Of a stretch of 56,067 bases of DNA, positions 1-56,067 are shown piece by piece (positions within the stretch are counted from its first letter, which is position 1; each line of letters starts with the position of its first letter). The stretch is from positions 1-56,067 of the forward strand of contig JBBCAV010000224.1 of the NCBI GenBank assembly GCA_051382305.1, given 5' to 3'. A model generated the notes under the pieces. That model was not told where the DNA came from. It saw only the letters and a program-made list of their open reading frames with translations, and did no database searches. The stretch is from Bdellovibrionota bacterium FG-2 (GTDB lineage Bacteria > Bdellovibrionota > UBA1018). A program made the position numbers and the translations under genes.

Positions 1-180
1 GTACCCCACCTCGGCTCGAAGCTTATTCACCTCGATCTGAAGCAAGATGCTTTGGTTAGTATGATTGCTCGGCGAGGATGAGTAGCACATGCGCTACAGA
101 AACATTATCGCGGACTCTTTGGTGTGTCCAGCTCTTATTTCGGAATCATCAGAAAAACCTAACGCGGGTTTACTGAATGC

Positions 181-523
181 TTACCGAAAACTTGCGCGTT
201 CTAAGTGCGGAATGTAGGCTGTAGCGCCAAAGCCGATTTCATAGAAATAAGTTCCGGCCGGCCTGTGGGCCCCAACTGCGTCTAGACACGAGGGGAAAGA
301 AGTGAATTCTGCAGCATACGTTTTTTCAGCAGAATAGATTTGCGACCACATGAGTTTCACTTCAGCTTGTTTCGACTTGGCCACGTAGCTTTGATAAGCC
401 GGAATCGCAATGGCCCGCCAAAATGCCTATGATCGCGACGACTATCATGAGTTCGACAAGCGTGAAACCGTGAGGTTGAATCGTCCGAAGGATCAAGCGC
501 GGAGGCATAATTGATTTTATCAT
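181..523 (-). pseudogene. Type IV pilin (PilA-like), frameshifted and short
   Basis: The minus strand reads ...QPHG/FTLVELMIVVAIIGILA then leaves frame. Removing one base from the C3 run at 414-416 restores AIAIPAYQSYVAKSKQAEVK..., joining ORF 181..384. Start is ATG 523 or 508. Confidence 0.85.
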
Positions 524-585
524 AGGCCCAGGCGAACTGCAGGAAATTCAGGATTTAGTAGGGCAGCTATGCTACATCCCCCCTT

Positions 586-858
586 ATGAGTATTGAAAAT
601 GAAAAATATCCGCAGCCCAAAAATGCGTTTCGTATTGACCTGACCTTCACGAGCGCCCGCCCACGCCTTGACCAGGCGTTGCTCGAAGCGCTTCGAAAAC
701 AAGACCGCAATCTAGATTTGAGATCAATTTCACGCTCCGCCTTCAAGGAGCTTTTCAAACAGCGCCGAATCAAAATTAAAGGCCAAAACGCCTTACCGGC
801 CTCAGGACTCGCGAGTGGCACAACAACGGTGGATATCCTTGGCTTCGAGGTTTCTTAA
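586..858 (+). CDS. Stand-alone S4-like RNA-binding protein
   Basis: RLDQAL...ISRSAFKELFKQRRIKIKG matches the S4 motif; 90 aa. Confidence 0.7.
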   Translation: MSIENEKYPQPKNAFRIDLTFTSARPRLDQALLEALRKQDRNLDLRSISRSAFKELFKQRRIKIKGQNALPASGLASGTTTVDILGFEVS

Positions 859-950
859 TACCAGGCCCCTCCCGTAACGCGCCACGCTATGTGACGAAAA
901 TTTGCAGATCGCTCTTTTGTTGGGGGCCAATCTAAGATCTAATTGAAGGG

Positions 951-3206
951 GTGAATAAAAGTGCGTGGTCCTTTTACATAATCGGTCTTTTGTCGTTTCT
1001 CGCCGGGGCCTGCTCCAATGGAGAACGACCGCTCGTTGGGGCTCACATCTCGCTTGTTTACGAAGACCTATCTTCACCCAACCGCTCTTTTGAATCATGG
1101 AACCTTGACAGCCCCAATAGGCTTCTTGATTTCACGTGTTTCTACATCAATATCACCGGAGAGGGGATCACGGGCGCCGACCCCCTGGAAAAATGCAGCA
1201 TTTCTGATTGGCCCATTTTTGGTACCCAGGGCATTGGCGTAGGCCCTTTTGAAGACGGACAAACGCTCGTCGTCGAAATCCCCTCAGGCTTGCGGCGCAA
1301 GTTCGCAGTCTACGGTCTCTATTCGAGCACCGGTAGTTGTAGTGATGCGGCCGCGGGACTCGCGACTTTTGACGGTTTTTTCTTGGGCGCATCGACGATT
1401 GATTTGTCGCAGGATACGACCGTCAGCATTCCGATCGCGTTTTCTACCGCCCACGATCCGGTGTTTTCTTGCACACCCAAAGACACGCCATCAATCCCAG
1501 GAGACTTACCCACGCTTTCAGTTGACAGCGTTTCCAAAAGCGAAGGAGATGCAGGGATTTCGACTATGGTTTTTACGGTCACTCAGAGCAAAATCAGTTC
1601 AACCCCCACTACTTTTTATTGGACGACCTCGGACGGCACCGCAACGGCCGGCTCCGATTATGCTTCGGTATCCTTGACGGAAGCAACAATCCCTGCAGGC
1701 AAAACGACCGCCACACTCAATGTCCCGCTCAACGGCGACACCACCTCCGAGACTGACGAAACATTTGCGGTGACTCTGAGCAGCCCCACAAACGCGACGA
1801 TCTTAAATGCAACGGGCACGGGCACTATCACCAATGACGATTCAGCTCCGACTCTATCCATTGACAGTGTTTCCAAGTTCGAAGGCAATACCGGTCTCAC
1901 AACATTTACCTTCACAGTCACCCAAAACAAGGCAAGCGCAGTAGCAACAACTTTTAACTGGGCGCCCTCACCAGGCACTGCACTCGCAGGGCCGGATTTT
2001 CTACTCACTCCCTCTACCCAGGCTGTGATCCCTATTGGCGCCACAACAGCCACACTCAATGTCTCGGTCATCGGCGACACCGTGGGTGAGAGCGACAAAA
2101 CGTTTTCGGTTACGATAAGTAACCCCACAAACGCGACGATCGCGAACGGGACGGGCACGGGCACGATCCTTAATGATGATATTTGGAACGCCTTGGGGAA
2201 TACAGGTGTAACTGGCGCAATAACACAAAGTGCTTTTTATGTAAGTGGGGATGTCCCCTATTTTGCGTATACGACTTTCACTTCGGGAAATTCGGACCTG
2301 ACAATAAAAAAATACGAAGGATCAAACTGGACTAGTGTTGGAAGCACTCTGACCATTACGGGTACTGTCGCCAATCTCTCACTTTTTGTTTTAGGAAGCA
2401 CTCCTTACGTTGCTTTTTCAGATGCTACTTTCGGATACCCATTGACTGTCAAAACGTTCATTTCTTCAAGCTGGAGTGATGTTGATAATACCGGCTATTC
2501 AACGGGGACTGTCACCGCGACCTCATTATCCGGCAATGCGAACAATCTTTTTGTTGCCTACATAATAGGACAGGGTACCGCATACACAGCAGGTGTAAAA
2601 CAAATTTCTATTCCTAGCGGAACAACTTGGACCGAACTTAATACAACCTTGCCCGGTAGTTCAAATCAGGGATCCAACATATCACTTCGCCTTTATGGGA
2701 ACATCCCCTATGTAGCTTTTGGAAATAATACTGGTGCTTTAACGGTGGAAAAGTTTGAAAACGCGAGCTGGGGGCAAGTGGGAACCACCCCCCCCACTGG
2801 AGTATCTAATATTTCACTAGCACTCAGTAATACCGGCAATCCCTTTGTAGCATTTCAAAGTTCAGTAACAGGCGCAAATGCGACCGTTGTGACCCTCAAT
2901 GGCTCTGCTTGGTCAACTCTAGGATCCAGCCTGTCTGCAGGCGCATCCGCCTATAACTCACTGTATCTCGATAGTAACAACACACCCTACCTTGCTTTTA
3001 ACGATACCGTAGGAGCAGGCCAATTTTGTCTCAAGACTAAGAAACATGCCGGAGGAACTTCGTGGAACACCGTAGGGCCCGAATGCATCACCTCTGGGGC
3101 CGCTCATTTCGGCAGCCTCTTCGCCAATGACGGAGGCACGCTCTTTCTAGGGTTCCAGCTCATGGGCTCCCTCAATACACTCACGGCCCTAAGTTTTGCT
3201 CCTTGA
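951..3206 (+). CDS. Surface lipoprotein/adhesin with two Calx-beta domains and a C-terminal repeat (beta-propeller-like) region
   Basis: Lipobox LAGAC; two PTLSxDSVSKxEG...GTGTIxNDD units; repeated xPYVAF/W motifs in the C-terminus. Confidence 0.8.
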   Translation: MNKSAWSFYIIGLLSFLAGACSNGERPLVGAHISLVYEDLSSPNRSFESWNLDSPNRLLDFTCFYINITGEGITGADPLEKCSISDWPIFGTQGIGVGPFEDGQTLVVEIPSGLRRKFAVYGLYSSTGSCSDAAAGLATFDGFFLGASTIDLSQDTTVSIPIAFSTAHDPVFSCTPKDTPSIPGDLPTLSVDSVSKSEGDAGISTMVFTVTQSKISSTPTTFYWTTSDGTATAGSDYASVSLTEATIPAGKTTATLNVPLNGDTTSETDETFAVTLSSPTNATILNATGTGTITNDDSAPTLSIDSVSKFEGNTGLTTFTFTVTQNKASAVATTFNWAPSPGTALAGPDFLLTPSTQAVIPIGATTATLNVSVIGDTVGESDKTFSVTISNPTNATIANGTGTGTILNDDIWNALGNTGVTGAITQSAFYVSGDVPYFAYTTFTSGNSDLTIKKYEGSNWTSVGSTLTITGTVANLSLFVLGSTPYVAFSDATFGYPLTVKTFISSSWSDVDNTGYSTGTVTATSLSGNANNLFVAYIIGQGTAYTAGVKQISIPSGTTWTELNTTLPGSSNQGSNISLRLYGNIPYVAFGNNTGALTVEKFENASWGQVGTTPPTGVSNISLALSNTGNPFVAFQSSVTGANATVVTLNGSAWSTLGSSLSAGASAYNSLYLDSNNTPYLAFNDTVGAGQFCLKTKKHAGGTSWNTVGPECITSGAAHFGSLFANDGGTLFLGFQLMGSLNTLTALSFAP
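1509..2180 (+). repeat. Tandem duplication of a Calx-beta unit (339-bp period)
   Basis: Units start at 1509 and 1848 and share DNA blocks such as cccacaaacgcgacgatc and acgggcacgggcac. Confidence 0.85.
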
Positions 3207-3233
3207 GATTCGCGCAGCCCCAAAAAATCTGAC

Positions 3234-5255
3234 TCAAAACAAAAACACCAAACTCCCCATAAACACACTCTCGAAACGCCGCTCGGACACGTCTTCCATC
3301 GCCCCTTTTCGCATCAAACGTTCATAACTAAACTTCAGCTTCACCCACTCCGCCGGAAACGTATAAGTCACCCAAAACTTCAGCTGCTCGCGCACGTCGG
3401 TAATATTTGAATCCCGGGTCACCTTCGATTGAAACCGATCCTCGCCTTCAATCGAATCAAAAGCGTCGTACTGCAGCTCCGCCCCCAATTCAAAATGCTT
3501 GTATTTCGCACTGATTTGCGGCCGAATCGTGACGCCCATCGCGTAGTAGTATTTTTGATTTCTTAGCACGCTCTTAAGTTCTTCCGCAGCTTGCGCCCCA
3601 TTTTTGCCCAGCCATCGATCATAGCTGTAGGAGCGCACCAACGCAAAATCCCCAAACACATCGAGTTTCGCGCGAATTTGAACCCCATTATGATAATAAT
3701 TAAGTTCCATGGTCGGGCCCAGGACATTTACGATCCCAAGCTTATCGTCAATTCCCGAATTATTGGTCTGAGTCGAATGCTCATAAGCACTCGCAACGCC
3801 GACAAAGAAGCTATACCCCTTTAGATCCCCACGCTTATCTTCCACAATACTTTGCTTATAGTATCCGGCCAAAGCCGCCTTAAAAAAGAACGTCAAACTC
3901 GACCAATCCTCCGAACCCGTCGCCCCCTTGATCAAAAGTTGCGAAAAATTACCGTCGGTCAAGATCCGTTTGACTTGCCCGGGTTTTCCATAATCCTTGA
4001 CGTTAATCAGCTCCGTTCCCAGAGTGACTTCATAAAAGTGGGAATCTAATTTTCCGGCAACCATTTCTCGACCCATGCCAAGCTCAAGCTTGAGCTCATG
4101 CCAGATGTCATTCGTAAAACCAAAGCGATCCAAGTTTTGGGAACGAGTAGGATAGGTCGAATCGACCCAATTGTGAAACCGATGTTGAGTCCCAAAAATC
4201 ATCCCCAAAGTTTTCGTAACCAAATTCCCATCACTACGCTCAAAGAAGGCTCCCAACTGGGAAAACACCTCACCAATGGCCATCCCTGCTACAGGAGTTA
4301 GAATAACGTCATTGATGCTTACTTTTTCTCGAAACTCGCCAAAATATTCCCACACCGTCGCCGCCGCCACGGAAAACAAGAACGACTCCAAGATGTTCAG
4401 ATTATTGGATCGCCCCGTTAAATAGAAGGCAGTGCCGGATTTCGCATGCTCAAAAGCATTGGTTTCAAAGGCGTTATTATCAAAGCTCACGCCGCCCGGA
4501 TCAAGAGTGAGCTTTTTTCGCCAGCTCTCCCAGTTCCAGTCCAAATCCCAATCGGGCGTGTTTAAGTCCGAGTCAGACCAATACCAAATCGAACCCGCCC
4601 CCAAGAAGGCCAGGAGCTCTATTCCTGCCCGAAGATAGTTTCGCTGTTTAAAATTTTCTTGCTGAAACAACGAATATGCAAAAGCAAACTCAACCACCTG
4701 ACCTGAAAGGCGATCGACATACTCCCCTTCTTCATTCAAAACGATTCGCTGGGAGTTTCTCACGCCCTGCGCAAGCAAAATTTCTTTGGCTAAACGATCA
4801 TGCGAATCATATTCGAAAAAATTAACCATCAACTTCTGAATGGCGAGGGACTGTGAGTCCTCGCTCCCCGGCGCAATCAGCCACTCCAGCCGCGTGATAT
4901 CGGAGGGGTCACGCAGAACCGAAATATTTTCAACCGCAAAAACCACGGTTCCATCGCTTCGTTTTTTTCGATCAAAGCGATATTTAAAAATCCCCTTTGA
5001 CTGCGCTTCTTTTTCGGAAGCTGTGCCGCTCAGTGCGCATTGCGTTTCAGGCAGAATTTTTCGCGCCTGCGCAATCGCCTTATAAAGGTCCGCGCAACGC
5101 TTCTGAATCTGTGAAACCGATACGACTTCCTCCTGCTCATCTATGGAAAGCAGAAATCGATTCCCAGGACCCGAGACATCCGGTGAGCCGGCTCGTGCAA
5201 GAATTGAAAAAAAGCCAAAAAAGGCCAAAATTGCAGCGTTCTTAATGTAAAACAT
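3234..5255 (-). CDS. DUF3943-domain protein with probable C-terminal outer-membrane beta-barrel
   Basis: Signal peptide from ATG 5255; motif N..EH..SG...R.NN...S...WEY..E...S.ND...TP..G...GE; C-terminal Phe. Confidence 0.7.
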   Translation of the reverse strand: MFYIKNAAILAFFGFFSILARAGSPDVSGPGNRFLLSIDEQEEVVSVSQIQKRCADLYKAIAQARKILPETQCALSGTASEKEAQSKGIFKYRFDRKKRSDGTVVFAVENISVLRDPSDITRLEWLIAPGSEDSQSLAIQKLMVNFFEYDSHDRLAKEILLAQGVRNSQRIVLNEEGEYVDRLSGQVVEFAFAYSLFQQENFKQRNYLRAGIELLAFLGAGSIWYWSDSDLNTPDWDLDWNWESWRKKLTLDPGGVSFDNNAFETNAFEHAKSGTAFYLTGRSNNLNILESFLFSVAAATVWEYFGEFREKVSINDVILTPVAGMAIGEVFSQLGAFFERSDGNLVTKTLGMIFGTQHRFHNWVDSTYPTRSQNLDRFGFTNDIWHELKLELGMGREMVAGKLDSHFYEVTLGTELINVKDYGKPGQVKRILTDGNFSQLLIKGATGSEDWSSLTFFFKAALAGYYKQSIVEDKRGDLKGYSFFVGVASAYEHSTQTNNSGIDDKLGIVNVLGPTMELNYYHNGVQIRAKLDVFGDFALVRSYSYDRWLGKNGAQAAEELKSVLRNQKYYYAMGVTIRPQISAKYKHFELGAELQYDAFDSIEGEDRFQSKVTRDSNITDVREQLKFWVTYTFPAEWVKLKFSYERLMRKGAMEDVSERRFESVFMGSLVFLF

Positions 5256-5363
5256 AGTAGAAAGGCTATATCGCGGCGCATTATCAAATGTCAAGACAAT
5301 CCAGCCGCACTGCAACACAATGAATTAGTCCAAAATATCTATCACTTAGACCCCAGAATGGTA

Positions 5364-5392
5364 TTGAACAATAGGAGATGTTTTCCTAGACT
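5364..5392 (+). promoter_or_regulatory. Sigma70-like promoter of uppP (leaderless geometry)
   Basis: TTGAAC-N17-TAGACT, then 6 nt to ATG 5399. Confidence 0.55.
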
Positions 5393-5398
5393 CACCCC

Positions 5399-6226
5399 AT
5401 GACGTTGTTTCAAAGCATCATCTACGCAATCATTCATGGCTTTAGTGAATTTGTCCCCGTGAGTTCCTCCGCTCACCAATTCGCCATCACCTATTTTCTG
5501 GGTTGGACGCCCCCCCCCGAGGCCGCGCTCCTTGCGCTGAACTTAGGCGCACTACTAGCCATCTTGGGCTATTTTATTCACGATTGGGCGAGCATGATTT
5601 CGAGCACGCTTCAAGTCATTCTCTTTAGAAGACGCCCCATGACCATGGACGAACGACTCCCGCTCTTTATCCTCATCGCTACGATCCCGCTTGGGGCCGC
5701 GTGGCATACGATTAGCGCGACGATTGCCCAAATTACTTGGACGCCCTTGCTCTATGCCGAAAGCCTCGCGGCCTTTGGATTACCGCTTTGGATCGCTGAT
5801 TCCCTGAGCAAGAAAAACAAAAGAATGCTCGATTGGAACTGGTTTGACTCCATCGCAATCGGAATCGCCCAACTCACCGCCCTCATTCCAGGCTGCGGGT
5901 TTTCCACAAGCGCCATGGCGGGAGGACTGCTTAGAAACTACAGTCGCGAAGCCGCCGCTAAATTCACCTTCTTCATCATGGCCCCGGTGCTTGCGGCAAA
6001 ATGTGTGGGACTTTTGCGCGATCCAGGATTCACTCATCCTTCGGCGGGCTCCGATTACACCTGGCTCACCTTCTCCATCACGCTCCTTGTGACCCTGCTC
6101 ACGAGCCTTCTGGTCATCGGGGGAATCCTAAAACATAACGATCGTGGGCTCAGATCCTACACAATGTACCGATGCCTACTGGGCCTCTCAATTGGGGTGA
6201 TCTACTGGTATCGCTCTACTCATTAA
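5399..6226 (+). CDS. uppP: Undecaprenyl-diphosphate phosphatase family (BacA/UppP) with a degenerate second motif
   Basis: GFSEFVPVSSSAH, GxAQxxALIPG, REAAAKFTF and a C-terminal YR; multiple TM segments. Confidence 0.85.
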   Translation: MTLFQSIIYAIIHGFSEFVPVSSSAHQFAITYFLGWTPPPEAALLALNLGALLAILGYFIHDWASMISSTLQVILFRRRPMTMDERLPLFILIATIPLGAAWHTISATIAQITWTPLLYAESLAAFGLPLWIADSLSKKNKRMLDWNWFDSIAIGIAQLTALIPGCGFSTSAMAGGLLRNYSREAAAKFTFFIMAPVLAAKCVGLLRDPGFTHPSAGSDYTWLTFSITLLVTLLTSLLVIGGILKHNDRGLRSYTMYRCLLGLSIGVIYWYRSTH

Positions 6227-6245
6227 GCTAAACTGCTTTCGCAGT

Positions 6246-6770
6246 TTACTGACTACAAAGAATCTGCCCCGCCAATATCCTTGAATTGATGTCGCTTCTT
6301 GCAGAAGCGGAAAGATAAGAATAAGGGCAAACCGCCACCCCATCCACGATCACAGCCAATCGCACAACAATTCCACCGGTAGCGGCACTCGTTCCCACCA
6401 CCTGCCCCGCACTCACATAATCGCCAATACGAACACTCACCGAAGCCAACCGACTCAAGCGAGTGGCGACATGCGCATTGTGAACGATCACGATTTGGGT
6501 CGAATCAATACCACTCACATATCCTGCAAGCGGAGCGGCAACATTCTGAGAAACAGCAACCGCAAGCGTATTGTTAAGCTCAAAGCCATCAGTCGATGCA
6601 CTAAACGGGGTCAAAGTATTAAAACTTGTCACCGCAACAGGAAGCGCAATCTCCCCCACAAAGGTCTTATTGGGATCGCCCAACGTTGACATCGGCTCAT
6701 TGCCTGCAGTCCCACAAGCTGAAGCCCCAAGCATCACAAGACAGCATAGGGTTAGACTAAATATCTTCAT
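6246..6770 (-). CDS. Lipoprotein with degenerate M23/LytM-like domain
   Basis: Lipobox LGASAC; VAAPLAGYV...VRIGDYVSAGQVVG; no HxxxD or HxH. Confidence 0.65.
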   Translation of the reverse strand: MKIFSLTLCCLVMLGASACGTAGNEPMSTLGDPNKTFVGEIALPVAVTSFNTLTPFSASTDGFELNNTLAVAVSQNVAAPLAGYVSGIDSTQIVIVHNAHVATRLSRLASVSVRIGDYVSAGQVVGTSAATGGIVVRLAVIVDGVAVCPYSYLSASARSDINSRILAGQILCSQ

Positions 6771-7348
6771 ATCTTCCACCTCAGTGAAAAGACGGAACTC
6801 CAAGTCGAAAGCGCGCTGCTCTTCAAATAGAAAATCGTATACGGGAATTCCACCGAACCATTTAGAAATTTAAAAAACGGAATCTCTACCCCCGGCACAA
6901 TTCGGGCCGCAAACGAGGTCGCCGAATTCTGCGCAAGGCCGGTATCGCTGGTGTACTTCAAACCATCCCAGACCCAGCCCGCTTGAAAACCAAGAGTGGT
7001 AGACACACCCAAAACCGAAGGGGCTTCAATGGGAGGGCTTTTCAACCGTAGCCCAGCAAACGTGCCCCAGAAATTCAACTTCACATCCGCAAGTTGATTC
7101 ACTTGGTAGGACTGATAAATTTCGGACGCGAAGGCCTCAACACTGTTGCCAAGACCGATCTGGTCAATGACAACATCTCCCTGATAGGCCGATTGTCGGG
7201 TCAATAAATTCGCCGAATTTCCAAAAATCTTGACCGTCGAATACCCAAAGCCTATCTGAGAAATTCCCGCAAAGGCACTCCCCTGAAGGACTAGCATTGC
7301 GGCAACAAGAAAAAAAACGCTTCGCCAACGGAGAGATTTATCCCTCAC
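6767..7348 (-). CDS. Small outer-membrane beta-barrel protein
   Basis: Signal peptide (SAFA), alternating beta-strand pattern, aromatic C-terminus (LRWKI). Confidence 0.55.
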   Translation of the reverse strand: MRDKSLRWRSVFFLVAAMLVLQGSAFAGISQIGFGYSTVKIFGNSANLLTRQSAYQGDVVIDQIGLGNSVEAFASEIYQSYQVNQLADVKLNFWGTFAGLRLKSPPIEAPSVLGVSTTLGFQAGWVWDGLKYTSDTGLAQNSATSFAARIVPGVEIPFFKFLNGSVEFPYTIFYLKSSALSTWSSVFSLRWKI

Positions 7349-7638
7349 TTGGCACCGCTTTGACCGTAATCCACCATTTCTTTAAGTTCCTTGCCTACTT
7401 TGAAAAAAGGAACCCGTTTAGGTGGAACTTGAACGACTTGACCTGTCTTAGGGTTTCGCCCCTGATAGCTTCCATAACTGCGATTCACAAAGGATCCAAA
7501 ACCTCGGATCTCGATTCGATCGTCTTTCTTAAGTGCATCCGACATCATGTCAAAAACCATATTGACTACGAGCTCAGCCTGTTTGTGCTGAAGATGCGCT
7601 TTTTCGGAAATAATATTGATGAGATCTGCTTTAGTCAT
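7345..7638 (-). CDS. ihfB: Integration host factor beta / HU-family DNA-binding protein
   Basis: MTKADLI...RIEIRGFGSF...GRNPKTG...PFFKVGKELKE; SD aggag. Confidence 0.9.
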   Translation of the reverse strand: MTKADLINIISEKAHLQHKQAELVVNMVFDMMSDALKKDDRIEIRGFGSFVNRSYGSYQGRNPKTGQVVQVPPKRVPFFKVGKELKEMVDYGQSGAK

Positions 7639-7703
7639 ATGTTCTCCTGGGTATGCGTTCTACTTTAAGGCTAAAGACAAGTTGCTGCATTTGCAAGGAT
7701 TTT

Positions 7704-8504
7704 TTAACGCCATTTCACAAACGAGATGACGATCTCAAACGCAATGAGCAAAATAATCACCATTTCAAGAAGGTTCTCGCGTTTGGATTTTGACAGATCA
7801 ACGATGATCTCGACCGCCTCTTGGATAATCTTGATCTTGTATTCCAGGGCGCGATAACGAATATCAATCTCGAGCATACTCTTGAGCTCTTGATGCATCT
7901 TGTCTAGCTCAGCATTCTCCCAAGTCTCGTCCGGCGAATCGACAATATAGAGATTAGAAATAATCTCCTGCTTCGTATCCAAACAAAGCCCAATGAACTT
8001 GATCAAATCCTCGGAGCTCTCAAGCATCCGCCCCTGCCGGTGAAGTCGTTTCGAATAGGTATTCGTTTTTTCCAACAGGTTCTCGATCAAAACTTCATAA
8101 TACTCCAACGCAATACTTTCAGCCAAAAGCATGCACGTGATCTTAATCGTCGGAAACGAAAGAGCTGAGACCACCACACGATCAAAAAATACTTTATTAG
8201 TGGACGGCCCCGCACCCTCTTGGAGTTCAAGCAAAAAACCATCGGTTGAACGCGAATGCTCAGCCGGCAAGCGATAATCCTGCATTGCGCTCAATTCCCG
8301 CTCTTGAACTTCGTCAGGAACATTAAAAAATACGACCGAGCCATAGTTATAGATAAACGTAAAAGAATCTTCGGTGTATTTCAGCACCATCTCATAGTTT
8401 GAAAACTCGGAGGGAACCGTAGAGAATCGCTCTCTTAAGTCCTTCAACTTCAGCCGCTCCGCCACGTGGATCGCCTTTATGCGAAACATACTCACGGTAT
8501 TCAC
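7704..8504 (-). CDS. RMD1/DUF155 family protein
   Basis: YGSVVFFN, PDxxWE, LEIxxRY and the C-terminal TM LEMVIILLIAFEI. Confidence 0.85.
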   Translation of the reverse strand: MNTVSMFRIKAIHVAERLKLKDLRERFSTVPSEFSNYEMVLKYTEDSFTFIYNYGSVVFFNVPDEVQERELSAMQDYRLPAEHSRSTDGFLLELQEGAGPSTNKVFFDRVVVSALSFPTIKITCMLLAESIALEYYEVLIENLLEKTNTYSKRLHRQGRMLESSEDLIKFIGLCLDTKQEIISNLYIVDSPDETWENAELDKMHQELKSMLEIDIRYRALEYKIKIIQEAVEIIVDLSKSKRENLLEMVIILLIAFEIVISFVKWR

Positions 8505-9166
8505 GCCGCCCCCCCTTTGACGAAAATGGATTCAATCTGCCGAATCACACCTTCTTCTAGAATCACTGCGTTTTGCACAAAAAGAATAAGCTGTTTTCTC
8601 AGAGAATCCACCAAAGGCTCCCATCTCCCCGCATGCTCCCAGGCCAAGGCGGCCCCCTCTCTCCATTCAATGCGGTTACCCAATAATTGAATCGAAAAAG
8701 CCGACACTTTCCCCTCGCTCAAAGTGTACCAAATCGAATTCTCCATACGATCACGAAGCTCGTTATCTACGCCCTCGACCCAATGGAGTCCAGATCCCAA
8801 AAGCTCAGCCTCAAAACAGGTTCTAACTAAGGATTGTAGCGTTTCTGAGGCTTTTACAAACTCAAAGCCGATCATCCTATCGCTAACATGAATGCACCTA
8901 ATCCTCACCGGAGCCGCAGCGGTTCCCACAAGAAGATGAGCGTCAAACTCGGCCCTTGCGCCGAAAACACTCATCGGCACCCCCCGCACAGCACTCCGAT
9001 CAAGGCCGACTCCCAGTTCGGAGACATTCGAGACTTTAATCTCCGCTTGGACCCCCTCTAGGATCTCCGGACATCGGAGAAAAACCCCTTTTAAGCGTTT
9101 TTGGACGTTAGCCCTAGGAACCTTCCTTCTTGATTCACCCGTTTTTCTTGTGCTGGAAGGCGACAT
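8501..9166 (-). CDS. PilZ-domain protein
   Basis: RRKVPR (RxxxR) and NVSELG (N/DxSxxG). Confidence 0.7.
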   Translation of the reverse strand: MSPSSTRKTGESRRKVPRANVQKRLKGVFLRCPEILEGVQAEIKVSNVSELGVGLDRSAVRGVPMSVFGARAEFDAHLLVGTAAAPVRIRCIHVSDRMIGFEFVKASETLQSLVRTCFEAELLGSGLHWVEGVDNELRDRMENSIWYTLSEGKVSAFSIQLLGNRIEWREGAALAWEHAGRWEPLVDSLRKQLILFVQNAVILEEGVIRQIESIFVKGGAA

Positions 9167-9216
9167 ATCTTCTTCTCTCTCCTTGAATTTTTCTTGAACC
9201 CTGACCTGCTTTTGGC

Positions 9217-9936
9217 CTAGTCTCTGGTACGACGTGGTTCATTAGACGCCGGCGGCCTCATAGTTAAATGGATATAACGGAGCTTTCCTAAAGCTTTGTT
9301 CCAAGTTCGATTCTTGGTGAGGCCACCATTTCCGCTCGCTAGAAAAACCATGGGATCTACGGCGTCAGGCCCAATTCTCACCTCAAAATGCAAATGAGGC
9401 CCGGTGGATCTTCCCGTATTTCCTGAGACCGCGATTTTCTGTCCCTTTTTTAGCGTCTGCCCCTCGTGCACCAAAAGTCTTGAATTATGCGCGTAGACCG
9501 TTGCCACACCGTGCTCATGTTTTAAGACCAACATATTGCCGTAGCCCCGAATGCGCTTGCCTGCATAGATGACTCGCCCCGACTGCGCGGCAATCACTGG
9601 GGTTCCGGGTTTTGCTCGAAAATCCACACCTTCATGAAAATTACGTTTTCTTTTCCCATACTCTGAAGTCACTTCATGCAGTTGAAGCGGCCAAGTCAAG
9701 TGAAGTTGGGCCGCGACTTTTCCAAGTTCGCCAAGTTCGGAAGACACCCGCGCACCCTCGGGCGCCCCGCCTCGGTGGTCCCGGTGGGAACGAGTCGTAT
9801 GAACGGAATCTCCCTCCAATTCCGCCATCAGTCCACGCCTCCCATTGGACACGGCTCGCGGCGTCGCGCAAGCAGTAAAAAGCAGTGCACAAAGAGCAAT
9901 AATCGCTACAAAGAGCCGTCCCGATTTGGCTTCCAT
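9217..9936 (-). CDS. M23 family metallopeptidase lipoprotein (NlpD-like, no LysM seen)
   Basis: Lipobox FTAC; HEGVD; GYGN; YAH; STGPHLHFEVR; follows surE. Confidence 0.9.
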   Translation of the reverse strand: MEAKSGRLFVAIIALCALLFTACATPRAVSNGRRGLMAELEGDSVHTTRSHRDHRGGAPEGARVSSELGELGKVAAQLHLTWPLQLHEVTSEYGKRKRNFHEGVDFRAKPGTPVIAAQSGRVIYAGKRIRGYGNMLVLKHEHGVATVYAHNSRLLVHEGQTLKKGQKIAVSGNTGRSTGPHLHFEVRIGPDAVDPMVFLASGNGGLTKNRTWNKALGKLRYIHLTMRPPASNEPRRTRD

Positions 9937-10712
9937 TAAAATGAAATCCCCTCAAGGCCTGTTCCCCTCAAGACCCCTAAAAATGACGCGTCCGTTGCAT
10001 CAAGCTTCAGCGGCGTGAGCGATGCATACCCCGCATCCACAACATGACAATCGGAGTCCAAGTCTTTTCTAAAGCCTTTGTAATGCCCCCCCACCCAATA
10101 ATAGTCTTTTCCCCGGTGGTCTTTGCGCCTCAAGATGCTGCCACTGTAGTAGCGAAACCCCTGATGAGCCACACGCAAGCCTCGAACTTTATTAAGCGGC
10201 AGATCCGGGACATTGAGATTCAAAAGCGTATGATTAGGAAACGCCAAAGGATCCATTGTTTTTAGAATTTTTAAGGCAATCTTTGCCGCTGTTGCGTAAT
10301 GAAGCTGTTTTTCAGTTTGGAACTTACTGAAATCAATTGAGAGGCTCACCGCAAATGACGGAATCCCCAGGATGCACGCTTCGCGGGCTGCCGAAACCGT
10401 GCCCGAATAATACACATCTTGGCCCAGATTTGCGCCGCGATTAATTCCTGAAACCACAAGATCGGGCATCGTTTTGAGCACCTGCCGAATCCCCAGGCAC
10501 ACACAGTCAGCAGGAGAACCACTGACACCATAAAACCGAGGTCCCATTTGAATCATTCGCAGCGGCTTATGAATAGTAAGAGAATGCCCCGTCGTACTTT
10601 TCTCTTCTAAAGGGGCGACAACCCAGACGTCTCCCAACTTCTTGAGTTCCCGATAGAGAAACTGTAATCCTTCAGCATGAACCCCATCATCGTTGGAGAG
10701 AAGAATCCTCAT
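9936..10712 (-). CDS. surE: 5'/3'-nucleotidase SurE
   Basis: ILLSNDDG, GSPADCV, SGINRGANLG, YSGTV. Confidence 0.97.
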   Translation of the reverse strand: MRILLSNDDGVHAEGLQFLYRELKKLGDVWVVAPLEEKSTTGHSLTIHKPLRMIQMGPRFYGVSGSPADCVCLGIRQVLKTMPDLVVSGINRGANLGQDVYYSGTVSAAREACILGIPSFAVSLSIDFSKFQTEKQLHYATAAKIALKILKTMDPLAFPNHTLLNLNVPDLPLNKVRGLRVAHQGFRYYSGSILRRKDHRGKDYYWVGGHYKGFRKDLDSDCHVVDAGYASLTPLKLDATDASFLGVLRGTGLEGISF

Positions 10713-10803
10713 ACCTTCGAGTTTAATGCAGGCGAGGAGCTTAAGGCAAACATTGCCGAAAAAAGAGCCGAAACGAGCAATAAAACGTCAAAATAGTGAC
10801 GAC

Positions 10804-11553
10804 TCAGAGTAACCGATAATCTCGCGCCGCTGCCGTCTTCTCAAGTTCTTTGTTCCGTGCCTCGCCTTCGGGTGTGTTGACACTCGTATAAACGCAACGC
10901 ACTCCCGAAGCCTCTAGCTCTGCACAGGCGGCAACAATAATCGAGTGAGCCAAAAGGATCGAGCTCAGAGTCGAGACCGGCCCCGCAAAAGTTTCTGGCG
11001 TAATCGGCACGAGCGCGTCCCCTGATCGGCCTCCCATATCCACAACCTGATCACAGACTTCAAATAAGCGCTTCCCCGAAGGATGTCGAGAGTTCACCGC
11101 AGTACTATGAGCCACACTCGTGAACGCTACGGTCTTGATTCCGCGGCTTTTTGAAACCAGTGCCATATCAACAACCGACGCATTGATCCCCGATTGCGAG
11201 CAAATCCAAATCATCTCCCCGGGCTTTGGCCCAAAACGATCCAAAAGAACCGACGAAGTTCCAGCGGTGCGCTCCAACATCCGCACCACCGAAGGCCCCG
11301 CGGTGGGCAGCAAATAATCCGCAACGATCGGAACGACAAACGAAGCTCCGCCTGCCCGATGATAAAGCTCCAGCGAAAACAAACCCGAATGCCCACTGCC
11401 GGAGACAAAAAGTGACCGCCCCACCCGCACATCTTCTACCAGTGCGGATTTGACCTTTTCCAAAACTTCGGCATTTTTTTCCACCAACGTGTGCAAATGG
11501 GTTAGCGCATACTCAGAATAGGATTCCACGCCGACTTTTTTTTGGTTTTGCAT
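10804..11553 (-). CDS. SIS (sugar isomerase) domain protein
   Basis: GSGHS, RAGG, SQSGIN, SRHPSGKRLFEVCD. Confidence 0.85.
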   Translation of the reverse strand: MQNQKKVGVESYSEYALTHLHTLVEKNAEVLEKVKSALVEDVRVGRSLFVSGSGHSGLFSLELYHRAGGASFVVPIVADYLLPTAGPSVVRMLERTAGTSSVLLDRFGPKPGEMIWICSQSGINASVVDMALVSKSRGIKTVAFTSVAHSTAVNSRHPSGKRLFEVCDQVVDMGGRSGDALVPITPETFAGPVSTLSSILLAHSIIVAACAELEASGVRCVYTSVNTPEGEARNKELEKTAAARDYRLL

Positions 11554-11567
11554 TGATGCACCTTTTT

Positions 11568-13952
11568 TTATTTAGAACCACTCATATTATTGCTTAACTC
11601 CGTCAACCCACCAAAACCCGCACCCGTGAGATTAAGAGCCAGATCCAACGCCGTGACCCACCCCGTGCCAGTCGTGAAACTTGTCCCCCAAGAAACCAAC
11701 CAACACTTCGAAGGCCCCGTAAAGCCCAGACTAAAACTTCCGCCGTTGAATTCTTTTTTCAGTAAATTATAATTGGCCGACATCCCCGTGCCCAAATAGT
11801 CGTTGATCCGAAAACCCAAAGATATAATTGGATTTGAGGTTCCACAAAAAGGCTCATCGGCTCTGCAGTTCACCCGACTGTAGGTATAAGTCAGCCCAAG
11901 ACTCGGCGAATTGGGATTATCAAAAACATACCCGGCGCCGATGGTGATCGTGTTTCGTCGCATCGTCGCATACGGAAAATATTGGTGCCCCGCCGTGAAA
12001 GTGAACGCGCCTAGGTTAAACCAAAGATTCGAGTTAAACGTTGAAAGCGGCTGCCGCTGTCCCTCCGGTTTATAAAGCTCCCTCAAGTTAATGGTCTCAC
12101 CCGCGCCGACCTCAATAAGCTTCAAGTAACTTGCACTAGCAGTCATTGGACTCATTCGCCGAAAAATCTGCGTTCTCAATCCCGTCGTAATCGAGTTCCC
12201 CAACGGCACAAAGCCTGTTGCGCCCGTCATGACCGGAAGATTATCGATAGGAACAAAATCGTTACTATCAAAATTGTAACCATAAAAGTTCTGACTCTTA
12301 GCGTAATCCATTTGACTGACAAAAGGGTGACTCTTATCTTCTCTCACCCAACGAAGCGGAATATAATTGTGAGTCAACTCAGGACGCACCACGTGTTTCA
12401 CGCGAGGAACATCGACATCGCTCGTTTCATAAATCTTCTCGACCTGTGCCAAAAAGTTGGTCTGCATTAGAGGGTAACTTCGATAAAGATTTGGAACCGG
12501 GGACCCCTCAAAAGAATAATAATACTGCCGATAGGAAACCGACGGCACCACACTGAACAAATCCCAAGGACGAATGGATGTGGTAATCGTCGGTGCTAAA
12601 GAAACACGGGTAGCTTTTCGGATCGGGTCAATGCCCGGAGCAAATGCCAAAGAATCCAAACCCGCCTTCGTCGCCGCATCTACTCGCGTGGGATCGTAAT
12701 CAAAAAATCCCGCACTCCGAGTAAAATTCGCCGCACGCATCGCAATGCCAAGCGAGAACGGTGAATCTGCCATCACCCGGTCATGAAGGGTAACGCCCAC
12801 CTCTGGAGTCACCTGCACGGCTTTTGGATCAAAAGTCGTGACTTGAATTCTGGGATCAGGATTCTCATAAATCAAATTCCGAATTCGCCGGAAACGCAGA
12901 GAACTTCCCCAATCGTGCTGGGGCCTCATCAGCGCTAAATCGGAGGCGATATAGGACTCCGAGCCTCCGCGGACATCTCCAATATTCAAGGCATAGAGGT
13001 TATCACTCACTTCGGTAAACCTTAACTTCTCAGAAATTCCAAATGGGAGTACTTGCTCTTGCTTCAAATTGAGCGCCCAACGATTCCGCGCCGGAGGGAA
13101 ACCTCCTGGAAAAAGGGGTTCGCCGTTAAACGACTCATCTTTGTAAGCATCCCAAAACTTTCGATCTCGGATCACATAAACATTCGCATCGATGTATCCC
13201 CTTTGAAACCGCGTGCGCCCCTCCCACGTCCCGCGTGTTCCATTGTTAGCGTACTCCCCTAACGAAAACGTCATGTCCGAGTTATCGCTAATGGCCCAAA
13301 AATAGGGAATCATCAAGATCAAACCAAAACTGCCGTTATCCAATACCCCGCCCACCTGAGGAAACAAGAATCCCGACTGACGACGCTTCTTCATGGGCAA
13401 AATCATATACGGAAACCAGGCTCCCGGGACGTCTTTGAGCTTCACCGTGACATCTGACATGTATGCATACCCGTCGACTTCCATGTCCACGTCACGGGAT
13501 CTGAGCGTCCAACTCTGAGGACAATCCTGGCAAGTCGTGTACTCGCCCCAGTGAGTCTGAAACCGACTATCACTGAGCTTGTTGATACGCTCACCGGTCA
13601 GGGCATAAGCATTATTCGTGACCCGACCCGCAATCACCGTTCCGGTGTGCGTATCGAGATTAAAATGCATTTCTTCGCCATAAATAATAGTATCGGCGGT
13701 GACATAGACGCAATTTCCACGCGCATCCATGGTCCGACCATTCATATCTAAAAGAGCGTAATCCGAAGTGAGCGTCTCGCCAGGCTGAATCACCACAACA
13801 TGTCCGAAAAGTTCCACTCGGTTTGCTTTACGATCCCAAACTTCGCGATCGCCTGAGGAGTGCATAGGCTGACCTTCAGTGATCGCCCAGGCAGGAACCC
13901 CCGCAATACATAGCAAAAAAAGTGCCCGAAAACATTGTACGCAAACTCGCAT
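11568..13952 (-). CDS. lptD: LPS assembly outer-membrane protein LptD
   Basis: OstA-like N-terminus, YTTC..CP.SW, RQSGFLFP, PYFWAI, late CW; ATG overlaps the accD stop (TAATG). Confidence 0.88.
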   Translation of the reverse strand: MRVCVQCFRALFLLCIAGVPAWAITEGQPMHSSGDREVWDRKANRVELFGHVVVIQPGETLTSDYALLDMNGRTMDARGNCVYVTADTIIYGEEMHFNLDTHTGTVIAGRVTNNAYALTGERINKLSDSRFQTHWGEYTTCQDCPQSWTLRSRDVDMEVDGYAYMSDVTVKLKDVPGAWFPYMILPMKKRRQSGFLFPQVGGVLDNGSFGLILMIPYFWAISDNSDMTFSLGEYANNGTRGTWEGRTRFQRGYIDANVYVIRDRKFWDAYKDESFNGEPLFPGGFPPARNRWALNLKQEQVLPFGISEKLRFTEVSDNLYALNIGDVRGGSESYIASDLALMRPQHDWGSSLRFRRIRNLIYENPDPRIQVTTFDPKAVQVTPEVGVTLHDRVMADSPFSLGIAMRAANFTRSAGFFDYDPTRVDAATKAGLDSLAFAPGIDPIRKATRVSLAPTITTSIRPWDLFSVVPSVSYRQYYYSFEGSPVPNLYRSYPLMQTNFLAQVEKIYETSDVDVPRVKHVVRPELTHNYIPLRWVREDKSHPFVSQMDYAKSQNFYGYNFDSNDFVPIDNLPVMTGATGFVPLGNSITTGLRTQIFRRMSPMTASASYLKLIEVGAGETINLRELYKPEGQRQPLSTFNSNLWFNLGAFTFTAGHQYFPYATMRRNTITIGAGYVFDNPNSPSLGLTYTYSRVNCRADEPFCGTSNPIISLGFRINDYLGTGMSANYNLLKKEFNGGSFSLGFTGPSKCWLVSWGTSFTTGTGWVTALDLALNLTGAGFGGLTELSNNMSGSK

Positions 13953-14839
13953 TAAGAATCTTCCGTCACGCGCGAAGGGCGACAAGACTTCCGCCCCAAA
14001 ATGCCTAAAATTTGCCTAAGTTCTGTCGCCAAAAATTTTCGCGCCACCACCCGATCAAGAAAACCATGTTGCAGGAGGAACTCGCTTCGCTGAAACCCTT
14101 CCGGCAAAGCCTGCCGTATCGTCTGCTCGACCACCCGAGGCCCCGCAAAGCCAATCAGCGCAGCAGGCTCAGCCAAAATCACATCGCCCAGCATGGCAAA
14201 CGAGGCGGCCACGCCTCCTGTTGTCGGATCCGTTAAAATCGAAACGTAGGGTATCCGCGCCTTCTTTAACTCATGAACCAAAGCCGTGGTCTTCGCCATT
14301 TGCATGAGCGAGAGAATCCCTTCTTGCATTCTAGCTCCCCCAGAAGCCGTCACAATGACGGCAGGAAGTTTTTCTTTCAATGCTTTTTCAAAAACTTGAG
14401 TGACCTTCTCGCCGGCGACCACCCCCATACTGCCCCCGAGAAATCTAAAATCAAAGACTGCTAAGTGATAACTTAAGTCCGAAAGTTCGGCTTTTCCGCT
14501 AATTACGGATTCTTTAAGTCCTGTTGAACTTACCGCACTCCCCAAACGATCCCGGTAAGGCTTTAGGTCATCAAACTTCAAAGGATCATTCGAAGTGAGG
14601 TCTTGAGCGTATTCTTTGAACTTCCCGTCATCGCACAAAAGAGAAACCCGCTCCCAGGCGGTGATCCTAAAATGGAAACCACATTCCGGGCACACTTGCA
14701 GTGCCTCCCGTAAGACTTTTGTCTGAATGATCTCGCCGCAGCGAACACACTTCTCCCACATCCCTTCTGGGATTTTCGAAGGACGATGGGATAAAGTCGA
14801 TTTTATCCTCGGAGTTTTTAGATCATCAAACCAAGTCAT
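13952..14839 (-). CDS. accD: Acetyl-CoA carboxylase carboxyltransferase beta subunit
   Basis: C4 zinc finger; GGSMG; SGGARMQEG; PTTGGVAASFA; GFAGPRV. Confidence 0.97.
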   Translation of the reverse strand: MTWFDDLKTPRIKSTLSHRPSKIPEGMWEKCVRCGEIIQTKVLREALQVCPECGFHFRITAWERVSLLCDDGKFKEYAQDLTSNDPLKFDDLKPYRDRLGSAVSSTGLKESVISGKAELSDLSYHLAVFDFRFLGGSMGVVAGEKVTQVFEKALKEKLPAVIVTASGGARMQEGILSLMQMAKTTALVHELKKARIPYVSILTDPTTGGVAASFAMLGDVILAEPAALIGFAGPRVVEQTIRQALPEGFQRSEFLLQHGFLDRVVARKFLATELRQILGILGRKSCRPSRVTEDS

Positions 14840-15497
14840 TTGTCTGTGGCAAAAACCTATCAGGCAAACGCTTGGGAATCAAAAAAAAAGCCTTCACGAC
14901 ATGATGATCAAATTGAGTCCCCGCCGACACTAAAATAGCTTCAGCCGCATCCGGAACCCCTAGTGGCTGGTGATAAGGCCGGCGATTAGCCAGTGCATCA
15001 AAAGCATCAACCACAGCAATAATCCGGGAAAAAAGAGGAATTTGTTCGCGTTCTAAGCCAAAAGGATATCCGCGACCATCCCACCTTTCGTGGTGATACC
15101 TCACCGCGTGGCAGATTCGAGGGCCTACACCTTTTTTTTGCAGAAGTTCAAATCCACGCTCCGGATGTGTCTTCATAACCCGCTGTTCCGATGTCTCGAG
15201 GGTACTGGGTTTGTTCAAGATCGCGTCTTCGATCTGAATTTTCCCGATATCGTGCAAAAAACCAGAAAGCCACAGATCTCGAAGGGCAAAATCATCGAAA
15301 CCCAGCTTTCGCCCGAGCGCCACTGCCGCATTTGCCACGCGAAAAGCGTGACGAGCCGTACATTCATCTTTTGCCCAAAGCTGATTCACCATATGATTCA
15401 TCAGTGATTTGAGCTCAAATTCGCGCGAAGCTAAGAACTCGGTGCCGTTGGGGCCTAGATTTGGAACGAAAATTGAAGTTGAATGTGGGGTCTGCAT
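14826..15497 (-). CDS. Stand-alone HD-GYP phosphodiesterase
   Basis: HDIGK, HHERWDGRGYP, VDAFDA, RPY. Start uncertain (ATG 15497 or TTG 15521). Confidence 0.9.
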   Translation of the reverse strand: MQTPHSTSIFVPNLGPNGTEFLASREFELKSLMNHMVNQLWAKDECTARHAFRVANAAVALGRKLGFDDFALRDLWLSGFLHDIGKIQIEDAILNKPSTLETSEQRVMKTHPERGFELLQKKGVGPRICHAVRYHHERWDGRGYPFGLEREQIPLFSRIIAVVDAFDALANRRPYHQPLGVPDAAEAILVSAGTQFDHHVVKAFFLIPKRLPDRFLPQTNDLV

Positions 15498-15519
15498 GGG
15501 GTGCGTGGGCCTCCGGCCC

Positions 15520-15563
15520 AAAAAAATTGCCCCAGTGAAACATCATCCTAATGCCACTGAGGC
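15520..15563 (-). terminator. Intrinsic terminator-like hairpin upstream of the HD-GYP gene
   Basis: Minus strand GCCTCAGTG...CACTGGGGC stem followed by AATTTTTTT. Confidence 0.55.
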
Positions 15564-15631
15564 CCGCGAGAGTTTAATTTTCTTCTCCCTTTGAATCCTT
15601 CCGTGGACTCAACCACAACCACACACTTATT

Positions 15632-15659
15632 AGTCTACGGGGGATATTGCTGGCGTCAA
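15632..15659 (-). promoter_or_regulatory. Sigma70-like promoter
   Basis: TTGACG-N16-TAGACT; the -35 overlaps the rsmI stop codon. Confidence 0.6.
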
Positions 15660-16597
15660 TCCCCCTCATCGTTTTTTTCAATTTTTTTTTCAGATATTTT
15701 CGCAAAAAGCCGAAGAGCCCGCTCGTAAATCTCTTTTCGAGACGGGCTTCGCGCGCCTTGTGGCGCGCCAAAATGTTGGCTAATCGTTCGCACACTCTCT
15801 GAAACAGAGACGCCAGCACCGATGAGACACTCCAAAGTCTTAACCCAACCTAAACTTTCACTCACAGCATCTGGTTCAACATGTGGCAACTCCACAGCAA
15901 AACACCACTCTCCAATTTCACCGTTTTCTTGGATTTCCTGAACAATTGCCGTGTGCACCTGCGTTGCAACGCCCGCAAAAAACTTTTCATGGAGCTTCGT
16001 CATCTCTTTGCCCACGACTAAGCGCGCATCGGGCAAGCGCTCAGCAATAAAACCTAAACTCTCCAAAATTCGTTTCGGGCTCTCAAACCAAATCGCAACC
16101 GTGATCAAGCGATGGGTTTGTAGCGTTTCCATCATTTCGGTTTTTTCGCGCTTACTTCGGGGGAAAAAGCCAAAGAAGGCGAAGGAATTGCCCTCAAAGC
16201 CTGAAACACTGAGCAGAGTCGCGACCGCCGAAGGCCCCGGAATCGGCGTCACACAAATCCCCGCATCATGAGCTAAAGCCACTACTTTTGCGCCAGGATC
16301 ACTGATCCCGGGAGTACCTGCATCGGAGACAAGTGCGAAACTCCCCCCCTTCTTCAAACGCTCAACCACTGAATTGACCTGCGCAGCGCTCGCATGTGCA
16401 TCGAGCCGCTCCAAGCGCCCTTGGATTTCAAATGCCCTCAACAGATTCAGCGTGCGACGCGTGTCTTCGCACAAAATAGCATCAGCACTCGAAAGCGCCT
16501 GCAGAGCACGAGGGGGCATATCCCCCAGGTTCCCTAGGGGAGTTGCCACGACCCAAAGCCCACTGGGCAAAACATGCCTCTTGGTTTGATCACTCAC
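15656..16597 (-). CDS. rsmI: 16S rRNA C1402 2'-O-methyltransferase
   Basis: VATPLGNLGD, CEDTR, VSDAGTPGISDPG, PGPSA, FESPKR, KEMTKLHE. Confidence 0.96.
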   Translation of the reverse strand: MSDQTKRHVLPSGLWVVATPLGNLGDMPPRALQALSSADAILCEDTRRTLNLLRAFEIQGRLERLDAHASAAQVNSVVERLKKGGSFALVSDAGTPGISDPGAKVVALAHDAGICVTPIPGPSAVATLLSVSGFEGNSFAFFGFFPRSKREKTEMMETLQTHRLITVAIWFESPKRILESLGFIAERLPDARLVVGKEMTKLHEKFFAGVATQVHTAIVQEIQENGEIGEWCFAVELPHVEPDAVSESLGWVKTLECLIGAGVSVSESVRTISQHFGAPQGARSPSRKEIYERALRLFAKISEKKIEKNDEGD

Positions 16598-16633
16598 AAT
16601 AGGGATAATAGCTACTTGAGGGGGAGAGATAAA

Positions 16634-16990
16634 ATGAAAACAGACATTAAGAAGATGGGCGACACGATTATTGTTTCAATGGAGGGAAAACTTGATTTTG
16701 AAACGGCGATTCCACTGCGAGAAAACCTAGGTAAACTCTCCAAACAGCATCGCACCGACTCCACGGCCAAAAAAATAATCTTTGATCTCGAAAATCTCGA
16801 GTTCGTGGGATCAAGCGGGATCTCCTCCTTCATCCAGACTTTGCGAGAGTTTAACTCCACGGCATGCCTCAAGCCCCGCTACTGCAACGTCAAAAACGAA
16901 TTTCAAAAAGTGATTCGGGCTTTTGATGAAGAAGAGCGTTTCGAGTTCCACGAAACGCAAGACAAAGCTCGCAAAAGCTTTGACCAATAG
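16634..16990 (+). CDS. STAS domain anti-sigma factor antagonist
   Basis: GKLDF...IIFDLENLEFVGSSGI; SD-like gggga upstream of ATG 16634. Confidence 0.9.
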   Translation: MKTDIKKMGDTIIVSMEGKLDFETAIPLRENLGKLSKQHRTDSTAKKIIFDLENLEFVGSSGISSFIQTLREFNSTACLKPRYCNVKNEFQKVIRAFDEEERFEFHETQDKARKSFDQ

Positions 16991-17014
16991 TACCCTAGGG
17001 TACGAGAGTTGCCG

Positions 17015-17422
17015 CTAAAAGCTCAGCACTTCAAAAGAGACAAGAACCGTATGAGTTGAATCCCCTACCGGCATCGCGCCTGGTGGCACGGAAGGCCCTC
17101 GTGTGTGGATGAGCTCCGGCTCGTCCGCATTCGGCCGAAACGGATTGTAAGGATCTTCAGGATGGCTGGCGTAGTAAAACCCCGCTAAGATCCCAGCATA
17201 GAGCCCAAGAGAGCTTCCAATAAAAACGGTTCTTGGCTTCTTTGAAAAAGAAAGACTGGCAAGCCCTAGTATTGTCCCGCCGACAATACCGTACTCGCCA
17301 CACTTGATCACCGTGGCCACACTTTGATCAAGAGCATAGGATTTCAGGGGGCAAAACAATGCCCCGCCCAGTAGCCCCACGATGATCAAAGTAAACGCCT
17401 GAAGTTTTCTTAAGCAGCTCAT
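17015..17422 (-). CDS. Hypothetical secreted/membrane protein with Gly-rich helices
   Basis: Signal-like N-terminus and GxxxG-rich segments; start uncertain. Confidence 0.6.
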   Translation of the reverse strand: MSCLRKLQAFTLIIVGLLGGALFCPLKSYALDQSVATVIKCGEYGIVGGTILGLASLSFSKKPRTVFIGSSLGLYAGILAGFYYASHPEDPYNPFRPNADEPELIHTRGPSVPPGAMPVGDSTHTVLVSFEVLSF

Positions 17423-17511
17423 GGCTAACGCCAGTCTCTCAAGGCTTATGCGTCCGGTCAACTCTCTTGGAGAAATACCCATTACCAAGATTCAAACGAC
17501 CACTAATGGTT

Positions 17512-17706
17512 CACTATCCAAATTCCGGAATTCATCGGAAACCTTGTAAAGCAGGATAGCACTGAGGCGCATAGCATCCGATGGCGAGAAGTAGCGCGTT
17601 TACGATTAACTAGGTGTTTCTTAACAGAAAAATTTAGGGAGGTGGCATCATCCTCACGCGAATCCTCGTAAAGAGAATTCCCATCTATTCCGGAAATTGG
17701 ATAGTG
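17512..17706. mobile_element. 195-bp MITE-like element bounded by 20-bp inverted repeats
   Basis: cactatccaaattccggaat (17512-17531) vs the reverse complement of 17687-17706 (cactatccaatttccggaat): 19/20 match. No long ORF and no clear target-site duplication. Confidence 0.55.
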
Positions 17707-17748
17707 TCGATTAAAGATTTTCCTGGAAAGATGCTTTCTTTGCCTTCT

Positions 17749-18144
17749 CTATAAACACACCGCATTTTGAACATGAGACCAGCTCCGGCCATCCCAAGCC
17801 ATGACATCGATGCGAATCGACTGAGCCAGCCCCTCATATCTCAACAAAAAAGCGGCAAGCGCACGCCGCAATTTTCGCTGTTTAACCCCATCCACACTTT
17901 CTAACCCATCGACCCAACTGCCTTGCTGCCTTGCGCGCACCTCGACCACGACAAGCTCCAACTCCCCCGTCGCAAGCCATTGTTCAAAGACAAGATCCAG
18001 CTCGCCCCCTCGAACTGAAAAATTCTGGGCAATGGGTTTCAGCAAGCCGCCGGGATTTCTAGAAACCAGCCACTCAAGGGCCTGCGCTTCAAACTGGGAA
18101 CCGATCTCGCGGGTTGAACTCATCCCTACGAGCACTGCACGCAT
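17749..18144 (-). CDS. yraN: YraN family (UPF0102) endonuclease-like protein
   Basis: G..FE..A, NF...GELDLV, VEVRAR, KQ, RIDV; follows rnhB. Confidence 0.88.
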   Translation of the reverse strand: MRAVLVGMSSTREIGSQFEAQALEWLVSRNPGGLLKPIAQNFSVRGGELDLVFEQWLATGELELVVVEVRARQQGSWVDGLESVDGVKQRKLRRALAAFLLRYEGLAQSIRIDVMAWDGRSWSHVQNAVCL

Positions 18145-18163
18145 TAGGCCACTTTACGCCACC

Positions 18164-18805
18164 CTAAACCAAAAGCGAGGCCACCGGACCAAACGTTTTA
18201 CGATGAATTCCGGTCACGCCGAGCCTCTTCAAAGATTCCACATGAACAGAAGTAGGATACCCCTTATGCACGGCAAATCCATAACCCGGATACTCTTGCT
18301 CAAGCGCCACCATCAGGCGATCGCGCGAGACTTTTGCTAGAATCGATGCGGCCGCAATGCTCAAGCACCGAAGATCGCCCTTGACGATGGCCGTACCACT
18401 CACGCCCAAAGGCCCAAACCCTTTGGGCACAAATTTGCCATCCACCAAGATGTGATCGGGCTTAACCCCGAGACCCTCCACGGACCGAACCATGGACAAG
18501 TGGGCCGCATAATGGATGTTGAGCTGGTCGATTTCTTCGGGACTCGCCATCCCTACTGCCCAAGCCCCCGCCCAATTTTGGATTTTGGGAAACAACTCTT
18601 CGCGCTTTTCAGCACTGAGCTTTTTGCTGTCTTTAATATAAGAAAGCCACGGATCGGTCTCAAACGACACGACACGTGGCAACACTACGCTTGCTGAGAC
18701 AACGGGCCCCGCAAGGCAACCGCGTCCCGCTTCATCTACACCCGCAATAAAACGCGCGGGAAATCCTGCTTGAGTTTCAAACTCTAAAGTAGGCTTTTGC
18801 TGCAA
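18164..18805 (-). CDS. rnhB: Ribonuclease HII
   Basis: AGVDEAGRGCLAGPV, DSKKL, KGD, IAAASILAKV, HKGYPT. Confidence 0.97.
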   Translation of the reverse strand: MQQKPTLEFETQAGFPARFIAGVDEAGRGCLAGPVVSASVVLPRVVSFETDPWLSYIKDSKKLSAEKREELFPKIQNWAGAWAVGMASPEEIDQLNIHYAAHLSMVRSVEGLGVKPDHILVDGKFVPKGFGPLGVSGTAIVKGDLRCLSIAAASILAKVSRDRLMVALEQEYPGYGFAVHKGYPTSVHVESLKRLGVTGIHRKTFGPVASLLV

Positions 18806-18808
18806 AGA

Positions 18809-19255
18809 CTATTTGGTTTCTTTAGCAGTTGTTTTGGGTTCTTTGACATTTAGATCGCGCTCAATACGAGCCGCACGACCTTCAAGGCCACGAAGATAAT
18901 AAAGTTTCGAGCGACGCACTTTACCCGGCTGCATCACTTCAACTTTTGCCACTTTGGGTGAGCACATCAAGAATACGCGCTCCACGCCCACACCATGAGA
19001 AATTTTGCGTACGGTGAAGGAGCGGTTTGAGCCTTTATTGGAAATTCCAATGACGACTCCTTCATAACCTTGGATACGCTCTTTATCGCCTTCTTTGATT
19101 TTCACATGCACGCGAACCGTATCCCCGGCGCGAAACTCGGGAAGATCCGTCCGTTTAAACATTTTTTCAACAACTGCCACGCGATCCATGATGCCCCGAA
19201 GGTTCATCATCACGCCTTTTGAAGTTCTACGTTTCTTTACTTTTGTACCGGCCAT
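18809..19255 (-). CDS. rplS: 50S ribosomal protein L19 (N-terminal extension)
   Basis: [42 protein letters not shown]. Confidence 0.97.
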
Positions 19256-19331
19256 TTTATTAATTCCTTATTTTCTTACTTTTGCAAATCCTAGCCTGTT
19301 GTCGCCTCAAAGCAAATGCCTCGAAACCGGT

Positions 19332-19919
19332 TTAATGTCCGAAAAGCCGATCAAGAATAATCCCGACAGCTGACCGAACAGAGAGGTGATTATAACCTCC
19401 GTTATCTTCTGGCCCGTACACCGGAGCTAGGATCCGATGTACCTCGGGATAGAAGTTTTGTGCCACGCCCCAGCCTGTTCCGAAGACCAGAATCACGGGA
19501 CGCCCTCCCCGCTTTGGATCTTCAAGCTCACTTCGATAAGAAGCATAGCTCTCAGAGCGGGAATGAAGTGTTGCATCCGTTAACACAACTTCTGGGGCAA
19601 CCCCGTAAGTCGCGATAATTTCTTGCTTAACCTCTTCAAACGACTTCGCCAGCCTCACTCTAGAAAGAGCCTCAAACCGATCTGGATGCTTCTCCTGGGA
19701 CCTGGCGCTTCGCCAATGGGATAAGATCCTTTCAACAAGTTCAAGCTGATCTACAAGCGGTGTCACAATGAAATACTTCTCAACACCGTACGTTCTAGCC
19801 GAACGCGACAAGTCATGAATGTCCATGTTTGTCACAGAGGTTGTAACGAGTTCGCCCTTGCGATTTACCACGGGGTGGTGAAGTAAACAAATGAAGACCG
19901 GCACAGGGATTCCTAACAC
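19332..19919 (-). CDS. SPOUT-type SAM-dependent RNA methyltransferase (TrmD-associated)
   Basis: LxHHPV, TSVTNMDIHDLSR, FGTGWG, YNHLSVRSA. Confidence 0.88.
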   Translation of the reverse strand: MLGIPVPVFICLLHHPVVNRKGELVTTSVTNMDIHDLSRSARTYGVEKYFIVTPLVDQLELVERILSHWRSARSQEKHPDRFEALSRVRLAKSFEEVKQEIIATYGVAPEVVLTDATLHSRSESYASYRSELEDPKRGGRPVILVFGTGWGVAQNFYPEVHRILAPVYGPEDNGGYNHLSVRSAVGIILDRLFGH

Positions 19920-19940
19920 TGTGAACTAGGGCAATCAAGA

Positions 19941-20639
19941 TTATTTAGTCGGCTTCGCTTGCCACAAATCGGGGCGCCGCACCTGGGTCCGCTTTTCCAT
20001 CTGAGCACGTCGCCACTTTTCGATTTCTCGATGATTGCCCCCTAGCAATACCTCAGGCGCACTGAGCTTGCCCTTGGGGCTCTCCCAGTCGCGAGGACGC
20101 GTATAAACCGGATATTTGAGCAAGCCCCCCTCAAAACACTCTTCAGAGAGAGATCGCTCATTGCCCACGACTCCAGGCAAGAGCCTCACCACCGTATCCG
20201 CAACAACAAGGGCCGGCAACTCCCCACCAGTAAGGACGTAGTCGCCAATAGAGATCTCGAGATCCACGCAGGCCTCGACAAATCGCTCATCAACCCCTTC
20301 GTAGTGCCCACACACAAAAATCAGCTGCGGAATTTTCACCAGGTCTTTGGCCAAAGATTGAGAAAACATGACGCCCTGAGGGGTAAGAAGAATCGTCTTA
20401 AATCCAGGCTTTTTGGGAATCGAACTCCAAGCCGCCCCCAAAACATCGGCTTTCAGGACCATTCCTTCGCCGCCACCAAAGGGGGGCTCATCCGTGGTCT
20501 TATGCCGATCGAGGGCGAAATCTCGTATTTGAATAAAATGAAAGGAAACAGCACCTTTTTCTTGGGCTTTGCCCACGAGGCTGGATTGCAGCGCGGTTGA
20601 AAAAATCTCGGGGAATAAACTTAAGAACCAGATTTCCAA
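19941..20639 (-). CDS. trmD: tRNA (guanine37-N1)-methyltransferase
   Basis: PFGGGEGMV, CGHYEGVDER, SIGDYVLTGGE, YTRP. Confidence 0.97.
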   Translation of the reverse strand: MEIWFLSLFPEIFSTALQSSLVGKAQEKGAVSFHFIQIRDFALDRHKTTDEPPFGGGEGMVLKADVLGAAWSSIPKKPGFKTILLTPQGVMFSQSLAKDLVKIPQLIFVCGHYEGVDERFVEACVDLEISIGDYVLTGGELPALVVADTVVRLLPGVVGNERSLSEECFEGGLLKYPVYTRPRDWESPKGKLSAPEVLLGGNHREIEKWRRAQMEKRTQVRRPDLWQAKPTK

Positions 20640-20646
20640 AACTGCC

Positions 20647-20907
20647 CTACTCTAAAATCTCAAGGACGGTCCTTTTGCGGAGTTTTGTTGAAGCACCGTT
20701 TAGAATTGTACGCACGGAGCGCGCAGTGCGCCCCTGTTTTCCGATAATTTTGCCTAAGTCCTCTTTCGCGACCTTGAGCTCAATGACCGTGGTATTTTCG
20801 CCGACGACTTCGTTGATATGAACTTGATCTGGAAAATCAACCAGCATCTTTGCCATGAACTCGATAAGCTTAGAAAGCTCGCTGAGACTTTTCGCTGGCT
20901 CGGACAT
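20647..20907 (-). CDS. khpA: KH domain RNA-binding protein
   Basis: [17 protein letters not shown]; directly downstream of rpsP. Confidence 0.9.
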
Positions 20908-20922
20908 CGCGCGTTCTCCCCC

Positions 20923-20950
20923 AAAAACTGCCCTTTTCAACCAAGGGCAG
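20923..20950 (-). terminator. Terminator-like hairpin between rpsP and khpA
   Basis: Minus strand CTGCCCTT-7 nt loop-AAGGGCAG followed by TTTTT. Confidence 0.55.
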
Positions 20951-20956
20951 CTAACC

Positions 20957-21202
20957 TTATTTTGCTAGGGTTTTAAGGAGATGTCCAACAGTTTGTGTGG
21001 GTTGCGCGCCCTTGGAGATCCAGACTTTGATCGCATCAAAGTCAACTTTGACCTTCTCAGCCGCAGTCTTTGCTTTGGGATAGTAGTGCCCAAACTTTTC
21101 CAAAACTGCTCCGTCACGTTTCTTACTAGAATCTACCGCGACGACGAGATACTGAGGGTTTTTCTTAGCGCCTTGTCTTGAAAGACGAATCTTAACAGCC
21201 AT
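20957..21202 (-). CDS. rpsP: 30S ribosomal protein S16
   Basis: [24 protein letters not shown]. Confidence 0.96.
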
Positions 21203-21240
21203 TTACCTTTTTCCTTTCGAATCTAAAACTTGAGGTTCTT

Positions 21241-23124
21241 TTAATTAGCAACTTGAGGCGCGCTCGTCAACTCATTTTGCCCAGCTTCTTCCAATAGGAC
21301 CGTGGTCTTGACACCGGATCTCAACTCCAGCTCATAGCCGACCAAGATCTCACCCGAGGAAAGCTCGGGTAGACTTGTTCCGGGAAGCTCAGCCTTCGGC
21401 ACCGTAAAGAGCCTGAGAATTTTTCGGGCCTTGAGTCCCGCTCTACCGGCCTTTCCAACAAATGGAGCCAAGATGAAGGCCAAGACGCGCCTCTTATAAG
21501 TTACCGCATGAACCTTGCCCGGAACCGTCTGTCCATTAATCGTAAAATAAGTGTCCGTGACTTCGTCCTTGCCGGGCTTATACATCCATTTCTCAACGCC
21601 TGTGGTCTTCTTATTATAAAAATCCACATTGCCCTGTCCAAAATCCTTCGTCCAGGCGAGCAAATCTCCAAGCCCTGCCCCCACAGTCTTGAGCTTTGTA
21701 TAGAGAGGCGACTCTGACGTGAGGATCGGTTGCAATCCAATCGAATAGGCCACGAGAATACTCTTTAAGCTATCCGAGTACAGAATCCAAATCGGGGTCA
21801 CGATTTCACCTTCGGCCGCGTTCCCATCAGTCAAACTCACGAGAAACCAATGGGTACCATCAGCGACCCTAGGCTCGCGGGTCTCAATCAAACCCAAACG
21901 AAGATGCATCAGGGGGTCAATGCTATAATCATCCGAAACTTGTTGGGGCATTTTTAAAACGAACGAAGAAATCGCATACTTCGACGAATCAACCGATCCC
22001 TGCAGAACCGAAATATCGGGAGTCTTATCTGAAGCGACAAGACCCGTCTCTGCCCAAATTGCTGCCACATCAACGGCCAGACTTGGCAAGAGACTTAACG
22101 GCTTTGCACCTAGCTTTCTGAATGCACTCATATAGGCCGTGATCACGTCTCCGGCTGAAGCATAGGGATTATTGCCTACAAGCTTAACCGACTCCAAAGC
22201 CGCCTGATCGGCAAGATCCACTAGGCCCACCGCTGTGAGGTAAGTGCGGACCTTCCACAAGCCAGAAGCCACTACGTTTCCTAGATCGTGAGCTTCCATC
22301 CCACTCTTATAGGGAATCAACGTTTCTGCCGAGCGAATGGCTTTGCCCCGAAACATGATCGTGCCGATTTGAGGGGTTGAAACCTGCGCCATCGCAAAAT
22401 AATCCGCAAAAGCTTCGTGCAAACCCATGATTTCGGGGTTTAATGCCTCCCCTACGATCGCTTGAAAAACGGAGTGAGTGGCTTCATGCATCGCTACGAC
22501 AGGATCGTAGGCGCTATCCAGGAGTTTAGAATTCGTGAGCCACATCCAAAACGTATTCTCAGCCGGAAGAAACGAAAGCGTCCAATCGCGGTTATTAAAA
22601 AAAGCGTTGTTCGTGGATTTGAGTCCCAGAGAGGGATCGTTTACGTCTCGATCCACCATCACGACTAGGCGTTGCGACGGTGAAAAGCCAAGCTGTTCCA
22701 TACGATCAAAAAGACCATTGATATAGGTGTAGATCGTCGCTTGCTTCACAGCCAAAATTTCTTGATCATCCTTCAAAACCCCGGTCTTTTCAAAAAGCGG
22801 GAGTGAAACTGAAAATTCCCCGTTCTTGCCACTTGGAATCAGTTGCTGAGGCGAATCGCAAGTTTTGGCACAAACCACCATGCGGTCATTTTGAAAAAAT
22901 ACATCTCGATAAGGCGCCATGAAGGCGCGCGAGGGATTGGCAATCGAAACTTTCGTAATCAGGCCTGCGGGCACACCGGAGGCCTTTTTCCAGAGGGCCC
23001 CAGCCCCCGCCTGGTCATAGTGGCCCACGATGGGGAGGGCTGTATCGGCGAGTACTTCGTGCCCCAATATGGCAACAAGAGCCGGAAGGGCAACGATAAA
23101 GCTTAGACGAAGAACTGAATTCAT
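21241..23124 (-). CDS. Secreted thermolysin/fungalysin-like (M4/M36-type) zinc metalloprotease
   Basis: Signal peptide; NNAFF; HEATH; GLHEAFADYFA; EAH. Confidence 0.75.
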   Translation of the reverse strand: MNSVLRLSFIVALPALVAILGHEVLADTALPIVGHYDQAGAGALWKKASGVPAGLITKVSIANPSRAFMAPYRDVFFQNDRMVVCAKTCDSPQQLIPSGKNGEFSVSLPLFEKTGVLKDDQEILAVKQATIYTYINGLFDRMEQLGFSPSQRLVVMVDRDVNDPSLGLKSTNNAFFNNRDWTLSFLPAENTFWMWLTNSKLLDSAYDPVVAMHEATHSVFQAIVGEALNPEIMGLHEAFADYFAMAQVSTPQIGTIMFRGKAIRSAETLIPYKSGMEAHDLGNVVASGLWKVRTYLTAVGLVDLADQAALESVKLVGNNPYASAGDVITAYMSAFRKLGAKPLSLLPSLAVDVAAIWAETGLVASDKTPDISVLQGSVDSSKYAISSFVLKMPQQVSDDYSIDPLMHLRLGLIETREPRVADGTHWFLVSLTDGNAAEGEIVTPIWILYSDSLKSILVAYSIGLQPILTSESPLYTKLKTVGAGLGDLLAWTKDFGQGNVDFYNKKTTGVEKWMYKPGKDEVTDTYFTINGQTVPGKVHAVTYKRRVLAFILAPFVGKAGRAGLKARKILRLFTVPKAELPGTSLPELSSGEILVGYELELRSGVKTTVLLEEAGQNELTSAPQVAN

Positions 23125-23218
23125 GAAAAACCTCCAAAATCAGGGCATGGCCCCGGTTGAGCCGGAAACAAGTGCGGCAGGTTTATCCTATTTAGACGCT
23201 GTGTGTCAAGAAAAAGTC

Positions 23219-24157
23219 CTAAACTGACCAGTCCAGCATTCGCTGAAGCGGGACCAAAGCTTTTTGACGGAGATCCTCATCCATAATCATTTCCGGTACT
23301 TCATCCCGCAGGCACAGGTAAATTTTCTCCAGCGTGTTGAGCTTCATGAATGGACATTCGTTGCACGCGCAGTTGCCATTAGGTGGAGCCGGGATAAGCT
23401 CCTTTTCTGGCGCTTTTTTACGCATTTGATGAAGGATGCCCTCTTCGGTTGCCACGATAAAGGTCTTTTTGGCGGAATCCGTGACGTATTTCAACAGGGC
23501 CGAAGTACTGCCCACAAAATCGGATTTCTCAAGTAGCGAAGGCTCACACTCGGGATGGGCGATCAGCTCCGCATCAGGATGCTCCAACCTCAATGCTGCG
23601 ATTTTCTTTTCTGAAAACGTTTCATGAACAATACAGGTCCCTTGCCAGAGCAGCATCTCGCGACCCGTCTTTTTCGCGACGTAAGCGCCCAAGTTACGAT
23701 CGGGGGCGAAAATGATTCCGCGGCCCAACCCAAACTCGCGCGTCGCGCGCTCGACGATCCTCACGGCGTTGGAGCTCGTGCAAATGACGTCGCTTTGCGC
23801 CTTAATCGCAGCCGAGCAGTTGATATAAGAAATAACCAAATGATCCGGATGCTTCGCCCGAAAGCGCGCAAATGCTTCTGGCGGACAACTATCGGACAAC
23901 GAACAACCAGCGCGCATATCGGGCAGAACAACTTTGCGTGAAGGGTTCAATATCTTGGCCCCTTCGGCCATAAAATGCACCCCCGCAAACACAATGAGAT
24001 CGGCTTGAGTCTTTTGCGCTGCACGTGCAAGCTCTAAGCTATCGCCGACAAAATCCGCGATATCTTGAATATCAGGCTCTTGATAGTAGTGCGCGAGTAG
24101 GACCGCGTTCTTTTCTTTTTTGAGGCGTGCGATTTCGGTGAAGAGATCGAGGGTCAT
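23219..24157 (-). CDS. nadA: Quinolinate synthase
   Basis: LAHYYQ, GDSL, GVHFMAE, AGCSL, CIVHE, HPEC, CPFMK; ATGA overlap with the upstream gene. Confidence 0.96.
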
Positions 24158-25494
24158 CTTCCCACCCCAGGATTTCGTACTCCTAAATGCTTTGAAATCG
24201 CATCCATCCACGGCCTAAAAAGAAGCAACCCCAGCAAGACAAGACCCATCAACGGATTCAAAACTGAACCAATACTCATGTCTGCCACAATAAGATAAAA
24301 CCCTTTCGGAAGGCAAATGCCTATCAAGAGTCCAAGCGTCGCCCATTGTTTTCTTGTCATGGGCCGCTCATCGGCAAGAATCAGAACAAGCGGCAGCAAC
24401 AGATGCACCAGACGATAATCAAATGAATACTGCGGCAAAATGACAAAAGCCGTCGAGATGAGCGCCATGCATTCCCATAATTCCATCACCGGTCGCCTCA
24501 AAATTTCAAAACAAACTACGATCAACACGCCACCCGTAATCCAAATGTACCCCTCTCCGGCCAAACTCTCGGCAAACATACCGAATAGATAGGAGTCAGG
24601 AAACTGCAGCCTAAGCCCATGAAACATAGCGAATAGGCTCGAATTATGCTGAAGAACAAGCAAACCCAATCTCTCAGCGTTCTTCGAGTATGCTAAGAAC
24701 GAATCCCCCAGCAAAGACATAGTTTCCATCAGAGGACCTTCAAAACTAACCAAACTCACAACGGTGAACAAAGCAAACAGAAGAAACGAAGCAAAAGCCG
24801 CGCCCCACTTTTTTTTCTTTAGAAATAAGACACCAAACACCGCGGGAAAAAGTTTCATGCCCGCACCCGCGGCCAGAAAAACCGCAGCGTTATAATACCG
24901 TTCTTTTTGGAAAGCCCATACAAAAAGCCATAAAAACAAAAAGACAAATCCCTCCACGTTCCCTCGATCTAATATCATATGAAACGGATAGGTTAAGAAC
25001 CCAAGAACAAGAACATTATAGAGGTGACCTGCAAAAGACTTAACGCGCAAAAAACAATGAATAAAAAGCCCGAAAATCAAGAAATTAGCCACCCAAAAAA
25101 GATAAAGCGCTACTTGATAAGAAAAAAAGGTAAACGGTTTTATGAGCAAATGGGTAAACGGAAAATAGTTGCTAGCATAAAAAATGGTCCCAATTCGATA
25201 GGGGTTACCGTTCATTGTCTGTCCCCAAGTCGCAAAAAAATCCCCGAAAAAATGCACGCCGGGTATTCCAGGCCCCGGACCCGTGACCGGAAACTGATCT
25301 ACCGGCCTAAACAGATAAGTGTTCTCGGGATATTGCCTCTCCAAATAAAATACTTGAATGTAGTAGAAGAATACTGAAAAACAAAAACCGAAGAGTAGCA
25401 CAAGACTCGCGATTTCTATTTTTCTGAAGTTCCCCTGATTTTCCACTTTTTCTTCCCGAATTGTCTGCCCGTAATGTTTGCAATACCCATCCAA
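24154..25494 (-). CDS. GT-C fold membrane glycosyltransferase (GT87/DUF2029-like)
   Basis: FGDF, NYFP, RGN, KLFP, N.S, DY.L motifs; many TM helices. Start may be GTG 25446. Confidence 0.75.
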
Positions 25495-25556
25495 TTGAAG
25501 GTAAACTATTTTTGGATTCTTAATCTTTTAATTAGAATTGTAAAGGGTGTTACTTA

Positions 25557-26519
25557 ATGTCCGACAATAGCCACACCTGCTTATCGATCATTGTTCCCGT
25601 TTTCAATGAAGAAGAGATGCTCCCTTATACCTTCGAGAGACTGATCTCACTAAGAAGGCAACTGCCTTTCCGACATGAGCTGATTTTCGTCAACGACGGC
25701 AGCACGGACCGAAGCCTAGAGCTGCTTATGTCACTCAACTTGGAACACAGAGACAAAGAAATCGAAATCAAAGTCGTTGATTTTTCAAGGAACTTTGGCC
25801 ACTCTGCAGCTGTGCTGGCAGGGCTTGAAGTAAGTCGATGTGAACTAATCGCCATCTTAGACGCCGACCTGCAAGACCCGCCCGAGCTCATTCCGAGAAT
25901 GATCGATGTTCTTAATCAAACAAACTCAGATGTCGTGTATGGCAAACGCATAGTGCGCAAGAACGAAACCGTTTTCAAGCGATTCACCGCCTGGCTGTTT
26001 TATTGGCTTATCAGCTCGACTACGGGGACTACTATTCCCCGTGACTCAGGAGACTTTCGAGTGATGACCCAAAACGTAAAGAATGCCGTTTTATCAACAC
26101 ACGAACACGAGCCGTTCCTTAGGGGGCTCATTGCTTGGGTTGGATTTCGCCAGGTCGCTTTCCCGTACATTAGGGAAGGGCGCACCTATGGCTCAACAAA
26201 ATATGGTTTAAAAAAAATGTCTCGTTTTGCCTTACTTGCGCTAACCAGTTTTAGTGCCAAACCTCTATTTTTTGCGATCTATTTAGGCTTCTTTGGCATG
26301 ATGATGTCCCTTGCGCTCGCCTTCTGGGCGATCGGAAGCTGGCTATCAGGCGGAACGGTACACGGCTGGACCTCAACGATAGCTACTTTTGGCTTTATGC
26401 AGTCAATTACTTTCGTTTTTCTTGGTCTTCAAGGCGTGTACATTGGCCGAATTCACGAAGAAACGATGAATCGCCCCCGATATGTGATCCGAAAAATTCA
26501 CTCAACTCTACGAGACTAG
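25557..26519 (+). CDS. GtrB/YkcC-like polyprenol-phosphate glycosyltransferase (GT2)
   Basis: VPVFNEE, NDGSTD, SRNFGH, DADLQDPPE, GDFR, two C-terminal TMs. Confidence 0.92.
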   Translation: MSDNSHTCLSIIVPVFNEEEMLPYTFERLISLRRQLPFRHELIFVNDGSTDRSLELLMSLNLEHRDKEIEIKVVDFSRNFGHSAAVLAGLEVSRCELIAILDADLQDPPELIPRMIDVLNQTNSDVVYGKRIVRKNETVFKRFTAWLFYWLISSTTGTTIPRDSGDFRVMTQNVKNAVLSTHEHEPFLRGLIAWVGFRQVAFPYIREGRTYGSTKYGLKKMSRFALLALTSFSAKPLFFAIYLGFFGMMMSLALAFWAIGSWLSGGTVHGWTSTIATFGFMQSITFVFLGLQGVYIGRIHEETMNRPRYVIRKIHSTLRD

Positions 26520-27349
26520 AACCAGAATCTATAAAGAGCCTTTCTCAGAAACGCATAAAAATGGGCGCGCACTATTCCCATCCACAAATCAAATGAAGAA
26601 ACCCGAAAGAGGCCATGGCGTGCAATAGACCGATAGAAAGCAGAAGTTTGATTCGCTTGAATATTTACAAGCTGCGAACTCCACGAAGTTGAGGTCACGC
26701 GAAAAGAACAAAGGCCTTCTGGAATCGCATAGAGATCCCCCCACCTCAAAAGACGAAACCAGAAATCCAGATCAATCAGGTATGGGAATTCCGCACTGAA
26801 ACCCCCAATCTTTTCTATGAGCGACTTTCGGAATAGAACCGCCGAGGGCTCCCCTAAAGGATTCCTTCCGGACCGAACGGTCTTCTTGACGACCCACTTT
26901 CCCACAATCTGACCACGCATTCCCCTCAAACCTTGTGCTTTGAGCAAGACTTTTCCGTCTTGATCAATCACTTGACGTCTGCAAGAGACTAGGGCGATTT
27001 CGCCGTCTTTATCCCGCAAAAAAACCGCCACCTGCCTTTCAAGGCACCGAGGCAATAACACATCATCGGCACACAGTAGTTTTACAAAACGTCCGCGCGC
27101 ATGGGAAATCACCCGATTCCAATTACCTTCCGCACCGATATTGGTCTCATTCTTATAGATATGAACTCGTTCGGACTCAAACTTTTTTGCCCGAGCCAGA
27201 GTTCCATCGGTTGAACAATTATCCACCAAAATAATTTCAAAATCTTGAAAGGTCTGACTCAGAACTGATTTCAAAGCCGCTTCAATAAATGATTCACAAT
27301 TGTAGGCGGGGATACAAACGGAAACTAGCGGGGGTGAGAGTTCTCTCAT
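26516..27349 (-). CDS. Family 2 glycosyltransferase
   Basis: VSVCIPAYN, DNCSTD, ADD, GEPSAVLFR, DLDFW. Confidence 0.92.
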   Translation of the reverse strand: MRELSPPLVSVCIPAYNCESFIEAALKSVLSQTFQDFEIILVDNCSTDGTLARAKKFESERVHIYKNETNIGAEGNWNRVISHARGRFVKLLCADDVLLPRCLERQVAVFLRDKDGEIALVSCRRQVIDQDGKVLLKAQGLRGMRGQIVGKWVVKKTVRSGRNPLGEPSAVLFRKSLIEKIGGFSAEFPYLIDLDFWFRLLRWGDLYAIPEGLCSFRVTSTSWSSQLVNIQANQTSAFYRSIARHGLFRVSSFDLWMGIVRAHFYAFLRKALYRFWF

Positions 27350-28236
27350 TCTGAAAAAACCCTCTTAATTCCTTCTTCCAAACTGACCTGCGCGATCCAA
27401 CCCGGCAAAATCGGGGCAACATCCCAGGGCGTAAACATTTCACGTTCGCGATACGGCAACTTACCCCATTCAATGGGCAGCGATTTATGAGTGAGTTTTT
27501 GAATGAGTTCCACCAAATCTTTGATTTGAATTGGGCTACCTGAGGACAGGCAAAACCGTTCATGCGACAAAACAGCCGTCTTCAAATATTCTCTTGCTTG
27601 GAGAAAACCCCGAATCACATCGTCAACATAAACGGGATCGATATACTGCTCGCCTGCCGTCATTTCCAGGAGTTTTCCCGAGAACTGAGCATCACGCAAC
27701 AAATTAATCACTTTTCGCCGAGGGTCCGCAGGGCCATAGGTATCAAACAACTTAAGGGTGAGGGCTCGCAAAGATTTGGTCTGCGCGTAGAAATCCAGGA
27801 CATCTTGAAACGCTTGCTTGGTCGCCGCGTAAAGCGCTACGGGATGATAGGCGCGGCTATTGAAATTCTGCCAAGACGATCCCAAGTTAATAAGCACTCC
27901 ATTTCCTTCAAGACTCAAAGCCTCCGCCAATTGCACGGAGAAAAGGATGTTACTCTCGATGAGCGGTAAAACGTCTGCGGTTTTGTGACTGACGAGAAAA
28001 AGCGACGCCAAATGATAACAGACGTCCGGATGAATCAGCGCACAAGCTCTTGTCACCGACTCCGTTGTTCCATCATAAATGTGCCAGATCACCTCATTTT
28101 CGTGAGTTCCCAAAACATCTTTAGACGAATGTGCGCGGGCCAAACAATGCACTTCATTCCCCAAAGCGAGTAGCTTGCGGACTAAATGGCAGCCAAGATA
28201 ACCCGTGGCGCCAGTGATCAAGATTTTTTCAGACAT
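27346..28236 (-). CDS. NAD-dependent epimerase/reductase (CDP-paratose/abequose synthase-like)
   Basis: GATGYLG, HLAS, YAATK, DTYGP.D.R.K, YRERE. Confidence 0.8.
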   Translation of the reverse strand: MSEKILITGATGYLGCHLVRKLLALGNEVHCLARAHSSKDVLGTHENEVIWHIYDGTTESVTRACALIHPDVCYHLASLFLVSHKTADVLPLIESNILFSVQLAEALSLEGNGVLINLGSSWQNFNSRAYHPVALYAATKQAFQDVLDFYAQTKSLRALTLKLFDTYGPADPRRKVINLLRDAQFSGKLLEMTAGEQYIDPVYVDDVIRGFLQAREYLKTAVLSHERFCLSSGSPIQIKDLVELIQKLTHKSLPIEWGKLPYREREMFTPWDVAPILPGWIAQVSLEEGIKRVFSE

Positions 28237-28346
28237 CTCATAGAAGGTACCGTCTTTTCAACGCGAGCGAAAGCATATACGCATCGCATCGCACTTCTTC
28301 GATTGATTCATCCTCCTTCCCCTGCATAAACTATTGATCTGAGTCC

Positions 28347-29822
28347 ATGGATACAAACACATCAAAAACAAGAATTCTGTTGGTCTTCGCCCCCGCTTTA
28401 GCGAAAAGCTCTTATGAGTCGCTAGGTGAAAGTTTATGGCCACCTCTTGGCATTTTGTATCTCGCTTCATATTTGCGCCATAAAATCGGCGACGTTGAAC
28501 TGAGAATTGTTGATGGTTGTCAAAAAAGCTACGATGAAACCCTAAAACAAGTCATTGAGTTTAAGCCCGATATTTTGGGAATCTCATTTTATACCACGTT
28601 GGCCGAAGGCGCTGCTCAACTCTCCAAGGATATCCGCGCCACGTTACCCCACTGCTGGGTGGTTCTGGGCGGTCCTCATGCGACGGCACTGCCAATGGAA
28701 ACTCTGCACGATAGTCAAGCGCATATTGTAGTCGTTGGAGAAGGCGAGGAGGTTTTTTACCAAATTGTCAAAACATTCAGGGAAACCCTCGATTTAGAGG
28801 CCTGCTACGCTTTACCCGGAGTCTATTGCTTTGATTCAAAACAAAAACTACAAAGCAATGCCCCGTGCCCCTTTATCAAATCCTTGGATGACATTCCTTT
28901 TCCAGCCTTTGATTTGATCGATTTATCCAAATATCGCGGTTGGTATCTCACAAAACAAAAACCTGAACTCATTATTTTATCCGCCAGAGGATGCCCCTTC
29001 AATTGCATCTATTGCTCAAATGCAGTTTGGAAATCCTCTTCACCGGCGCTAAGAATTCGATCCCCCAAGAATGTGGTTGATGAACTTGAACAACTACATC
29101 ACAAATTCGGCATCAGAGAAGTCTTTGATAATGCGGACGAGTTCAACAACAACATCAAAAATGCGGTCGCAATATGTGAGGAAATTAAGCAGCGCGATTT
29201 AAAAATCACCTGGAAAGCCCAGCTGCGCGCAAAGCCCGTGACAGATGAGTTAGCAGCCGCCATGGCCAGCGCGGGATGCTGGTATGTTCATTTAGGAATT
29301 GAAAGCGGAAATCAAGAAACGTTAGATGGAATCGGCAAGCACATCACTTTGGAAGACGTGGAGCAAGCCTGTCGAACTTTAAAACGGCATGGCATAAAAA
29401 TTCTTGGCCTCTTTATGCTCTATAATGTTTGGGAAAAAGATGGAGAGCTGAAGTTTGAGGATCACAAGGCCAGCTTGAGAACGCTGAATTTCGCGCACAG
29501 TTTAGTCCGTCGCGGACTTCTGGATTATATCAGCTGGTCTGTTACCACACCTTACCCGGGCAGCCACCTTTACTCAATTGCGTTAAAACATAACCTCATC
29601 AGGCCTCAGCTACAAAAAAGCTGGGAGCTTTGGCAAAAAGAAAGTTTGTTTATACTAGATTTGCCGGGCATTTCCCGTTGGCATAAAAGTGTGGTTAAAA
29701 TCAAGGGCGAGTGGATTCGTTTTCTTTGCATCGTAAGAAACTGGGATTTTGGAATTCAAGATTTTCCTTTTCTCCTCAAGCGAGCACTGCACATTGTCGT
29801 GAAAACTTTGTTTGCGAGATAG
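28347..29822 (+). CDS. B12-binding radical SAM protein (class B methyltransferase-like)
   Basis: PPLGILYLAS, GGPHAT, GEGE, RGCPFNCIYC, GIESG, PYPGS. Confidence 0.9.
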   Translation: MDTNTSKTRILLVFAPALAKSSYESLGESLWPPLGILYLASYLRHKIGDVELRIVDGCQKSYDETLKQVIEFKPDILGISFYTTLAEGAAQLSKDIRATLPHCWVVLGGPHATALPMETLHDSQAHIVVVGEGEEVFYQIVKTFRETLDLEACYALPGVYCFDSKQKLQSNAPCPFIKSLDDIPFPAFDLIDLSKYRGWYLTKQKPELIILSARGCPFNCIYCSNAVWKSSSPALRIRSPKNVVDELEQLHHKFGIREVFDNADEFNNNIKNAVAICEEIKQRDLKITWKAQLRAKPVTDELAAAMASAGCWYVHLGIESGNQETLDGIGKHITLEDVEQACRTLKRHGIKILGLFMLYNVWEKDGELKFEDHKASLRTLNFAHSLVRRGLLDYISWSVTTPYPGSHLYSIALKHNLIRPQLQKSWELWQKESLFILDLPGISRWHKSVVKIKGEWIRFLCIVRNWDFGIQDFPFLLKRALHIVVKTLFAR

Positions 29823-29840
29823 GACTCGATTCAGTCCAAC

Positions 29841-30680
29841 TCAGGTACCCGGAATCTCATACTCGACCGTTCCCTCTTGATCCGTCCTGTGAACGTTGAC
29901 GTTCGCATTTCTCAAAATCGTGAGCGCCTCCTCGGTGGGATGGCCGTAGGAGTTTTTGCCCACTTCTATAAAAGCCTCACTCGGCTGCACGCGTGCCATC
30001 CACTCTTCGGTTGTGGCATTTCGAGATCCATGATGCCCCACCTTCAAGACGTCGGCTTTCAAGAAATCACCGAATTGATTAATCATGCGGGTAATCGCTT
30101 CATTTTGGGCGTCACCTTGAAACAAAATCGCCGAATCGTGATAGCTCACGCTAAGCACAATTGAGCAGTTATTGTATTGCACGCCGCCTGACGCGGGCGT
30201 GGGATCTGGACAACCATTCAATACTCGGACTTGCGTCTGATCATCCCAATTCAGTGAATCGCCAGGCCGTGCATAAACGGTCTCGCAGCCTGGTTCCAGC
30301 CGGGCTTTCTCACGAATCGCTTTGGCGCCAGCCACGGAGCTCTCCACCTTAGAATCATAGAAGTGGCCCACCGAAACATGATCAAACACCCAACCCAGTC
30401 CCATGTAATGATCCGAATGAGGATGCGTCATTACCAAGTAATCAATCTTCTTTACCGCGTGCTCCGTTAGAAAACCTGTCACGCTATCGGCCTTGGGGCC
30501 GCCATCAATCAAGACATTTTTCCCGTTGGGCAGCTCAATAAATTCTGCATCCCCCTGCCCCACACTAATAAAGAAGGCTTTGAGCGGCTGGCCGGAGGGC
30601 GAGGATCGTTCCGTGGCCAAAGCCACGGAAAAATTAAAGGCTACAAATAACAGCACCACGAATCGAGCTATTGTTGCCAT
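29841..30680 (-). CDS. Secreted ComEC/Rec2-type metallo-beta-lactamase-fold hydrolase
   Basis: VGQGDA, LIDGG, THPHSDH, NNCS, KVGHHGS, YGHP, RTD; signal peptide; no competence TM domain. Confidence 0.88.
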   Translation of the reverse strand: MATIARFVVLLFVAFNFSVALATERSSPSGQPLKAFFISVGQGDAEFIELPNGKNVLIDGGPKADSVTGFLTEHAVKKIDYLVMTHPHSDHYMGLGWVFDHVSVGHFYDSKVESSVAGAKAIREKARLEPGCETVYARPGDSLNWDDQTQVRVLNGCPDPTPASGGVQYNNCSIVLSVSYHDSAILFQGDAQNEAITRMINQFGDFLKADVLKVGHHGSRNATTEEWMARVQPSEAFIEVGKNSYGHPTEEALTILRNANVNVHRTDQEGTVEYEIPGT

Positions 30681-30738
30681 TGAAGTCTCCCCTTAAGAAT
30701 GCAACACCAAGCAGACTGAGCCGTCCAGGTTTTTCGCA

Positions 30739-31290
30739 TCAAAAGGGCGTCGCGTTAGAACTGCACTGCTCCAAAAAAGGTCTCGAATCATTGGGCAAAA
30801 AGATAATGAATCTAGCATCGATGCCAGGTTGACTCTCGACGCAGGTCTTACCTCCATGTGCCAGGGTGAATCGTTGCACAAGAGCGAGTCCCAGACCCCA
30901 GCCCTTTTGTCCGCTCTTGCGCTCAGAAGAGGATCGGGCCAAGTATTCAAAAATTACCGCTTGATCCTCTTTTTCGATTCCGACCCCGTAGTGATGTACT
31001 TCAATTTTAGTGGTGTCACCGTCTCGTCCCAGAGTGACTGTGATATCCGTGGCGGGCGTACCATACTTGACTGCATTGATGAGCAGGTTCTCAAGACATC
31101 GTTTGATTTCGCTTCGACTCCAATAACCCAAAAACTCCCCTGTTGCCTGTAACTTCAACCGCTCTCCGTAAACCTCGGAGCATTCAACGATCGTCTCTGC
31201 GGCAAGAGTCGCAAGGTCCATTTTTTCGGCCCTCAGCGGAAACGGTTTTCCTGCCTGAATTAGCGTAAAATCCAGGAGATCTTGGGTCAT
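30739..31290 (-). pseudogene. N-terminally truncated histidine kinase (HATPase_c plus end of DHp helix)
   Basis: N-box ENLLINAVKY and G2 GWGLGL present. Upstream in-frame IDRIDRMTQDLLD, then unrelated sequence and a stop; no H-box. Confidence 0.7.
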
Positions 31291-31328
31291 ACGATCGATT
31301 CGATCGATGTAATGAGTACTCCGTTGAT

Positions 31329-31838
31329 ATGCGAGATGAAGGGGGCGTTTCTACCGCCTACTTCAAACTCGTCGAAACCCCGATCAACATAGGCAAAACG
31401 GCCGTCACAGGAGCGGTGGGCAGCATCCCGATTGTGGGGGGACTGCTTGCCGGAGCCGTCACGAGCGAAACGATGTTCGCAATCCTCAGTGAAAAAGCAA
31501 AGGGCGCAGTACCCCACATGGACGGGATTAATGAAGTCGTTCCCATTTCGGTTTTAGATGCTCTTGCAGATGCCTCAAGCAAGAATTCCTCCGCACTCAA
31601 GCGGATGCACAAAGGCACCGTGAAATTCTCTAACGAAAGTAAAGGTCTTGCCTTCCTTGCCTTCCCTGCCATCGACCCCAAGGACGCAGCAACAAATATG
31701 TTCCTCACCCTCCCTGCTGAGCTTCAAAAGATGGCGGACGTAGCACAGATGAAGGGGATCCGAATTATCGTGATCATCCAATACCCGCTCAAAGAAGGCA
31801 AAAAAGGCTTAAACGCAGTCAACATGAAACGGGCCTAA
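31329..31838 (+). CDS. Hypothetical protein (possibly N-truncated)
   Basis: 169-aa ORF with a SIPIVGGLLAG segment; start only 38 bp from the divergent kinase remnant. Confidence 0.5.
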   Translation: MRDEGGVSTAYFKLVETPINIGKTAVTGAVGSIPIVGGLLAGAVTSETMFAILSEKAKGAVPHMDGINEVVPISVLDALADASSKNSSALKRMHKGTVKFSNESKGLAFLAFPAIDPKDAATNMFLTLPAELQKMADVAQMKGIRIIVIIQYPLKEGKKGLNAVNMKRA

Positions 31839-31857
31839 AAACGAAGCATCCAATTCT

Positions 31858-31924
31858 CACTAATAAATTTTCGGGTTTGTTAGGGATTCGGTTGTTTCCT
31901 AACAAACCCGAAAATTCATTAGTG
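31858..31924. repeat. 67-bp palindrome with 27-bp arms
   Basis: cactaataaattttcgggtttgttagg (31858-31884) vs the reverse complement of 31898-31924: 26/27 match, 13-nt spacer; lies between convergent genes. Confidence 0.9.
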
Positions 31925-31972
31925 CCAAGCGGAAACATTTTGTCTAGCGCGCGCCCAACACAAAACTCCGCA

Positions 31973-32542
31973 CTAAGGCAGTCTCACGACAAAACCCGCC
32001 GTCGTCTGATATTCGTTGTTTCGGAGCAAATGAAAATCATTAATAACTGCCACCACATCAGCTGTAAATGCAAACTTTGAGCTGAGCGCGACGCGAAACC
32101 CCGCGCCCCCATAAGGCCTGATTGTAGTGGGCTCCCAAGTCACAATATTATTGGCGCCGGCAATCTCCTCGTGCTTGTTACGCGAGGCCTGCCCCCCCGC
32201 ACGAGCATACAACCTAAGCAAAGAACTCAACCGCAATCCGGAGCGAAGACCGACCTTTGCCCGATCCGCCGTATCTTTGAAAGTAAGCCCCTGGGCATCA
32301 TAAGTTTCAGAATTCGTCCCGCGGGTGTATTCCCCTTCAAGCGAAAGAAGTAAAACGCCAAGAGTCAGTCTTCCGCCGTAAAAAAATCGTTTTGAACTGT
32401 GTTCCGTAGGACGCAGTTTTCGCACCAACTCATAACCGACTAAGGGCTCAATGCCTAACCGCAAGGGTTCCGCTCTCGCGGGAGCCGAAAAACCGACGAC
32501 GACTAAAGCGCAAACAACGAAGGCGAGAGGGTGGAGTTTCAT
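31973..32542 (-). CDS. Small outer-membrane beta-barrel protein
   Basis: Signal peptide (APARA); PYGGAG; beta-strand pattern; ATG 32542. Confidence 0.65.
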   Translation of the reverse strand: MKLHPLAFVVCALVVVGFSAPARAEPLRLGIEPLVGYELVRKLRPTEHSSKRFFYGGRLTLGVLLLSLEGEYTRGTNSETYDAQGLTFKDTADRAKVGLRSGLRLSSLLRLYARAGGQASRNKHEEIAGANNIVTWEPTTIRPYGGAGFRVALSSKFAFTADVVAVINDFHLLRNNEYQTTAGFVVRLP

Positions 32543-32546
32543 TCCT

Positions 32547-33395
32547 CTATTTTGGCCTAAATCCCGTAATCCGCAAGCCCGATATCCGCAAAAAAGATGA
32601 AGCGAGCAATAGCAAAACCGGCAATGCCGTAAAACAAACCACAATAAATGCGCCCGCAGGCAAATCCCAAACGTAACTAAGCCACATCGCGCCAAAACTC
32701 ACGACAAATCCCAAAGCCCAGCCAAAAAACAGTCGCGCTCGAATCGTCTTAAACAACAACGTCCCCACCACAGCAGGTACAATGAGATAGGCAAAAACCT
32801 GCAGGACTCCCGCAAGACTCACTGAAGAGGTAATCACCACCCCAAAAAGGGCATAAAACAAAAAATCCCAAATGGCCGTAGACCCATTGTGTTTTCCAAA
32901 AGAGGCCGCCAGCAATTGCCTTCGAAACACAAAGTGAATTAGGGAAACCACCAAATAGATGGCGCCCGTTTTAATAACGTCGCTCCAAGTGACCCACAAG
33001 ACTTGGCCGACCAGAATATCCTTAATGTGTTCTGCGCCATGGGCCACCCGATCCACGACCAAGACCACCGCCGCCGAAGCCAGGGCATACACGATCCCGA
33101 TGATCGCCTCTTGCGAAAACAGTTTCTCGTGCCTGCGCGCAAGTGCAAAAAGTGCAGCCGCACAAAATGTACACGCCAATGAAATAAAGTAGGTGGCTCC
33201 CGCGTGATGATCAAATCCCAGCAATACCCCAATGGTGGCACCCAATGCTGCGACTTGCGCTAAAGAGAGGTCGACGAAAATCACCCCACGCGCCAACACA
33301 TGTAGTCCCAAGTAGCAGTGAATCCCAGCTAAAATGAGGCACATTACAAAAGGGGCCGCTAAAAATGTAAAGGCCTCGATCCAGTGTTGTGGCAT
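32547..33395 (-). CDS. Metal (Zn/Mn) ABC-type permease, ZnuB-like
   Basis: GLHVLARGVIFVDLSLAQVAALG, QEAIIG, FAYLIVPA. Confidence 0.9.
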   Translation of the reverse strand: MPQHWIEAFTFLAAPFVMCLILAGIHCYLGLHVLARGVIFVDLSLAQVAALGATIGVLLGFDHHAGATYFISLACTFCAAALFALARRHEKLFSQEAIIGIVYALASAAVVLVVDRVAHGAEHIKDILVGQVLWVTWSDVIKTGAIYLVVSLIHFVFRRQLLAASFGKHNGSTAIWDFLFYALFGVVITSSVSLAGVLQVFAYLIVPAVVGTLLFKTIRARLFFGWALGFVVSFGAMWLSYVWDLPAGAFIVVCFTALPVLLLLASSFLRISGLRITGFRPK

Positions 33396-33398
33396 ATA

Positions 33399-34307
33399 TT
33401 ATTTCCCTTCAATCATCTTAATTAGATTTTCGAAAACATTTTCCAATGATTCCATCCCGGGAGCCCCGTCGACAGCGACCGGTACAGTTTCGGTACGCAC
33501 AGTAGGGACTTCTTGTTTGATTTTTTGAGTCACGGTGGGATCAAAATAGTTCTCGACCAAAATCAAGGGCACCTTTTTAGCCTTAATCTCGCCGATCACT
33601 TCCATGACATGCCCACTGGTCGGAGGAATGCCGGGCTTGGGCTCCAAAATCGCGACATTCTGAATGCCAAAACGATCCAAGAAGTACGTCAACGTTTTGT
33701 GATACGTAATCACTTTCTTAATCGTTACTTTTTCTAGGCGCTTCTGCCAGGCTTTCGTTCTTTCCACCATTCGCACCTGAAACGCCTTGGCATTGCTAAA
33801 ATATAAAGCCGCATTTTCGGGGTCCAATGCTCCGAGCCGCTCCGCCATCGCAAACGCGATCTCGCCATCCCGAATGGGGTCCAAGGTCACATGAGGATTA
33901 CCCAAGGGATGGACGTCGCCTTCAGCACGCGTGATCGCGCCTATAGGCAGCTCAAGAGGCTTCACCAAAGGACCCACCTCAAGATACCCCTTCTGCCCCT
34001 GAGTAATGTTGGGGTTTCTCGCCCCTTGGATAACACTGGGCAACCACCCCACTTCCAAATCAAGCCCCACAGAAACGAGAAGATCCGCTCGATTCGCCTT
34101 AAGCATAAAAGAAGGCTTCGCCTCAATAAAGTGAGGATCCTGAGTTCCTTTCGCAATCGACTCAACCGAGATTTTCTCTCCCCCCACCGCCGCGACAAGA
34201 GCACGCAAATCCGTGGTCGAAGTAAGGACGCTGAGCTTCGCATGTGCTTGTGCAATACCCAAAATGCTTGAAGACACAAAAACCGCAACCCATAATAATT
34301 GATTCAT
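33399..34307 (-). CDS. Metal-binding periplasmic protein, ZnuA-like
   Basis: QDPHF, GDVHPLGNPH, TYH, EPKPGIPP. Confidence 0.92.
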   Translation of the reverse strand: MNQLLWVAVFVSSSILGIAQAHAKLSVLTSTTDLRALVAAVGGEKISVESIAKGTQDPHFIEAKPSFMLKANRADLLVSVGLDLEVGWLPSVIQGARNPNITQGQKGYLEVGPLVKPLELPIGAITRAEGDVHPLGNPHVTLDPIRDGEIAFAMAERLGALDPENAALYFSNAKAFQVRMVERTKAWQKRLEKVTIKKVITYHKTLTYFLDRFGIQNVAILEPKPGIPPTSGHVMEVIGEIKAKKVPLILVENYFDPTVTQKIKQEVPTVRTETVPVAVDGAPGMESLENVFENLIKMIEGK

Positions 34308-34319
34308 ATTATTTATTCC

Positions 34320-35402
34320 TTAATAAGCGTGCGCAGGATGCGCCCCAATGCTGATCACATATTGTGCCAATACTGCATAATCAGAATTCACCTTACCTTG
34401 TGTCACTATTTGATCCGCCTGCAACCTCATTTCCGAAAACTCAGAGGGAAAGAACCCTAGCAGCGCACTCGCCTTGTGTTGTGGGAAAAACTCTTCCGAG
34501 TGAGGAATTCCAAGCCACTCCCCTCGCCCCTCGATCCACCAACGTTGCGCAAATTGATACTGAACCCAACTCGCGACCCCGCCTAGACGCCCCGCAAGCA
34601 CCGACCCGCGGGACTGCAGGTATTCAGTCGACCAAATCAACGCCCGATACTTTCCCCCAATCGCTGGGCGCCATTTGAAAGTGAGATCGCCACCCAACGC
34701 ATAGGACGTCGAATTGAACTGATTGTTCCCTTGCACGCCTGATGCGCCCAGTTCCAGAGTCAGATCATCACTGAGATCCCAAAGATTTTTCCAATGTCCG
34801 AGGGAACCCAAACTTCCTGCTGGCTGAACGCCAAAAAAAGTATCATTGGTCGGACTAAAACCCTGCACAACGAATTCTGAATACCAACTCAAGGGTACCA
34901 AAATGGAGGCAGACACCCCCGCCTCATTCAAGCCCTCACTGCCAAAAAGAGCTTGACTCACCAAGGGAGCGTCGACGAAGGCAAACGCATGGGTATGAAG
35001 TTGATTATGTTTGCCCATTGCAAGCTTCATCTTGCCCGCCCGAAAAGTGACAAACGGCAAGGAAATCGTCTCCAAGTAAACTTCCTCGGGACTGATTCCA
35101 AATCCTGCACTCCCTAGATCTTGGGCAATAGAAAACAATGCGCTCGCCCGAAAATAGGGATCGACATCAGAAACAAACTGCAGTTCCGCCTCTTGAAGCG
35201 ATAATCCACGATGAGGGACCTGATTCGGATCCTCTGAAACGTCAGAACCCCAAGCACCCAAACCCAGAAAGTTTGCACTGATATCCGGATTAAAGGCTTT
35301 ACCTCGAACAACAGCCTGATCTACAGCCCAAGAACTACCAAAAACACACGAAGCACTGCTCACAACGATAAGGGCACTCGCCCAACGACGTTGATTAGAC
35401 AT
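34320..35402 (-). CDS. Outer-membrane metal receptor/porin (plug-less), His-containing C-terminus
   Basis: FNPDIS, EAEL...VDPYF, G..NQLHTH, C-terminal GAHPAHAY; SD aggag before ATG 35402. Confidence 0.75.
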   Translation of the reverse strand: MSNQRRWASALIVVSSASCVFGSSWAVDQAVVRGKAFNPDISANFLGLGAWGSDVSEDPNQVPHRGLSLQEAELQFVSDVDPYFRASALFSIAQDLGSAGFGISPEEVYLETISLPFVTFRAGKMKLAMGKHNQLHTHAFAFVDAPLVSQALFGSEGLNEAGVSASILVPLSWYSEFVVQGFSPTNDTFFGVQPAGSLGSLGHWKNLWDLSDDLTLELGASGVQGNNQFNSTSYALGGDLTFKWRPAIGGKYRALIWSTEYLQSRGSVLAGRLGGVASWVQYQFAQRWWIEGRGEWLGIPHSEEFFPQHKASALLGFFPSEFSEMRLQADQIVTQGKVNSDYAVLAQYVISIGAHPAHAY

Positions 35403-35467
35403 TATATTCTCCTGTAGCAGCAAAAAGCCGCCGCGAATTCTAGTACGATAATTGATACATGCCGGAT

Positions 35468-35770
35468 CTAGGCCGAAACAGGAGGGGCTCTGATGCTAGA
35501 AAGAAACAAAGGCTGAGACGAAATCCCAAAGATTTTTGCGATTTCAACGCGGGCGACAAACGGAAGCCACACCTTGTTTACCACCGTGATAAAAACTCCC
35601 GCAGTCTTCATATCTGCGCAAAGGCAAATATCGCAAGCAGAAGAAACGAGGCTCCCTTGAGCATCAGGCTGATCATGCCGAAAATGCTGCGCGCTGTGAA
35701 TAGGGAGGGCCACGCTTTGAAAGCTAGCGCACAATAATACCAAAGATCCGAGAAACCGAAACCAACGCAT
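35468..35770 (-). CDS. DUF2946/CruR-like leader protein (signal/TM, His cluster, CxxC, C-terminal RAPP)
   Basis: MRWFRFLGSLVLL...HSAQHFRH...CDICLC...IRAPPVSA*; immediately upstream of the metal-uptake operon. Confidence 0.75.
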   Translation of the reverse strand: MRWFRFLGSLVLLCASFQSVALPIHSAQHFRHDQPDAQGSLVSSACDICLCADMKTAGVFITVVNKVWLPFVARVEIAKIFGISSQPLFLSSIRAPPVSA

Positions 35771-35833
35771 AAATTCGATTATTCCACGCCGCTTTTTGAA
35801 ACGCAACCCGGCAAGTATTAAGTAACTGCTATA

Positions 35834-37285
35834 CTACGCTGCGCGCCGGATTTCCTCGGTGATGAAGTGAACATGTTCAAACACACGCGCCTCGACAAAG
35901 ATCTTCATCAAAGCTGGATCGAGTTTCCCTGCCCGTACATCTTGATCCAAGATTCTTACCGCCCGCTCCCAGGCTACGGCATGTTTATAGGAACGATCCT
36001 GCGAAGTCAGCGCATCAAAAATATCACAAATCGTTAGAATCCTACTTTGAATCGGAATCTCAGACGAAGGAAGACGACAAGGATACCCGCTCCCATCAAG
36101 TTTTTCGTGATGACGATAGGCAATCTCAGGGACTTGATCCAAGCCCCTACTCCAAGGAACACGTTTTAGAATTTCATAGGTGTGCGATACATGCCGCTCA
36201 ATCTCCACGCGCTCCAGGTTGGTTAGCGAGCCTCTTCCAATAGAGAGTTGCTCTTGTTCCCGAGCATTGAGAACCTCTAGTACATCGCCCTCTTCCGTTC
36301 TCACAATGACTGAGGTGATCCCTTCAAGAACTTTTTCAACGGAAGTAAAAAGCACGTTGGGCTCGTTTGCCGTTTGAATCAGTTTCCAAGAGTTGTCAAT
36401 TTTGTTGATCTCCTCCGAAATATTGCGACCCGTTTGCGATTCTTGTCGCTTGAGCTCCGCACGCATGAGTTTAAGCCGCATATGAATGAGTTCGAGATCC
36501 CAAGGGTAAAGCTTCTTTTCTTTGTTTAGGACATTTTCACGAACCGAGATTTTGCCAATATCATGCAAAACGGCGGCATAACGTAGCTCACGAATTTGAA
36601 GAGGAGAAAACTCGGTGCTTCCGTATTCGCCGGTTTGCGTTCGAGACACCGCCTCGGCCAAGGCCACCGAATACTCCGCCACCCGTTGCGAATGGCCCGA
36701 AGTCACAGGGTCGCGGGCTTCAACGGCGGTCACACACGCTTTAACAAACCCCTCCAAAAGGCGCTCTTGTTCTTCAAGCAAAAGACTGTTTTCAATTGCA
36801 AGCGCAGCCTGCCCAGCCACACAAGATACGAGACGCTCATCGCGCTCATCAAACTCAGGCTCGGCACTGCCTCCTGGAAATGGCAATTTGTTCAAGAGCT
36901 GTACTACGCCCACAAGATCCCCACGAGGCGTCACAAGAGGCGCCGAGAGGATGTTTCTCGTGGTATAGTTCAAAAGCCGATCCACACGCTTTTTGCCGGC
37001 CGCGTCCTTAGAAAATGATTCTTTTTGAGAACAACGAGTTTGGGCCGTCCGCCCCACAAGTGAAGACTCATCGATAGGAAATTTCAAATAGCTCACTTCT
37101 TCTGGCACTTGATGGAGTCGAATGCTTCGTGTGATCATGGACTCGAAAACGAGGTACTCCACGCCTCTCGCATCTTTATGCAAAGTAAAGATCGAGCCCC
37201 CATCGCAGCCACACAAATCAATGAAAGAGCCTAAGATTGTCTGCAATAGTTTAGGCAGATCTGTCCCGGAAGTTTCCACAAGCAA
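35834..37285 (-). CDS. GAF + HD-GYP phosphodiesterase
   Basis: GAF (Y.TRNILSAPL..GVVQLLNK), GHSQRV, HDIGK, HHEKLDGSGYP. Confidence 0.9.
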   Translation of the reverse strand: MLVETSGTDLPKLLQTILGSFIDLCGCDGGSIFTLHKDARGVEYLVFESMITRSIRLHQVPEEVSYLKFPIDESSLVGRTAQTRCSQKESFSKDAAGKKRVDRLLNYTTRNILSAPLVTPRGDLVGVVQLLNKLPFPGGSAEPEFDERDERLVSCVAGQAALAIENSLLLEEQERLLEGFVKACVTAVEARDPVTSGHSQRVAEYSVALAEAVSRTQTGEYGSTEFSPLQIRELRYAAVLHDIGKISVRENVLNKEKKLYPWDLELIHMRLKLMRAELKRQESQTGRNISEEINKIDNSWKLIQTANEPNVLFTSVEKVLEGITSVIVRTEEGDVLEVLNAREQEQLSIGRGSLTNLERVEIERHVSHTYEILKRVPWSRGLDQVPEIAYRHHEKLDGSGYPCRLPSSEIPIQSRILTICDIFDALTSQDRSYKHAVAWERAVRILDQDVRAGKLDPALMKIFVEARVFEHVHFITEEIRRAA

Positions 37286-37364
37286 TCTATCGGTAGATCA
37301 AAGGAGGAACTGAACAGAAACTGAACACACACTAGGGAGATCAATCCGCCAAACGCTTGACAGT

Positions 37365-38246
37365 CTACTTCAAACAATCTGGATGAAGCAATTTTGCAGC
37401 AAAATCTCCATACTTAATCGCTAAGCCCACACACGCTTCGCGATCCAAAGGGCACTGAAGCGGACGCCCAAACTTGGCCTCTAACTTTTCGATTCGGCTC
37501 CGGACGTGCGATTCAAATTTAGCATCCCGATAACTGCTACAGTTAATCGCCTCATCCCAGCCCGAATCGACAAAATCCGCAAAAGTAAAAAGAACCGCGC
37601 GCTTCCAAGTCTTCCCGTCGCAAACAATATAGGCCGACTCCGCCCCAAGTCCCAAAGCGCGCTCCCAAAAATGCATTCCGTTAAAGTTCGCGACCCGATC
37701 ACCAAAAGAATTCACACCCGTGGTCGCAAGCCCGAAGAAACCCTCTTCTGAATCCACCCCATATTGAAGAGCATCTTCAATACTACCGCCGTCTCTGTAA
37801 GCCCGAGAAAATTCTTCAAACCCTTCATCAAAAAAATGCCCTATCTTATCGGTCCCCACGAGGACCCCGTTTAACTGAATAACACTTGCAAGGCCGAGTC
37901 TGCCTAAATGAACAGGCGCATTCTGCCAAACCTTGATGTCTTGATAAACCGACTTAGAAAGTTTTAGTCGTTGCTTAAAAACCTCGGGACTCCGATCCGC
38001 CCAACCTTCGAGCTGTCCTCGAAAAGGCCGCAAAAACTGTTCTTTTAAAGAAAGGATCAAAAAATCATCATCGCAAATCATAAACTGATTGGCGTCTTCA
38101 ACGGCTAAATCCAACCTACGATTGACTTCTTGATCCAAGATCGGAAGGACTTCGTGATATTCAGCAAAACGAAGGGTAAATTCATCGACCTCAGCAGCAA
38201 CCGAACAAATCACGCAAAACAGGCTCATTAAGACTGCGATTCTCAT
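37365..38246 (-). CDS. Secreted hypothetical protein (DKxxHF motif)
   Basis: Signal peptide; GTDKIGHFF; SFGDRVANFNG; several Cys. Confidence 0.7.
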   Translation of the reverse strand: MRIAVLMSLFCVICSVAAEVDEFTLRFAEYHEVLPILDQEVNRRLDLAVEDANQFMICDDDFLILSLKEQFLRPFRGQLEGWADRSPEVFKQRLKLSKSVYQDIKVWQNAPVHLGRLGLASVIQLNGVLVGTDKIGHFFDEGFEEFSRAYRDGGSIEDALQYGVDSEEGFFGLATTGVNSFGDRVANFNGMHFWERALGLGAESAYIVCDGKTWKRAVLFTFADFVDSGWDEAINCSSYRDAKFESHVRSRIEKLEAKFGRPLQCPLDREACVGLAIKYGDFAAKLLHPDCLK

Positions 38247-38300
38247 CCCAAACTCATAGAAAAACTGGGTCTAAAAGTCAAAAGAGAATCCCGGAATTTA

Positions 38301-38711
38301 CTAGGCCGTCCTTCGCCGTCGGTGCTTCCGTTTCGCTCGACGTTCAGGTCTGGGAATCAAGACTAAGGGGGCCCCTTCGATCGATTCTTCTTTGAGCGGC
38401 TCATGGGCGTGGGTCAGCTCACTCCCCTGCAGCCCTGAAGAGTGCTCATCGCCACTGAGCTCATCTCCCTCTCGCCCTTCTTCAGCCATATCCATCTCGT
38501 ATCGATCCATCAAAAGATTCACGGGCGTCTCAGAATTCGCTTCAGGGGCATTCTCATCCCCATGGTGATGAAGAATCTCATCGCCCCTTAAGGTGCCCTC
38601 TTCACACATATCCAATTGTTGTTCAATCGACCCGGGCGCGCAGAATTCGGGCTCGATTCCGCCGGGTTCCAAAAGTTCGGCCATTTGCTCTTTGGGTCTC
38701 TTATGCAACAT
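38301..38711 (-). CDS. Acidic low-complexity hypothetical protein with basic tail
   Basis: E/D-rich 136-aa ORF overlapping the end of the CBS gene. Confidence 0.55.
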   Translation of the reverse strand: MLHKRPKEQMAELLEPGGIEPEFCAPGSIEQQLDMCEEGTLRGDEILHHHGDENAPEANSETPVNLLMDRYEMDMAEEGREGDELSGDEHSSGLQGSELTHAHEPLKEESIEGAPLVLIPRPERRAKRKHRRRRTA

Positions 38712-39627
38712 TTTTCAGCTCCGAAATCTGCTCTTTATCGAGACGCGACTCAAACAAATCTCTAAAATCGCGAGGCAACTGCGCGAGCACGTTTTCGATT
38801 TCTCCGGCATCAATGTGGTCCTGAAGACCCGCATAAAACGCTTGCGCAATTTGCCGCGCAAGCCCCTCATCAAGTTCAAATCTGCTTGCGAAATCACCGA
38901 TCACCTTCTCGGCCGTCAAACTTCGATCAGGACCTGGGCGAAGTCGTAAGAGTGAATCCTGCAATAGCCGGGGCAGCTGCGCGATGAGTTTTGAGGCGGC
39001 CCCACAAGTCATGCGTTGCACGATCGCACCTAAAAGCAAGTGTGTGACTTGAGGGATGAGTTCCACTCCGATATCGGATTTCCTTGCCTGATCTTTATAA
39101 AAGCGCGAAAGCGTCTGACGCGAGCGAGAAACCGAACGAGGGTTCATGCGAGTCACACCCGGATCCCTACCAAGCCTTAGCCCCATTTGACGCCCTAGCT
39201 GGCGTCTGACAATTCGGGAACATGTCGAGGAATTCACCATTGATGAAGCCAGTAAGTCATCAAGGGTTACGAAGCCGATACATTTTTGGAATTCGCCTTT
39301 CACCTTGGAATCCACAATCGGAATTCGCCTGACTCCGTGGCGCTCCATCAGCTCCAAAATCTCCCCCAGCCCCTGCTTAGCAGAGGCGCAGACAACTCCT
39401 TGGGTCATGATTTTAGAGAGCGTCACACTCGTAAAAGTATAGGCCGCAGCGAGCCTAACGGCCAGGTCACGATCCGTGACAATACCAACGAGTTCGCCGT
39501 CGCCGCCGGACACAAGCACGCACCCCAAGGAATGATCTCGCATGGCGCGCGCCGCATCCGATGCTAGCGCTTCTTCGTTCATGACAACTACTTTGCGGTG
39601 AATAAAGGCCTCAATTGAAGTGTTCAT
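38701..39627 (-). CDS. CBS-pair + DUF2267 domain protein
   Basis: GIVTDRDL, GVRRIPIV; duplicated AQLP motifs in the C-terminal half. Confidence 0.8.
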   Translation of the reverse strand: MNTSIEAFIHRKVVVMNEEALASDAARAMRDHSLGCVLVSGGDGELVGIVTDRDLAVRLAAAYTFTSVTLSKIMTQGVVCASAKQGLGEILELMERHGVRRIPIVDSKVKGEFQKCIGFVTLDDLLASSMVNSSTCSRIVRRQLGRQMGLRLGRDPGVTRMNPRSVSRSRQTLSRFYKDQARKSDIGVELIPQVTHLLLGAIVQRMTCGAASKLIAQLPRLLQDSLLRLRPGPDRSLTAEKVIGDFASRFELDEGLARQIAQAFYAGLQDHIDAGEIENVLAQLPRDFRDLFESRLDKEQISELKNVA

Positions 39628-39779
39628 AATGATATCCACATGCGAGAGTTGCGCCAGAAGACACACTAAGAAATGTGCCGCAAATAGTCATAGATTTTTC
39701 AAAAAACTTCCCATAATAAAGTCAAAACGAGTTGCTTTCCGCGGGATTTGCCTTACTCTATTTTGCTTAAGGGGGATTC

Positions 39780-40460
39780 ATGATTAAAACATTTAGTTCA
39801 CTTATTCTTTTGGCAGTTTCCTTGGGCTCAGCTTCGGCACTCGCTTATACCTTCGATGGCGACGTCCCTTCGGACATCAAAACTCAGATGACTCAGGATT
39901 TGGGTTTTCTGGCAGATGTCGTGGGCAATGGAACCTCCGGTCTGCATCAGAAAATTTTTGGAGCCGTTGCGGGCCCTGCTTACAAAACCTTCTTCGAATC
40001 CCGTGTCACCGGGATCGGCATGAACAGCTGCGGGAGTGCAAAAGCCGTGGCGTGCGTGATTCCCTTTTATAATCCCAAGAAAATGTGGCTCACGCAAAAC
40101 TTCATCAAATTCAGCCACCCGCAAATTGCCCGACTCATGATCGTTTATCACGAGTCCCGGCACACGGAATCCAACAATGGCAACTGGTCGCATGCAACTT
40201 GCCCTACGCCTTTTGTGGATGAAGCCGGCAAAGAAATCACCAGCATCTGGACCGGATCCACGCTCGCCGGTGAAGCGGCTTGCGACATTACGCCGCTTGG
40301 GTCCTACGGGTCGTCGATGATTTTGCTCAAAAATATTTCGAAATTTTGCGCAAACTGTAACGAAAAAGTCAAAATGGATTCTGGCTTCTATGCGGATGAC
40401 CAATTCAAACGCATCATCAACGCCGACGCCATCAGCGCCATTAAGAAAGACCTGTATTAA
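39780..40460 (+). CDS. Secreted Cys-rich protein with HExxH motif (putative zinc peptidase)
   Basis: Signal peptide (ASALA); YHESRH; six Cys. Confidence 0.65.
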   Translation: MIKTFSSLILLAVSLGSASALAYTFDGDVPSDIKTQMTQDLGFLADVVGNGTSGLHQKIFGAVAGPAYKTFFESRVTGIGMNSCGSAKAVACVIPFYNPKKMWLTQNFIKFSHPQIARLMIVYHESRHTESNNGNWSHATCPTPFVDEAGKEITSIWTGSTLAGEAACDITPLGSYGSSMILLKNISKFCANCNEKVKMDSGFYADDQFKRIINADAISAIKKDLY

Positions 40461-40468
40461 GAATTCAG

Positions 40469-41203
40469 GTGAGACGTAAGCTTTTATTAGCCTCCGGAGC
40501 GTTGGTCATCGCGATTGGATGGGTTGTTATACATCGGGCTATGCAACGCCCCATTCACCCACTCAGCTCGAGTCCAACCTCCGGAGATTTTTACGAAAAT
40601 AGAGTCGCGCCCGAGCCATCCGCAGCTCCAATACCAACACCGTCTTCCACGATTACGCCGGCTCGAACCTCTCCAGCATGGCAGGACGCCAAAAATCGGG
40701 TGGCGATTCTCAATGAAATCTTGATTTCCAAAAACGACAACGACCCACGACTTGACACTGAGTTTCGCAAACTCACTCCCGCGACAAAGACGCTGCTGCA
40801 GGACCGCTACAAAGCGATTTTGCCTGAAAAGAGAAACGAACTAGGCACCATTGTTTTTTTGATAGGCCGCGAAGTCGAAACTGCTGAGGATTGGTCCTTC
40901 TTAGGCGAAATCGTCACGAGCGCGCCCTGCTTAAGCTTGAGCGATTGCACCAAAGAGGACCCGGTCGATACCGGGAGCGATGAAAAACACCTTGATAGCG
41001 CAAATGCGCTGACGCTGGCCTACCCTGAAGTGGTCTCGGTTGCGAGTGCGCAGAAGTTTCTTGAAACGCATTCCAAGCTCAGCCCTGCGCAAGCAACTTT
41101 AGTGCGCGAGTTCTTGGAAAAAGCACAAGCCTCACCCGTGGATCGCGTTTCAAGAAAAGCGCGGGAGCTTGCAACACAGTATTCGCAAAGTCTCACACCT
41201 TGA
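40469..41203 (+). CDS. Membrane-anchored hypothetical protein
   Basis: N-terminal TM, Pro/Thr linker, helical domain (NDNDPRLD, CLSLSDC). Confidence 0.65.
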   Translation: MRRKLLLASGALVIAIGWVVIHRAMQRPIHPLSSSPTSGDFYENRVAPEPSAAPIPTPSSTITPARTSPAWQDAKNRVAILNEILISKNDNDPRLDTEFRKLTPATKTLLQDRYKAILPEKRNELGTIVFLIGREVETAEDWSFLGEIVTSAPCLSLSDCTKEDPVDTGSDEKHLDSANALTLAYPEVVSVASAQKFLETHSKLSPAQATLVREFLEKAQASPVDRVSRKARELATQYSQSLTP

Positions 41204-41316
41204 GATGCGCCAATCATACCTTATGCAACATCGTACCGTGCAAGTTTCCTATCCTCGCCTCAGCCTCAGTTACGGCCCTGAGCGCAATCTCAAAACCCGT
41301 CGGCAACGGTACGTCA

Positions 41317-43755
41317 TCATGCGATTCTCTCAGGTGATTTTATCGGAAGTTCGACAATGAAAAGGGAACCCTTGCCTAGTTCACTTTCAACACGAATAGT
41401 GCCCCCGTGAGCCTCAACGATTTGCCGAGTGATAAACAAACCAAGCCCCAGGCCCCCAAAGCTCTTAAGCGAAACCGCGCGTTCGAATCGCTCAAAGATT
41501 CTCGCCTGATCGATCTTGGCGACACCTATGCCGTGGTCTTGAAATGAAATTCTGGCCTTCTCGCCATCGAGCTTAGCCGTGATTTGGAGGGGTTTTCCTG
41601 CTCCATATTTCATCGCGTTTGTGAGAAGATTTGAAATGACTTGTTCAATTCGAATTCGGTCCCAAGAGCCGATAATCGCACCCTCGATTCGAACACTCAC
41701 CACGCACTCTGCCCTGCTTAACTCAGGCTCAAATCGCTTGATGAGGCCGCGTATAAGTTCGGAAAGTTCGACTTTCTCAATATTAAGTGTCAATCGTCCT
41801 GCGCCGATACGAGAACCGTCCAATAGATCATTTACTAAGGTAGAAAAACGTCCTAACTGCTGTCGCGAAATCTTAAATAGCGCGGATGCCTTTTCTTTCG
41901 TTAAATTAACAAGTGTTCCCTGCTCAAACATACGATCGAGAAGTTGTATTTGCATCCCTAAAGAGGTCAGCGGTGTTTTTAACTCATGCGAGGCAATTGA
42001 AAGAAAATCATCACGAAGTCGTATAGCCTCCTGCGCTTCTTTATAAAGACGGGCATTTTCCAGAGCAACAGAACAGCGGCGAGCGAGCTCTTTCGCAAAC
42101 TCTAAGTCTGAAACATTATAGCGTCGCGATTCCTGTGAGGACGCAATTAGGAGCGCGCCCAATACGTATTCGCGCGACGAAAGCGGCACAACCATAAAAG
42201 ACTTTAGGCCGAGCGCCTGAATTGTCTGTAAATGGTTTGGATCGCGAATACCCAGCTGATTGTTCGTGACCTCAGACGTGAACTCAGAACTGAGCAATGC
42301 CTCTCCAGTACGAATCACCCCCGGAATGCCCTCGAGAGCCTCCATATCAGGAATATAGTGCTCAAGCTTGCGTGCCACCGCAGCTTTTGAAGGATCAGCG
42401 ACCACTGCTAGGTTCCGAACCCCTACGCTTTCGTCGCGCAATATCACCATACACCAATCAGCAAGATGAGGTACCGCGAGCTGAACCACCTCGTTGAGAG
42501 TAGATTCGTAATTTAAGGAACTTGTAAGAATCCGTCCGGCGTCGGATAAAAAATCACTTCGCCACTTTGTGCATTCGACCTCTTGCCGAGCATTGCGCTC
42601 TTGAACAAGAAGACGTTCCTTTTCCTGCTCTGTTCGTTTCCGCTTCGAAATATCGATCATCGTGCTTAAAACGAAATTTACCTTATCGATGTGGAGAGGC
42701 GTAAGTGCGATTTCCACCGGGATTTCTGTCCCATCTTTTCGAAGAGCAAAGAGATCACGCTGTGCGACGTGCGCGCTTCGAAAATGTTCTGGAACTAGTA
42801 TCTCCACGGGCTTGCCAACGAGTTCAGCGTGGCCATATCCAAATAGCGTTTCTGCCCGGGAGTTTGTGAGAGCGATTATTCCGCGATCATCTGACATGAT
42901 CAGCGCCGCAGGGCTAGATTCGAAGATAAGTCGAAACCGAGTCTCGCTCTCCAGCAAGGCATCTTCCGCGTATTTACGGTCCGTTATATCTCTGTGTGTC
43001 AGCACCACTTGTTGAATGCGTCCGTTCGAATCCCTGATCGGGTAAATATGTCCTTCGACCCAACGCGGACGCCCCCCCATGCCCAGTACCTGAGGGTCGT
43101 ACAGAATCAGAGGAATCGTCGTAACTTCTCCGGCGAAGCCGCGCTTGATGTAAGGCATGATCCCTTTTGTAACGAGTTGCAGATCTTCGAGAATCAGGTA
43201 TTTCTTCAGTATAAAGTTATCAATCGTGGCTTGATCAAATCCCCACAGTTTTTTCATCGCTGGATTGACCCCAATCGTGCGTCCGTCGGCTGAAAGCAGC
43301 TGAGTACTAAAAGGTGATTGCTCAAAAGCCCCTCGAAAGCGCTCTTCCGAGGCTTTCAAATCTCCTTCGGCCTTCTTCATTTCAGTGATGTCACGAGAGA
43401 TTCCAACAAGACCGATGACACTTCCGTTAGCGTCACGATGGGGGGATTTCGTTGTTAGAAAAATCTTTGTTTTCCCTGATGGGAAAGTCAGTGTCTCCTC
43501 AAAAGTTTGCGTCTGCCCAGTCTCCATAACTCGGCGATCATCTTGAAAAACCTTTTTCCCAGAATCGCCACAAATAACCTCACAAGGAAGCTTACCGATG
43601 ACCTCTTCTGGAGAAGATGCACCCATAGCCTCAATCGTTGCGGAATTCGCAACCATAATACGACACTCTAGATCCTTCATAAATACAGGATCGCTGATCG
43701 CTTCAATAAGCGCCCTGGGTACGCACTCATGCTCACTACAAATTAAAGTCTTCAT
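41317..43755 (-). CDS. Cytoplasmic sensor histidine kinase (3 PAS + GAF)
   Basis: PAS/PAC repeats (RDITE, RDITD, IDISKRK), GAF, SHELKTPL, NAMKY, DHGIG, GLGLGL; ATGA coupling. Confidence 0.93.
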   Translation of the reverse strand: MKTLICSEHECVPRALIEAISDPVFMKDLECRIMVANSATIEAMGASSPEEVIGKLPCEVICGDSGKKVFQDDRRVMETGQTQTFEETLTFPSGKTKIFLTTKSPHRDANGSVIGLVGISRDITEMKKAEGDLKASEERFRGAFEQSPFSTQLLSADGRTIGVNPAMKKLWGFDQATIDNFILKKYLILEDLQLVTKGIMPYIKRGFAGEVTTIPLILYDPQVLGMGGRPRWVEGHIYPIRDSNGRIQQVVLTHRDITDRKYAEDALLESETRFRLIFESSPAALIMSDDRGIIALTNSRAETLFGYGHAELVGKPVEILVPEHFRSAHVAQRDLFALRKDGTEIPVEIALTPLHIDKVNFVLSTMIDISKRKRTEQEKERLLVQERNARQEVECTKWRSDFLSDAGRILTSSLNYESTLNEVVQLAVPHLADWCMVILRDESVGVRNLAVVADPSKAAVARKLEHYIPDMEALEGIPGVIRTGEALLSSEFTSEVTNNQLGIRDPNHLQTIQALGLKSFMVVPLSSREYVLGALLIASSQESRRYNVSDLEFAKELARRCSVALENARLYKEAQEAIRLRDDFLSIASHELKTPLTSLGMQIQLLDRMFEQGTLVNLTKEKASALFKISRQQLGRFSTLVNDLLDGSRIGAGRLTLNIEKVELSELIRGLIKRFEPELSRAECVVSVRIEGAIIGSWDRIRIEQVISNLLTNAMKYGAGKPLQITAKLDGEKARISFQDHGIGVAKIDQARIFERFERAVSLKSFGGLGLGLFITRQIVEAHGGTIRVESELGKGSLFIVELPIKSPERIA

Positions 43756-44138
43756 CTTTTCGCACTCCCTGGCGCACCACAAGCATCCTGCACTGCCCCA
43801 AGGAGTTTTTCGAGGTCTATCGGTTTTTCAATGACTTTCCTGGCTTGAATCGTATCTGCCCGATTGCCATAGGCGGTAACTACCACAATGGGAATAGTCG
43901 CGAGTGCAGCATCCTTCTGAATTTCCGCGGCAAATTCCCATCCGTTCATCACGGGCATCATCAAATCGAGAAGAATTAGACTGGGTCGCGGAATTCTTTG
44001 CAGAACTTCGAGCCCGTCTTTGCCGTTGGAAGCCGTAAAAACGGAGTACCCTTCGAGCTCCAGGAAAATTTTGAGCATCTCCTGAATCCCGTCGTCGTCT
44101 TCAACGACTAAGATGGGGCGGTTTATTTGTAAAAGCAT
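43752..44138 (-). CDS. Single-domain response regulator
   Basis: ILVVEDD, LLDLMMPVMNG, VTA, KP. Confidence 0.92.
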   Translation of the reverse strand: MLLQINRPILVVEDDDGIQEMLKIFLELEGYSVFTASNGKDGLEVLQRIPRPSLILLDLMMPVMNGWEFAAEIQKDAALATIPIVVVTAYGNRADTIQARKVIEKPIDLEKLLGAVQDACGAPGSAKR

Positions 44139-44229
44139 TGTTCCCAACAGCATAATTGTCATGGATGACGGTTGCAAGCTCCGTACGAAAAAGATGCCCT
44201 CCTTTCAAATACTTAGTCGGAATTCCGTC

Positions 44230-45180
44230 CTACTCCGTCGTCGCCACCGAAACCTGAATCACATCGCTATACGCTCCCGCTAGCCTGTTATCGACAGCAA
44301 GCACCGTGACCGCGACCGGAGCCACCACGCCACTCGGAGCCGTCTGGCCGCCTCCAGTCAGTACCGTGACCGGCGACCCCGCGGCCAGCGTCACAGGAGT
44401 GCCCGACACACTAAACTGATAAGGAACCGTGGTCGACACTGCGGGGTTTTGATGCTTCATCACGCCCCCGTTGGCCGAAGACACAGACACGGCGTAGCCT
44501 GCGTTGGTCGAGACCCGAAAATCAAAGCTTGCCACCGCGCCGTTGACCAACGTTCCAAAATTCATGGACAGCGCCGTGGCGCCCGCATCAAACGCGCCGC
44601 CGGTGGGGACCATCGAAAGCTGAATAACTTTGGGAAGCACCATACTGATCGTGACATTGTGGGAATCCGTTGATGAATGTGAACCGGGAGAAAACGCGCC
44701 TTTATAGAGACGAATACGAAACGTATCTGTATACGTTCCCGATCTTTTCCAAGTCGGAGCAGACACTCCCGCCTGCGGAACCGAAAGATAATAGGTAAAG
44801 GTCTGCACCACCCCTGAGTTTGGGGTATTGAAAAACTCCCCCACCAAAACCTCCGAACTCACAAGAGTGTCAGGAGGCGTCTTCAATACACTACCCAACC
44901 CCGCGTCTCCATAAAGCTGATAGCCGATCGTGTTTGCGCCGGAAACTAACCTTCGTGTCAGGTAACTTGAGGCACCCCCATCGGAAAACCCCAAGTAGTA
45001 CTGACATCCCTTCTTCGAATGATTAGTGACCAAAAAAGTAACCGCTTGGGAGGAAAAACTGGAGTTCCAAGTCAGAACCACATTACTCGCACTAATAACA
45101 GGGTCACAGGTCGCCGCAAAACATTCGTTCGCACCCAAACTCACACTCAACAACCCCAAAACCAGTAAAACCAATCTCAT
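44230..45180 (-). CDS. Two-domain Csu/spore-coat-U-type fimbrial tip adhesin
   Basis: Signal peptide; YQLY; GTYTDT and GAYSDVIQVSV domain ends. Confidence 0.8.
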   Translation of the reverse strand: MRLVLLVLGLLSVSLGANECFAATCDPVISASNVVLTWNSSFSSQAVTFLVTNHSKKGCQYYLGFSDGGASSYLTRRLVSGANTIGYQLYGDAGLGSVLKTPPDTLVSSEVLVGEFFNTPNSGVVQTFTYYLSVPQAGVSAPTWKRSGTYTDTFRIRLYKGAFSPGSHSSTDSHNVTISMVLPKVIQLSMVPTGGAFDAGATALSMNFGTLVNGAVASFDFRVSTNAGYAVSVSSANGGVMKHQNPAVSTTVPYQFSVSGTPVTLAAGSPVTVLTGGGQTAPSGVVAPVAVTVLAVDNRLAGAYSDVIQVSVATTE

Positions 45181-47615
45181 TTGATACTCCTCATCTGAAG
45201 CTTACCCACTTCAAAAATACCCGCTTTGTGGCTCGGGATTTCAAAAGTCTTCGACTCCCATTTTTCATCAAACAACCGAATGACATAAACCCCTGCTTTG
45301 AATCCTTCCAATCGGAAACGCCCTTGGCGGGTCGTAAAAAACGTCACACTCTTCCACTTTGAATCGCTCAAACAATTAATCTCACCCGACACAAGTGCAA
45401 GCGACGCGCCCTCTTCAGTTTGCAGTGTACCCGACAAAATCAAATCCGCATCGGTTCCAACTTTTAAATAGGCACCACTTTTATATGTGGGCAAAAGGGT
45501 GAAGCGTTCTTCTCCCAGGCTTAAACCTGGCGTCACAAGCGAGGGATCAAGTTGAAGTTCGCTGGGCCGATAAGACGCAAGATCTGAAATCACCCCCGCC
45601 CCCAACCCGTCAGCTCGTGCGCGATAATGAGATTCGCTCGTAGGATTGAGCGCAATGACTTCATTGCTCAATCGCTCATTGGGCGTCACCAAAACAAAAC
45701 TATCTCGAACCACTCGACTCCACGCCAGATGCCCGCCCGCCAACACAAGGGCCGTTTGCGCCCGAAGCGCTGTCCGATAGGTTGTGGTGCCTCCCGTGGG
45801 CGCACGCGTTGCCGTTTGAGTCGCGCCAAGCTGCATACGATTAGCGGTATAATCCGTACGCGCTTCAAGCGTTTTTTGCCCAGCGGTATCATCAATTCGC
45901 GCCCCAAAATTTGCGCGCCCGGGCTCCGAAGGAGAACCCGTGGTCCAATCGATATGAGAAGACTTCGATTGGGTGTCCACCGAAGCATTCACGTATTGAT
46001 CGGTACCTGGAAACGCCTGACTCAAAAGCAGAAAAACACTTTGCTCATTTTGCGCCGTTTCCATTCGTTTCGCATTAAAAGTGACACTCGCCTGCAGCGA
46101 AGAAAACAAAGTTCGATTCAAAGTCAAATTAACCGAGCGCGGATTCGCAAGATACCCCAACTCCTTGCGCGCCCAAGAATAATCAAATCCCACCGAGGCC
46201 CCACAAATTTTCCAGAGCTGCTGACTGTACAAAGCCGAAAGGGTCTCTGAAACAGGATTTAAAGGAGTGCTCATTCCTAGCGGCAAAAAATTCACACCAA
46301 CCCTCTCCGCACCGACGCTTAGACTTCGCGGTGAAGCGTTATACCCCTTGTAATCCGTAAGCGTGTACCTAAGCCGTGCCGCACTCCCCTGAAAGCCCCC
46401 AAAACGCAACGAATAGGCCGGATCGAGATTCCAGGTCCCTATTGCCGTGGCCCACGAAACGCCAAGGCCAAACACCGACTGATGATGATCGCCTTGTCCA
46501 TTCACCCCCAAGGTCAAACGATCGGTGATCCCCACGCGGTGACTTGCGGACACCGTAAAAGCATCACGAGAATATCGATAGTGAGGCCCCTCGGAGGCTG
46601 AAGGCACGCCGAGCGCATAGGTGAACTGAGAGATTCCAGGTCTCAGCAGTTCAGACTCCCATGCATAATCCAAGAGCATCGTTTCATGGCGCCCTAAAAT
46701 GTCATCAATCTCCAGGCGCACGACACTGACGCCGCCGCCCAAAGGGAGATCCGTGAGCTTATGTTTTCCGGCATCTAGATCCAGAGTTCGAACGAGATTA
46801 CCATTAACGTAAACACGAACCGTGGAGCGGACTTTAAGAAAAATTTCTCGCTCCGCGACTGGAAAACTAAGCTGGGTAGGCCGCAAATCAAAATTTCGAG
46901 TGGCCATCAGCCCCGCCATCGGACGAAAACGCTGATAGCCGGTCACCGGAAAATTCAAATCCCCGCCCGCAAAACGCACTTGCTGTGCCGGCAAATCCCG
47001 CACCACGCGAACATCGCCCCGCTGCCAAGAAGGAGACGTGATTGATTCCCGGGATTCCGTGTATCCCGCCTGCCCTTCCAAAACCCATGACTTTGCGTTT
47101 GCGGCCGTTTCAAACTGAAGATTCACAGGCTGACGTCCGTTAACACCGTAGGGCTGATTCCAGGTGATATCTTCGTTAGCAAATACGTTCACGTATGAGC
47201 TAAAAGCGCTGGGATAAATGGGATTACGATAGACCCGCTCATCTTCCGCATAGAGAAAGGAGTGCACTTGCGATTTTCGCAGGAAAGCGGGAATTTCAAT
47301 GGCAAGCTCAACCCGCGAGGAATCAAAACGAACAACAAGCCCGGACTCCGAAAACGCCTCTTCATCTAAAAATCCTGGGGTCGAATTGCGCCTTGCACGC
47401 TCACCCAGCCTTTGCAAAACCAACGATTCAATCTTCTCAGACAAAAGCGGTTCAAGCCCACTCCAGCGGACTTTGAGCTTTGTCCCCTCAGGCAGCACAC
47501 ACTCTACGTCACCCGCATTGAGGCGATCAATGAGCACCGGAATAGGCTGAATCTGCGGCCCTCTTGCCCACAGCAACGTCGAAAACAGCAGGGGGAAGAA
47601 AAGAACTCTATTCAT
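45177..47615 (-). CDS. Fimbrial usher
   Basis: RGDVRVVRD, STVRVYVNG, LL.PG.SQF, HRVGITD.LTLG, PTYKSG. Confidence 0.9.
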   Translation of the reverse strand: MNRVLFFPLLFSTLLWARGPQIQPIPVLIDRLNAGDVECVLPEGTKLKVRWSGLEPLLSEKIESLVLQRLGERARRNSTPGFLDEEAFSESGLVVRFDSSRVELAIEIPAFLRKSQVHSFLYAEDERVYRNPIYPSAFSSYVNVFANEDITWNQPYGVNGRQPVNLQFETAANAKSWVLEGQAGYTESRESITSPSWQRGDVRVVRDLPAQQVRFAGGDLNFPVTGYQRFRPMAGLMATRNFDLRPTQLSFPVAEREIFLKVRSTVRVYVNGNLVRTLDLDAGKHKLTDLPLGGGVSVVRLEIDDILGRHETMLLDYAWESELLRPGISQFTYALGVPSASEGPHYRYSRDAFTVSASHRVGITDRLTLGVNGQGDHHQSVFGLGVSWATAIGTWNLDPAYSLRFGGFQGSAARLRYTLTDYKGYNASPRSLSVGAERVGVNFLPLGMSTPLNPVSETLSALYSQQLWKICGASVGFDYSWARKELGYLANPRSVNLTLNRTLFSSLQASVTFNAKRMETAQNEQSVFLLLSQAFPGTDQYVNASVDTQSKSSHIDWTTGSPSEPGRANFGARIDDTAGQKTLEARTDYTANRMQLGATQTATRAPTGGTTTYRTALRAQTALVLAGGHLAWSRVVRDSFVLVTPNERLSNEVIALNPTSESHYRARADGLGAGVISDLASYRPSELQLDPSLVTPGLSLGEERFTLLPTYKSGAYLKVGTDADLILSGTLQTEEGASLALVSGEINCLSDSKWKSVTFFTTRQGRFRLEGFKAGVYVIRLFDEKWESKTFEIPSHKAGIFEVGKLQMRSIK

Positions 47616-47621
47616 CGTATG

Positions 47622-48365
47622 CTATTCTTCGGTCTTCAAAACAGCAGTCAGTCCAGCCGCCCCTAAACCCTCGGGCATCGGCAAAACAAACCGACGAGTG
47701 AGCCCCGGCAACATGTTCTGTCCTTCAAATACTTGAAGAGCATCACCCTTAAGAACGACTTCTTTTGCAGGTGAACTCAATACGAGTTTCATCCGAGAGA
47801 GCACCAGATGAACTCCGCCTTTGTTTTGGATCCGAACGAGAAGCTTACGAACTTGAAAAGCTTCGGCCGAAACCTTCAGATCAGGCTTCACGCCAGAAGG
47901 CGTAATATAGATTGAGCCCACATAACGAAATAGCACATGAATCATGGCCCCGGTCTTTTGTTCATTCTTTGGTTTTTGGGTATCCACTGGCAACTGCTCC
48001 GCAATGATCCGATACGCAAGCTCAGTCGCGGGCTGTGCACTTCCCTTCCAACTCACACGAATCGTGCGTTTCTCTTTGGGTTCCAAAATCATTTGCGATG
48101 GAAACACAACAAAAAGATTCTCAAGCTCCGCAGGCTCTGGATTCGTCTCCTCGCCTTCCTCACTAATGAGGCGCTGGGTGATAGAAACTTGAATCGGGAT
48201 TTTTTCGGCAGAATCATTTTCAATGACAAACGCCTGCGTCGCGCCTTTACCCGAGGGCTCGAAGCTTACTGACATCGGGGACAAGGTAAACGCAGACGCG
48301 ATGGGGAGATAAAAAAACGCCAGGAAACCGAAAATTATTCCTCTAGTCATTATTTTTATAATCAT
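47622..48365 (-). CDS. Fimbrial chaperone (PapD-like)
   Basis: VFPSQMIL.P...RTIRV.W, ELAYRIIAEQLP, Y.GSIYITP, N.G..H. Confidence 0.88.
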   Translation of the reverse strand: MIIKIMTRGIIFGFLAFFYLPIASAFTLSPMSVSFEPSGKGATQAFVIENDSAEKIPIQVSITQRLISEEGEETNPEPAELENLFVVFPSQMILEPKEKRTIRVSWKGSAQPATELAYRIIAEQLPVDTQKPKNEQKTGAMIHVLFRYVGSIYITPSGVKPDLKVSAEAFQVRKLLVRIQNKGGVHLVLSRMKLVLSSPAKEVVLKGDALQVFEGQNMLPGLTRRFVLPMPEGLGAAGLTAVLKTEE

Positions 48366-48369
48366 GCCC

Positions 48370-48909
48370 TCAAGGTGCCGCAACCGTTACGACAAGTCGA
48401 TCAGAAAATCTGCTAGAGCTGCCTCCTCGGAAACGAATTGAGATATCTTGCTTTACAGCCTGACGAGAGGCACCTCTCATGAATACCGATTCGGTCCTTT
48501 CCGAGGGTTTCGTCTTCTTTCCTTCTTTGTCGCCCTCCAATTTGATTGAATAGGCAGGGGATCGATTCGGTCCAGAAGAAGCCCCAGAGGTAGAACGAAG
48601 ACTCACAAAAAATCCGTCCTGCAAATTACTGGACCCCAACAGCCGCAAAACCTCAAAATCACCTGCGCCTTTGCCCTCACCTCTAAACACGCCCCAGGGA
48701 ATAACCGCATTGAGCGACCCCCGCGAGACGCTGACATTGGCGGAGCCCGAAACGAATGCTGCAAGCATTAGGCTCGAGGAACCTGAGCCCCCAGAACCCA
48801 TTGTCGGAATGGATGAAACCGCACTCAACACGAAACAAATCCCCAGCACGCCGCAACGCACCACAAAAGGAATAATGGCAAAACCCGAACCCCTAACATC
48901 ATGACTCAT
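48370..48909 (-). CDS. Divergent pilin-like subunit
   Basis: Aligns by eye to the 49155 pilin (N..G..V...ST and SD.L..T..P ends). Confidence 0.55.
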   Translation of the reverse strand: MSHDVRGSGFAIIPFVVRCGVLGICFVLSAVSSIPTMGSGGSGSSSLMLAAFVSGSANVSVSRGSLNAVIPWGVFRGEGKGAGDFEVLRLLGSSNLQDGFFVSLRSTSGASSGPNRSPAYSIKLEGDKEGKKTKPSERTESVFMRGASRQAVKQDISIRFRGGSSSRFSDRLVVTVAAP

Positions 48910-49154
48910 CTGAAACCCCGCATTCTTTTAGGGAGATACCCCGTTTATTAATATTATTTTACATTCCATGTCACTGTGCGTCAAGTGATATGGTGTAATT
49001 TTTTCTAGCAATATGAAACCACTATGAAATAATTACATATAAGTCCCACTAGCCCCTTTGGGGTTAGGCACGAACGGACGATGTATTAGTGAACAACTGT
49101 GGTGACCAGAAGGATTCTGCAAACCACAAACAAACAAAAGAGGGGCATCTCATA

Positions 49155-49649
49155 ATGAAATCAAATTATTTAATCGTTTCCACAAAAACTCTCATCATCG
49201 CATCAAGTGTGGCCTTTGCCGTAAATACCCAAGCCGCCACCACCGGCACCATCACCCTCTCAGGGGCCGTGGCCGCAGCCACCGCAATCGTAGTCACGCC
49301 GGCCGCAGGGTATAATGCCTTGGATCTATCGACAACACAGTCCAACCTCAACGTCGCAACCGTCCGAGAAATCAACAACACAACCCTGGGTTACACCGTG
49401 AAAGTCGCCTCCACGAATGCCGGATTATTGAAAAACGGAACGCTAGGCAGCGTGACCTATACCGCTCAGTACAACAGTTCGGGATTCACGCTCTCGGCGA
49501 CTCCACAAACCGTAACGACGAGCGCACCCGCTAACTCGATCGTCAACGTTACAAAGCCACTGACGGTGAGCTACACCGGAACCGCTGCAGAAAACCTCAT
49601 GCAGGGATCCTATAGCGATACGTTGACCTTTACGATTACGTCGCCTTAA
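49155..49649 (+). CDS. Major fimbrial subunit
   Basis: Signal peptide; ATTGTITLSGAV; NN..GYTV...S.N; GSYSDTLTFTI; SD gagggg. Confidence 0.8.
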   Translation: MKSNYLIVSTKTLIIASSVAFAVNTQAATTGTITLSGAVAAATAIVVTPAAGYNALDLSTTQSNLNVATVREINNTTLGYTVKVASTNAGLLKNGTLGSVTYTAQYNSSGFTLSATPQTVTTSAPANSIVNVTKPLTVSYTGTAAENLMQGSYSDTLTFTITSP

Positions 49650-50635
49650 TCCTCGCACCGTTTCTCTAAAAACCGCTGCGCAAATCGCATCGTCTGCGTC
49701 TCGGTATCCAGTCTCTTCAAGGTATTCTTGCACGCCGTGAGATTGAGCTCACGATATTCATGCATCAACGCTGCGGGATACGGCGCGTTTCCGGTTGAAG
49801 AATAGAGGACGGGCGAGTCCTTCGATAAGAGAGGGAACATGGATTTCTCGGGTCCCAAATTTTTCTGTAGCTCCACAAACCATTTGCCTGAGCGATAAAA
49901 ATCCCGGCGAATCATCTCACGCATCTCTCCATGCACCGAAGCGGGCAAGCGCATCGAGCCCGCTGCCACATAACGCCCACATCGCTCAATGGTGATCGCG
50001 TCCGACGGAAAAATCTGGGAAGCAACCTCACACTCTTGCGCCACGGCCTCAACCTCTCCACCCTCGCCTTCGATTGCAGCAAGCATGTAACGCCCCGGGG
50101 TCAATTCGGGATCATAAGGATCCCAAGCCGGAGGCGCGGTGGCATGCACGAGCTCATGGGCAATATCCAAAACAGTTTCAACAAGGGTTTGCCCCTGCCG
50201 GATGAAAACGGTCACATCCCGCGTACGACGCTCTTTTCCCGTCCGAGGATCTAAACTCCTCGTCAATACGGCATCCGTTCGGGAAGCCAACCCCCAGGTG
50301 ATTCGAGACAGAACGTCGGAGCTCGAATTTAATCGCCAATAGTGCCGAGCCCGCTCCAGAAGCTCTTTCCCGGAGCGCGAGGACCCCAGGCGTGACACCG
50401 CCTGGACAAGGGCGACCTGAGGCGGAGAACTTCCTGTAATTCCAGGCATTTCCGACAACCCCACCCCGAGGACCAACAACGTAAAAGCGATTCCATGAAC
50501 CCACCAACGAGTCATAAATGGGTATCGGCAAATTTTTCCTAAACCTTCAAAAAAAGAACCCACCCGCTTGACGCGGCGCATCAAGCGGTATAGGGTGCGA
50601 CCAATCCACTGAACTACCCAGCGGGGCAAACGCAT
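49646..50635 (-). CDS. Membrane-anchored putative zinc metallopeptidase
   Basis: TM segment; AHELVHA with downstream EVEA. True start may be 50581 or 50515. Confidence 0.6.
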   Translation of the reverse strand: MRLPRWVVQWIGRTLYRLMRRVKRVGSFFEGLGKICRYPFMTRWWVHGIAFTLLVLGVGLSEMPGITGSSPPQVALVQAVSRLGSSRSGKELLERARHYWRLNSSSDVLSRITWGLASRTDAVLTRSLDPRTGKERRTRDVTVFIRQGQTLVETVLDIAHELVHATAPPAWDPYDPELTPGRYMLAAIEGEGGEVEAVAQECEVASQIFPSDAITIERCGRYVAAGSMRLPASVHGEMREMIRRDFYRSGKWFVELQKNLGPEKSMFPLLSKDSPVLYSSTGNAPYPAALMHEYRELNLTACKNTLKRLDTETQTMRFAQRFLEKRCED

Positions 50636-50658
50636 TACAGAAACAAAAAGGGCAACCT

Positions 50659-51273
50659 ATGAAATCTCAGAAATCAGGACTCAGCACCACAATCGCAGCA
50701 AGCGCACTCACTCTCTGCACTGCACTGCTTGGAACCACCTCAAATCCAGCACAAGCCGGAACGTTTAGCACTGGACGCAATCAGGGACCGTTTTTGAAAG
50801 TAACAAACATGCCCGAAGGGCTAGGATTCAAACTCTTTTACGCCTACCAAAAGGCGTTTAACGCCGCAAAAACTTGCGCCGCACTCCAAGAAACATCTGA
50901 TCTCACCCGGCTTCGCGAGAAGCTCCTTGATATCATGGCGAACCAGACCATTGATGCCGAAGGCGAAGGATTTGAACTAACCTGCGACAAAGGAGGCGAC
51001 CCCAGTAAGGGCCAACTCCTCATGGACAATGGAAACGGCAAACAAATTTGCTACAACCCCAAGAGTGACTGCGGTGGCGCGACCCCCAACTTCTTGCGAT
51101 TAGGCTGGGGCACGGATCTGATTATCACACCCATGACCATGAGTGGACTCTGTGGGAGAAGTCTACCCACCATGGTTCTGAGTTTCATGATCGATCGCTT
51201 TGGAAACCTCGAAGCGGCGGAATCAGAAAAAGTTGCACTTGCCTGCGTCCGGCAGATCAAAGCGCAGCCCTAG
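50659..51273 (+). CDS. Secreted Cys-rich hypothetical protein
   Basis: Signal peptide (PAQA); six Cys in the mature part. Confidence 0.65.
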   Translation: MKSQKSGLSTTIAASALTLCTALLGTTSNPAQAGTFSTGRNQGPFLKVTNMPEGLGFKLFYAYQKAFNAAKTCAALQETSDLTRLREKLLDIMANQTIDAEGEGFELTCDKGGDPSKGQLLMDNGNGKQICYNPKSDCGGATPNFLRLGWGTDLIITPMTMSGLCGRSLPTMVLSFMIDRFGNLEAAESEKVALACVRQIKAQP

Positions 51274-53597
51274 AATTTCACAAGCTCTCCGCGGATTTTC
51301 GTCCAGCTTAAGGGAAACACACGCTGCTCCAGCCCGCACTGCGCCCACTTTTGCCAAGGACCATCGACACCAGCCAAATCTCGGGCATCCACATCCCGAT
51401 TGGAGCCCGCGAGCACTGAGTAGACCGTGGGAGGATTTGAAAGCTCAACAAGCATGCGTTGCGAAGCGCCTTCCTTGTGTCTAAATTCGCCTGCCTGCCA
51501 ATCCGAAGTACCGGGATTAACCGAAAAATCATCACCAGGAGTAGAAATCGGCGCAGCACTAAACCACCCCTCCCCCGCTAAATGCCGAAAATAGTTGCGA
51601 TGAAGATCGCCCCATTTTGGGAGGAGTCCATCTCCATTGCCCTGAAGTTCATTTAGGACCAGAGCGAAACTCTCAAAAACCGTCTTCTTAAGTTCCACAT
51701 CCGCTCCGGCCGTGAGCTTTCGATACAATGCCGTTTCATTCAAATGTTGTGCAGAAAGAATTTCATTCACCCAACGCCGATAAAGCCCGCACGCACGACA
51801 ATTTAGATTGGCTTCAAAATTCCAGCCTTCGATGAGCTTAAACCCCTTAATCTGCTTCGAATCCAAACTCGACTCGCGAAGCACTCGCAAGAGCATTGGA
51901 GCTAGAAACCTAGCGTCCACAGCCTGCACATCACACTGAATTTCCCGCTGCGTTTCAAGCGTGTGACGAGCAGTCTTGGTCAAAAGCTCTTCGATCCTAA
52001 ACGCCCGAAACCCCAAACACGGGCCCCGACCTGGATTCAGACTGGCCTGGGCAGGCCACTGCCGATTATTCGCAGTGACGATATAGCCGCGTTTGGGATT
52101 AAAAACGTGAGGCATCTCGAGGGCACTTAATACTGCATTCTGGCCCGCATTCTCCCCTTTCTGCTCCACCTTCATCAGACGCTCGCGAGGCACACCAAAA
52201 AATGGCGACTCCTCTAATTTAAATACTCGCCCGACTGACCGATAGCCCACGGTGCCCTGGGTATCTGCAAAAACAAAATTCCAGGTCGGCACCCCCACTT
52301 TCGCCAAGGCCCGATCCACGCCTGAAGCCGATTGGGCCAATCCCAGTTCAAACAGCGCAGACAGATCTGACCCTTGAAGATCATAGCCACTCCACTGAAG
52401 CACGAGCGCTCTGCCGTCTGGCGCGCTCAACGGGAGCACTGGCAAGCCGGTCTTGGTGCGCTGAAAAGTTTTAAAAAAGAACGGGAATTTTATTTTCCAA
52501 AAACGCACCCAAATCCATGGGCGAACGCTAGGTACATTATCAAGCTCCGCTTGCGGGACATAAAACACGCGCGCGGCCGGCAGAAAAGCATTGGTCAAGC
52601 CCCACGCAGCTGATGTGTTTGCGCCGCTAACAACCACGGGCACCCCTGGCAAACTCGCACCAATCACGTCCAAAAGTTTCCCGGATACATCATATCCGGT
52701 GACATGCCCCCAATACCAAAACGGCGGATGCTTCAAAGACAAGTGCGGATCATTGGCTAGCCAAGCCCGCCCACTTTTTGTGCGCGTTGGCGCCAGCACC
52801 CAGTTATTACTCCCTCCACCAGCGGCCGAGCCAAAGAGGTCGGGAAATGCATCGATCGCAGAACGAGCCCGAGCCCCACTTGGGGCACGCGTGCCGCCAT
52901 CTCGTGCCGCCGCCGATGGCTTCACAGGAAATTCCCCAGGCTTTAGCACTGAAACATCCCAAGGAAGTCCGTCATTTGAAAATAGCTCGGCTGCCCCCTG
53001 CGCATGAACATCATGCCACTTCTCTTCATTCATGGAATGCTGAAAAACTCGCTTTGTTTGATCAAAGGACTGCAGCAAAATCAGCATCACCGAATCTTCA
53101 GCCCGCCAAGGCTCCAGTCCATAGTCGAGAGCTTTAAGCTCGTAAGATCCTTGTTTTTGCGCCTCGACAAACCCGCGATTCACACCCTCAGAATAGGCCC
53201 AGAATCTCGACTGATCGACCCGAGGCAGCGTGCTATAGATTCTTTCTGCAAGCTCTCGCAACCCCAAAAGACGCATCAAAAAATCGCTGCGAATCTGATC
53301 CCGACCCAAAACCTCTGCGGTACGGCCCTGAGCGGTGCGCCTGAAAAAATCCATCTGCCAGGCACGATCTTTTCCATGCAAATACCCAAAACACGCATAA
53401 ACGGCGAAGGGATCTTGGGTATCCCGAGGGCGCACATGAGGAATTCCCTGCGCGTCTTGAAAAACCTCGCACGACATCCCTTTAAGGCGCGATGCAATAT
53501 CTGTTGGCACTTCATCTCCAGAGGCGCGAAGAGATGCACCGTAGGCCACAAGGGTCACAGTAATTATCAGAAAAATCTTCTGAAGCCGCTTTTTCAT
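51270..53597 (-). CDS. Penicillin acylase family Ntn-hydrolase (S45)
   Basis: D..GIPHV, DR.WQMD..RR...G..AE, GSNNW, ANDPHL, WGLTN, TANN; start MKKRL at 53597. Confidence 0.92.
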   Translation of the reverse strand: MKKRLQKIFLIITVTLVAYGASLRASGDEVPTDIASRLKGMSCEVFQDAQGIPHVRPRDTQDPFAVYACFGYLHGKDRAWQMDFFRRTAQGRTAEVLGRDQIRSDFLMRLLGLRELAERIYSTLPRVDQSRFWAYSEGVNRGFVEAQKQGSYELKALDYGLEPWRAEDSVMLILLQSFDQTKRVFQHSMNEEKWHDVHAQGAAELFSNDGLPWDVSVLKPGEFPVKPSAAARDGGTRAPSGARARSAIDAFPDLFGSAAGGGSNNWVLAPTRTKSGRAWLANDPHLSLKHPPFWYWGHVTGYDVSGKLLDVIGASLPGVPVVVSGANTSAAWGLTNAFLPAARVFYVPQAELDNVPSVRPWIWVRFWKIKFPFFFKTFQRTKTGLPVLPLSAPDGRALVLQWSGYDLQGSDLSALFELGLAQSASGVDRALAKVGVPTWNFVFADTQGTVGYRSVGRVFKLEESPFFGVPRERLMKVEQKGENAGQNAVLSALEMPHVFNPKRGYIVTANNRQWPAQASLNPGRGPCLGFRAFRIEELLTKTARHTLETQREIQCDVQAVDARFLAPMLLRVLRESSLDSKQIKGFKLIEGWNFEANLNCRACGLYRRWVNEILSAQHLNETALYRKLTAGADVELKKTVFESFALVLNELQGNGDGLLPKWGDLHRNYFRHLAGEGWFSAAPISTPGDDFSVNPGTSDWQAGEFRHKEGASQRMLVELSNPPTVYSVLAGSNRDVDARDLAGVDGPWQKWAQCGLEQRVFPLSWTKIRGELVKF

Positions 53598-53625
53598 TTG
53601 TGTCTTTAAAGCTATCATCGTCGTC

Positions 53626-54957
53626 ATGAAACCTTTTTTGAAACTCTTTGAAGATCTCCAATACCGCGGACTTGTCAAGCAATTTACTGATCCCGCGCTC
53701 CCCGAGCTCGTAAACGGCGCCCCCATGACGCTGTACTGCGGATTTGATCCTACCGCAGACAGCCTGCACATTGGCCATCTTTTACCGCTAATGACCTTAC
53801 GCCGGTTTCAGCTTGCGGGCCACCGACCTATTGCGGTCGTCGGCGGCGCCACCGGAATGATAGGCGACCCAAGCGGCAAATCTCAAGAACGCAATCTTTT
53901 GATAAAAGAAGTGCTGGAAAAAAACGTCGCAGGAATTCGCGCCGTGATTTCACGTTTTCTCGATTTAGACTCAAGCCATGTCGGCTGCGCAAAAGTCGTC
54001 AACAATGCCGATTGGTTTGAGGGACATTCTTACATCAGTTTCTTACGCGATGTGGGCAAGCACTTCACGATCAACCACATGATGACCAAAGAATCCGTGC
54101 GCGCCCGCCTCGAAGATCGGGAGCATGGCATCTCTTACACGGAATTTTCATATATGCTGCTGCAAGCCTACGACTTCTACTGGCTTAACAAGCAAGAAAA
54201 CTGCACGCTACAAATCGGAGGCTCCGATCAATGGGGCAATATCACAGCCGGCATCGAACTCACTCGCAGAATGCGTGCCGCTGAAGAAGGTTACAGCCCC
54301 GAAAATGCCGCCGAAAAAGACCCGACTTACGGGATCACGCTCCCACTTGTATTAAAATCCGATGGCACAAAGTTTGGCAAAACCGAAGGAGGGGCAATCT
54401 GGCTGGATGCAGATAAAACCTCGCCCTATCGCCTCTATCAGTTTCTTATCCAAACCCCGGACGCGGATGTCATGACCTTGATCAAGTACTTTACGTTTCT
54501 CTCCCACGAGCGGATAAATGAACTAGATACATCGATGAAAACGCAGCCCGAGAAACGCGAAGCTCAAAACACTTTGGCCCGCGAGCTCACGCGCCTCACC
54601 CATGGGGATGACGAACTCGCTCGCGCCGAGCGCGCCAGTGCCGCCCTTTTTGGCGCAGGCATCCGGGAGCTTGATGAAAAAACGCTGCTGGATGTTTTCT
54701 CCGAAGCGCCCTCGACAAGCAGGGGGAAAAATTCGCTTGCAAGCGCGGGAGTCGCACTCGTGGATCTCTTAGCTGAGACAGGACTGCTGACCTCTAAGGG
54801 CGCCGCCCGCAAAGAGATCCTGGCAGGCGGAATTTATCTCAACAATGAACGCGTGACGGATGTCGCAAAAACAGTGACCACGGCCGACCTGCTGCCGGGC
54901 GCAACGCTGCTACTGCGCAAGGGGAAAAGGACGTATCACTTGGTGCGGTTCCATTAA
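53626..54957 (+). CDS. tyrS: Tyrosine--tRNA ligase
   Basis: YCGFDPTADSLHIGH, QIGGSDQWGNI, KFGKT, C-terminal S4 domain (RKGKR). Confidence 0.98.
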   Translation: MKPFLKLFEDLQYRGLVKQFTDPALPELVNGAPMTLYCGFDPTADSLHIGHLLPLMTLRRFQLAGHRPIAVVGGATGMIGDPSGKSQERNLLIKEVLEKNVAGIRAVISRFLDLDSSHVGCAKVVNNADWFEGHSYISFLRDVGKHFTINHMMTKESVRARLEDREHGISYTEFSYMLLQAYDFYWLNKQENCTLQIGGSDQWGNITAGIELTRRMRAAEEGYSPENAAEKDPTYGITLPLVLKSDGTKFGKTEGGAIWLDADKTSPYRLYQFLIQTPDADVMTLIKYFTFLSHERINELDTSMKTQPEKREAQNTLARELTRLTHGDDELARAERASAALFGAGIRELDEKTLLDVFSEAPSTSRGKNSLASAGVALVDLLAETGLLTSKGAARKEILAGGIYLNNERVTDVAKTVTTADLLPGATLLLRKGKRTYHLVRFH

Positions 54958-55081
54958 AAAAGTGACCGTTCTTTCGGTAAGTTAAGATCTCTGCCTATCA
55001 TACTCGTAAATTGTCCGCCTTTTTACGAGTATAGTCAGGAGGCAACTCACTTCATCGCACATGCTGGGCGCACCAAAAGCA

Positions 55082-55113
55082 CAAGGCCCACTCCGAAATC
55101 GGAGCAGGCCTTG
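55082..55113. terminator. Hairpin between convergent genes
   Basis: caaggcc-ca-ctccga-aa-tcggag-ca-ggccttg. Confidence 0.55.
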
Positions 55114-55145
55114 GACTTAAGCATTTATGCGTAAACTACAGTAAA

Positions 55146-56067
55146 CTACAACGAACTGGGGATCGTGAGCGTTGACTCTGAGAACGTCTTAGGCGCAATC
55201 CACTCAGTGGCCGCCATGAAGGACGCGGCCGCAATAGCACTATCTACCCCCGTACAATCGCTGTTCCAAGTTGCGCTCGTCAAGCTAGCTGCCGAATTGC
55301 AAAATGGATTTGCATAAGCAGCCAATGACCCTGCTTGCCCAAACATATCCTGAAGCCCCGGATTTGCCGAATAAGTGGCTAAGAGATTTGGAAACGAAAA
55401 GCTATCGATATCAGCCAAACTCGTCTCAGCCCGACTCATCAAGAAAACTTTTGCTTTAGCCGCAGCATCATTCGCCACAAAATCGGTATACATCGTGATC
55501 CCCGTCGAATCCGATGGGGTAGTAGAACACGTCAACCCCTGCCCAACCCAGCGCGGATTGTACATCATGGCCTTGCCTTTCCATAAAGTTCCCTCTCGCG
55601 CCATCTTAATCATGACACTCCCTGGCGCCGCCACGTCGGTAGAACTACACTCCATTCCCGCCATGTAAGCCGTCACACTCCAGTGGGTCTCATCCGTATA
55701 AGTACCACTAAACTGAAAAGTACCGGCAACCGGCGCGGAACCCACCGCACCCGCATCAGCAGGCATCCCATCAAAAGCCATCTTGAGATTGAAGTTAGCT
55801 CCATCCATATCAACATACAGATAGGGAACCCCAGCAGAGTTCTTGACAAGCACAGAGTATTTTGTAGCAGTAGTTTTTGAGTAGGAAATAACTTGCCCGT
55901 TATCAGTCGCAGTCCCCGACGCACCATCGGCAATTCCTGTAAGATTCGTGCCTACATTATCGACAACCTGCGCCGTCATGCTTCCAAAACTCTGTAATTG
56001 GCCAGCCGTCTAGGACATGAAGTCGGGTAATTTTCCTGCGAACAGCGTCCGCAGCGCATCCATGGGA
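55146..56067 (-). CDS. Hypothetical extracellular-type protein, 5' partial, with in-frame TAG at 56012-56010
   Basis: 277-aa ORF rich in A/T/S/G with Cys pairs; the frame stays open upstream to the window edge except for one TAG. Confidence 0.6.

Follow-up and report, generated by a model that had tools for sequence, protein, structure and literature searches.

In the arrest peptides SecM, ApdA, ApdP and ApcA the arrest is released by pulling force, and the stall at SecM-secA unmasks a ribosome-binding site. Bacterial zinc uptake is described as transcriptionally controlled by Zur. The closest described systems to the locus analyzed here are two copper-responsive leaders. CruR (Bp2923) of Bordetella pertussis, the prototype of PF11162 (DUF2946), carries a CXXC and a RAPP motif 45 residues apart, a distance kept within 1-2 residues in more than 2,000 proteins, and both motifs are needed for copper control (PMC9426467, partial text). 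In vitro, CruR was found to arrest when Pro3 occupies the P site and Pro4 the A site, and the arrest at RAPP or RGPP was robust and refractory to EF-P (PMC12992588, partial text). For CutF, stalling was described to melt a stem-loop over the cutO binding site (10.1101/2025.02.05.636593, partial text).

The locus described here is located on a contig of 56,067 nucleotides (JBBCAV010000224.1) from Bdellovibrionota bacterium FG-2, which is called the window below. A minus-strand ORF of 100 codons precedes the genes for a porin, a ZnuA-type binding protein and an ABC-3 permease (Table 1). It extends from the ATG at 35770 to the stop codon at 35470-35468, as claimed in an earlier note on this DNA, whose coordinates were all found to be correct. 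An in-frame TTG at 35806 is an alternative start that would give 112 aa. Judging from the comparisons below, this ORF is very probably an arrest leader of the CruR/CutF type that regulates the operon.

Table 1. Features of the leader locus and the downstream operon in the window (columns: feature, position, strand, basis or remark)
Leader ORF, CruR/CutF-like exported arrest peptide (predicted)	35468..35770 including stop	-	100 aa
Export signal, residues 1-21	35708..35770	-	Inspection and relatives alignment
H25-x3-H29 His pair	35684..35698	-	Invariant in 22/22 sequences
C46-x2-C49 Cys pair	35624..35635	-	Invariant in 22/22 sequences
R94-A-P-P97, putative arrest motif (AGA GCC CCT CCT)	35480..35491	-	Three codons before stop
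Intergenic region, 65 nt	35403..35467	-	No terminator-like or promoter-like site found
Promoter-like site TTGCGT (35806-35801), 17-nt spacer, TG-AATAAT (-10, 35783-35778)	35778..35806	-	By reading
Helix 5' arm, CUCCUGU (35484-35478) and CGGC (35475-35472)	35472..35484	-	Predicted pairing
Helix 3' arm, GCUG (35421-35418) and ACAGGAG (35415-35409)	35409..35421	-	Predicted pairing
Outer-membrane porin-like barrel, 360 aa	34320..35402	-	AF2 model, Foldseek
ZnuA-family periplasmic metal-binding protein, 302 aa	33399..34307	-	PF01297 at 7.5e-46
ABC-3 family metal permease, 282 aa	32547..33395	-	PF00950 at 2.1e-24; AztB/ZnuB-like below cut-off
Small outer-membrane beta-barrel gene (MKL start at 32542)	31973..32542	-	OMP_b-brl at 4e-06, below cut-off

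The N-terminus of the leader is hydrophobic (MRWFRFLGSLVLLCASFQSVA, 35770-35708), in agreement with the export or transmembrane segment proposed earlier. By inspection it consists of a basic start, a 16-residue hydrophobic core and an S-V-A/L site, with likely cleavage after S-V-A; A21 and L22 are conserved in at least 90% of the relatives alignment. The two longer motifs named in the earlier note, HxxxHxxH (HSAQHFRH) and CDICLC, are both present, but only H25 and H29 of the first and C46 and C49 of the second are conserved in the relatives, whereas H32 and C51 are not. The RAPP motif was found where it had been reported (35491-35480), and the three codons that separate it from the stop codon encode V-S-A. 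The number of residues between CxxC and Arg94 is 44.

The gap to the next gene (35467-35403, ATG at 35402) has the previously given length of 65 nt. A leaderless-type promoter had also been proposed, and a promoter-like site is indeed present, ending 7 nt before the leader ATG; it fits a leaderless or nearly leaderless mRNA. Both of its blocks are identical in a genome of the same genus (G001), within an identical stretch of 27 nt, at a locus where the leader ORF is only 44% identical. The site was not listed by a consensus promoter scan, since its first hexamer matches at only 3 of 6 bases. The caveat that a TAGAAT in the gap might drive the downstream genes from an internal promoter was not supported, as the promoter scan gave no site there and G001 does not share this sequence.

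For the motif combination, chance occurrence was determined by six-frame reading of the whole 4.34-Mb assembly. This resulted in 27,362 stop-to-stop frames of at least 60 aa, of which 132 contain R[AG]PP anywhere and 21 contain it at most 12 residues from the frame end. Only three of these have a CxxC 35-55 residues upstream, namely the leader ORF and two IS91-like transposase tails. The combination is more than chance. That the leader is a chance ORF that is not translated is extremely improbable: the lack of a Pfam or NCBIfam match of its own and an overlapping plus-strand ORF of 92 aa (35459-35737) would fit this explanation, but apart from the transposase tails the combination is unique in the genome, and six invariant residues persist between genera together with the reading frame and the ORF length, even where identity falls to 21-30%.

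When 1.84 billion representatives were searched with a profile of three sequences, 22 proteins were obtained at E ≤ 1e-3, each between 93 and 131 aa in length. In the alignment of these 22 sequences, H25, H29, C46, C49, R94 and P96 are invariant and P97 is conserved in at least 90%; the stretch from CxxC to R[AG]PP contains zero gaps. Within the phylum sample, a leader match was obtained in 16 of 401 genomes, and the uORF was seen at 13 of the 16 matched loci. The spacing between CxxC and RAPP is 44 residues in 12 of these 13 uORFs and 45 in one, and R[AG]PP is followed by 1-7 residues in all of them. Conservation of both motifs and of their spacing upstream of homologous operons, a check suggested in the earlier note, was thereby found. 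The distance from the uORF to the next gene ranges between 31 and 176 nt across 22 loci. At the phylum loci L046 and L044 the uORF pattern was not found, and L046 also has no porin. The match at L051 (E 8e-4, one TGA), which has neither a porin nor a uORF by pattern, is probably spurious, and a leader match in G013 (E 4.1e-5) was dropped because it is antisense to a transposase gene. The remaining matches of that search with E above 1e-3 were left out.

The export signal, the conserved metal ligands and the constant location beside transport genes could also belong to a stable, non-regulatory small metal-binding protein of the periplasm or membrane, such as a chaperone serving the porin or the binding protein, with RAPP as its structural C-terminus. 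This is quite improbable. The region from CxxC to RAPP is not conserved in sequence yet fixed in length, which would fit a ruler better than a fold, and the proximity of R[AG]PP to the stop holds for 13 of 13 uORFs in the phylum. Outside arrest peptides, proteomes were reported to avoid RAPP strongly (PMC12992588, partial text), and CruR and CutF were undetectable as stable proteins (for CruR: PMC9426467, partial text).

A match to DUF2946, which had been proposed as a test of family membership, was not obtained for the window protein at E ≤ 10, nor in a six-frame search of the whole assembly with PF11162. The family could be assigned through the relatives. PF11162 matches 18 of 21 relatives at E ≤ 10, if weakly, 7 at E ≤ 0.01, and two at or above the cut-off (the gathering score of 23.7 bits), P0012 with 28.3 and P0020 with 23.7 bits. 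In 16 of 18 cases the match runs to the C-terminal end of the DUF2946 model at profile position 117; those of P0006 and P0018 stop at 85 and 116, respectively. Because the relatives, and not the window protein itself, match PF11162, the leader was assigned to the DUF2946 kind on their account, and it therefore represents a fringe branch of the known CruR/CutF arrest leaders rather than a new kind. The claim of an undescribed regulatory system has to be revised accordingly: the leader is a variant of a published kind (PMC9426467, PMC9973294), and such uORFs are already contained in a bulk supplementary list (PMC12992588, partial text). A word-index protein search with the single leader protein returned only the leader itself, and with the relatives alignment six proteins, all of them unnamed and without a Pfam label. 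Most of this branch escapes the Pfam model, and its leaders therefore stay unannotated.

Like CruR, the leader stands first in a metal-uptake operon and has an export signal and a CxxC; the motif gap of 44 residues is very close to that of CruR (45), and RAPP is located 3 residues before the end in both proteins (PMC9426467, partial text). It differs from CruR in lacking a PF11162 match and in carrying an extra invariant HxxxH pair. The genes that follow are different as well, since CruR precedes a TonB-dependent transporter and a PepSY protein and the window leader a porin, a ZnuA-type protein and an ABC-3 permease. The metal is probably zinc in the window and is copper for CruR.

The gene downstream of the leader had been regarded as a TonB-dependent receptor, but was found to encode a porin-like barrel of 360 aa and about 16 strands without a Pfam family. 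TonB-dependent receptors consist of a plug domain and a 22-strand barrel and are typically longer than 600 aa. No NCBIfam match was obtained for the porin either; its relatives match BBP2/OmpL-like weakly. The AF2 model (pLDDT 86.1) was similar to OmpT, OmpF, OmpC and chitoporin at a TM of about 0.6 in Foldseek. The porin has five conserved histidines (H132, H136, H138, H355 and H358).

The best solved relatives of the ZnuA-type protein are the zinc-binding AdcAII, Lbp and Lmb, with aligned His/His/His/Glu columns, which we take to be the zinc ligands. H59, H133, H139 and H203 do not vary among the 17 operon homologues, and the Glu of the fourth ligand column (E252) is kept in only 13 of them. 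Binding proteins of the Mn/Fe type have a Glu at the third ligand column; Mn and Fe binders are also among the PDB matches of the protein. The NCBIfam equivalogs AztC, ZnuA, AztB and ZnuB all remained below their own cut-offs. On the basis of these sequence features, the porin-ZnuA-permease operon is a probable zinc-uptake operon. The small beta-barrel gene, which starts 4 nt after the permease stop and is also present in G001, is probably its last gene.

With the Zur-repressed ZnuABC, AdcABC and AztABCD systems, the window operon shares an ABC-3 permease and a binding protein of the ZnuA family that has three His ligands. Unlike these systems, it has no ATPase gene, begins with a dedicated porin and has a leader peptide where a Zur box would be expected. 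Using tblastn with three ABC ATPases of the genome, no cognate ATPase was detected in the 56-kb window or on the operon strand at 20 related loci. With the ZnuC model, generic ATPases were found on other contigs only (89 bits compared to a cut-off of 306) in this assembly, which is 85% complete.

The downstream genes also bear on whether the leader could be a secretion monitor like ApdA, ApdP or SecM, in which Sec pulling releases the arrest and translocon capacity rather than metal is reported. The leader shares the C-terminal R-A-(P/G)-P arrest motif and the export signal with SecM, ApdA, ApdP and ApcA, and the first RAPP arrest peptides to be described precede sec and yidC genes (PMC12992588, partial text). 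However, those peptides have no metal ligands, the leader is followed by a porin, a ZnuA-type protein and a permease with no sec or yidC gene, and an invariant His2Cys2 set would have no role in such a monitor, which makes this explanation very improbable.

For the analysis of related loci the porin was used as query, and 20 loci were found. At 10 of these an upstream ORF on the same strand ends in R[AG]PP, and one more has CAPC...RSPP; the uORF is absent at 8 of 19 evaluable loci. Of the 19 loci that continue beyond the porin, 18 have a ZnuA-family gene after it, and the porin is the next gene at 14 of the 16 matched phylum loci. The porin-ZnuA-permease arrangement recurs across Bdellovibrionota and other phyla. 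These results bear out the proposal of a conserved, exported, Cys/His-containing, RAPP-ended first gene of a metal-uptake operon. In the literature, no description of a RAPP leader wired to a zinc-type importer was found, and the supplementary files examined from PMC9973294 and PMC9426467 contain no ZnuA, PF01297, ABC-3 or Bdellovibrio. The wiring of the leader to the porin-ZnuA-permease operon appears to be new.

Taken as a whole, the locus is read here, with reasonable though not high confidence, as a translated regulatory leader of the CruR/CutF type with the nascent chain as sensor, in which the stall would open the binding site of the porin gene and metal, likely zinc, would release the stall. 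The present data cover the sequence features of the leader and how well these are conserved, the constant motif spacing, the gene order of the operon and the helix prediction, whereas the arrest, the release by metal, the choice of metal, the polarity and the unmasking output are extrapolated from CruR and CutF and from the biochemistry of RAPP. The ribosome would arrest on reaching Pro96/Pro97, with CxxC about 47 and HxxxH about 67-71 residues behind the peptidyl-transferase centre, which would place the metal ligands either at the exit of the ribosome-translocon conduit or outside it. It would cover the RAPP codons that are predicted to pair with the porin Shine-Dalgarno site in free mRNA, so that this site would open and the porin-ZnuA-permease operon would be translated. 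If metal is plentiful, it would bind to the His2Cys2 site, and the chain would fold and pull, ending the arrest; the ribosome would then terminate, the helix would re-form and uptake would be shut off.

The expected polarity is the same as for CruR, with the uptake genes on in the default stall and off with metal. The output would resemble that of CutF from Rhodobacter capsulatus (cutFOG; PMC9973294, partial text), where the mRNA structure shielding the next ribosome-binding site is melted. CutF controls a detoxifying multicopper oxidase and its stall is induced by copper, whereas the target in the window is an uptake system and metal should therefore release the stall. Furthermore, the shielding stem-loop of CutF is located in the gap, whereas one helix arm in the window is formed by the RAPP codons themselves.

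The predicted helix comprises 7+4 bp. Its ACAGGAG element, located 6 nt before the porin ATG, is the Shine-Dalgarno site of this gene, and the 5' arm of the helix falls inside the predicted footprint of a ribosome stalled on Pro96/Pro97. None of 234 decoy windows from the window locus paired with the binding site as well, and with the footprint masked, the binding site was predicted to be unpaired with a probability of 0.58 instead of 0.22. Across 22 loci, the pairs of RAPP window and own binding site had a mean of -12.26 kcal/mol compared to -9.9 after permutation; the own-pair mean was reached in 0 of 20,000 permutations, also within GC strata, a significance that is overstated since the loci are related. 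The helix is not universal. In 7 of 22 loci it was no better than same-locus decoys (q > 0.2), and masking increased the accessibility of the binding site by at least 0.2 in only 5 of 22 (mean 0.26 to 0.35). The fold of the whole region was no more stable than shuffled sequences (z = 0.45). Codons for Pro-Pro inherently resemble an anti-Shine-Dalgarno sequence. Across loci, a fraction of between 0.03 and 0.67 of the synonymous variants equalled or exceeded the native pairing, and in the window this fraction was 0.062; with a Fisher combined value of about 0.06, the native codons are not clearly better.

The weakness of this synonymous-codon test would suit a transcriptional output of the same arrest leader, in which the stalled ribosome blocks a Rho-dependent or intrinsic terminator in the gap and the helix is a by-product of the Pro-Pro codons. 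This mechanism was shown for CruR (PMC9426467, partial text), and a hairpin with a U-run directly follows the uORF in G001 and is found at L026 too. For the window it is rather unlikely. The gap of 65 nt is short compared to 162 in B. pertussis and contains no rut or terminator sign: nothing terminator-like was found, and the base composition (C 0.20, G 0.23) lacks a C>G bias. Terminator-like sites were found in only a few of the 22 gaps (2 clear, 2 doubtful), and the pairing of the RAPP codons with the locus's own binding site is locus-specific. In contrast to CruR, the RAPP codons in the window are predicted to pair with the ribosome-binding site belonging to the next gene. We therefore lean slightly towards an output by unmasking of the binding site rather than by transcription termination.

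With regard to the signal, copper (or Ni, Co or Cd) acting on the same leader has to be considered, with the porin-ZnuA-permease system importing this metal or being shut off by it. CxxC is the classical Cu(I) motif and the copper-binding motif of CruR and CutF (PMC9426467; 10.1101/2025.02.05.636593; partial texts), and every characterised family member senses copper. For the other metals, CutF-like proteins were described as not all copper-specific, with His-only forms beside HupE/UreJ (PMC9973294, partial text). Such a signal is nevertheless rather unlikely. The three-His pattern of the binding protein, which is invariant in 17 of 17 homologues, is that of the zinc-binding AdcAII, Lbp and Lmb, and no copper-homeostasis family (PCuAC, YcnI, CopC, multicopper oxidase, PepSY, TBDT) was found downstream of the porin at 20 loci with 68 ORFs. 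In the leader, the additional invariant His pair extends the Cys pair to a set of two His and two Cys. The recurrence of the ZnuA-type wiring in many genomes makes it reasonable to assume a signal other than copper, most likely zinc, and to this extent the earlier reading of zinc or another non-copper metal stands. Zinc itself is given an even chance of being the signal.

Ordinary control of the operon by Zur may also occur, since three Fur-family genes are located elsewhere in the genome. Fur-family genes after the permease were found only at two related loci without leader (L020, L021); they were not accepted as Zur, as the Fur and PerR models score higher, all below cut-off. Tentatively, the locus could be the first zinc-sensing nascent-chain switch, with the RAPP codons as anti-Shine-Dalgarno partner and a single ORF as sensor, ruler and translational switch, acting beside or instead of Zur in Bdellovibrionota and several further phyla. 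If true, such a translational sensor would add a second control layer that reads metal outside the cytoplasm, and would extend the CruR/CutF principle from copper to zinc. With an ORF of 100 codons, a gap of 65 nt and a helix of 7+4 bp, the window locus is a compact test system that could show how a RAPP arrest is released when the nascent chain binds metal. With regard to zinc entry across the outer membrane, the His-lined porin and the ATPase-less pair of ZnuA-type protein and permease are of interest.

The 100-aa minus-strand leader ORF lies ahead of four same-strand genes. The RAPP leader reported in the earlier note was confirmed when coordinates and motifs were re-read, and all of its leader coordinates were correct. 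The N-terminus of the product, MRWFRFLGSLVLLCASFQSVA / LPIHSAQHFRH...CDICLC...IRAPPVSA, is basic and hydrophobic; initiation at an in-frame TTG (35806) instead would lengthen the product by 12 residues. A 92-aa plus-strand ORF (35459-35737) overlaps the leader, probably as a shadow of that conserved frame.

Features of the leader, its predicted RNA elements and the downstream genes
Feature	Position	Strand	Remark
Promoter-like site	TTGCGT, 17 nt, TG-AATAAT	minus	ends 7 nt 5' of leader ATG
Leader ORF	ATG 35770 to stop 35470-35468	minus	100 aa
Leader His pair	H25-x3-H29	minus	coordinates verified
Leader Cys pair	C46-x2-C49	minus	coordinates verified
R94APP97	35491-35480	minus	three codons ahead of stop
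Helix 5' arm	CUCCUGU 35484-35478 and CGGC 35475-35472	minus	predicted fold
Helix 3' arm	GCUG 35421-35418 and ACAGGAG 35415-35409	minus	predicted fold
Porin start	35402	minus	65 nt 3' of leader
Porin-like protein	34320-35402	minus	360 aa, no family
ZnuA-family binding protein	downstream of porin	minus	PF01297, 7.5e-46
ABC-3 permease	downstream of ZnuA gene	minus	2.1e-24
Small beta-barrel protein	4 nt past permease stop	minus	last of the four downstream genes

The leader alone matched no Pfam family at E ≤ 1, NCBIfam gave only two weak irrelevant matches (E 0.018 and 0.053, far under the cut-offs) and a word-index protein search retrieved the leader itself only. A six-frame search of 40 related genomes detected two real relatives: G001, of the same genus (44% identity), and G011, of another genus, both with CxxC and RAPP and both ahead of the same downstream gene; a third match (G013) runs antisense to a transposase and was discarded. 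A profile built from three sequences was searched against 1.84 billion representatives, resulting in 22 proteins at E ≤ 1e-3, every one 93-131 aa in length. The alignment of these relatives shows full conservation of H25, H29, C46, C49, R94 and P96 and near-complete conservation of A21, L22 and P97, and the stretch from CxxC to R[AG]PP is variable in sequence with zero gaps. Within the phylum, 16 of 401 sampled genomes gave a match. The window's own family of genera accounts for 11 of these (the window's genome and 10 of 57 others sampled). The uORF was recognised by its motif pattern in 13 of the 16 loci, where the distance from CxxC to Arg was 44 residues in 12 and 45 in one, with 1-7 residues following RAPP. 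Judged from its sequence, the leader is a translated, constrained small gene.

In the six-frame read of the whole assembly, 27,362 frames reach 60 aa or more; 132 of these contain R[AG]PP anywhere and 21 within 12 residues of the frame end. The combination of a terminal R[AG]PP and a CxxC 35-55 residues upstream was found in three: the leader and two transposase tails. These two, on contigs C208 and C313 outside the window, are the sole other frames of the genome with this spacing; they are near-identical (CPDCGG...ARAPP and 8 residues) and resemble the C-termini of IS91-type transposases.

The leader shares every layout feature with the CruR/CutF type of arrest leaders. Passages of Roy et al. 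(PMC9426467) describe CruR/DUF2946 proteins with an export signal, a CXXC and first position in metal operons, with 45 residues between CXXC and RAPP (±1-2 in >2000 proteins). Both motifs of CruR are required there for copper control of a TonB-dependent transporter, by way of relief of arrest and Rho-dependent termination. Fujiwara et al. (PMC12992588) demonstrated arrest of CruR in vitro, the P site being occupied by Pro3 and the A site by Pro4, and showed RAPP/RGPP arrest to be robust, EF-P-refractory and avoided in proteomes. For CutF of R. capsulatus, Cu binding is described to cause a stall which melts a stem-loop over the cutO ribosome-binding site (parts of PMC9973294; preprint 10.1101/2025.02.05.636593).

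The match to the DUF2946 model proposed as a check in the earlier note was not obtained, as PF11162 did not match the leader at E ≤ 10. The same model matched 18 of 21 leader relatives at E ≤ 10, seven of them at E ≤ 0.01, and two reached the cut-off; 16 of the 18 matches run to profile position 117, where the model has its C-terminal end, and the other two stop at 85 (P0006) and 116 (P0018). Since the relatives match PF11162 and the leader itself does not, we place it in a fringe branch of the CruR/CutF superfamily, mostly missed by the Pfam model and marked by an extra invariant HxxxH. The earlier reading is right in kind, the ORF being a putative arrest leader; the system is not an undescribed one, since leaders of this kind are already known.

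No account linking such leaders to ZnuA-type importers was found in the searchable literature, although some supplements may hold more. Arrest peptides together with zinc uptake, or CutF with CruR and zinc, were likewise absent from it, among papers naming both RAPP and ZnuA those listed appear unrelated, and the word 'zinc' does not occur in the main texts of PMC9973294 and PMC12992588. A partial precedent is a DUF2946 gene before czrCBA in the Caulobacter Zur-regulon table (within PMC4176598), and a bulk supplementary list containing such uORFs includes two rows with genes of ~400 aa (within PMC12992588).

The first gene after the leader had been taken for a receptor. It is not a TonB-dependent receptor, as its structure model is a porin-like barrel of ~16 strands (pLDDT 86.1). 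The nearest solved structures are the general porins OmpT, chitoporin, OmpK36, OmpF and OmpC (TM ~0.6, ~10% identity). All 19 homologues keep H136, H355 and H358; 18 of them keep H138 and 16 keep H132. This conserved cluster may form a metal-selective pore. H132, H136 and H138 belong to K-H-N-x-L-H-T-H, which falls in a short helical stretch of the AF2 model (helix 130-133); the C-terminus reads H-P-A-H-x-Y (H355, H358).

With the porin as query, 20 loci were collected from Bdellovibrionota and from MAGs labelled Polyangiales, Binatia, Nitrospirae, Syntrophobacteraceae, Latescibacterota and Pseudomonadota. A same-strand ORF ending in R[AG]PP precedes the porin in 10 of them (8 with CxxC, 2 with CxC) and CAPC...RSPP in one further locus; eight others show no RAPP-type leader upstream, and in one more the upstream DNA is too short to judge. 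Behind the porin, 18 of the 19 loci long enough to show it carry a ZnuA-family gene, and 13 of 15 an ABC-3 domain. An ABC ATPase gene to go with the porin-ZnuA-permease operon (32547-35402, minus strand) was detected neither in the 56-kb window nor on the operon strand of the 20 loci (L013-L032), and a ZnuC model detected only generic ATPases on other contigs of the source genome (assembly 85% complete). In two porin-ZnuA-permease loci that have no RAPP leader, the permease is followed directly by a Fur-family gene (L020:7794-8225 and L021:7727-8179), which hints that leader and Fur-type repressor are alternative controls; these two proteins could not be assigned to Zur. In MAGs labelled Binatia (L026:4343-4651) and Syntrophobacteraceae (L029:4308-4634), the leader that precedes this porin differs in its sensor part (LPLHFH...C-x-C...GARTQTG) and shares the IRAPP ending. 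The arrest module appears to occur with more than one kind of ligand module.

The RAPP codons and those following are predicted to pair, in free mRNA, with the region holding the porin Shine-Dalgarno site; arrest with Pro96 in the P site would leave the 5' arm covered by the ribosome. None of 234 same-locus windows pairs as well (-18.2 vs -14.2 kcal/mol for the best decoy), 6.2% of synonymous versions of the RAPP codons do, and once the footprint is masked the binding site is predicted to be unpaired with probability 0.58 instead of 0.22. Across 22 non-duplicate, mutually related loci, own pairs averaged -12.26 vs -9.9 kcal/mol for permuted ones, a mean reached by none of 20,000 permutations, also within GC strata. 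The helix dominates the fold in 10 of 12 folded loci. Ranked against same-locus decoys, the RAPP window falls in the top 10% in 12 of 22 loci and does no better than decoys in seven (q > 0.2). By eye, bases flanking the binding site track codon choice (GCUCCG/CGGAGC in L041, CUCCCG/CGGGAG in L039, CCUCCUG/CAGGAGG in L047, GCUCCUCC/GGAGGAGC in L031). Whole-region folds showed no extra stability over shuffles (z = 0.45), the synonymous-codon test across loci was weak (Fisher ~0.06, worked by hand), and masking lifted accessibility by at least 0.2 in only 5 of 22 loci. Termination instead of helix unmasking is less likely here: the gap measures 65 nt and shows neither a terminator-like site nor a C>G bias. 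The G001 gap has a hairpin and U-run, GGCCUAAGUUUAGGCC UUCAUUUU, just past the leader stop (L002:1845-1875, the same locus as L013), so both outputs may be present within the branch and the output layer may differ between close relatives.

Among solved structures, the best relatives of the ZnuA-type protein are AdcAII (3cx3), Lbp (3gi1) and Lmb (3hjt), all zinc proteins, whose His, His, His and Glu columns, presumably the Zn ligands, align with H59, H139, H203 and E252. Binding proteins of the Mn/Fe type have Glu in place of the third His. All 17 operon homologues have H59, H139 and H203, and H133 as well; Glu252 is kept in 13 of them. Zinc is our best guess for the signal, at about even confidence. 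Copper or another thiophilic metal is an alternative not favoured over zinc; the invariant leader ligands are two His and two Cys, and no copper-homeostasis family was found among 68 downstream ORFs scanned in the 20 porin loci. A stall would mean 'on' in both output models and an uptake operon would be expected on when metal is scarce, therefore the polarity would be that of CruR. Arrest would be intrinsic, and metal binding and folding of the exported chain part would release it; the fixed 44-residue ruler would put CxxC near the conduit exit at arrest.

Between AATAAT and the leader ATG no Shine-Dalgarno site was found, and a promoter scan did not list the promoter-like site. The earlier concern about an internal promoter at TAGAAT in the 65-nt gap was not borne out: the scan gave no site there and TAGAAT is not conserved in G001. 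Both promoter-like blocks lie inside DNA identical to G001 though the ORF is only 44% identical, which suggests a promoter and a possible operator on sequence conservation. Ahead of the leader, the 27-nt block ATACTTGCCGGGTTGCGTTTCAAAAAG and the sequence TGGAATAAT are both identical in this same-genus genome (35778-35830 on the minus strand of the window; L002:1455-1500). A GAF and HD-GYP-type (HD_5) gene (35834-37285, minus strand) ends 63 nt 5' of the leader ATG, and such a neighbour of the leader is also present in G001.
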